Both the position numbers and the translations under genes were made by a program. DNA of 32,000 nucleotides from Nostoc sp. PCC 7120 = FACHB-418 (GTDB taxonomy: Bacteria; Cyanobacteriota; Cyanobacteriia; Cyanobacteriales; Nostocaceae), in assembly GCF_000009705.1 (NCBI RefSeq), contig NC_003272.1:870001-902000 (forward strand), given 5' to 3'. The notes under the pieces are model-generated. The model searched no databases. It had not been told where the DNA came from and was given only the letters and a program-made list of their open reading frames with translations. Of the stretch, positions 1 through 32,000 are shown piece after piece. The first letter of the stretch is position 1. Every line of letters starts with the position of its first letter.

Positions 1-676
1 TCAACCAATCTTCGATAGTAGCTGCCATTCCTCGCTTCAGTAATACTGGTTTTGGTTGCGCCCCTACTTTTTTCAGTAGGGAGAAATTCTGCATATTTCT
101 TGCACCTACCTGGATGACATCAGCCACTTCTGCAATAATATCCAGTTCTGACGCGTCCATTACTTCAGTGATGATACCCAAACCGCTAACATCCCGCGCC
201 TTTGCCAACAATTCCAAAGCACTTTCGCCGTGACCTTGAAAAGCGTAAGGTGAAGTACGGGGCTTGTATGCACCACCGCGTAAAAACTTAGCGCCGGCTG
301 CCTTGACACGTTGCGCCGTCTCAATAATCATTTCCTCATTTTCCACAGAGCAGGGGCCAGCAACCACCACCAAGGCTTGGTTTTCACCAAATACCACGGA
401 ACCATCTGGAGTATTAACCACTACTTCCGAGGCTTCACCGTGACGATATTGGCGGCTAGCGCGTTTATAAGGCAGTTCTACCCGTAATACTTGCTCAATC
501 CAAGGGCTAACTTCTTGAATTTGTAAGGGGTCTAAGTCGGCGGTTTCACCTACTAAGCCAATTACTACTTTGTGTTTGCCGATAATTTTTTCTGGTGTCA
601 GCCCCCAACTGGTTAATTCATCATTAATCCGGTTGATTTCCACTTCTGGGGAACCGACTTTCATGACTACTATCAT
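1..676 (-). CDS. 3-deoxy-7-phosphoheptulonate (DAHP) synthase, type I-beta; N-terminal ~225 aa, 3' end lies outside the window
   Basis: My own minus-strand translation from the ATG at 676 gives MIVVMKVGSPEVEINRINDELTSWGL...ALVVVAGPCSVENEEMIIETAQRVKAAGAKFLRGGAYKPRTSPYAFQGHGE...VIQVGARNMQNF. It carries the GPCSVE, RGGAYKPRTSPY.FQG and QVGARNMQN motifs of the DAHPS/KDO8PS I-beta family. It is absent from the ORF track because it runs off the window edge. Confidence 0.85.
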   Translation of the reverse strand, partial: MIVVMKVGSPEVEINRINDELTSWGLTPEKIIGKHKVVIGLVGETADLDPLQIQEVSPWIEQVLRVELPYKRASRQYRHGEASEVVVNTPDGSVVFGENQALVVVAGPCSVENEEMIIETAQRVKAAGAKFLRGGAYKPRTSPYAFQGHGESALELLAKARDVSGLGIITEVMDASELDIIAEVADVIQVGARNMQNFSLLKKVGAQPKPVLLKRGMAATIEDWL

Positions 677-939
677 ATAAAAATCCCTATTTATATAGTG
701 ATCAGTTCTCAGTCACCTTGGTTCTTATATATTAATTGGTGACTTCCTCAACGATTTAAATATAGGTTTAATAAATATAAAAAACACAAGCGCTCAGTGC
801 TTTTATGACCGTCTATTGGGTTTAGTTGATGATTATTAATGTTTACTTAGTAATGTTGAAGTTATTCAAGTGTAAACTTCAACATCGACTGGAAAACTTA
901 CCCAACAAGACAGTTATCTGAACACTTGAGCGCCGTTTT

Positions 940-1410
940 TCACACCTTTTTTTGCCGCGTTTCGCGCCAACCTTCCACCATTCGCCCCCAGTTGGTGCCA
1001 AATTCACCTAAACCCAAGAGACTACCAGTTCTTTCTTCATCCCAAGAGGCAGATAGAACACCATAGGTGATCCCCAAAACCCCCAAACCAAAAAATCCCA
1101 TATTCACCAATAAAACAGCGATGGGAGCTAGTTGGATATCAGAATAAATGGTCAGCAGGTAACTAGAAACCAAAGTAGTGATACCCAAAGCTGTTGGTAT
1201 ACCGCAGAATGCCGCTACACGGCGGATCATCCTTTGGCTTACCACTTGGGGAATTGCCATCTCTTCTTTAGTGTAAGGTAGCTGCTTTTTGTCCTGCTTG
1301 TCGGCTTCTTTTAGCTGTACTTGTGGCTTACTGGGAGCTTTTGCAGGTTTTTGGCGCTTTTTTTTTGGTTCAAAAGGCAAACGACCGCGTTCAGATTCTT
1401 CAGCAGGCAT
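940..1410 (-). CDS. PAM68-like photosystem II assembly factor (DUF3464-type membrane protein)
   Basis: The protein is 156 aa with a charged, K/P-rich N-terminus (LPFEPKKKRQKPAK). This is followed by VVSQRMIRRVAAFCGIPTALG and two hydrophobic helices. The pattern matches what I remember of Synechocystis Sll0933/PAM68. Confidence 0.6.
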   Translation of the reverse strand: MPAEESERGRLPFEPKKKRQKPAKAPSKPQVQLKEADKQDKKQLPYTKEEMAIPQVVSQRMIRRVAAFCGIPTALGITTLVSSYLLTIYSDIQLAPIAVLLVNMGFFGLGVLGITYGVLSASWDEERTGSLLGLGEFGTNWGRMVEGWRETRQKKV

Positions 1411-1422
1411 AAAGAGTATTCC

Positions 1423-1692
1423 TTATCCACGAATACCAAGACGACCAATCAAAGCCTGATATTTTTCCCGACTTTCTTGTTGCAAGTAAGCTAGAAGGCG
1501 CTTGCGATGACCAATCAGTTTTAGTAATCCCCGACGAGAAGAATGGTCTTTTTTATTGGCTTGTAGATGCTCACTGAGGCGGTTAATCCGTTCAGTCAGC
1601 ATAGCGATTTGGACATCGGTAGAACCGGTGTCAGTTCCGTGAACTTGGTAGTTATTAATTATTTCTTGTTTGCGCTGTTGCGTCAGAGCCAT
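1423..1692 (-). CDS. rpsO: 30S ribosomal protein S15
   Basis: The 89-aa product is [70 protein letters not shown], a typical S15 sequence along its full length. Confidence 0.95.
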
Positions 1693-1799
1693 GATTGATT
1701 CAATTTATATTCATTCTAAATGTATGCAGCAGTCTCCCATCATATCACAGCCCTTAATTTGTGTGGTGTTTTGCAGAAATATAGGGGCTAGGAGTTGAG

Positions 1800-1813
1800 G
1801 GTACTCTGGTTCG
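1800..1813. promoter_or_regulatory. Candidate LexA box in the rpsO / usp-hoxEF divergent spacer
   Basis: GGTACTCTGGTTCG fits every position of the Anabaena LexA consensus RGTACNNNDGTWCB as I recall it. It lies 129-142 nt upstream of the usp ATG. Confidence 0.4.
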
Positions 1814-1837
1814 TCAAGCATTTGGGATGATTTCCCC

Positions 1838-1868
1838 TCACAAGTTCCTCAAATTATTCTCCTATAAA
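1838..1868 (+). promoter_or_regulatory. Predicted promoter module of the usp-hoxE-hoxF cluster (conserved 30-mer ending in the -10 box TATAAA)
   Basis: TCACAAGTTCCTCAAATTATTCTCCTATAA is 27/30 identical to 13722-13751 upstream of hoxU. TATAAA sits at 1863-1868, which predicts a TSS near 1875. Confidence 0.5.
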
Positions 1869-1941
1869 CAATAGATATAAGGTCAAAACTTGAGTTATGA
1901 GTGCTGAGTAAAAAATTACTCTCCACGCCTCAGAGGTAGAT

Positions 1942-2484
1942 ATGTTAAAAAAAATTTTAGTTGCATTGGATCGCTCCGATATGGGGCAGCAAGTTTTTGA
2001 ACAAGCACTGGTTTTAGCAAAAGCAACACAAGCCAAATTATTACTGCTGCACGTCCTATCTCCAGAAGAAGAAGGTAGTCCGCATATACCGATGGTTTCT
2101 GGTTATGACTACTACCCTGGTTTAAGCGGTCAAAGTTTTGAGATATACCAAAAACAATGGGACAGCTTTAAAGATGAAGGTGTGCGGATGTTGCAAACTC
2201 TGTGTGCCAAAGCAAATACCCAAGGAGTTTCCACTGAATTTTCCCAAACCCTGGGCAACCCTGGTCGCACCATCTGTAAATTAGCCACTAATTGGGATGC
2301 TGATTTAATTGTGATGGGACATCGGGGCTTATCAGGGGTCAAAGAATTTTTCCTTGGCAGTGTCAGTAATTACGTCCTGCACCATACCCCTTGTTCAGTG
2401 CATATAGTGCATGATTTGGGCAGAGTTAAGGATACAGAATCAGCGCAGGATTCAACTCAACAACCGCAGGTAATACCTGCATAG
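1942..2484 (+). CDS. Universal stress protein (UspA family)
   Basis: The 180-aa product has the usual Usp layout: MLKKILVALDRSD...LLLLHV at the N-terminus and DLIVMGHRGLSGVKEFFLGSVSNYVLHHTPCSV at the C-terminus (ATP-binding G-2x-G-9x-G(S/T) type motif). Confidence 0.85.
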   Translation: MLKKILVALDRSDMGQQVFEQALVLAKATQAKLLLLHVLSPEEEGSPHIPMVSGYDYYPGLSGQSFEIYQKQWDSFKDEGVRMLQTLCAKANTQGVSTEFSQTLGNPGRTICKLATNWDADLIVMGHRGLSGVKEFFLGSVSNYVLHHTPCSVHIVHDLGRVKDTESAQDSTQQPQVIPA

Positions 2485-2493
2485 TTAGAAATA

Positions 2494-2553
2494 GGGGTGT
2501 AAGGGTATAGGGGTAAATCTTTCTTTTCCTTACACCCTCACACCCTTACACCC
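2494..2553. repeat. GGGTRTAGGGG inverted-repeat hairpin element, copy 1 of 3
   Basis: GGGGTGTAAGGGTATAGGGGT is followed after a short loop by CCTTACACCCTCACACCCTTACACCC. A perfect 12-bp arm pairs GGGTGTAAGGGT with ACCCTTACACCC (right arm 2542-2553). The element lies just 3' of the usp stop. Confidence 0.65.
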
Positions 2554-2574
2554 AGTAACGACTTCCAATTTCCC

Positions 2575-3069
2575 ATGACTACCACAACGCCACCTCATCC
2601 CCATCCCAGTGGTGACAAACGCTTGAAGATGCTAGATGCAGCTATCAAGCGTCACCAGTATCAGCAAGACGCATTAATTGAAATTCTTCACAAAGCCCAA
2701 GAACTGTTTGGTTACTTAGAAAACGACTTATTACTTTATATTGCCCATAGCTTGAAGCTACCGCCTAGCCGAGTGTATGGGGTAGCAACTTTCTATCATT
2801 TATTTTCCCTAGCGCCCCAGGGAGTCCATAGTTGTGTGGTGTGTACAGGTACGGCTTGTTATGTGAAAGGCTCATCAGCAATTTTGGCAGATTTGGAAAA
2901 AGCTACTCGTATTCACGCTGGGGAAACTACTGCTGATGGTCAATTATCACTGCTAACGGCACGGTGTTTGGGTGCTTGTGGGATTGCTCCGGCTGTGGTT
3001 TTTGATGGCAAAGTCTTAGGTAATCAAACCCCAGAATCAGTGAATGAGCGCGTGCAAGGATGGCTATAA
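2575..3069 (+). CDS. hoxE: Bidirectional hydrogenase diaphorase subunit HoxE (NuoE-like 2Fe-2S protein)
   Basis: The 164-aa product has NuoE-type Cys motifs ([13 protein letters not shown] ... [12 protein letters not shown]). It sits immediately upstream of hoxF. Confidence 0.9.
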
Positions 3070-3072
3070 AAA

Positions 3073-3339
3073 ATTCAAAATTCAAAATTCAAAATTCAAA
3101 ATTAATAGTACTTACGCAAACAGGTTATCTGTTGAGACTGGGTGTAAGGGGTTCAAGAATTTATACCCTGATACCCCTACACTCCTATACCCTTGTCCAA
3201 ACTTTTGATCTTTCGTTTTCATGCGTAAGTTCTAATTAAGAAAGCCTGGTTTTCTAGGGGTTTTCAAGTTGATCGTAAATTCAAGGGTTTAAATCCCCAA
3301 ATCCAACTGTCTTTAATTTTGAATTTTGAATTTTGAATT
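3073..3339. repeat. Composite nested-palindrome element filling the hoxE-hoxF spacer
   Basis: The outer arms are (ATTCAAA)x4.4 at 3073-3103 and (AATTTTG)x3.6 at 3315-3339, which are reverse complements. The middle arms are ACTTACGCA at 3110-3118 and TGCGTAAGT at 3222-3230. The core at 3140-3194 is copy 2 of the GGGTGTAAGGGG / ACCCCTACAC..ATACCCTT hairpin. Confidence 0.7.
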
Positions 3340-3379
3340 GTTAAATTTGTTGCCTTGTTGTGGAGAGTTGAGAGAAAAC

Positions 3380-5014
3380 ATGGAACTGACTGAATTACTA
3401 GACATTGGCAGACAAGAACGCTCTCAACAGAAACCTGTGCAGATTCGCTGCTGTACGGCGGCTGGTTGTCTGTCTGCGAATTCGCAAGCGGTTCAACAAC
3501 AGTTAGAGCAGGCCGTCAAGGCTGAAGGTTTAGAGGGAGAGGTACAAGTCTCTGGTGTTGGTTGTATGCGCTTGTGTTGTCAGGGGCCTTTGGTTGAGGT
3601 AGAGGGGAGTGGGGAAGAAAAAACAAAACAAAGGCTTTATGAGAAGGTTACGCCTGAAGATGCGTCAGCAATTATTGGTGCTTTGAAGGGGAAAGAGGCA
3701 CAATTGTCAGTTGTTAACTTAGAACAGCCATTTTTTACTTATCAAGCACCAATTGTTTTAGAGAATAGTGGCAAAATTGACCCAGAAAGGATTCAAGCTT
3801 ATATTGCGGCTCAGGGTTATCAGGGGCTTTACCAAGTGTTGCGGGAGATGACACCGGCGGCAGTTGTAGACAGTGTTAGTCGTAGTGGTTTGCGGGGGCG
3901 TGGTGGTGCTGGTTATCCCACGGGCTTGAAATGGGCGACGGTGGCTAAGGCGAAGGGAGAGCGCAAATTTGTCATCTGTAACGCAGATGAGGGAGATCCA
4001 GGGGCTTTCATGGATAGGAGTGTGTTGGAAAGTGATCCGCATCGGGTATTGGAAGGAATGGCGATCGCTGCCTATGCTGTCGGTGCTAGTCAAGGTTATA
4101 TTTATGTCAGGGCAGAATATCCCATTGCCATCAAACGCCTACACACTGCCATTCATCAAGCCCAAAGGCTCGGTTTGTTAGGTAGTAATATATTTGAGTC
4201 TCCCTTTGATTTTAAAATCGATATCCGCATCGGTGCAGGGGCTTATGTATGCGGCGAAGAAACAGCCTTGATGGCTTCCATTGAAGGTAAACGCGGTGTC
4301 CCTCATCCCCGTCCTCCCTACCCGGCTGAATCTGGTTTATGGGGTTATCCTACTTTAATTAATAACGTCGAAACATTCGCCAATATTGCCCCCATTATTC
4401 GTAAAGGTGCGGACTGGTTTGCTAGTATCGGCACGGCTAAAAGTAAAGGGACAAAAGTATTTGCTCTCGCTGGCAAAATCCGCAACACAGGCTTAATTGA
4501 AGTGCCAATGGGTACATCCTTGCGGCAAATAGTGGCAGAAATGGGTGGTGGTATTCCCGATGGTGGTGTTGCCAAAGCTGTACAAACAGGTGGCCCTTCT
4601 GGGGGATGTATTCCCGCTTCGGCTTTTGATACTCCTGTAGACTACGAATCTTTAACTAACTTGGGTTCCATGATGGGTTCTGGTGGGATGATTGTCATGG
4701 ATGACACCACCAACATGGTAGATGTTGCCCGATTTTTTATGGAATTTTGTATGGATGAATCCTGCGGTAAGTGTATTCCTTGCCGGGTGGGGACGGTACA
4801 ACTACATGGATTATTGAGCAAGATTCGGGAAGGTAAGGCTTCACTTGCTGACTTAGAACTGTTAGAAGAACTGTGCGATATGGTAAAAAATACCAGCTTG
4901 TGCGGTCTAGGTCAGTCTGCGCCTAATCCGGTATTTAGTACATTGCACTATTTCCGCGATGAATATTTGGCGTTGATAGCTGTAGGAGCCGTTTCTCTAA
5001 ATTCAACAGATTAA
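3380..5014 (+). CDS. hoxF: Bidirectional hydrogenase diaphorase subunit HoxF (NuoF-like, NAD(P)H/FMN binding)
   Basis: NuoF motifs are present: [32 protein letters not shown] and [12 protein letters not shown], with an N-terminal thioredoxin-like 2Fe-2S domain. I place the start at the ATG at 3380 (MELTELLD). The TTG at 3326 in the ORF track lies inside the heptamer repeat. Confidence 0.9.
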
Positions 5015-5020
5015 TTAGAC

Positions 5021-5158
5021 ATCGCACTCCTCAAAACTACCAAAAAGCGATCGCGCTTTCCCAACATTACACAGGCGATAACTTCGTTAAGCTGCGCTAA
5101 CGCACTCTCCAAAAACCAAAAAGCGATCGCGCTTTCCCAACATCACACACGCGATCGC
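5021..5158. repeat. Tandem pair (period ~77 nt) of a HIP1-capped repeat at the left edge of the TA block
   Basis: 5021-5079 and 5098-5157 are near-identical: (A/T)CGCACTC(C/T)(T/C)C.AAAA(C/-)..CCAAAAAGCGATCGCGCTTTCCCAACAT(T/C)ACACA. The core is GCGATCGC-GC-TTTCCC-AACATCAC-ACAC-GCGATCGC at 5123-5158. Confidence 0.8.
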
Positions 5159-5160
5159 AC

Positions 5161-5556
5161 TCAGCAAATTGTTTTGATGTGTGGATAGTTGAGAACTTTT
5201 TGATCGCAGGTCATGAGTTCTATATTGCGGCGGTAGGCGATCGCAACAATAATACGATCAGCTGGGTCTTTGTGGAAGTCGCCAGGTAATTGGGTACTAG
5301 TAATTGCATCAAGTGGATCGAGTGGTTCTATAGTAATTCCAGGTCGAGTTTTTGCCAGCGCAAACCATTCATTGATGGGAAGGGGGAGTGGTAGTTTCCC
5401 ATTACTATGCTTGATTGCAATTTCCCAAACAGAAATAGCAGAAACAATAAGGGCATTTTGGTTTTCGCCTATGGTTAATAGGGTACGTCCACTCTCAGAA
5501 AGTTGTTCTGGGGAATGGAGCCACCACAGCCAAATGTGGGTGTCTAGCAAAATCAT
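5161..5556 (-). CDS. vapC: Type II toxin VapC (PIN-domain ribonuclease)
   Basis: MILLDTHIWLWW... carries the PIN acidic residues (LLDTH; ...SVWEIAIK...; DPADRIIVA). The ATG at 5556 overlaps the upstream antitoxin stop in an ATGA arrangement. Confidence 0.85.
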   Translation of the reverse strand: MILLDTHIWLWWLHSPEQLSESGRTLLTIGENQNALIVSAISVWEIAIKHSNGKLPLPLPINEWFALAKTRPGITIEPLDPLDAITSTQLPGDFHKDPADRIIVAIAYRRNIELMTCDQKVLNYPHIKTIC

Positions 5557-5819
5557 TGTCCCAAAGCATCCCATAATTCAGGCATGGGTTCGTCAAAATC
5601 TGGAGGAATTGTCAAGGGGATTTTGCGTAGGGGATGCTGAGGAGAGCGATCTGCTGAAAGCAGCAGCGCTTCGCTATCGCTCTTTAAATCAATTGCATCA
5701 GGGGTTGGAGATGGGGGTGATGATTGCACTGTAAGACTTTGAGCTAAAATTTGAAAGATGCGAATCCTTTCTGCTAAGTCGAGGCTGAGAAGTTGTTGCT
5801 CTAGTTCTTGATTGCTCAT
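5553..5819 (-). CDS. Antitoxin partner of VapC (addiction-module component-like)
   Basis: The 88-aa product runs from the ATG at 5819: MSNQELEQQLLSLDLAERIRIFQILAQSL...IPPDFDEPMPELWDAL. It is small, lies upstream of the PIN toxin, and overlaps it by 4 nt. Confidence 0.6.
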   Translation of the reverse strand: MSNQELEQQLLSLDLAERIRIFQILAQSLTVQSSPPSPTPDAIDLKSDSEALLLSADRSPQHPLRKIPLTIPPDFDEPMPELWDALGQ

Positions 5820-5993
5820 AGCTTTGCCCCTAATGACTGTGTTATTTATTTTAGCGGAACTCTCCAATCTGTCCGATGACACATAACGCGATCGCACTCT
5901 CCAAAAACCAAATGCGATCGCATCTATGCACTTCATCCCAAAGTCCCAGTCGTTGTAGGATGGCAAAGACAATATTTTTGGTATATACTATAA

Positions 5994-6269
5994 ATGGGCT
6001 TTGAGTGGGACGACAACAAAGCCGAATCAAATTTTTTGAAACACGGTATCAAATTCGAGGAAGCTGTAACAGTTTTTGCCGACCCGTATCTCATGTTTAC
6101 GGAAGACTCTATTCATTCTCAGGGAGAAGAAAGGGAATGGGCAATTGGTGAAGCGGAAGATGGGTCAATTGTTGTGGTTGTTTTTACCATGCGAGGTGAG
6201 CGAATCAGGATAATTAGCGCAAGAAAAGCGACCAAAAGGGAGTGTCAACAATATGAATCAGGAATCTGA
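5994..6269 (+). CDS. brnT: Type II toxin BrnT (DUF497 ribonuclease)
   Basis: MGFEWDDNKAESNFLKHGIKFEEAVTVFADP...IRIISARKATKRECQQY is the typical BrnT signature. Confidence 0.85.
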   Translation: MGFEWDDNKAESNFLKHGIKFEEAVTVFADPYLMFTEDSIHSQGEEREWAIGEAEDGSIVVVVFTMRGERIRIISARKATKRECQQYESGI

Positions 6270-6519
6270 GTTTCCTTTTGACAAAGCAAGACGAGTTACA
6301 CCAGAAGAAAATCAAAAATTCAGAGATGCGATCGCAGATCAGTTTGGGGTTACACTCAGGAAGCGCGGACGACCGGCTAAGGATGAAGAGGAAAAGTATG
6401 AGCCGATTTCAATCAGATTTCATCCTAAAATCATAGCCTGGGCAAAGGAAGAAGCAGAAAAGCGAGGGATAGGCTATCAAACGGTTATCAATGAAGCACT
6501 ATTGGAGAAAATAGGCTAA
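6253..6519 (+). CDS. brnA: Antitoxin BrnA (RHH/CopG-like)
   Basis: It overlaps brnT by 17 nt. The C-terminus ISIRFHPKIIAWAKEEAEKRGIGYQTVINEALLEKI is typical of BrnA. Confidence 0.8.
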   Translation: MNQESEFPFDKARRVTPEENQKFRDAIADQFGVTLRKRGRPAKDEEEKYEPISIRFHPKIIAWAKEEAEKRGIGYQTVINEALLEKIG

Positions 6520-6672
6520 AAATAAACGAAAGACTTACGTCGCGCCAGCTAGAACTTCGTTCAGCTTTCCTGCGGAACGCTGCGCGAACGCTAACGCATA
6601 AACTCATGGTCTAGTAAAAACTGCGTTCAGCTATCATAAAGGCATAATAAGTGAGCAAAGGTGGTGTAAATA

Positions 6673-6882
6673 ATGCAGACTGATAACATACCACAACAAA
6701 GATTAATCGGTAAAATCCGTCAGCTAGTTCCGGAACAAGTGGTATTAGTTGAAAGATTCATTGATTCTTTATCCCAGAAAAATGAGGAATACAATTTGAC
6801 TTTAGCTGCAACAAAGCTTTCTGAACCAGTTCTGCAAAGAATTTGGGACAACCCCGACGACGCAGAATATGACAAATTATAA
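6673..6882 (+). CDS. Antitoxin of the MazF/PemK-like toxin
   Basis: The 69-aa product overlaps the downstream toxin gene by 14 nt. It has an acidic C-terminus (IWDNPDDAEYDKL) common in such antitoxins. Confidence 0.6.
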   Translation: MQTDNIPQQRLIGKIRQLVPEQVVLVERFIDSLSQKNEEYNLTLAATKLSEPVLQRIWDNPDDAEYDKL

Positions 6883-7210
6883 ATTCGGGGATGTTATCTT
6901 AGTACCCTTTCCCTTCACCGACCAAACAACTACTAAAAAACGTCCATCTGTTGTTGTCAGTTCTACCGATTATCAACGTCAGCGTTCTGATTTAATATTA
7001 ATAGCTGTCACAAGTACTACTAATCCCGTAACTTCTTTTGCTGAAATGACAATTACTGAGTGGAAAGCAGCAGGTTTGTTAAAACCTTCTATTATCAAAC
7101 CAGTTTTAACTACCATTGATAAGATGCTGGTAATTAAGAAGTTAGGAGAACTCCAGGAAGTTGACACTCAAGCGTTACATAATCTTTTACAGATTATTTT
7201 GGGCGGCTAG
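6869..7210 (+). CDS. mazF: Type II toxin, PemK/MazF family endoribonuclease
   Basis: The GDVILVPFPFTDQTTTKKRPSVVVS ... LIAVTS pattern is typical of PemK/MazF. Confidence 0.8.
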   Translation: MTNYKFGDVILVPFPFTDQTTTKKRPSVVVSSTDYQRQRSDLILIAVTSTTNPVTSFAEMTITEWKAAGLLKPSIIKPVLTTIDKMLVIKKLGELQEVDTQALHNLLQIILGG

Positions 7211-7212
7211 AT

Positions 7213-7319
7213 GCGATCGCACTTCTCAACATCACTAAGGCGATCGCATATCAAACCAAAGCCTCATAAATTCGATCACCTTTGCGATCGCACTTCTCCT
7301 ACATCACTCAGGCGTAGCG
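7213..7319. repeat. Tandem pair (period 71 nt) of the same HIP1-capped repeat at the right edge of the TA block
   Basis: 7213-7247 reads GCGATCGCACTTCTCAACATCACTAAGGCGATCGC. 7284-7319 reads GCGATCGCACTTCTCCTACATCACTCAGGCGTAGCG. Both are in the same orientation and share the core of 5123-5158. Confidence 0.8.
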
Positions 7320-7322
7320 TGG

Positions 7323-10300
7323 CTATTTATTATCAGGGCAAATTTCTTTTCGCAAATCAGGACGGGAAGCGAGGTATTCTTTTAAATCGTTGCAACCTCG
7401 CGCTAGTAAGCTATCTAAACTTTGAACCCGACGCAACTGCACAAAATAATTACCTTCAATGGCAATTAATTTATTATCCGGGCTGAATACTACACGCCTA
7501 CTTTGATATTCAGCAAACTGCTGCCAAGAACCATCTCTTACCTCAGTCCACAGACGCACAGTACGATCTAGTGAAACAGTGGCAATAGTCTTACCATCAG
7601 GGCTAAATATTGGATCGCTGACTATAGTTGAACTGTTATGCTTGAGAGTGGCAATCTCCTGCCCTCGTAAATTCCATAACTTGACTGTTTTATCCCCTGA
7701 ACGAATACCAATAGTCTTGCCGTCTGGACTAAATGATATATGGTTGATCCAACCATCATGTGTGAGAGTAGCTATTTCCCTTCCTTGCAGATTCCATAAT
7801 TTGGCAGTATTACTCAACGTTGAAACCGTGGCAATAGTCTTACCATCAGGACTAAATAATACATCGCTAAAACTACCATGCTGGAGAGTGATAATTTCCT
7901 CACCTTTAAGGTTCCACAACTTCACAGATCCGCTAATATCTGAATCACGATACACTGAAGCAGTAGCAACTGTATGACCATCAGGGCTAAATACTACTTC
8001 CCCTAGATGCTTGTGTTTGAAAGTCGCAATTTCTTGTCCTTCTAGATTCCACAACTTTGCATTCTCATAAGAAGTAGTTAAAACAGACTTGCCATCAGGG
8101 TTAAATATTACTTCACGAACTCCACCCTCATTTGTGAGAGTAGCAATTAATTGACCTTGAAGATTCCACAGTTTGGCTGTGTCATCAGATGTGGCAATGA
8201 TATTACTGTCAGGGCTAAATACTACTTCTTTGTCAGGCTCATACTTGTGTTTGAGAGTAGCAATTAACTGACCTTGTAGGTTCCACAACTTAACTGTTTT
8301 ATCACTTGAAGTAGTAGTAGCAATAGTTTTACCATCAGGGCTAAATACTGCATCGTTGACTACGCCATCATGTTTGAGAGTGACAATTTCGCCTTTTTGA
8401 AGGTTCCACAGCTTTGCAGTACCATCGTATGAAGTAGTAGCAACAGTTTTTCCGTCAGGGCTAAATACTATATTGTTAATCTGATCGTTATGTTTGAGGA
8501 TACGAATGTTCCCACCTTGCAGGTTCCATAACTTGGCTGTACCGTCCGATGAAGCAGTGGTGATAGTTCTACCATCAGGGCTAAATGCTAAGTTTAAGAC
8601 TTGGCTATAATGCGTGAAAATTGCTATTTTTTTCCCTTGGAGGTTCCACAAATGGGCAGTATTATCAAGTAAAGCAGTTGCAATAGTCTGACCGTCAGGA
8701 CTAAACTCTAAACGGCTAATATCTTGAAATAGACCCTGATGCTTGAAAGTTCCGATGATATTTCCTTTAAGGTTCCACAAATTGACTGTTCCGTCATGTA
8801 CATAGGATGAAACAGTTGCAACAGTGTTACCGTCAGGACTAAATACTATATCCTCGACCTTATCGTTATGTTTAAGAGTTGCGATGGTATTTCCTTGGAG
8901 GTTGTACAAATTAACTGTTTTATCATCTGAATAAATGGCAACAACTTTACCATTAGGGCTAAATACTGAGTTCTTGATTCCTATATCAGGATAATATTTG
9001 AAAGTGGCAATTTCTTTTCCCTGCAAGTTCCACAGCTTAGTAGTTGCATCCCTCCGCGAAGTAGTCGCAACAACTTTACCATCAGGACTAAAAAATAGAT
9101 TATTAACAACGGAAAGATATTTTGTCATTTTGTTATGTATGATAGTGGCAATTTCCTTTCCTTGCAGATTCCACAGCTTGACATCGCTGTCGTATGAAGC
9201 AATGGCAACATTTTTACCGTCAGGACTAAATACTATATTTTGTACTAATGAGTCATATTGAAGAGTAGCTATCTCCCCTCCTTGGAGGTTCCACAACTTG
9301 GCAGTATCCCATGAAGCAGTACCAACAGTTTTACCATCGGGGCTAAATGCTACATCGTTAACCTCCTTGTTATGTTTGAAAGTAGCTATTTTTCCACCTT
9401 GTAGATTCCACAACTTAGCAGTACCGTCATCCGAAGCAGTAGCAACAATTTGACCATTGGGACTAAATGCTACGTTGTTGACCTTTTTGTCATGTTTGAG
9501 AGTAGTAATTGTCCCTGTTTGCAAGTTCAACAGCTTGGTAGTACCGTCATCTGAAATATTCGCAACAATTTTAGTATCAGGACTAAATACTTGCTTCTGA
9601 ACTCGACGGTCATCTTTTAATTGATTTATCTCGCGGTTATATTCTAAAGTATTGTGCAAGGCTAATATAGGGCTAACAGTTGGGTAATCTTTTAGTTGAT
9701 TACCATTTTTAACTAACTGTTTTAATTGCTTTACAGACCTCATCGCCTCAACTAAATTATCCAATCCCACATTCCCACGCAAGCGCAATAAATCAGCCGA
9801 TGACCGCTCTAAATCTGTGACAACTTGGGCTTGTTGTCGTTCTATGTTTGCACTAATCGCCCCAATTGCTGCTACTATTGCCCCAACAACAAATAAAGCT
9901 AAAATACCTCCACCAATGTTTATTTTTCTCTCGACTTCTGTTAATCGCTGCTTTGCCTTTTCTTCTTCCTGTAAAGCTTGATTTTGTCTAGTTTCCGCCT
10001 TCACAACCTTCTGATTTAACTCAGCTTCCACACTCGCAGATAAAAACCGATAATCAACATCGCTTAACTTTCTTCCATCCGCCCAAACACGAGCTTTTTC
10101 TAAATCTTCTCCCCACAATAAGCAAGTATTATCCTGATAATTACTCTCTACCCAAGCCCTTAATTTATCAGCATAAAAGCGTAACTTACCTAACTCATTC
10201 TCAACCCAACTTAAATCAAAAACATTCCTATAAATCTGGTTATAAACCCTTAATTTACCTTGCTGCTGTACTACCAAACCAGTCAAACGCAAGCGCATCT

Positions 10301-11312
10301 GCTCAAAGCTACTATCAGCAGTCATTTCTACCTGTTGTAAAATCTGCTGATATAACCCCAGCAAAGCAACAGAAATTTCCTCGCTAATTAGTAACCTGTC
10401 TCGAATCGTTTTTAAATGCTCTTGTTTATCGTTTGCTTCCCAATTATCAATAATTTGATTGTGAATAATTTCTTTAACTAATTCAATAATCTGATTTTCA
10501 TCAACAGACCTAAAATCTCGCTTTTCAATACTTAAAGCTTTCCCCAATAATTCACAAACTCTCTGAGTTAAAAATGGCTGTCCCCCCGTCCAAGCTAAAA
10601 CCTCTTGCATCACAGCTTGGGGATTTTCTACTTTTCCTGCTAATCCCTTGGCTAAAGGTTCAATGTCGTGAATCTTAAATCCATCTAACTCAATTGCTTC
10701 GCCAATATTAAAGGGGGTTCGGGTTTTATCTTGGATTAAATCACCGGGGGTTGCTACTCCTAATAAAGCAAAGGTCAACCGTTTATAAGCTGGATTTTCA
10801 GCACGTTTGTTATAACAACTTCTAATCAGAGCAAAAAAATCTTCGCTCGCAAATCCTAAACTCAGGGTACTATCAATTTCATCAACAAAGATAATAATAT
10901 GTCTTTGGATAGATGACAGAAGTACATCCTCAATAAATTCGTCAAACCTCTGCACGGGAGAAATATCATGGCGATCGCGCCACCAAGTCCGACGAAATTC
11001 GATGGGTTTGGCAATTTGCAAATCCTTGACAATTTTGGAAACAATACCTGTATACCATTGTTCCTGGGTGACGTTATCTTTGCTACCCTGCCCAGAAACA
11101 TCAATACTGGAACAAGCCACCCCTTCGTTGACAAGTCTTTGCATCACGCGAACTTTCAAGCTCGATTTACCCATTTGGCGTGAGTTAAAGACGTAACAAT
11201 ATTTACCCGCTTTCAAAGCTTGATAAAAATCAGAGTCGGCTTTCCTCACCACATAACTAGGCGCATCCGGGGGGAGACTTGCTCCAACTTGGTATTCGTA
11301 ATTGTCAACCAT
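7323..11312 (-). CDS. AAA-like (AAA_35/STAND-type) ATPase - coiled coil - hydrophobic helix - 18-blade WD40 repeat protein
   Basis: The product is 1329 aa. The N-terminus YQVGASLPPDAPSYVV..., Walker A NSRQMGKSS (GKS at 11163-11171) and Walker B IIIFVDEID are present. Helix INIGGGILALFVVGAIVAAIGAISA lies at 9849-9923. Eighteen FSPDG...KLWNLQG units occupy 7422-9590, and the C-terminal tail is SLDSLLARGCNDLKEYL. Confidence 0.85.
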   Translation of the reverse strand: MVDNYEYQVGASLPPDAPSYVVRKADSDFYQALKAGKYCYVFNSRQMGKSSLKVRVMQRLVNEGVACSSIDVSGQGSKDNVTQEQWYTGIVSKIVKDLQIAKPIEFRRTWWRDRHDISPVQRFDEFIEDVLLSSIQRHIIIFVDEIDSTLSLGFASEDFFALIRSCYNKRAENPAYKRLTFALLGVATPGDLIQDKTRTPFNIGEAIELDGFKIHDIEPLAKGLAGKVENPQAVMQEVLAWTGGQPFLTQRVCELLGKALSIEKRDFRSVDENQIIELVKEIIHNQIIDNWEANDKQEHLKTIRDRLLISEEISVALLGLYQQILQQVEMTADSSFEQMRLRLTGLVVQQQGKLRVYNQIYRNVFDLSWVENELGKLRFYADKLRAWVESNYQDNTCLLWGEDLEKARVWADGRKLSDVDYRFLSASVEAELNQKVVKAETRQNQALQEEEKAKQRLTEVERKINIGGGILALFVVGAIVAAIGAISANIERQQAQVVTDLERSSADLLRLRGNVGLDNLVEAMRSVKQLKQLVKNGNQLKDYPTVSPILALHNTLEYNREINQLKDDRRVQKQVFSPDTKIVANISDDGTTKLLNLQTGTITTLKHDKKVNNVAFSPNGQIVATASDDGTAKLWNLQGGKIATFKHNKEVNDVAFSPDGKTVGTASWDTAKLWNLQGGEIATLQYDSLVQNIVFSPDGKNVAIASYDSDVKLWNLQGKEIATIIHNKMTKYLSVVNNLFFSPDGKVVATTSRRDATTKLWNLQGKEIATFKYYPDIGIKNSVFSPNGKVVAIYSDDKTVNLYNLQGNTIATLKHNDKVEDIVFSPDGNTVATVSSYVHDGTVNLWNLKGNIIGTFKHQGLFQDISRLEFSPDGQTIATALLDNTAHLWNLQGKKIAIFTHYSQVLNLAFSPDGRTITTASSDGTAKLWNLQGGNIRILKHNDQINNIVFSPDGKTVATTSYDGTAKLWNLQKGEIVTLKHDGVVNDAVFSPDGKTIATTTSSDKTVKLWNLQGQLIATLKHKYEPDKEVVFSPDSNIIATSDDTAKLWNLQGQLIATLTNEGGVREVIFNPDGKSVLTTSYENAKLWNLEGQEIATFKHKHLGEVVFSPDGHTVATASVYRDSDISGSVKLWNLKGEEIITLQHGSFSDVLFSPDGKTIATVSTLSNTAKLWNLQGREIATLTHDGWINHISFSPDGKTIGIRSGDKTVKLWNLRGQEIATLKHNSSTIVSDPIFSPDGKTIATVSLDRTVRLWTEVRDGSWQQFAEYQSRRVVFSPDNKLIAIEGNYFVQLRRVQSLDSLLARGCNDLKEYLASRPDLRKEICPDNK
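7422..9590 (-). repeat. Coding tandem repeat (~120-138 bp units, 18 copies) encoding the WD40 blades
   Basis: A recurrent plus-strand motif CCATCAGGGCTAAAT (the reverse complement of FSPDG codons) appears with a roughly 123-bp period. It also generates spurious antisense ORFs. Confidence 0.85.
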
Positions 11313-11405
11313 TACTTTTTCAATTTCTCCAATTTCGGTTATCTAATTATTTCTTCTGAAAAAAAATAATTACGAAACAACCTCAAAAGCTTTTGTTATG
11401 TAAGT

Positions 11406-11541
11406 CAATACAGTTCAGTTAAAGCTAACAACTTAGACTAATGTAGGTTGGGTGAAGGAACGGAACCCAACATTATCAAGACTTTGTTGGGTTACGCTAT
11501 CGCTACACCCAACCTACTATTTTCTTAACTGAACTGTATTG
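11406..11541. mobile_element. MITE-like nested palindrome in the divergent spacer
   Basis: There are perfect 17-bp terminal inverted repeats: CAATACAGTTCAGTTAA at 11406-11422 and TTAACTGAACTGTATTG at 11525-11541. Inner 12-bp arms are GTAGGTTGGGTG at 11443-11454 and CACCCAACCTAC at 11506-11517. Flanking direct repeats TTATGTAAGT (11396-11405) and TTATATAAGT (11542-11551) match 9/10. Confidence 0.65.
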
Positions 11542-11577
11542 TTATATAAGTTTAGCCGAAGTGGGATTGTAAAAACT

Positions 11578-11645
11578 TTGAATTTGATTTGAATTTGATT
11601 TGAATTTGATTTGAGTTTGATTTGAGTTTTGTGAGTCTGATTTTT
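11578..11645. repeat. 11-nt tandem repeat (TTGAATTTGAT)x~6, degenerating 3'
   Basis: Three perfect units span 11578-11610, followed by TTGAGTTTGAT, TTGAGTTTTGT and GAGTCTGATTT. The array sits 60-130 nt upstream of the ATG at 11707. Confidence 0.8.
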
Positions 11646-11706
11646 AGGGGTTTATCTATAGCGAGAAATCCTCTAATCTGTTTGTATAGTTATTATCTAT
11701 GTCGTT

Positions 11707-13038
11707 ATGACTGTGAATCCAGAACCCATTAGGGTATTAGGTTTTAGGGTGCGTCAGGACTATATCAACAAAGTTAAAGCTGCCATGAAGACAGCTATGA
11801 TGAAAATGGGTAAGAAGAATCAGGAAACTTTTGCCTATGCAATTCAAATCGCTCCATCAACATTAAGTAGTTTTCTCAATGGTAAAAATGTCGCTCTGGG
11901 AACTTTCCAGCAAATTTGTCAAAGCTTAGATTTAAACTGGGAAGACATCGCAGATAGAGCAGATAACTCAATTACCCTTCCAGTTCTCCAATCTTCCGCG
12001 ACATCATCACCAATCCTCTCCCCTGATATGTCCATCAAATATCCAGAAGGGCCAGTTGCATTAGATTCCCCTTTTTATATTGAACGTCCCCCCACAGAAC
12101 AGGATTGTTACCGAGAAATTAGCAAACATGGCGCATTAATTCGCATCAAATCCGCCGAACAAACTGGAAAAACTTCATTACTAATTCGGATTCTGCACCA
12201 AGCACAAACAAAAGGCGATCGCACTGTTTATATCAGTTTAAAGGAAGCAGACAATCAATGTTTTATCAACTTAGATAAATTTCTGCGTTGGTTTTGTGCA
12301 ACCGTTAGCCGGAAATTAAAATTAGAAAATCGCTTAGATGAATATTGGGAAGATGATATTAGTTGCAATATGCGCTGCGAAACCTATTTTGAAGAATACA
12401 TCTTACCAGAAATAGGTCAACCATTAACCCTCGGCTTAGATGAAGTTGATAGATTGTTTGCATACCCCGATATTTACGGTGATTTTTTTGGCTTACTGCG
12501 ATATCTCCACGAAGAAGCTAGACGAGAGAATATTTGGCAAAAATTTCGCTTAGTCCTCGCCCATTCCACCGAAATTTATGTCCCTTTAGATATCAATCGT
12601 TCTCCATTTAATGCGGGTTTTCCTGTCGATTTACCAGAATTTAATTCACAACAGATAACCGAATTAGCCGAAAAACATCAATTAAATTGGGGTGAAAAAG
12701 AAGTTACTCAACTCACCTCAATGATAGGTGGACACCCGTTTTTAGTTCGTCTTGCTTTATATCATATCGCCCGTCAAGATGTCAGTTTAGATAAGTTTCT
12801 CCAAACAGCAGCCACCGACTCAGGGATTTACTCAAAACAGTTATATCGTCTCATGTCCGCCCTCGAACAACAACCAGAACTATTAGCAGCAATGCGAGAA
12901 GTTGCAAAAGCAAATCATCCTGTACAGTTAAGCGCCGAAATCAAATTCAAATTACAAGCAATGGGATTAGTCAAAATCACAAATGATGGTGTGATACCCA
13001 GTTGTGAATTATATCGACAATATTTTCAAAATTTTTAA
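11707..13038 (+). CDS. HTH (XRE-like) - AAA-like (AAA_35/STAND-type) ATPase
   Basis: The product is 443 aa. The HTH segment ETFAYAIQIAPSTLSSFLNGKNVALGTFQQICQSLDLNWEDI maps to about 11818-11955. Walker A is SAEQTGKTS (GKT at 12166-12174) and Walker B is LTLGLDEVD (DE at 12439-12444). It shares the PFNAG and GGHPFL motifs with the 1329-aa neighbour. Confidence 0.8.
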   Translation: MTVNPEPIRVLGFRVRQDYINKVKAAMKTAMMKMGKKNQETFAYAIQIAPSTLSSFLNGKNVALGTFQQICQSLDLNWEDIADRADNSITLPVLQSSATSSPILSPDMSIKYPEGPVALDSPFYIERPPTEQDCYREISKHGALIRIKSAEQTGKTSLLIRILHQAQTKGDRTVYISLKEADNQCFINLDKFLRWFCATVSRKLKLENRLDEYWEDDISCNMRCETYFEEYILPEIGQPLTLGLDEVDRLFAYPDIYGDFFGLLRYLHEEARRENIWQKFRLVLAHSTEIYVPLDINRSPFNAGFPVDLPEFNSQQITELAEKHQLNWGEKEVTQLTSMIGGHPFLVRLALYHIARQDVSLDKFLQTAATDSGIYSKQLYRLMSALEQQPELLAAMREVAKANHPVQLSAEIKFKLQAMGLVKITNDGVIPSCELYRQYFQNF

Positions 13039-13148
13039 TTCCCTGTTTGTTATGAATTCAGCATGAACTGAAGGTGAAAATATTCTATTTATATTCAAAA
13101 GAAATTTAGACCAGTTTCAGAGCGAAACACCTATCATTCCATTGTTCT

Positions 13149-13646
13149 ATGAAATTGTCGAGTTCAACAGACAATTTCATGTTACAAGCATTCAGCAACA
13201 AACAAATCAAAAACCTCACAGCAAGCGCAGTCTTCGCTGTTCTCTCCCTCACATCAACCGTAGTTCGTGCAAACGATGGCCCATATATTGATCAAGTCAA
13301 AAACCAGTTATTCAGAGCAGCATTTGCATCTGGTTTAAATGGTTACACTTTAACTCACGAACCTACCATTGATACCCTCCGTGAAGGTCGCTCCCACTAT
13401 ATAAACGTAAATCTGCGTGCAGGTATTTCCTATGGGATTGTGGGAGTTTGTGACAGCGATTGTCAAGATTTAGACATTTCTCTCTATGATCACCGAGGAA
13501 ACTTGATTGCTTCAGATTTACAAGATGATGACATTCCCATGATTAGCTTCAATCCCTCTCGAAGCGGTAGATATCAAATCCAAGTTGATATGGCTAATTG
13601 TAATGCTAATACTTGTTACTACGGCGTGGGTGTATTTGGTCAATAA
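13149..13646 (+). CDS. Small secreted/periplasmic protein with 4 Cys, function unknown
   Basis: It has a signal-peptide-like N-terminus (LTASAVFAVLSLTSTVVRA|NDG). The mature part is beta-rich with two Cys pairs (GVCDSDCQD, ANCNANTCYYG). An alternative start is the ATG at 13179. Confidence 0.55.
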   Translation: MKLSSSTDNFMLQAFSNKQIKNLTASAVFAVLSLTSTVVRANDGPYIDQVKNQLFRAAFASGLNGYTLTHEPTIDTLREGRSHYINVNLRAGISYGIVGVCDSDCQDLDISLYDHRGNLIASDLQDDDIPMISFNPSRSGRYQIQVDMANCNANTCYYGVGVFGQ

Positions 13647-13721
13647 GCCAAAATTCAGTAGACGGAAAAGTTTGGCGATCGCTACCCCCACTGAAGGTAT
13701 CACTAAAAATTTGATCAACCT

Positions 13722-13752
13722 TCACAAGTTCCTCAAACTCTTCACCTATAAC
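13722..13752 (+). promoter_or_regulatory. Predicted promoter module of the hoxU-hoxY-hoxH cluster (copy of the 1838-1868 module; -10 box TATAAC)
   Basis: TCACAAGTTCCTCAAACTCTTCACCTATAA is 27/30 identical to 1838-1867. TATAAC sits at 13747-13752, which predicts a TSS near 13759. Confidence 0.5.
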
Positions 13753-13816
13753 TCAAGGTGTGAGTGATGAATTATGACACCAACCAAAGGCTAATTCTCA
13801 ACCAGGGCTAAGAGCA

Positions 13817-14533
13817 ATGTCAGTCAAAACTTTAACAATTAACGACCAACTCATTAGCGCTCAAGAGGAGGAAACCTTACTACAGGCGGCGCAAGAGGCG
13901 GGGATTCATATTCCGACACTGTGCCATTTAGAAGGGGTTGGTGATGTGGGTGCTTGTCGGCTGTGTTTGGTGGAAATTACTGGTAGTAACAAATTGTTAC
14001 CGGCTTGTGTCACGAAAGTTGCCGAAGGGATGGAAGTTCGCACAAATAGCGATCGCCTACAAAAATACCGTCGTACAATTGTCGAAATGCTTTTTGCTGA
14101 GGGCAATCACATTTGTTCTGTTTGCGTGGCTAATAATAATTGCGAACTGCAAGACCTAGCCATTGAAATGGGCATGGATCATGTGCGTCTAGAATACCAT
14201 TTCCCAAATCGCAAAGTTGATATTTCTCACGATCGCTTTGGTGTTGACCATAACCGTTGTGTACTTTGTACTCGCTGCATCCGTGTTTGTGATGAAATCG
14301 AAGGCGCACACACTTGGGATATGGCAGGTAGGGGAACAAACTCTCACGTAATTACCGACCTCAGCCAACCTTGGGGAACCTCTGACACTTGTACTTCCTG
14401 CGGTAAATGCGTCAATGCTTGCCCCACAGGAGCTATATTCTACCAGGGTTCCAGCGTTGGAGAAATGAAACGCGATCGCGCCAAACTCGATTTTTTAGTC
14501 ACAGCACGGGAAAAACAGCAATGGAACCTTTAG
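13817..14533 (+). CDS. hoxU: Bidirectional hydrogenase diaphorase subunit HoxU (NuoG-N-terminal-like Fe-S protein)
   Basis: It has a 2Fe-2S ferredoxin-type N-terminus ([19 protein letters not shown]...ACVT). It also has 4Fe-4S motifs [13 protein letters not shown] and [15 protein letters not shown]. Confidence 0.9.
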
Positions 14534-14647
14534 AGAGAGATGGGGAAGGAGAAGAGGCAAGGGAGCAGGGGGCGGGGAGCGGAGGGGAGACGTTACTTAA
14601 AGTCCCTTCTCTTCCCTCGTCCCTAAGAAAACCAGGAGGTGAAACTG

Positions 14648-15238
14648 ATGAGCAAAACTACCAGACAAGCAACAACCAGAAGCTACAAGAAGACTCGATT
14701 CCCATTGTCGATGTGCTTATCTCCCACTTCTTTAAAAGCTCTGTTTTGGTGGCTGCTATTGTTGGGGATAATGACACTATATATATTCCTGGGTTTAGGA
14801 AGCCTAACCTCGCAAACAGTAATTGCTGCTGTCAATCAGTCAGAAGCAGCATCAAAAGAAATTCTTTATCGCTCACTCACAAAATTAGATGATCAATTAG
14901 GACACGTTTGGCAGGTTGTACTATTCAAGCAAGTTTATCCTGGTCAAGCCCAAACTGTAAATCTGCGGCTCGTAGGCTTTCCCGGTTCTGCCGAGTTACC
15001 TCATCCCCAACCCTTAAAGATTACCACTGCCACAGGCAAAGTTTTGACTGCTGCCGATGTGTTCCTAGATGAAGCACCAGCACCAACTATCGGTCAGTAT
15101 GACTTTAAAGATATATTGCCCCAACTATCCATAGAACCGTTAGTTTTAAGTATCCCTTTACCCGGCGATACCATCAATATTTCAGTCCCCCAACGGGTAG
15201 TCCAAGATTGGCAGAAAGTCATCAATGGGGAGTCATGA
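14648..15238 (+). CDS. Cyanobacterial membrane-anchored protein of unknown function embedded in the hox operon (possibly DUF3122)
   Basis: The ATG at 14648 lies 9 nt after AGGAGG (14634-14639). The protein has a basic N-terminus, one hydrophobic helix (LKALFWWLLLLGIMTLYIFLGLGSL) and a ~130-aa soluble domain. Confidence 0.6.
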   Translation: MSKTTRQATTRSYKKTRFPLSMCLSPTSLKALFWWLLLLGIMTLYIFLGLGSLTSQTVIAAVNQSEAASKEILYRSLTKLDDQLGHVWQVVLFKQVYPGQAQTVNLRLVGFPGSAELPHPQPLKITTATGKVLTAADVFLDEAPAPTIGQYDFKDILPQLSIEPLVLSIPLPGDTINISVPQRVVQDWQKVINGES

Positions 15239-15274
15239 GTGCTGAGTGGGGAGGCAGGGGAAGTAAAGAAGAAT

Positions 15275-15331
15275 GACTATGGACTATGGACTAATGACCT
15301 TTTTTGAATTTTGAATTTTGAATTTTGAATT
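15275..15331. repeat. Two adjacent heptamer arrays: (GACTATG)x3.5 then (TTTTGAA)x4.3, ending 3 nt before the hoxY ATG
   Basis: GACTATGGACTATGGACTAATGACC occupies 15275-15299. TTTTGAATTTTGAATTTTGAATTTTGAATT occupies 15302-15331. Confidence 0.9.
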
Positions 15332-15334
15332 ATT

Positions 15335-15880
15335 ATGTCTCGCCTGAAGTTAGCAACAGTATGGTTAGGTGGATGTTCTGGCTGTCATATGTCCTTTCTT
15401 GATTTGGACGAATGGCTGATTGATTTAGCTGCACAGGCAGATATAGTCTTTAGTCCCTTTGCAGATATTAAAGAATATCCAGAGGGTGTAGATGTGGTAT
15501 TGGTGGAAGGAGCGATCGCCAATGAAGAACATCTGACTACAATCAAGATTGTCAGGGAACGTTCTCAAATATTGATTTCCTTTGGTGACTGTGCGGTAAC
15601 TGGTAACGTCACCGCCTTACGTAATCCCTTGGGTAGTGCTGAATCAGTCTTACAACGTTGTTACATCCAAGCAGCCGATATCAACCCTCAAATTCCTCAC
15701 GAGCCAGGAATCGTACCGTCTTTATTGGATAGAGTCACACCTGTACACTCCATAGTCCCCGTAGATATTTATTTACCAGGTTGTCCACCCTCTGCAACCC
15801 GGATTAGAGCAGCTTTAGAACCACTGTTACAAGGCGAAACACCACATTTAGCAGGGCGGGAATTTATCAAATTTGGCTAA
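15335..15880 (+). CDS. hoxY: [NiFe] hydrogenase small subunit HoxY
   Basis: The 181-aa product has LGGCSGCHMSFLD, GDCA and LPGCPP, which are the proximal-cluster Cys motifs of group 3d small subunits. Confidence 0.9.
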   Translation: MSRLKLATVWLGGCSGCHMSFLDLDEWLIDLAAQADIVFSPFADIKEYPEGVDVVLVEGAIANEEHLTTIKIVRERSQILISFGDCAVTGNVTALRNPLGSAESVLQRCYIQAADINPQIPHEPGIVPSLLDRVTPVHSIVPVDIYLPGCPPSATRIRAALEPLLQGETPHLAGREFIKFG

Positions 15881-15958
15881 TATATTGATTTTGAATTTTG
15901 TTGGCGCAGCCTTGCCGTAGGCTATTTTGAATTCCCCAAAGGGGTTAACAGGGTAATT

Positions 15959-16573
15959 ATGTTAAAAGCATCAGACGTTATGACAAAAGATGTGGCTACT
16001 ATTCGTAGTTCCGCAACTGTAGCTGAAGCCGTGAAATTAATGCGCGCTAGAGATTGGCGGGCGCTAATTGTAGACCGTCGCCACGAACAAGATGCTTACG
16101 GCATTATTAGTGAGAGCGATATTGTTTATAAAGTCATTGCCTATGGTAAAGACCCTAATAAAATACGAGTTTACGAAGTCATGAGCAAGCCTTGTATCGC
16201 TATCAATCCCGACCTTGGTTTAGAGTACGTAGCTCGATTATTTGCTGATTACGGTCTCCACAGAGCGCCTGTGATTCAAGGCGATTTGCGAGGTATTATC
16301 TCTCTGACTGATATTTTGGCTCAGAGTGACTTTCTGGAACAGCCCTACACCATTCTATTAGAACAACAATTACAAGACGAAATTAAAAAAGCTCGTGCTG
16401 TGTGTACTCAAACAGGGATTAACTCCGAAGAATGCGCCGCCGCCTGGGATGCAGTGGAAGAAATGCAGGCAGAAATAGCACACCAACGAGCCGAAAAAGT
16501 TAGCAAAACCGCTTTTGAAGATTACTGCGACGAGTACCCAGAGGCGTTAGAAGCTCGGCTTTATGAATTGTAG
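15959..16573 (+). CDS. CBS-pair protein fused to a C-terminal CP12 domain (CBS-CP12)
   Basis: The N-terminal ~125 aa form a CBS pair. The C-terminal part reads C149-x9-C159-AAAWDAVEEM...FEDYCDEYPEALEARLYEL. It has the CP12 core AWD.VEE and the C-terminal box, with the second Cys replaced by Ala. Confidence 0.8.
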   Translation: MLKASDVMTKDVATIRSSATVAEAVKLMRARDWRALIVDRRHEQDAYGIISESDIVYKVIAYGKDPNKIRVYEVMSKPCIAINPDLGLEYVARLFADYGLHRAPVIQGDLRGIISLTDILAQSDFLEQPYTILLEQQLQDEIKKARAVCTQTGINSEECAAAWDAVEEMQAEIAHQRAEKVSKTAFEDYCDEYPEALEARLYEL

Positions 16574-16577
16574 AAGT

Positions 16578-16613
16578 CATTGGTCAGTTGTCAGTTGTCG
16601 TTGGTCATTAGTT
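16578..16613. repeat. STRR-like heptamer stretch (TTGGTCA / GTTGTCA variants)
   Basis: CATTGGTCAGTTGTCAGTTGTCGTTGGTCATTAGTT lies directly after the CBS-CP12 stop. Confidence 0.7.
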
Positions 16614-16614
16614 A

Positions 16615-16749
16615 ACGCGATGTGCAACTTATTTTTGAAACCCCTCTCCAAACCTCTCCCCGAAGCGGAGAGAGGCTTTGAATCTTGCTCCCCTTCCCTC
16701 GCAGGGAAGGGGTTGGGGGTTAGGTTTGAGAGAAAGTTGCACACGGCGT
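16615..16749. mobile_element. 135-bp MITE with terminal inverted repeats and a 6-bp target-site duplication
   Basis: The TIRs ACGCGATGTGCAACTT (16615-16630) and AAGTTGCACACGGCGT (16734-16749) are 14/16 complementary. Internal hairpins are CTCTCCCCGAAGCGGAGAGAG and CCCCTTCCCTCGCAGGGAAGGGG. TAGTTA flanks both ends (16609-16614 and 16750-16755). Confidence 0.8.
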
Positions 16750-16798
16750 TAGTTATTCTTCTTTGCCTCCCCTGCTTCCCTTGCACCCCCTGCGCCCT

Positions 16799-18250
16799 AT
16801 GTCTAAACGAATCGTCATCGACCCCGTTACCCGCATTGAAGGTCACGCCAAGATTAGTATCTACTTGGACGATACTGGACAGGTAAACGATGCGCGCTTT
16901 CATGTCACAGAATTTCGTGGGTTTGAAAAGTTTTGCGAAGGTCGTCCTTTGTGGGAAATGCCGGGGATTACAGCGCGGATTTGTGGTATTTGTCCGGTGA
17001 GTCACTTGTTGGCTTCTGCAAAAGCAGGCGATCGCATTTTATCTGTTACCATACCCCCAACAGCCACTAAACTCCGCCGGCTGATGAATTTGGGACAAAT
17101 CCTCCAATCCCATGCACTCAGTTTCTTTCACCTCAGCGCCCCAGATTTTTTGCTGGGAATGGATAGTGACCCCCAAAAGCGCAATATTTTCGGATTAATT
17201 GCAGCTCAACCAGAACTCGCCCGTGGTGGTATTCGTCTGCGCCAATTTGGGCAAGAAATAATTGAAGTGTTGGGAGGAGCAAAGATTCACCCGGCTTGGG
17301 CTGTTCCTGGCGGTGTGCGAGAACCCCTTTCTGCTGAAGGACGCACTCACATACAAGAACGCATCCCTGAAGCCCGGACTATTGCCTTGGATGCTTTGGA
17401 TAGATTCAAGAAACTGCTCAAAGATTATGAAAAGGAGGCGCAGACTTTTGGTAACTTCCCCAGCTTGTTTATGGGTTTAGTAACACCTGATGGCTTGTGG
17501 GAAACTTACGACGGATATATTCGTTTTGTGGATAGTGCAGGTAATATTATTGCTGATAAACTAGACCCCACACGTTATCAAGAATTTATTGGCGAAGCCG
17601 TCCAACCAGACTCTTATTTAAAATCGCCTTATTATCGACCTTTGGGTTATCCTGACCAACATGACCAATGTCGCATAGATAGCGGAATGTATCGAGTAGG
17701 GCCACTAGCGCGTCTCAATATTTGCAGTCATATTGGGACAACTTTAGCAGACCGTGAATTGCGAGAATTCCGCGAACTGACTTCAGGTACAGCCAAATCA
17801 TCGTTTTTCTACCACTATGCGCGTTTAATCGAAATTTTGGCTTGTATAGAACACATTGAAATCTTACTTAACGACCCAGATATTCTGTCAACTCGATTGC
17901 GTTCCGAAGCCGGTGTTAACCAATTAGAAGGTGTTGGTGTGAGTGAAGCACCAAGGGGTACATTATTTCATCATTATCAAGTCGATGAAAATGGCTTACT
18001 GCAAAAAGTGAATTTAATTATCGCTACTGGTCAAAACAATCTAGCAATGAATCGCACGGTAGCCCAAATTGCTCGACATTTCATTCAAGGTACAGAAATT
18101 CTTGAAGGAATGCTCAATCGTGTAGAAGCAGGAATCCGGGCTTTTGACCCCTGTTTAAGTTGTTCCACCCATGCAGCCGGACAAATGCCATTGCACATTC
18201 AATTAGTCGCAGCAGATGGAAATATTGTTAATCAAGTTTGGCGAGAGTAA
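16799..18250 (+). CDS. hoxH: [NiFe] hydrogenase large subunit HoxH
   Basis: [29 protein letters not shown] and the C-terminal DPCLSCSTH are followed by a 25-aa extension ([25 protein letters not shown]). That extension is the expected HoxW cleavage substrate. I place the start at the ATG at 16799 rather than 16763. Confidence 0.92.
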
Positions 18251-18256
18251 AAAATT

Positions 18257-18320
18257 AAGGGTATAGGGGTATGGGAATGTAGAAGTTAAGTTTTCAAAAC
18301 CCTCACACCCCTACACCCTT
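18257..18320. repeat. GGGTRTAGGGG hairpin element, copy 3 (possible bidirectional terminator between the convergent hoxH and RidA genes)
   Basis: AAGGGTATAGGGGT (18257-18270) pairs with ACCCCTACACCCTT (18307-18320), 13/14 complementary. No T-run follows. Confidence 0.55.
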
Positions 18321-18329
18321 GTATATTAA

Positions 18330-18887
18330 TTAACGATTTTCTGGAATCACCGCATAAGCATCAATTTCAAACAACATCCCATTAAGTGCAAGTCTAGGAA
18401 CAGGAATTAGGGTGTTGGCTGGTGGTCGAAACGGCCATAAATTTTGAATTTCTCTCCCTAAGGGAATCAATTTATCTTCAGTGTGATCAACTATAAGTAC
18501 AGTGGTTTTTACCACATCACTGGGTTTTGCACCAACTGCGTCTAAAGCAAAGCGGAGGTTTTGAAAAGCCCTGACTAACTGTGGTTCAAACTCCGTGGAG
18601 ACAAGCCTTCCGTACAAATCGGAACCAAATTGACCAGAAATATAGACAGTTCTCGTCCTTGCTGGTGTCACAGCTATATGACTATAACCATTTCGGGTTG
18701 CATCATATAAAGTTGGTGGGTTCACCAATTGCACCTCTTTTTTCTGTTGGGATGTAGCTATTACTCCCTTTTGTGTTCCGAGAAGAAAACCAGTACCTAG
18801 TCCACTACCTCCAAGCCACAAAAGCGTATTTCGTCGTGATAGCTTTGCTCTTAGTGAATTTACTGCACTGGTAAAACGTTCAGTCAT
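18330..18887 (-). CDS. RidA/YjgF/L-PSP family protein with an N-terminal twin-arginine-like signal
   Basis: The 185-aa product has SRRNTLLWLGGSGLGTGFLLG followed by a RidA-like core (YSHIAVT..VYISGQ...VVKTTVLIVD...PVPRLALNGMLFEIDAYA). Confidence 0.7.
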   Translation of the reverse strand: MTERFTSAVNSLRAKLSRRNTLLWLGGSGLGTGFLLGTQKGVIATSQQKKEVQLVNPPTLYDATRNGYSHIAVTPARTRTVYISGQFGSDLYGRLVSTEFEPQLVRAFQNLRFALDAVGAKPSDVVKTTVLIVDHTEDKLIPLGREIQNLWPFRPPANTLIPVPRLALNGMLFEIDAYAVIPENR

Positions 18888-19008
18888 TAAAACTCCTTAA
18901 ATATGAGTTGTTTGTTTTTCTCATACCTAGTTATATTATCTTTCTGGTTGGAGTAAAAAAGCACTAACAAATATATTGGTTTCAGGACACTTACGCAATC
19001 GCCTCTTC

Positions 19009-19896
19009 CTAACACCTTGCAGAACGGGGTAGCATAAATTTCTCACCTTCAGCCGCGAATTTCCCACGCACCATTAACACGGTGTCCTCTAATTTATGCG
19101 GTAATACTTGCACATTCTCGACATCAAGTAGTTCTGGATGAAAGTAAATGATTACTTCTGTAATTAATTGAGGTATTCTAGGCAATATATCTTTTAATGA
19201 GCATATCTTGGGTGATACTAAATCAAAAATATGTAATTTTTCACTTTCTATTTCTATACAGGCAATTAAGTCTAAATCTTCTGCATAATATAAGTTTCTA
19301 CTGCCTTCGTTAACAAAAAACACGGGCTTTTCATTCACTACCCCAACTACATGAGAAACTGGTGCGCGTGTTTCCAAAAGTCTATGGAGTAATGTTAAAT
19401 CTTGGTTGTCTGAAAAATCAAGGATTCTCCAGCCATCTACATTACCTTTGGAACTACACTGCACATGAAAAATATATTCTTCTACAACCCGAAAACCAAA
19501 AGGTAAATAATATTCTGGTTCTGGTGTTGTTAATACTAAAGTTTCATAAATTTGGTCGCAATATTCCAGTGCTTCCTCCATCACCTCCCGATAATAGCCT
19601 CGTCTCCGAAATTCCTCACGGGTAGCGACTCCGTGGATTCCACCAACTGTTACCCTTTGTCCCAAAATTACCATCGGAATTTCTAATACACCTACATGGG
19701 TAATAGCTACATCATCATGAAAGCGAATGAACGGAGTTGAAGCCTTTTCCCAGGGCGCACCTAATTTTCTGCCACATTCCGCTAAATCATTAAGTCCAGG
19801 GAATGTGGCTTCCATCAAGTCAAAAAGGCGATCGCCTATGGTGTCGCTTAAGTTAGGATCACTTGAGAATGAGCGTTTAAATCGATATTGAAACAT
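19009..19896 (-). CDS. GNAT family N-acetyltransferase (Eis-like, two-domain)
   Basis: The 295-aa product has an acetyl-CoA motif region IHGVATREEFRRRGYYREVMEEAL plus a C-terminal extension. Confidence 0.65.
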   Translation of the reverse strand: MFQYRFKRSFSSDPNLSDTIGDRLFDLMEATFPGLNDLAECGRKLGAPWEKASTPFIRFHDDVAITHVGVLEIPMVILGQRVTVGGIHGVATREEFRRRGYYREVMEEALEYCDQIYETLVLTTPEPEYYLPFGFRVVEEYIFHVQCSSKGNVDGWRILDFSDNQDLTLLHRLLETRAPVSHVVGVVNEKPVFFVNEGSRNLYYAEDLDLIACIEIESEKLHIFDLVSPKICSLKDILPRIPQLITEVIIYFHPELLDVENVQVLPHKLEDTVLMVRGKFAAEGEKFMLPRSARC

Positions 19897-19974
19897 ATTT
19901 GTAGTATCAACTAGCTACAGCAGTTTTATACTACAAATACTACATATAATCTGCTACCAATAATCAACAATTGT

Positions 19975-22725
19975 TCACAAAATCCCAATTACCAATTCCG
20001 CTTTCATAACACTTGCTTCGGCGGTGCGTTCTAGTTTAAAACCCAACTTTTCACAAACTCGCTGCATCCCATAATTATCAGCGAGGATGTCAGCCGTGAT
20101 GCGTTCGATTTGCTCATCGCGTCCAATTTGCACCAAGCGCTGCAACAATTCTCCACCTAAGCCTTGAGATTGATAGCGATCGCTTACTAACATAGCAAAC
20201 TCGGCTGTCTTTGTACCATGCAGTTTGCTTAACCTACCAACTGCCAAAATTTCCCCTTGAGATTCTATTACCAAAGCCATTTCTCGGTCATAGTCAATAA
20301 AGCAGATGCGGGTCAGTCGTTCGTGGGTGATGCGATGACTCAGTTTCATCAGGTGGAAGTAACGGAAATAAACGCTTTCTTCGGAAAGTGTCTTGTGGAA
20401 TTGTACTAATAATGGCTCATCTTCGGGACGAATGGGACGGATTGTTACAGGAGTCCCGTTTTTCATTGTCCACTCGTCTACATATTGGGTGGGGTATGGT
20501 CGAATTGCTAATTTTGGTAGTTGGTCTTCTGTCACGTTTGGTTCATGTAGTACCACCCGCGCATCTAGCGCAATCAGTGAAGAATTTTCACCCATAGGTG
20601 AAGCCAGCAAGGGATTAATATCAATTTCTTTAATCCAATGCTGTTCGACTACCAACTGACTAAACGCTACTAGTAGTTGTTCAAGTCCTTCCATATCGAC
20701 ACTTTGCCGTCCCCGCACACCTTTGAGGGCTTTGTAAATCTTGGTGTGTTCCATCATGCGCCGTGCCAATGTACTATTAAGGGGAGGAAGTGCGATCGCT
20801 CCATCTTGAAACACTTCGACTAATTGTCCGCCAGCACCAAACAACAACACTGGCCCAAATTGCGGGTCAAGGCTACTACCAATAATCAATTCGTAGCCAT
20901 CCGTTTTTACCATTGGCTGGATAGTCACACCCAAGAAATGCTCACTACCCGCTTTCTGTTCCACCGATTCAGCAATCATCCGATAAGCGCGGCGTACTGC
21001 GTCTGCATCTGGGAGGTTTAACTGGACACCACCCACATCAGTTTTATGGGTAATTGTGTGGGAATAGAGTTTGACAACAACTGGATAACCAATACTCTCA
21101 GCACATTTAATAGCCTCATCCTCAGTTTTAGCGACACAAGTAGCCACAATCGGGATGCCATAGGCTGCTAAAATTTGCTTGGACTCATATTCAGTTAAAA
21201 TTGTGCGTTTTGCCTGACGAGCTGTAGAGATAATCTTCTCTACTAAATTGCGGTCTGGTAAACCAGATGTAGTCTCTACGGGTAATACAGGCGTTTCGTA
21301 GATACCGCGCAGGTTGTAGCTGGATTGCCACATATAACTAAACACCCGCGCCGCCGTATCTGGATAAGCATAAGTAGGGATACGTTGACGATTGAGAATC
21401 ACTTCCCCAGTAGCCACATCTGCACCCCCCATCCAACTCGCCAGGATGGGTTTACCAGCAATTTGGGCGTAGGGTTTCAACTGTTCCGCCGTTTGGGTGG
21501 GGTCTGTCATGGCTTGGGGAGTGAGAATCACCAATAAACCATCACTATTGGTGTCTTTGGCTGCAATTTCTAAAGCTTGGGTGTAACGTTGGGGGTCAGC
21601 ATCACCAAGAATATCTATTGGGTTGGCGTGACTCCAGTGTGTAGGTAAGATTTGGTCAAGGGAGGTGATTGTTTCTGGGGAAATGGGGGCAATTTCGCCG
21701 CCAGTCTCAATTAAAGCATCTGTAGCCAGGACTCCAGGCCCGCCGGCATTGGTCAAAATCGTCAGTCGTGGGCCTTTGGGACGGGGTTGTTTTGCTAATA
21801 CTTCCGCCATATCGAACAAATCAGAAATACTATTTACCCGCAACACCCCACAACGCCGGAAAGCTGCATCTAAGACAGCATCACTCCCCGCCAATGCACC
21901 TGTATGAGATGCGGCGGCTTTGGCGGCTGCTTCTGTACGTCCGGCTTTAATCACAATTATCGGTTTGGTGAGTGCTACTTCTCGCGCCGCAGAAATAAAC
22001 GATCGCGCATCACCAATTGATTCCATATATATGACTATACTTTTAGTCTGGGGGTCATCACCCAGATAATAAATCAGGTCGCCCCAACCCACATCTAGCA
22101 TAGAACCGATAGAAACAAAGGCACTAAAACCCACATTTTCCCGCACACTCCAATCAAGAATAGCGGTACACAGTGCGCCACTTTGACTAAGAAAACCCAC
22201 GTTTCCAGAACGCGCCATTGAACTGGCGAAGGTTGCATTTAGTCCAGTGCGGGGACTCATCACACCCAAGCAGTTGGGGCCTATGATGCGAATGTTACCC
22301 CGTCGCGCCTCTTCTAGAATCTGCCTTTCTAAAGCTATACCTTCAGCACCAGCTTCTTTAAAGCCGGCAGAAATAATAATTACCCCTTGTACACCCGCAT
22401 CTACACACTCAGAAATAATCCCCGGTACTGTGGAGGCTGGGGTAGCGATAATTGCCAAATCTACGGTTTCGGGAATCGCCGCAATTGAAGGGTAGGCTTT
22501 AATTCCCAAAACACTATGACGTTTAGGATTGACGGGGAAAACAGTCCCACCAAAGGGGTTACTAATCAAGTTCCATAGGATGGTGCGTCCTACACTACCC
22601 ACCTTTTCACTCGCACCAATAATGGCGACACTTTGGGGAGCAAAGATGGCATCCAGGGGATTTGATTTCTCTGCCTGCAATATATCAGAGGTACGGTCAC
22701 TGCTTGGCTTGAGAGATTTTTGCAT
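19975..22725 (-). CDS. Pat/YfiQ-like protein acetyltransferase: NDP-forming acyl-CoA synthetase-like domains fused to a C-terminal GNAT
   Basis: It has a CoA-binding N-terminus ([22 protein letters not shown]), ligase-CoA domains, an ATP-grasp ([16 protein letters not shown]) and a C-terminal GNAT ([18 protein letters not shown]). I place the start at the ATG at 22725 (MQKSLKP). The longer ORF to 22791 reads through a heptamer repeat. Confidence 0.8.
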
Positions 22726-22835
22726 AATTCGTAATTCGTAATTCGTAGTTCGTAATACCGCTACGCGGTTCGCGGTAGCGTTGCGTAGCAAGGCAAGCTA
22801 CGTAATTCGTAATTAAGTTGGTAGTTACGAATTAT
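22726..22835. repeat. Heptamer array (TAATTCG)x~4.5 plus GC-rich palindromic core and an inverted partial copy
   Basis: ATAATTCGTAATTCGTAATTCGTAGTTCGTAATACC is followed by GCTACGCGGTTCGCGGTAGCG, CGTAATTCGTAATT and GTTACGAATTAT. Confidence 0.75.
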
Positions 22836-22975
22836 GAGGACGCAACTATCTTGTAGGGCATTCTCAATTAAGAATTACGTTTGCTTGATGTTTTTACCTA
22901 TCTTTTGCTTCTTTTCTCAAGTTTAACAATATTTCCCAACTGATAAATTTAGATAAAATTTAAATTTTTATTCTT

Positions 22976-23007
22976 AATTTTGAATTTTGAATTTTGAATT
23001 TTGAATT
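22976..23007. repeat. Heptamer array (AATTTTG)x4.5 immediately 3' of the hoxW stop
   Basis: AATTTTGAATTTTGAATTTTGAATTTTGAATT ends 4 nt from the hoxW stop codon (23012-23014). Confidence 0.9.
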
Positions 23008-23011
23008 GGTA

Positions 23012-23488
23012 TTACGCTACTGCTCCAACTTCAAACCATAAATTATTTACTTTGTCAAGTATTTGAATAATTTTAACTAAAGCGATCGCCTTCCCGGTTT
23101 CCGCAGTGCGTGAAAAGCGATCGCCTATTTCAAAGTTAGCGCCTGGAATCGTTACCCACCAAGCTGTTGGACAATTACCGTAGATGGCTTTGGTTAAGGC
23201 TAAAAGCGATCGTGGATCACCTGTATGTACATTACTATCAATATCGCCAGCAGCGAAGAGTGGCTGCACTTTGACATCAAAACCATGTACTGGTAAACAA
23301 GCATCAATAAAAATAGCCAAGTCAACACTCGCTAGTGAGTCCGCTAAATCAGGTGTAAGTTGATGGACTGCAAGAGATTCAACAGATGGTAAACGCCAAG
23401 ACGCTACTTCATTCGCTATCCGTTGTCCTATACCGTCATCACTCCGCAAATCATTACCATATCCAATCACCATTACGGTCTTCTTCAT
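23012..23488 (-). CDS. hoxW: Hydrogenase maturation endopeptidase specific for HoxH
   Basis: The 158-aa product has MKKTVMVIGYGNDLRSDDGIGQRIANEV, which is the GxGNxxxxDDGxG motif of HycI/HupW/HoxW proteases. It lies close to hoxH. Confidence 0.85.
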   Translation of the reverse strand: MKKTVMVIGYGNDLRSDDGIGQRIANEVASWRLPSVESLAVHQLTPDLADSLASVDLAIFIDACLPVHGFDVKVQPLFAAGDIDSNVHTGDPRSLLALTKAIYGNCPTAWWVTIPGANFEIGDRFSRTAETGKAIALVKIIQILDKVNNLWFEVGAVA

Positions 23489-23690
23489 GATTTTTGGCTC
23501 TTGTGCAAATTTCAGCTATATCATCAGTTGACGCTTTTGGGAGGTTTTTTCTATCGTCCCGCTTTTAACGTAAGAGAAAAATTTGAGGAAGTCGTGAGGA
23601 AACAAAGATTTCTGGGAAATCTAGCCGAAAGCACATAGGGAAAAGACTTTAAGCTAATACGTGTCTAAATTACATAACTACTAATGAGGG

Positions 23691-23739
23691 CTGTTAACTG
23701 TTAACTGTTAACAGTTAACTGTCAACCGTCAACCATCAA
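23691..23739. repeat. STRR-like heptamer array, 7 units (CTGTTAA x3, CAGTTAA, CTGTCAA, CCGTCAA, CCATCAA)
   Basis: I read it directly from the sequence. It lies between the HPPD stop (23746) and the hoxW start (23488). Confidence 0.9.
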
Positions 23740-23745
23740 GCATTA

Positions 23746-24780
23746 TTACTGCAACGTTCCCCGCTTCATTTGTTCGCTTTCGATAGCTTCAAATAAGGCG
23801 CGAAAGTTACCTTCCCCAAAACCTTGGGCTTGGGAACGACGTTCAATAAATTCTAAGAAAAAAGTTGGTTCTGCAAATATGGGTTGGGTGAAAATTTGCA
23901 ATAGTACCCCATTTTGATTATCCTTTCGCCAGTCTACCAAAATTTCTTGTTGAGCGATCGCCTCTAATTCTGCTGATGATAGAGGAATCTCTAGACGCTG
24001 TTTGAGTTGTGTGTAATAAGTTTGGGGAACTGAAAGCAGTGGTAAACCACGGTTACGAAATTGGGCGATCGCATCTACAATATTTTGTGTTTGCAAGGCG
24101 ATATGCTGAATGCCTGCTCCTCGATTAAAGTTGAGAAATTCTTGTATTTGCGAATTGCTGGATGCTGGCTCGTTAATTGGCAATTGTACACTACCATCAC
24201 GAGAAACCATAACTTGGCTATGCAAGGCAGAGCGATCGGTTTGAATCTTAAAAGCCTGTCGGGGTTGCAAATCGAGAATTTTTTCATACCAAGCCACAGC
24301 CGCTTCTAACTCACCTACGGCGACATTTAAGACTATATGGTCTATGGCGGTAATAAAATTAGGTGATGAAGTTATCTGGTTATCGGAATTTAATTTTTCA
24401 ATTAACGTATGAGTTAAGCCACCCCAAGCGGCTATTTTGCCACACTGGCGAGAGATATTACCAATTTGACGTTCTCCTATAGGTTGTAGGATTGTAGCAC
24501 CATGAGCCTGGGCATGAGCGATCGCTACCTCTACATCTTCTACCGCAAACGCCACATCTGACACTCCAGGCGGATGTTGACGCAGAAATTCAGCCACAGG
24601 ACTAGTAGATAATAATGGAGAAGACAGCAAAAAGCAGACATCTCCACTTTGCACCACCTCCGTACAAGTATGTAGAGAACCGATATTACTACTTACTCCG
24701 GTAAAACCCAGATAGTTGAGGAACCAATCTCGCCACACCTTGGCATCTTCGACATAGAAATGAACATGATCAATTTTCAT
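23746..24780 (-). CDS. hppD: 4-hydroxyphenylpyruvate dioxygenase
   Basis: The 344-aa product has two VOC/glyoxalase-type modules and the diagnostic C-terminus FLEFIERRSQAQGFGEGNFRALFEAIESEQMKRG. Confidence 0.85.
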   Translation of the reverse strand: MKIDHVHFYVEDAKVWRDWFLNYLGFTGVSSNIGSLHTCTEVVQSGDVCFLLSSPLLSTSPVAEFLRQHPPGVSDVAFAVEDVEVAIAHAQAHGATILQPIGERQIGNISRQCGKIAAWGGLTHTLIEKLNSDNQITSSPNFITAIDHIVLNVAVGELEAAVAWYEKILDLQPRQAFKIQTDRSALHSQVMVSRDGSVQLPINEPASSNSQIQEFLNFNRGAGIQHIALQTQNIVDAIAQFRNRGLPLLSVPQTYYTQLKQRLEIPLSSAELEAIAQQEILVDWRKDNQNGVLLQIFTQPIFAEPTFFLEFIERRSQAQGFGEGNFRALFEAIESEQMKRGTLQ

Positions 24781-25658
24781 AAATCTTGAAAATCCAGCAC
24801 CACAGCTTATCTAACTGTAAATTTTGTCTTTTTAGCCAGATTTTCGCTTCCCGCCTAAGCAAGAATTATATAAACGCATAAGAGCTACTTTAATTCCAGA
24901 AAAACCAGTAACCCCACCGACAACTATATTCTGCATTATTTTATTTACATTTCTTTACACATTACATAATACTCAATTACGGGTGGAAAGAGGGTGTAGA
25001 GACGAAACAAAAGGGATGAGCCTGATGGGAAGAAATGCGATCGCTGATATTAGGATGAGTATTTGATCGCTGTCAATCATATAACTTGCACATCTTTGCG
25101 TGTTGACCTTTGATAGTTAACAAACTATACAAGTGACTAGGTAATTTAAAAGCGTCATTTCTTAAACGAGCAATATTACTTAAGAATTAATGAAGCGATC
25201 GCTCAATTAACAATGACTATCTTGCTAGATATTTCCATCAATTTTATCTAGATAAATAGCAAGCTAGAGCATAAAATGAACAGTGGGAAAAGGTAAAGTT
25301 TATTTGCAAGTAATTCCCAACTTTTATAGTGGGTGCTAATCTAGTAATTGAAGCTACAGATAAAGCTTCCCTGGCAGATGTAACAGCTAGTGTGTACAAC
25401 AAGATAAAGAGGTAAAAACGCTGTTTAATTTAAGGTCTGTCTCGTTTAAAACCGACAACACCCAACACGAAAGTTGATATTTCCTCATATATCCTAAAAT
25501 GGGGGCGCTGTAATCTATTACTGTTACTTAAATGTAATTGTAAATGGTGATTATATCCCTGAATAGAATAAACAAGGAGAGGAAATTCTAACAACTAGTA
25601 GATGTTTGGGTGTTGTTGCGTTATAAGATAGATCGGCGTGAACATTTATCAATGAAAA

Positions 25659-26276
25659 TCAGCTTGGTTTAGCAAAAATGGTCAGCAAAACCGGCCCTAA
25701 TAAATAATGATGATTCACACACAATAACCCCGTAGATGAGCCAAGAACTTCACGTTGGTGGGGGCTATAGAATCTAATTCCCTGAGAAGATATTGGCAAT
25801 ATTTCTGGTAATTTTTCCCTTGTGGTGGTAAAGTCCACCAAATAGAAACGTCCACCAGGAGAAAGCACCCGCGACACCTCTTGCAGCACCTTTTCCGGTT
25901 CACGATAATGCAAGAAACTGATGGTGTTGAACACAGCATCAAATTGACCATCACCGAAAGGAAGAGACTCTGCTTTACCTTCCAGAAAAATTAACCGAGG
26001 ATGATGACGATTACTGAGCCTTGCTTGGCGTAACATATTAGAAGATAAATCTAAACCTGTACCTCGCAGTTCAGGAAATTTATTAGCGAGGCGTTCTAAT
26101 AAGCGCCCGGTTCCACAACCTAAATCAAGTATGTTGGCTGGCTGCGATAAATCGACAAATTCCAGCAACCGCTTGTGAATGGCTTGGTAAAAAATCGAGG
26201 GAAATAGCCAGTCATAACTATTAGCCCAACGGTCAAAAATAAACTTTTTGTTCTTGAGGAAATCATTAGTCATCAT
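25659..26276 (-). CDS. Class I SAM-dependent methyltransferase (type 11)
   Basis: The 205-aa product has motif I ILDLGCGTGRLLERL and post-I/II motifs (FDAVFNTISFLHY, LSPGGRFYLVD). Confidence 0.8.
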   Translation of the reverse strand: MMTNDFLKNKKFIFDRWANSYDWLFPSIFYQAIHKRLLEFVDLSQPANILDLGCGTGRLLERLANKFPELRGTGLDLSSNMLRQARLSNRHHPRLIFLEGKAESLPFGDGQFDAVFNTISFLHYREPEKVLQEVSRVLSPGGRFYLVDFTTTREKLPEILPISSQGIRFYSPHQREVLGSSTGLLCVNHHYLLGPVLLTIFAKPS

Positions 26277-26670
26277 TTTATTGTGCAGTATTGATGCTTA
26301 AGCTAGGTTGAAAGAATTTTGCTCTGCATTTAACAATATAGCAATCCAATTTAATGATTGAAACTATTAGTATCTGTAGTGTAAGTATCGCCAATCATAT
26401 TAGATTTTTTGTGAGAAATTCCCACCCTATCTATAGTTCAACAATCAAATATTCATCCTATGCCTAGACTAGCATTTAGCCACACATTTATGGAAGGTAT
26501 GGTAATCAATCTTCCGTAATCCTAGTATTGGCAGGTGTAGTTAAGAATATTCTCAGATATATAAGTTAACTCTGCTGGGAATTAAAACACGAATAATTGC
26601 TGCATAAAAACAGATACTCCAACCGTATTTACTTATAGAGGTTCAAAATCAACAACAGAGGTGAATTATT

Positions 26671-26958
26671 ATGACAGTCTTTTTACAAACTTACTCTCAC
26701 AAAGACTTACTATATCCTATCCGCCAATGGTTAGGAGGAATCGAAATTCATAACTCTAAACTAGCTCATCTGTTATGCAAACTTATCCCTGCTCAATGTC
26801 CATTTGAAAGAGACGTGAACCTATTTGGCCGTATATTGTTTCATATCCCGCCAATGTGTAAGTTAAATCCTTTATATGAGGAAGTTGTGGGCTTACGTTT
26901 CAAAGCCTTGTGTTACCTAGCTGATGAATGTGGAGAAGATATCACAGTTTATTGCTAG
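26671..26958 (+). CDS. Mo-dependent nitrogenase C-terminal domain family protein (stand-alone, 95 aa)
   Basis: LCKLIPAQCPFERDVNLFGRILFHIPPMCKLNPLYEEVVGLRFKALCYLADECGEDI matches my memory of the Pfam Mo-nitro_C family. AGAGGTG lies upstream of the ATG. Confidence 0.55.
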   Translation: MTVFLQTYSHKDLLYPIRQWLGGIEIHNSKLAHLLCKLIPAQCPFERDVNLFGRILFHIPPMCKLNPLYEEVVGLRFKALCYLADECGEDITVYC

Positions 26959-27279
26959 GCAAAAGAAGCTAAGATTGAGAGATGAGAGGCTAGAGATAAG
27001 ATGTTGTACTTCTCACACAAGACACTGCTCAACGCCCTACTACCGCTAACAGTATTTATTACTGTGCAAACTTACGGTTGTTACTTAAGCAAAAGTATAA
27101 TAAGCTAGCCTAGAACTAATTAGATGCCCATATTATTGGTGTCATTATTGGCTGTTACAGCATATTAGCCATAACAAGACTATATGCGACGACCTACGGT
27201 CGGTCGAAGACCATCGCCTAAATGCCTACAGTATCGGTATCTTACAATTGTTACCTTACCTTTTTACTTTTGCTCGATC

Positions 27280-27666
27280 ATGACGCACATCTTACTGGTT
27301 GAAGATGAAGTCAAACTAGCACGATTTCTGGAATTGGAACTAAACTATCAAGGGTATCAGGTTAGTGTCGCCTACGATGGATTAACTGCAATGATTGCAG
27401 CCCGGCAATTGCAGCTAGATTTGATAATTTTAGATGGGAAAATTCCTGGTTTATCGGCGTGGGAAATTTGCCACCGCTTGGGGAATAGTGCCAAAAATAT
27501 ACCGATAATATTGTTAACGGCTAAAGATGAAGTCACCTCTCGCATTGCTGGTTTAGATGCTAGTACTGCCGATTATGTAGTCAAACCCTTTAATATTGAG
27601 GAATTATTAGCTAAAGTCTGCACTCATTTACGAAAAACGCAACAAGCAGATGCAGCCGATAAGTAG
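27280..27666 (+). CDS. Single-domain response regulator (OmpR-type receiver without an output domain)
   Basis: The sequence is MTHILLVEDEVKLARFLE...DLIILDGKIPGLSAWEI...ILLTAKDE...DYVVKPFNIEELLAKV. The acidic pocket, phospho-acceptor Asp, Thr and Lys are all present. The protein ends about 15 aa after the receiver. I place the start at the ATG at 27280. Confidence 0.8.
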   Translation: MTHILLVEDEVKLARFLELELNYQGYQVSVAYDGLTAMIAARQLQLDLIILDGKIPGLSAWEICHRLGNSAKNIPIILLTAKDEVTSRIAGLDASTADYVVKPFNIEELLAKVCTHLRKTQQADAADK

Positions 27667-27674
27667 GGAGGAAG

Positions 27675-29588
27675 TTAAAGAGACTTAATTGCTTGATAAC
27701 GTCCAAGGGCAATTAAAGGAAAGTACTGTTGATAGTAGTGATACTTCAAGTAAAAGTGACAAGGGAAGCCTGTTCCGGTAAAGTATGCCTCAAACCAACT
27801 ACCGTCTGGTTGTTGTGTGGATACCAGATGATTAATTCCCCGTTCAATAGCATCATGAGCAAAATTACCAGTGGCTTCACCAGCTGCTATCAACCCAATT
27901 AACGCCCAGGCTGTTTGGGATGGTGTACTGTCACCTTGACCTTTCAGGCTGGGGTCGTTGTAGCTAAAGCAAGTTTCACCCCAACCGCCATCGGGGTTTT
28001 GACAACCAACTAACCAAGTAGCACCCTGTTGAATATGGCGTTGATATTTTTGCGGATTGATTAAAGCTAAGGCGGAGAGAACACCGCTAGTTCCATAAAT
28101 GTAATTTACACCCCAACGCCCAAACCAACAGCCTTCTGCTTCCTGTTCATTTAACAGATAGGTCAGCGCCCGTTCCAGATTGTGGGAATCGATAGATAAA
28201 TTACAAGCACCCAACATTTCGATTACCCTGGCGGTAACATCTGCTGTGTTGGGGTCAATCATGGCCTTTAAGTCGCCATAGGGTACGGAATTGAGCCAAT
28301 CCTGGTCATTATCAAGATCAAAAGCTGCCCAGCCGCCGGGTTTGCATTGCATTGATGCTACCCATTGCAGGGCGCGATCGCACGCCTTCTGCTTTAATTG
28401 TTCATTAGGGAGTTTAGCGGCGTGGAGTGCCATAACGACAACAGCCGTATCATCCACATCTGGGTAAAAGCGATTCTCAAACTCAAACGCCCAAGCCCCT
28501 GGCTTACCTTGGCGATTTTTGACATTCCAGTCACCATAGTCAAGAATTTGCTTTTGTAATAGCCATTCTCCCGCCTTGACTATAGCCGGATGGTCTGGTG
28601 CTATACCAGAGTCAATCAACGCCCGGATAACCCAAGCTGTATCCCACACAGGTGACACACAAGGCTGGACTCGATAACAATCTACTGTTTCGATGGCAAA
28701 GTTATCAAGGGCTTGTAAACCTCGTTCTACAATTGGGTCGTTGGTGTCATAACCCAAAGAGCGCAAAGCCAGCATGGAATTTAACATAGCGGGAATGATT
28801 CCCCCCCAGTCGCCTGTGGCTTCTTGGCGTTCTATAATCCACTTCTCGGCGGCTTTGATACCTTCTTCTCGAAAGGGAATAAAATTGAAACTTTCTGCCA
28901 GCTTGAAGCCTTCATCTAAAGTGAGGAATAAATCAGTCCAGTCACCACTGCGGGGTAATTCATAGCGGACATTCTCCACACCTTCCGCGTATAACTCATC
29001 CAGGGTAATAGTTGGGTTGACTTGGTAGACAGGTTTTTGGTCAAAGACAATCAACAGTGGGACAGTGCTGGAACGCGCCCAACTGGACATTTCGTAAATA
29101 TTCACAGGGAACTGATTGGGTAACAGCATCACCCAAGCTGGGAGAGAAGGAAGACCACGCCAGTTGTAGCAGCCGATGAGTGCGAGGTGAAACTTGGTAA
29201 AAATGCGGGTTTTGCTGATACCACCACGCTGGAGAATAAAATCTCGCGCCTGAATCATGGCGGGGTCGGTTGCAGGTACACCAAGCAACTTCAGCGCCAT
29301 GTACGCCTCAACCGATGTACTGAGTTCGCCCCCATCCCCATAAAATAATTCCCAACCGCCATGCTGCTTTTGTTGCGATCGCAGATAAGCTTCTACTTTA
29401 TGTAGAGGTCGAGTTTTATCTGTTCCCCAAATTTTGTGGAGTAAGACAACTTCAGCCGTGATGGTGACGTTCGATTCCAACTCCGCCCACCAGTAACCAG
29501 CCGGATTTTGTAGTGATAGCAGATATTTTTGACTAGCTGCGATCGCCTCTGCAATAGAATTGACTTGTACCCTGTCTTGTGTTCGCAT
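27675..29588 (-). CDS. shc: Squalene-hopene cyclase
   Basis: The ~637-aa product has the DVDDTA catalytic motif (YPDVDDTAVVVMAL) and multiple QW repeats (e.g. QNPDGGWGE, QQPDGSWFE). I place the start at the ATG at 29588; the ORF-track start at 29591 is a TTG. Confidence 0.92.
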   Translation of the reverse strand: MRTQDRVQVNSIAEAIAASQKYLLSLQNPAGYWWAELESNVTITAEVVLLHKIWGTDKTRPLHKVEAYLRSQQKQHGGWELFYGDGGELSTSVEAYMALKLLGVPATDPAMIQARDFILQRGGISKTRIFTKFHLALIGCYNWRGLPSLPAWVMLLPNQFPVNIYEMSSWARSSTVPLLIVFDQKPVYQVNPTITLDELYAEGVENVRYELPRSGDWTDLFLTLDEGFKLAESFNFIPFREEGIKAAEKWIIERQEATGDWGGIIPAMLNSMLALRSLGYDTNDPIVERGLQALDNFAIETVDCYRVQPCVSPVWDTAWVIRALIDSGIAPDHPAIVKAGEWLLQKQILDYGDWNVKNRQGKPGAWAFEFENRFYPDVDDTAVVVMALHAAKLPNEQLKQKACDRALQWVASMQCKPGGWAAFDLDNDQDWLNSVPYGDLKAMIDPNTADVTARVIEMLGACNLSIDSHNLERALTYLLNEQEAEGCWFGRWGVNYIYGTSGVLSALALINPQKYQRHIQQGATWLVGCQNPDGGWGETCFSYNDPSLKGQGDSTPSQTAWALIGLIAAGEATGNFAHDAIERGINHLVSTQQPDGSWFEAYFTGTGFPCHFYLKYHYYQQYFPLIALGRYQAIKSL

Positions 29589-29703
29589 CAAATACTACAA
29601 AAAATTTTTACCACACTCAGCAAATATTGTATTGTGTTTGAGGCTAATCAATTCAAAATTCAAAAATAATTAGTCCCCATAGTATTGAAGCGGTAACAAA
29701 CAG

Positions 29704-30894
29704 ATGGGTGCGTTCTTTTTAGGGTTAATATTGTTATCTTTGGTCATTTGGTTGGGATTACTATTTTTTTGGGGACAGTTTTGGCGATTAGACCAGAGAT
29801 TAGAAGGTGAAGAGATTCCGTTACAATCTTTACCGAAAATTTGTGCGGTTATCCCTGCACGTAACGAAGCTGAGTTCATACCGATTAGCTTGCGATCGCT
29901 CCTTCTTCAAGATTATCCTGGAGACTTACACATCTTTTTAGTTGATGACCAAAGTACAGATGGTACAGCCGCTTTTGCTGAAGGGGTAGCCCACGCTGTA
30001 GACAAAGCCCAACAATTACACATTGTTTCTGGCGAATCCTTACCCCCCGCTTGGTCTGGTAAACTCTGGGCAGTTGAACAAGGTATTCAAAAAGCCAAAA
30101 CCCTTGCACCAGATTATTTTTTTCTCACCGATGCAGACATTGAACATGATGTCAGCAACCTGCGGCGATTAGTCGCCAAAGCCCTACAAGAAGATTTAGA
30201 CCTGGCATCTGTAATGGTAAAACTCAGGTGTGAAAGCTTTTGGGAAAAATTATTAATTCCCGCCTTCGTCTTTTTCTTTCAAAAACTCTACCCCTTTCGC
30301 TGGGTAAATAACCCCAAAAACAAAATGGCGGCTGCTGCTGGTGGGTCTATTTTAATTCGTCGAGAAGTCCTAGAACAAATTGGTGGTATTCAAGTCATTC
30401 GCCAGGCCTTAATTGATGACTGCACCCTCGCACAAGTCGTCAAGTCTGGTAGGCTAGGAGACAAATTAAACAATGCTATTGCCAGAAAAATCTGGCTAGG
30501 CCTAAGTTCATCAACTCGCAGTCTACGACCATATGAATCTTTGCAAACAATTTGGGCTATGGTAGCGCGGACTGCATACACTCAGTTAAATTATTCCCCC
30601 TGGTTACTTTTGGGAACTGTTGTAGGGATGACGTTGATTTATTTGCTCCCACCTGTAGCTACTATTATCGGTGTATTGATGGGAGATTGGAGAATTACGC
30701 TGACAGGTTTAGGCGTATGGTTGCTGATGTCCTTGGCTTATTTACCCACGATTCGCTTTTATAAACGTTCTCCCTTATTAGCCTTTAGTTTACCAGCGAT
30801 CGCCTTTCTCTATACCCTCATGACCATTGACTCTGCATTCCGTCATTGGCAAGGGCGCGGTGGTGCGTGGAAAGGTAGAGTATACCCAGGCTAG
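29704..30894 (+). CDS. Family 2 glycosyltransferase with C-terminal TM helices, likely the hopanoid-associated HpnB type
   Basis: It has a GT2 N-terminus (AVIPARNEAEFIPISLRSLLLQDYPGDLHIFLVDDQSTDGT) and a D.D motif (LTDADIEHD). It is divergent from shc across a 115-bp spacer. Confidence 0.6.
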   Translation: MGAFFLGLILLSLVIWLGLLFFWGQFWRLDQRLEGEEIPLQSLPKICAVIPARNEAEFIPISLRSLLLQDYPGDLHIFLVDDQSTDGTAAFAEGVAHAVDKAQQLHIVSGESLPPAWSGKLWAVEQGIQKAKTLAPDYFFLTDADIEHDVSNLRRLVAKALQEDLDLASVMVKLRCESFWEKLLIPAFVFFFQKLYPFRWVNNPKNKMAAAAGGSILIRREVLEQIGGIQVIRQALIDDCTLAQVVKSGRLGDKLNNAIARKIWLGLSSSTRSLRPYESLQTIWAMVARTAYTQLNYSPWLLLGTVVGMTLIYLLPPVATIIGVLMGDWRITLTGLGVWLLMSLAYLPTIRFYKRSPLLAFSLPAIAFLYTLMTIDSAFRHWQGRGGAWKGRVYPG

Positions 30895-31196
30895 TATCGC
30901 AAGGCGGAATTCAAAATACCCTACGGGAAGCTAAAGCTACAAAATTCAAAATGAATACAGCATAAGGGTTTTGTTGATTTGCAACGCGTAGATTATTGCG
31001 AATTGCGTTGGCGTTAGTGTGGTTTTACCCAAAAGTTGCCAAGAACCAAGATATGCTTCAAACCTATGATTCGAGTTTAAAAAACCTGAAATTTAGCTAC
31101 AGCAAGTAATCTAGCTCAAAAAATTGCACACAGGGCGATCGCTAATCATTGATTTTGAATTGTGATTGCAATGTCAAGTGAGGTAGTCAAAAATGC

Positions 31197-31694
31197 TCAA
31201 ATACCTGCTCCTACACAGTGAATCCGCCGAAATGGCAAAGCATCAGTCAAGGAATTACTCCGTTCTAAATTTGTAGCCGTTAAGAGTCTAATTTCGCCCA
31301 TTTGCCAAGTTTTTGTTGTTGAGTCAAGATATTCAAATTTAATCGCAGTCACTTCAAATTGATGATCACCATTACCTGAATCCCACTGGACACGAATAGA
31401 GGGATTTCGCACCTCTGTACCACCATACTGAGTAATATGTTCGATTAGCAAACTATAGACACACTCCTGATTGTCATCAATATAATTGCCATTCTTCTGA
31501 ATAACCGCCTGTAGATATTCTCGACCAATACCCTCAGCACTAGGTAATGGTAATATGATCGGGCCAGGTAGCTTACTTTTGTAGGATACTAGGTTGAAAA
31601 GTGTCCCAACCCCCACAATTGCCGCTAATCCACCTGTAACAATCGCCCCTGTTTTCAGGAAAATAGAGAGCCATTTTTTCAATGATTGCAGCAT
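31197..31694 (-). CDS. Hypothetical membrane-anchored protein
   Basis: The 165-aa product has one N-terminal hydrophobic helix (IFLKTGAIVTGGLAAIVGVGTLFNLV). I do not recognise a family. Confidence 0.45.
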   Translation of the reverse strand: MLQSLKKWLSIFLKTGAIVTGGLAAIVGVGTLFNLVSYKSKLPGPIILPLPSAEGIGREYLQAVIQKNGNYIDDNQECVYSLLIEHITQYGGTEVRNPSIRVQWDSGNGDHQFEVTAIKFEYLDSTTKTWQMGEIRLLTATNLERSNSLTDALPFRRIHCVGAGI

Positions 31695-31826
31695 GAATTT
31701 ATAGCGTTTGTTGATTGGCTTAACAGCATGAAATTACGTTAACTCTTGGTCACGTTATGGTTCAAAAGTTGGTCATGCTGGAGGTAAAATCACAGTTAGC
31801 CTTGCCGAAGGCTATTGCGAATTGAT

Positions 31827-32000
31827 TTAATTTGGTTCTACAACCGCACCCATAAACAAGATATTTTTGCTTTGATTATCACGAATTGCATAGAAAAAGG
31901 GACGGTCAACAATCATTTTAAATGGCTGTTGTGGCTCTCTCAAAGATGTCGCTACCATGCCTACAGAAGTTGCTGCACTAGCTTCTGTACCTTCTTCATT
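31827..32000 (-). CDS. Serpin family protein, C-terminal 57 aa (partial; 5' end lies outside the window)
   Basis: My own minus-strand translation gives NEEGTEASAATSVGMVATSLREPQQPFKMIVDRPFFYAIRDNQSKNILFMGAVVEPN*. This is a reactive-centre-loop hinge (EEGTEA.AAT) followed by the DRPF(F/L)..I.D....ILFMG.V..P serpin C-terminus. Confidence 0.75.
   Translation of the reverse strand, partial: NEEGTEASAATSVGMVATSLREPQQPFKMIVDRPFFYAIRDNQSKNILFMGAVVEPN

Follow-up and report, generated by a model that had tools for sequence, protein, structure and literature searches.

Paralogous AAA_35 NTPases encoded by a divergent gene pair of Nostoc sp. PCC 7120: a candidate two-gene NLR-like module

Genes and genomic surroundings of the locus

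The window analyzed here is a 32-kb stretch of the genome of Nostoc (Anabaena) sp. PCC 7120 (NC_003272.1, positions 870,001 to 902,000), and the locus of interest is a trio of genes, all0759 (gene B), alr0760 (gene A) and alr0761 (Table 1). The products of A and B were found to be exact matches to PCC 7120 proteins. An earlier reading of the DNA without database searches (the sequence-only reading) had delimited the same three open reading frames of 1329, 443 and 165 aa, as well as the 394-bp spacer from which A and B diverge and the 110-nt gap between A and the 165-aa ORF.

Table 1. Coordinates of the genes and features of the all0759–alr0760–alr0761 locus (positions in the window).
Feature	Position	Strand	Basis or details
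Gene B, all0759, BAB72716	7323..11312	-	1329 aa; ORF, Pfam AAA_35 and WD40, exact PCC 7120 protein match
WD40 array and Cys-x22-Cys C-terminal tail	7326..9605	-	17 clear blades and 1 degenerate; Pfam WD40 E = 1e-101
Predicted transmembrane helix, aa ~466–490, IGGGILALFVVGAIVAAIGAISANI	9843..9917	-	Charged helical stretch just before
B-type AAA_35 NTPase module, aa 12–365	10218..11279	-	Pfam; Walker A GKS, Walker B DEID, TPFNIG, GGQPFLTQ
Divergent intergenic region B/A	11313..11706	.	394 bp
Nested palindrome, arms 17, 15, 12 nt	11406..11541	.	MITE-like insertion
11-bp direct repeats, helically phased, TTTGAATTTGA x ~5 and a degenerate unit	11577..11643	+	64–130 nt upstream of the A start codon
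Gene A, alr0760, BAB72717	11707..13038	+	443 aa; ORF, Pfam, exact PCC 7120 protein match
Cro/C1 (XRE) helix-turn-helix, aa 32–83	11800..11955	+	HTH_26 26.7 bits, cut-off 22; effector slot of the A-type family
A-type AAA_35 NTPase module, aa 112–442	12040..13032	+	NBD, helical domain (GGHPFL), winged-helix-like C-terminus; Pfam E = 1e-147
alr0761, BAB72718, exported PPC-like beta-jelly-roll protein	13149..13646	+	28-homologue alignment, model, fold matches

As had been noted from the letters alone, toxin genes adjoin the trio, and the accessory block that contains it splits the hox locus. The neighbours are PIN, BrnT/BrnA and PemK toxin–antitoxin genes, and the block sits between ORFs assigned to hoxF and hoxU on the basis of their translations and published tags. 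The G+C content is 0.38–0.41 over 7–13 kb of the window vs. 0.43–0.47 outside. Rfam and tRNA scans of the window returned no match. No terminator was predicted between A, alr0761 and hoxU, the counts of the consensus promoter/terminator scan being within shuffle expectation.

The three toxins had been put forward, along with the HTH paralogue and the secreted protein, as a possible output of the system, and of these proposals the one concerning the toxins did not hold. Among the other trios, only that of Scytonema (L001) is accompanied by BrnA, the antitoxin and PemK. PemK matches were found at only 2 other loci, and the remaining trios have different toxin–antitoxin families or none. The toxins are island neighbours and not components of the AAA_35 system. 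Orthologous trios elsewhere adjoin genes for ATP synthase, Band_7, UbiB or glycosyltransferases, and one of them (L083) adjoins Tn7-like genes. Since trios are found in genomes in which no hox genes adjoin them, it is unlikely that the primary function is that of a dedicated hox regulator, and the hox context of the trio is incidental.

Family membership and predicted fold of the NTPase modules

Pfam analysis placed both proteins in AAA_35 (PF14516), the family recognized in the sequence-only reading, with 109.4 bits for B (aa 12–365) and 491.5 bits for A (aa 112–442) at a cut-off of 27. All of the motifs reported earlier are present in the translations, namely Walker A NSRQMGKSS, Walker B IIIFVDEID, TPFNIG and GGQPFL in B, and SAEQTGKTS, LTLGLDEVD, SPFNAG and GGHPFL in A. 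The two modules share 22% identity over 237 aa (E = 1e-14), in agreement with the view that both proteins contain the same P-loop module. The Walker A (GK[ST]) and Walker B (hhhhD[DE]) motifs are intact in A and B, and are at least 90% conserved among 82 A-type and 76 B-type modules; the same level of conservation was observed for the B-type module motifs as a whole.

A GxP motif is diagnostic of the STAND class of NTPases. In the family it is near-invariant, being GGHP(F/Y)L in A and GGQPFL in B. In the AlphaFold model of the A-type module (pLDDT 84), a helical bundle is followed by a helix-plus-beta-hairpin C-terminus. The best Foldseek match was PABY2304 (E = 2e-9), and the top matches mix PABY2304 and ORC2/Cdc6 with Avs3, Avs4, Roq1, MalT (8bob), CED-4, RPP1 and Sr35, with TM-scores of 0.4–0.63 that do not separate STAND from ORC/Cdc6. 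Based on the GxP motif and the STAND/ORC fold matches, a STAND-like nature of the AAA_35 modules is supported by the model. The NLR/Avs likeness proposed earlier is supported by motif and fold matches, but not as a single-chain architecture as in Avs: the fusion of effector and repeat sensor that characterizes STAND proteins is found here spread over two proteins, with effectors in A and sensors in B.

The family is large (~7,200 clusters at 50% identity), and more than 3,300 of the 8,000 candidates scored are close relatives of the A protein. As the sequence-only reading had presumed, no characterized family with an assigned role emerged from the Pfam, PADLOC and NCBIfam HMM libraries. When the three proteins were compared to PADLOC models, only spurious partial matches were obtained (WD40 to HEAT-ARM_XIII; AbiEi and ThsA at E > 1e-4), and the NCBIfam scan yielded nothing relevant. 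A PDB sequence search returned just local matches to the P-loop (RecA) and the HTH (HipB). In the literature searched, no mention of PF14516 was found and the text search for 'AAA_35' gave noise; the family is not mentioned in the texts of Kaur 2020 and the 2026 STAND census (main text).

Alr0760, the putative output partner

Gene A stops at its NTPase module and, according to Pfam, has no sensor domain. The XRE-like HTH that had been noticed at its N-terminus was confirmed by a HTH_26 match above the cut-off; HTH_3 is precomputed in many orthologues, and the nearest solved HTH is that of HipB. In the A-type family, the module is almost always located at the extreme C-terminus, and the N-terminus is variable. 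Among the 52 A-type N-termini scanned, TIR_2 (31), CHAT (10), sigma70_r4/GerE (9) and Pkinase (8) domains prevailed, with Trypsin_2 (2), Guanylate_cyc (2), Peptidase_C14 (1) and EAD4 (1) being rarer. Since paralogous A proteins fill the same slot with TIR, CHAT, kinase, caspase, trypsin, cyclase or EAD4 domains, the HTH of Alr0760 is, judged by its position, the effector thought missing. No canonical toxic effector had been missed in A or B, and the slot tally favors the HTH among the outputs that the sequence-only reading had considered.

All0759, the putative sensor partner

Neither an N-terminal effector domain nor an output domain was found in B by Pfam. In B-type proteins the ATPase module comes first and the C-terminus varies: WD40 repeats were found in 16 of 30, other C-termini being TPR, CHASE2, Peripla_BP_6, 7TMR-HDED+HD, HisKA+HATPase_c, Trypsin_2, CHAT, NACHT and TRADD-like_N. 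The 18 WD40 blades counted earlier correspond to 18 FSPDG-type units (one of them degenerate) with a mean identity of 51%. Orthologues of B range from 704 to 1369 aa, and the number of WD40 repeats varies among them.

The hydrophobic helix mentioned in the earlier reading is a strongly hydrophobic stretch (Kyte–Doolittle 19-aa peak, 2.64), and 41 of 57 B-type proteins have an equivalent transmembrane helix. The residues flanking this helix show a positive-inside bias (K+R, 3.9 in the N-flank vs. 2.0 in the C-flank; p = 7e-6), and the Cys density of the WD region is lower in the B proteins of the transmembrane type (p = 0.02). These features suggest that the WD40 array of B, the predicted sensor, is probably extracytoplasmic, with an N-in/C-out topology.

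Export of a ~770-aa WD40 array by means of a signal-anchor helix located 465 residues from the N-terminus is unusual. In addition, about a quarter of the WD40-type B proteins have no transmembrane helix, and cytoplasmic STAND proteins are among those that contain the linker-plus-WD40 cassette. Thus, the helix could serve membrane association or oligomerization instead of spanning the membrane.

Pairing of A- and B-type genes

Whether A- and B-type genes co-occur beyond chance had been set beforehand as a test of the sequence-only reading, and co-occurrence was observed both in genomes searched from A and in metagenomes searched from B. At 64 of 80 A-seeded genome loci, a B-type gene lies within 10 kb; it is within 1.5 kb at 50 of these and within 300 nt at 38, and stop and start codons overlap at 11. 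As for the 16 unpaired loci, nine are on contigs cut within 2.2 kb downstream. Among the B-seeded metagenome loci, counted only where at least 2.5 kb of upstream sequence was available, 44 of 54 have an A-type gene, located upstream of B in 43. About 10–20% of the loci with adequate flanks have no partner.

The two subfamilies split cleanly (E ~1e-100 to 1e-200 to their own type vs. 1e-7 to 1e-19 to the other). The distances between partners correlate (r = 0.74), a value reached in none of 2000 Mantel permutations; as such a mirror-tree correlation is expected for any tightly linked genes, it indicates joint inheritance and not contact. Ten proteins are fusions of the two modules, seven in the order B-A and three in the order A-B; some of these may be assembly or frameshift artefacts, yet they belong to ten different clusters and occur in both orders. 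The A-B two-gene design recurs throughout cyanobacteria, and the pairing is not due to chance.

Repeats of the intergenic spacer

The spacer had been described as filled with repeats, and of the two elements recognized in it, an 11-bp array and a hairpin, only the array is conserved. About five copies of the 11-bp tandem unit span positions 11577–11631, and the array is kept in all five orthologous spacers, in which the flanking sequence has diverged. Arrays with a period of 10 or 11 were detected upstream of 10 of 21 HTH-type A genes vs. 3 of 62 genes of other types (p = 2.7e-5), or 6 of 17 vs. 3 of 62 when the five closest trios, which are not independent, are counted once. By eye, three phased TCGAG/TCGAC units each were recognized at loci L004, L005, L006 and L008. 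The 11-bp array is the likely operator of the HTH-AAA_35 protein, which would bind to it. As the motif has no further copy elsewhere in the 32-kb window, no other target can be named. Alternatively, the HTH could bind elsewhere, or a different factor could occupy the array, as a FurC box is predicted that overlaps the start codon; the sequence published for the FurC box of alr0760 was located at 11697–11715.

The large hairpin at 11406–11541 was rejected as a functional element. It is missing from the orthologous spacers of L001, L002 and L082, that of L081 has a different palindrome at another position, and no second copy was found in the window. By these comparisons, the hairpin is a non-conserved MITE-like insertion that lies outside the system.

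The exported protein Alr0761

The four Cys residues to which the sequence-only reading had drawn attention in the 165-aa protein are invariant in 28 homologues. The true start of Alr0761 is probably Met11 (13179), and the predicted signal peptide probably ends at VRA(41). The structural model matches the C-terminal jelly roll of a subtilase (E = 5e-6), the collagen-binding domain of ColH and a PPC domain. No PF04151 match was obtained for Alr0761 itself at E ≤ 0.01; seven of its homologues have a precomputed PF04151 match, weak where graded. The protein has been detected in the exoproteome of PCC 7120 (PMC10957091).

In all seven AAA_35 trios examined, representing at least five distinct genomic contexts, the alr0761 gene is located just downstream of A (at most ~0.7 kb). 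Homologues of Alr0761 are confined to Nostocales, and are also found near nSTAND1-WD40 genes with no AAA_35 gene present. Thus, Alr0761 is not a core part and, by its distribution, is a lineage-specific accessory of the A/B subfamily.

Comparison with known systems

In NAIP/NLRC4 and in the plant pairs RGA5/RGA4 and RRS1/RPS4, one NOD paralogue senses and nucleates, and the other, with the signalling domain, is recruited by means of NOD-NOD contacts; plant NLR pairs are typically head-to-head neighbours. The pair studied here resembles these systems in the proposed division of labour over two paralogous NOD proteins and, as in plants, in the head-to-head arrangement of the genes. It differs in that the modules are AAA_35 and not NACHT or NB-ARC, the host is bacterial, the putative output is an HTH, the B-type sensor usually has a transmembrane helix and sensor domains of extracytoplasmic type, and hetero-oligomerization is proposed by analogy.

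With Avs and bacterial NACHT proteins, the pair shares the logic of effector, NTPase and repeat sensor, a similar NBD-HD-WHD fold, and TIR or protease effectors in paralogues. However, each Avs is one polypeptide whose TPR-like sensor recognizes phage terminase or portal proteins in the cytoplasm, whereas the A/B pair is split over two genes, with WD40 repeats behind a predicted transmembrane helix, an HTH output and no PADLOC match. Compared to MalT and the AfsR/SARP family, in which the sensor repeats belong to the same polypeptide, Alr0760 lacks such repeats and is accompanied by a separate sensor paralogue; its HTH is N-terminal and of the Cro/C1 type.

A similar organization has been described for nSTAND2 (Kaur, Iyer, Burroughs & Aravind 2021, eLife, PMC8195603), a predicted bacterial two-gene operon with two STAND cores, a proposed hetero-multimer and variable effectors. 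One of the two nSTAND2 proteins, in which the NTP-binding motifs are eroded, bears GT4 or HEPN, and the listed examples are from Gammaproteobacteria. In contrast, A and B both keep Walker A and B, and the effector set and the cyanobacterial host range are different; no GT4 or HEPN domain appears in the A-type or B-type domain tallies. Identity with nSTAND2 was rejected, as hhalign of the A-type profile against an nSTAND2 sequence gave a probability of 0.8%, with only the GxP stretch aligned.

According to the account given in PMC8195603, the MNS clade of STAND proteins includes an 'Npun2340/2341 family' (Leipe, Koonin & Aravind 2004), named after two adjacent genes of Nostoc punctiforme, and Kaur et al. 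(PMC8195603) list it among the NTPases at the centre of conflict proteins whose effectors are TIR, caspase, trypsin and kinase domains. This family may be the same as Pfam AAA_35. In the literature searched, no description of a sensor/output division of labour, transmembrane topology or HTH operator was found.

Proposed mechanism and alternative explanations

With a probability that we put at roughly 0.55, all0759/alr0760 is one case of a widespread cyanobacterial two-gene module, an NLR-like switch split over paralogous STAND-like NTPases. B would be the sensor half, with a cytoplasmic N-terminal NTPase, one transmembrane helix and a WD40 array facing the periplasm, and A would be the output half, composed of the N-terminal Cro/C1 HTH and the NTPase module with nothing further. 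A ligand bound by the sensor domain of B would free or activate its NTPase module, which would then nucleate NTP-dependent co-oligomerization with the A module, so that the N-terminal domains of A become clustered. In paralogous pairs, clustering would activate TIR, CHAT/caspase, kinase or cyclase domains, whereas at all0759/alr0760 several HTH domains would assemble on the 11-bp repeats, one helical turn apart, upstream of alr0760. Transcription of alr0760-alr0761 would thereby be switched, possibly with read-through into hoxUYH. The hetero-oligomerization and the signalling direction from B to A are modelled on NAIP/NLRC4 and the plant NLR pairs. Alr0761 may have an accessory role in the periplasm, where it could be a ligand, co-receptor or modulator of the pair.

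The occurrence of TIR, CHAT, caspase, trypsin and EAD4 domains, all classic immune effectors, in paralogous pairs suggests another explanation, namely an anti-phage abortive-infection STAND defence like Avs/bNACHT, in which B recognizes a phage component and death or dormancy follows. The fold resembling Avs3 and Avs4, the position of the trio amid toxin–antitoxin genes in a low-G+C block, the Tn7-like genes beside L083 and the variable WD40 repeat number are consistent with it. However, the putative output of all0759/alr0760 is DNA-binding and not a toxic effector, PADLOC models have no relevant match, and the sensor is predicted to be outside the cytoplasm, where terminase or portal recognition of the Avs type is impossible. 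Environmental sensors (CHASE2, periplasmic-binding domain, 7TM receptor, histidine kinase) are also found among the B-types. On the whole, an anti-phage role is considered unlikely.

These receptor-type sensors in B, together with the signalling outputs in A (kinase, cyclase, sigma-r4/LuxR and XRE HTH), would fit a general transmembrane signalling module by which filamentous cyanobacteria respond to cell-cell or environmental cues, a third kind in addition to one- and two-component systems and unrelated to biological conflict, which would tune alr0760-alr0761 and perhaps hoxUYH. A shift to low CO2 has been reported to repress alr0760-alr0766 strongly as one cluster (PMC7699953), a calcium response has been described for alr0761 (PMC4915528), and the absence of predicted terminators up to hoxU points in the same direction, but the co-regulation may reflect read-through or shared LexA/redox control. 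Moreover, an output slot dominated by TIR and CHAT is typical of conflict systems and not of housekeeping signalling, and trios lacking hox genes nearby argue against a dedicated hox role, so this explanation, too, has a low probability.

Local duplication that left two adjacent paralogues acting alone, A as a MalT/AfsR-like STAND transcription factor and B as an independent WD40 protein, is very improbable: solo STAND transcription factors exist, MalT is among the fold matches and some loci have no partner, but A has no sensor and B no output domain in the window, the anciently diverged subfamilies are adjacent across cyanobacterial orders in both search directions, and overlapping codons and fusions in both orders link them.

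To return to the split NLR-like switch, a wider form of it is doubtful and is offered tentatively: cyanobacteria would hold a large class, so far undescribed, of transmembrane NLR-like receptors that work in pairs. In these, a membrane-anchored sensor NOD, with its WD40, CHASE2 or periplasmic-binding domain on the outside, would nucleate the polymerization of a cytoplasmic NOD paralogue, and the clustered N-terminal domain of the latter would carry out the response, by TIR, protease or kinase in most pairs. At all0759/alr0760, the HTH oligomer would dock on the 11-bp iterons, and Alr0761 would be the extracellular ligand or co-receptor. Such receptors would be the bacterial equivalent of NAIP/NLRC4, with signalling across a membrane.

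Implications

AAA_35 is a large family with no assigned role, and the A/B split offers a testable logic as to which protein senses and which acts. If the proposed mechanism is true, a division of labour between sensor and helper, as in animal NAIP/NLRC4 and plant paired NLRs, would exist in prokaryotes, and a STAND switch would be coupled to an extracytoplasmic sensor. Compared to TIR- or protease-bearing paralogues, all0759/alr0760 is a convenient entry point because of the tractable strain PCC 7120, the putative non-lethal (transcriptional) output and the candidate operator. The locus also bears on hox biology in PCC 7120, since hoxUYH follow immediately after alr0760-alr0761 and have been reported to share their regulation.

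Gene and Domain Content

The three ORFs all0759 (B, the proposed sensor half), alr0760 (A, the proposed output half) and alr0761 were found exactly where the sequence-only reading had placed them, and every motif quoted there is present in the sequences. They encode proteins that match BAB72716, BAB72717 and BAB72718 of Nostoc/Anabaena sp. PCC 7120 exactly. The locus tags are based on these identities, the published tag of hoxH (BAB72723, alr0766; PMC2670836), the position of the FurC box, and a published gene list in which alr0761 immediately precedes hoxU, alr0762 (PMC4915528). Pfam analysis recovered the AAA_35 (PF14516), WD40 and HTH assignments made previously, the last as HTH_26, while alr0761 matched no Pfam family above threshold. 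PADLOC and NCBIfam scans of the three proteins gave no relevant match, and neither Rfam nor a tRNA scan gave any hit in the window.

Features of the locus (positions in window coordinates; residue numbers refer to the encoded protein)
Feature	Position	Strand	Remarks
hoxF (assigned)	3326-5014		
PIN toxin (a small ORF lies upstream)	5161-5574	-	
BrnT/BrnA	5994-6519	+	
Small antitoxin-like ORF and PemK/MazF toxin	6673-7210	+	
all0759 (B)	7323-11312	-	1329 aa; AAA_35, residues 12-365, 109 bits; WD40, E = 1e-101
Nested palindrome	11406-11541		arms of 17, 15 and 12 nt; contains GTAGGTTGGGT...ACCCAACCTAC
11-bp direct repeat array	11577-11643		TTTGAATTTGA, about 5 copies
alr0760 (A)	11707-13038	+	443 aa; Cro/C1 HTH (HTH_26), residues 32-83, 26.7 bits; AAA_35, residues 112-442, 491 bits
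alr0761	13149-13646	+	165 aa
hoxU (assigned)	13817-14533		

The ATPase modules of All0759 and Alr0760 align over 237 aa at 22% identity (E = 1e-14); judged from this alignment, they are true paralogues, as had been claimed, though distant ones. The 18 blades and the hydrophobic helix reported for All0759 also hold: its FSPDG-type WD units number 18, of which 17 are clear and one is degenerate (mean pairwise identity, 51%), and a very hydrophobic helix of 19-25 residues at about 466-490 separates the ATPase from the propellers. The number of WD40 repeats varies widely among orthologous B proteins, which measure 704 aa in Nostoc FACHB-110 (locus L081 7511-9625), 1329 aa in PCC 7120 and 1369 aa in Scytonema; this indicates that the blade array probably undergoes fast expansion and contraction.

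In the AlphaFold model of Alr0760 (mean pLDDT 84), a disordered linker joins a short helical HTH domain to an NBD, after which come a helical domain and an end resembling a winged helix. The model's top Foldseek match in the PDB was PABY2304, an archaeal Walker ATPase (E = 2e-9; TM 0.63), and the other best matches were ORC2/Cdc6, Avs3, the Roq1 resistosome, MalT, CED-4, Avs4, RPP1 and Sr35. At the level of the model, these matches, which mix STAND and ORC/Cdc6 proteins and do not separate the two, support the earlier label "STAND-like" for the AAA_35 module, together with a GG(H/Q)P motif that is near-invariant in such modules. A sequence search of the PDB found no relative.

Pairing of A-Type and B-Type Genes

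A profile (A1) built from HTH-AAA_35 relatives retrieved 80 loci from one-genome-per-species contigs, all of them cyanobacterial wherever the taxon is named, with a few from unclassified MAGs. When every ORF of these loci was searched with pieces of the window proteins, the AAA_35 modules divided cleanly into two types: A-type modules match that of alr0760 with E-values of about 1e-100 to 1e-190 and that of all0759 with 1e-7 to 1e-17, while B-type modules show the reverse pattern. Walker A and Walker B are kept family-wide in both types.

A B-type gene lies at most 10 kb away in 64 of the 80 A-seeded loci, at most 1.5 kb from A in 50, and at most 300 nt from it in 38; in 11 loci, the stop and start codons of A and B overlap. 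In nine of the 16 loci lacking a B-type gene, the downstream sequence extends for less than 2.2 kb. Most pairs (49) are co-directional, A then B, and 15 are divergent like the window pair, 10 of these being of the HTH type. Conversely, among B-seeded metagenome loci with at least 2.5 kb of upstream sequence, 44 of 54 harbor an A-type gene, which is upstream in 43 of them. The neighborhood comparison proposed by the sequence-only reading thus reveals co-occurrence from both directions. The divergences of the partners are correlated (r = 0.74), a value matched by none of 2000 permutations. Moreover, ten proteins fuse the two modules (seven B-A and three A-B), giving Rosetta-stone support for a putative physical association of A and B. 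At six loci (L035, L048, L053, L060, L068 and L079), a single A gene precedes a row of two to four B genes, and several sensors could therein act on one output partner. Tandem A-type modules (A-A) occur in some proteins of 747-767 aa (P0009-P0014).

Variable Effector and Sensor Slots

In A-type proteins, the ATPase module forms the C-terminal end and the N-terminus varies. Among the 52 proteins with at least 130 residues ahead of the module, the N-terminal domains are TIR_2 (31), CHAT (10), sigma-70 region 4 or LuxR HTH (9), Ser/Thr kinase (8), trypsin (2), nucleotide cyclase (2), caspase (1) and EAD4 (1), while N-termini of about 100 residues are Cro/C1 HTHs, as in alr0760. The first hint of an effector slot at this position came from P0109, an A-type relative (588 aa, 54% identity to alr0760) annotated with AAA_35 and TIR_2. 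In B-type proteins, the module comes first and the C-terminus varies, with WD40 found in 16 of 30 and TPR, CHASE2, Peripla_BP_6, 7TMR-HDED + 7TM + HD, HisKA + HATPase_c, trypsin, CHAT, NACHT or TRADD-like_N in others. Since A N-termini and B C-termini vary around fixed modules, the domain architectures place the effector slot on A and the sensor slot on B, that is, an NLR-like protein divided over separate chains. The pair had been described as having no recognisable effector; this is right in that no toxic domain is present, but the HTH of Alr0760 occupies the effector slot of its paralogues and can be regarded as the missing effector.

A strongly hydrophobic helix (Kyte-Doolittle ≥ 1.8) is present in 41 of the 57 B-type proteins having a sizeable C-terminal region. 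In WD40-type B proteins, about a quarter of which are without it, the helix is located about 50-100 residues past the ATPase module, ahead of the WD40 array. The mean number of K+R is 3.9 in the 15 residues before the helix versus 2.0 in those after it (33 WD40-type proteins; Wilcoxon p = 7e-6), the pattern expected of N-in/C-out topology, and the WD regions contain 0.42 Cys per 100 aa in helix-bearing proteins versus 0.97 in those without (p = 0.02). Three of the other B-type C-terminal domains (CHASE2, periplasmic-binding and 7TMR-HDED) are classic examples of extracytoplasmic sensors. From these features, the All0759 WD40 array is predicted to lie on the periplasmic side.

Spacer between all0759 and alr0760

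The spacer had been described as filled with repeats. The 11-bp array among them is conserved; Scytonema, Scytonematopsis and Tolypothrix lack the nested palindrome in their orthologous spacers. All five orthologous spacers keep the array as 3-5 copies of TTTGAATTTGA- or ATTCGAGTTTT-type units ending 59-95 nt ahead of the A start codon, with diverged flanking sequence; the motif is found nowhere else in the window. Arrays of period 10/11 lying no more than 150 nt from the start codon precede 10 of 21 HTH-type A genes versus 3 of 62 other A genes (Fisher p = 2.7e-5), or 6 of 17 versus 3 of 62 with the five close orthologues counted once. By eye, four more HTH-type loci with TATCGAGTACG, TATCGACTTTG and TAGTGAGATTG were noted. 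The core common to the repeat units is YGA(C/G). The array is a candidate operator of Alr0760, and a repeat of one helical turn fits several HTHs of one oligomer on one DNA face.

The palindrome has no second copy within the window and was treated as a putative MITE-like insertion. The spacer of Nostoc FACHB-110 contains an unrelated palindrome, GTAGGGTGCGTCAGT...ACTGACGCACCCTAC, at a different position, and both resemble small dispersed MITE-like repeats of Nostocales. For alr0760, a FurC (PerR) box has been predicted in the literature (CACAGTCATAACGACATAG; PMC10406281); it corresponds to the reverse complement of 11697-11715 and overlaps the start codon of that gene.

The Exported Protein Alr0761

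The 62 homologues of Alr0761 are all from Nostocales where named, and seven have a precomputed PF04151 (PPC) match. Most of them start at Met11 of the window protein; they have four invariant Cys and a hydrophobic signal-like stretch with VRA at its end. The core of the Alr0761 model (pLDDT >90) matches a subtilase C-terminal beta-jelly-roll (E = 5e-6), with other fold matches to GOLD domains, the periplasmic lysozyme inhibitor PliG, the ColH collagen-binding domain, and a PPC domain.

An alr0761-type gene directly follows A in the window and in L001 (Scytonema hofmannii), L002, L081 and L082, the latter four representing at least four genomic contexts, none with hox. It also directly follows A in Calothrix sp. 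PCC 6303, and in Dulcicalothrix it is found about 0.7 kb downstream, past two small ORFs; the divergent B partner of both has TPR + CHAT in place of WD40. A Trypsin_2 gene comes after the Calothrix trio (L083 7800-14474), and Tn7-like genes (Mu-transposase C, TniB and TniQ) lie about 4 kb beyond it. Two more distant homologues have no AAA_35 gene nearby; DUF1822 and CHAT-nSTAND1-WD40 genes lie 2-3 kb upstream of them (L085 873-7465 and L086 1200-7459), and in L086 a GT4-conflict glycosyltransferase comes after. The small exported protein is therefore associated with STAND-WD40 loci whose NTPases belong to two unrelated families. Alr0761 has been found in the PCC 7120 exoproteome (PMC10957091). 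Based on this detection, the Nostocales range and the linkage to STAND loci, Alr0761 is a lineage-specific exported accessory of such loci.

Genomic Context

As suggested by the sequence-only reading, the genes are part of an accessory block splitting the hox locus, situated between the ORFs assigned as hoxF and hoxU and lower in G+C than its flanks. The block also contains three type II toxin-antitoxin modules (PIN, BrnT/BrnA and PemK; 5161-7210) between hoxF and all0759. In Scytonema hofmannii, B is adjoined by genes closely homologous to those of BrnA, the antitoxin and PemK (L001 3326-4262; E = 1e-43 to 1e-69), a similarity exceeding that expected from the 72% identity of the A proteins. 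Genes for a DUF3122 protein (presumably alr0763; 14639-15238) and a CBS-CBS-CP12 fusion protein (presumably alr0765; 15959-16573) are interleaved with hoxU, hoxY and hoxH.

According to the literature, alr0760-alr0766 form one cluster that is strongly downregulated on a shift from 3% to 0.04% CO2 (PMC7699953), and alr0761 responds to calcium together with hox genes (PMC4915528). A weak scan predicted no terminator-like site on the plus strand at 13039-13816 (alr0760/alr0761/hoxU), and transcription starting at the alr0760 promoter may continue into hoxUYH. Because orthologous trios sit elsewhere in other genomes, the hox linkage is regarded as a probable consequence of the insertion site and not as a conserved function.

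Relation to Known Systems

Sensor and helper roles are divided between partners in NAIP/NLRC4 and in plant NLR pairs, and the A/B pair would follow the same logic by analogy. MalT/AfsR-type STAND regulators, like Alr0760, have a DNA-binding domain fused to the NTPase module (NOD), but Alr0760 is without an in-chain sensor. The predicted two-gene nSTAND2 operon shares the concept of the A/B pair, yet one nSTAND2 partner is inactive (PMC8195603), whereas Walker A and B are kept in both AAA_35 partners, and effectors and hosts differ. Identity of AAA_35 with nSTAND2 was rejected, with an hhalign probability of <1% and both partners predicted to be active. The pair is not an Avs system, since it consists of two chains and the PADLOC run proposed earlier returned no match for it. 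A passage in Kaur et al. cites the clade MNS (family Npun2340/2341) from Leipe et al. 2004, named after two adjacent Nostoc genes (PMC8195603); this family may be the same as AAA_35. The papers searched contain no mention of PF14516.

The strongest results are that A and B pair reciprocally across the family, with variable slots that complement each other, that some proteins fuse the two modules, and that a phased array resembling an operator is conserved. The original interpretation is both upheld and sharpened. The all0759/alr0760 pair appears to be a variant of STAND/NLR-like switches, in which the A and B modules would hetero-oligomerise, a signal would pass from outside to inside, and the HTH of Alr0760 would bind the 11-bp array. 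The system is found in a tractable model organism and lends itself to direct experiments.
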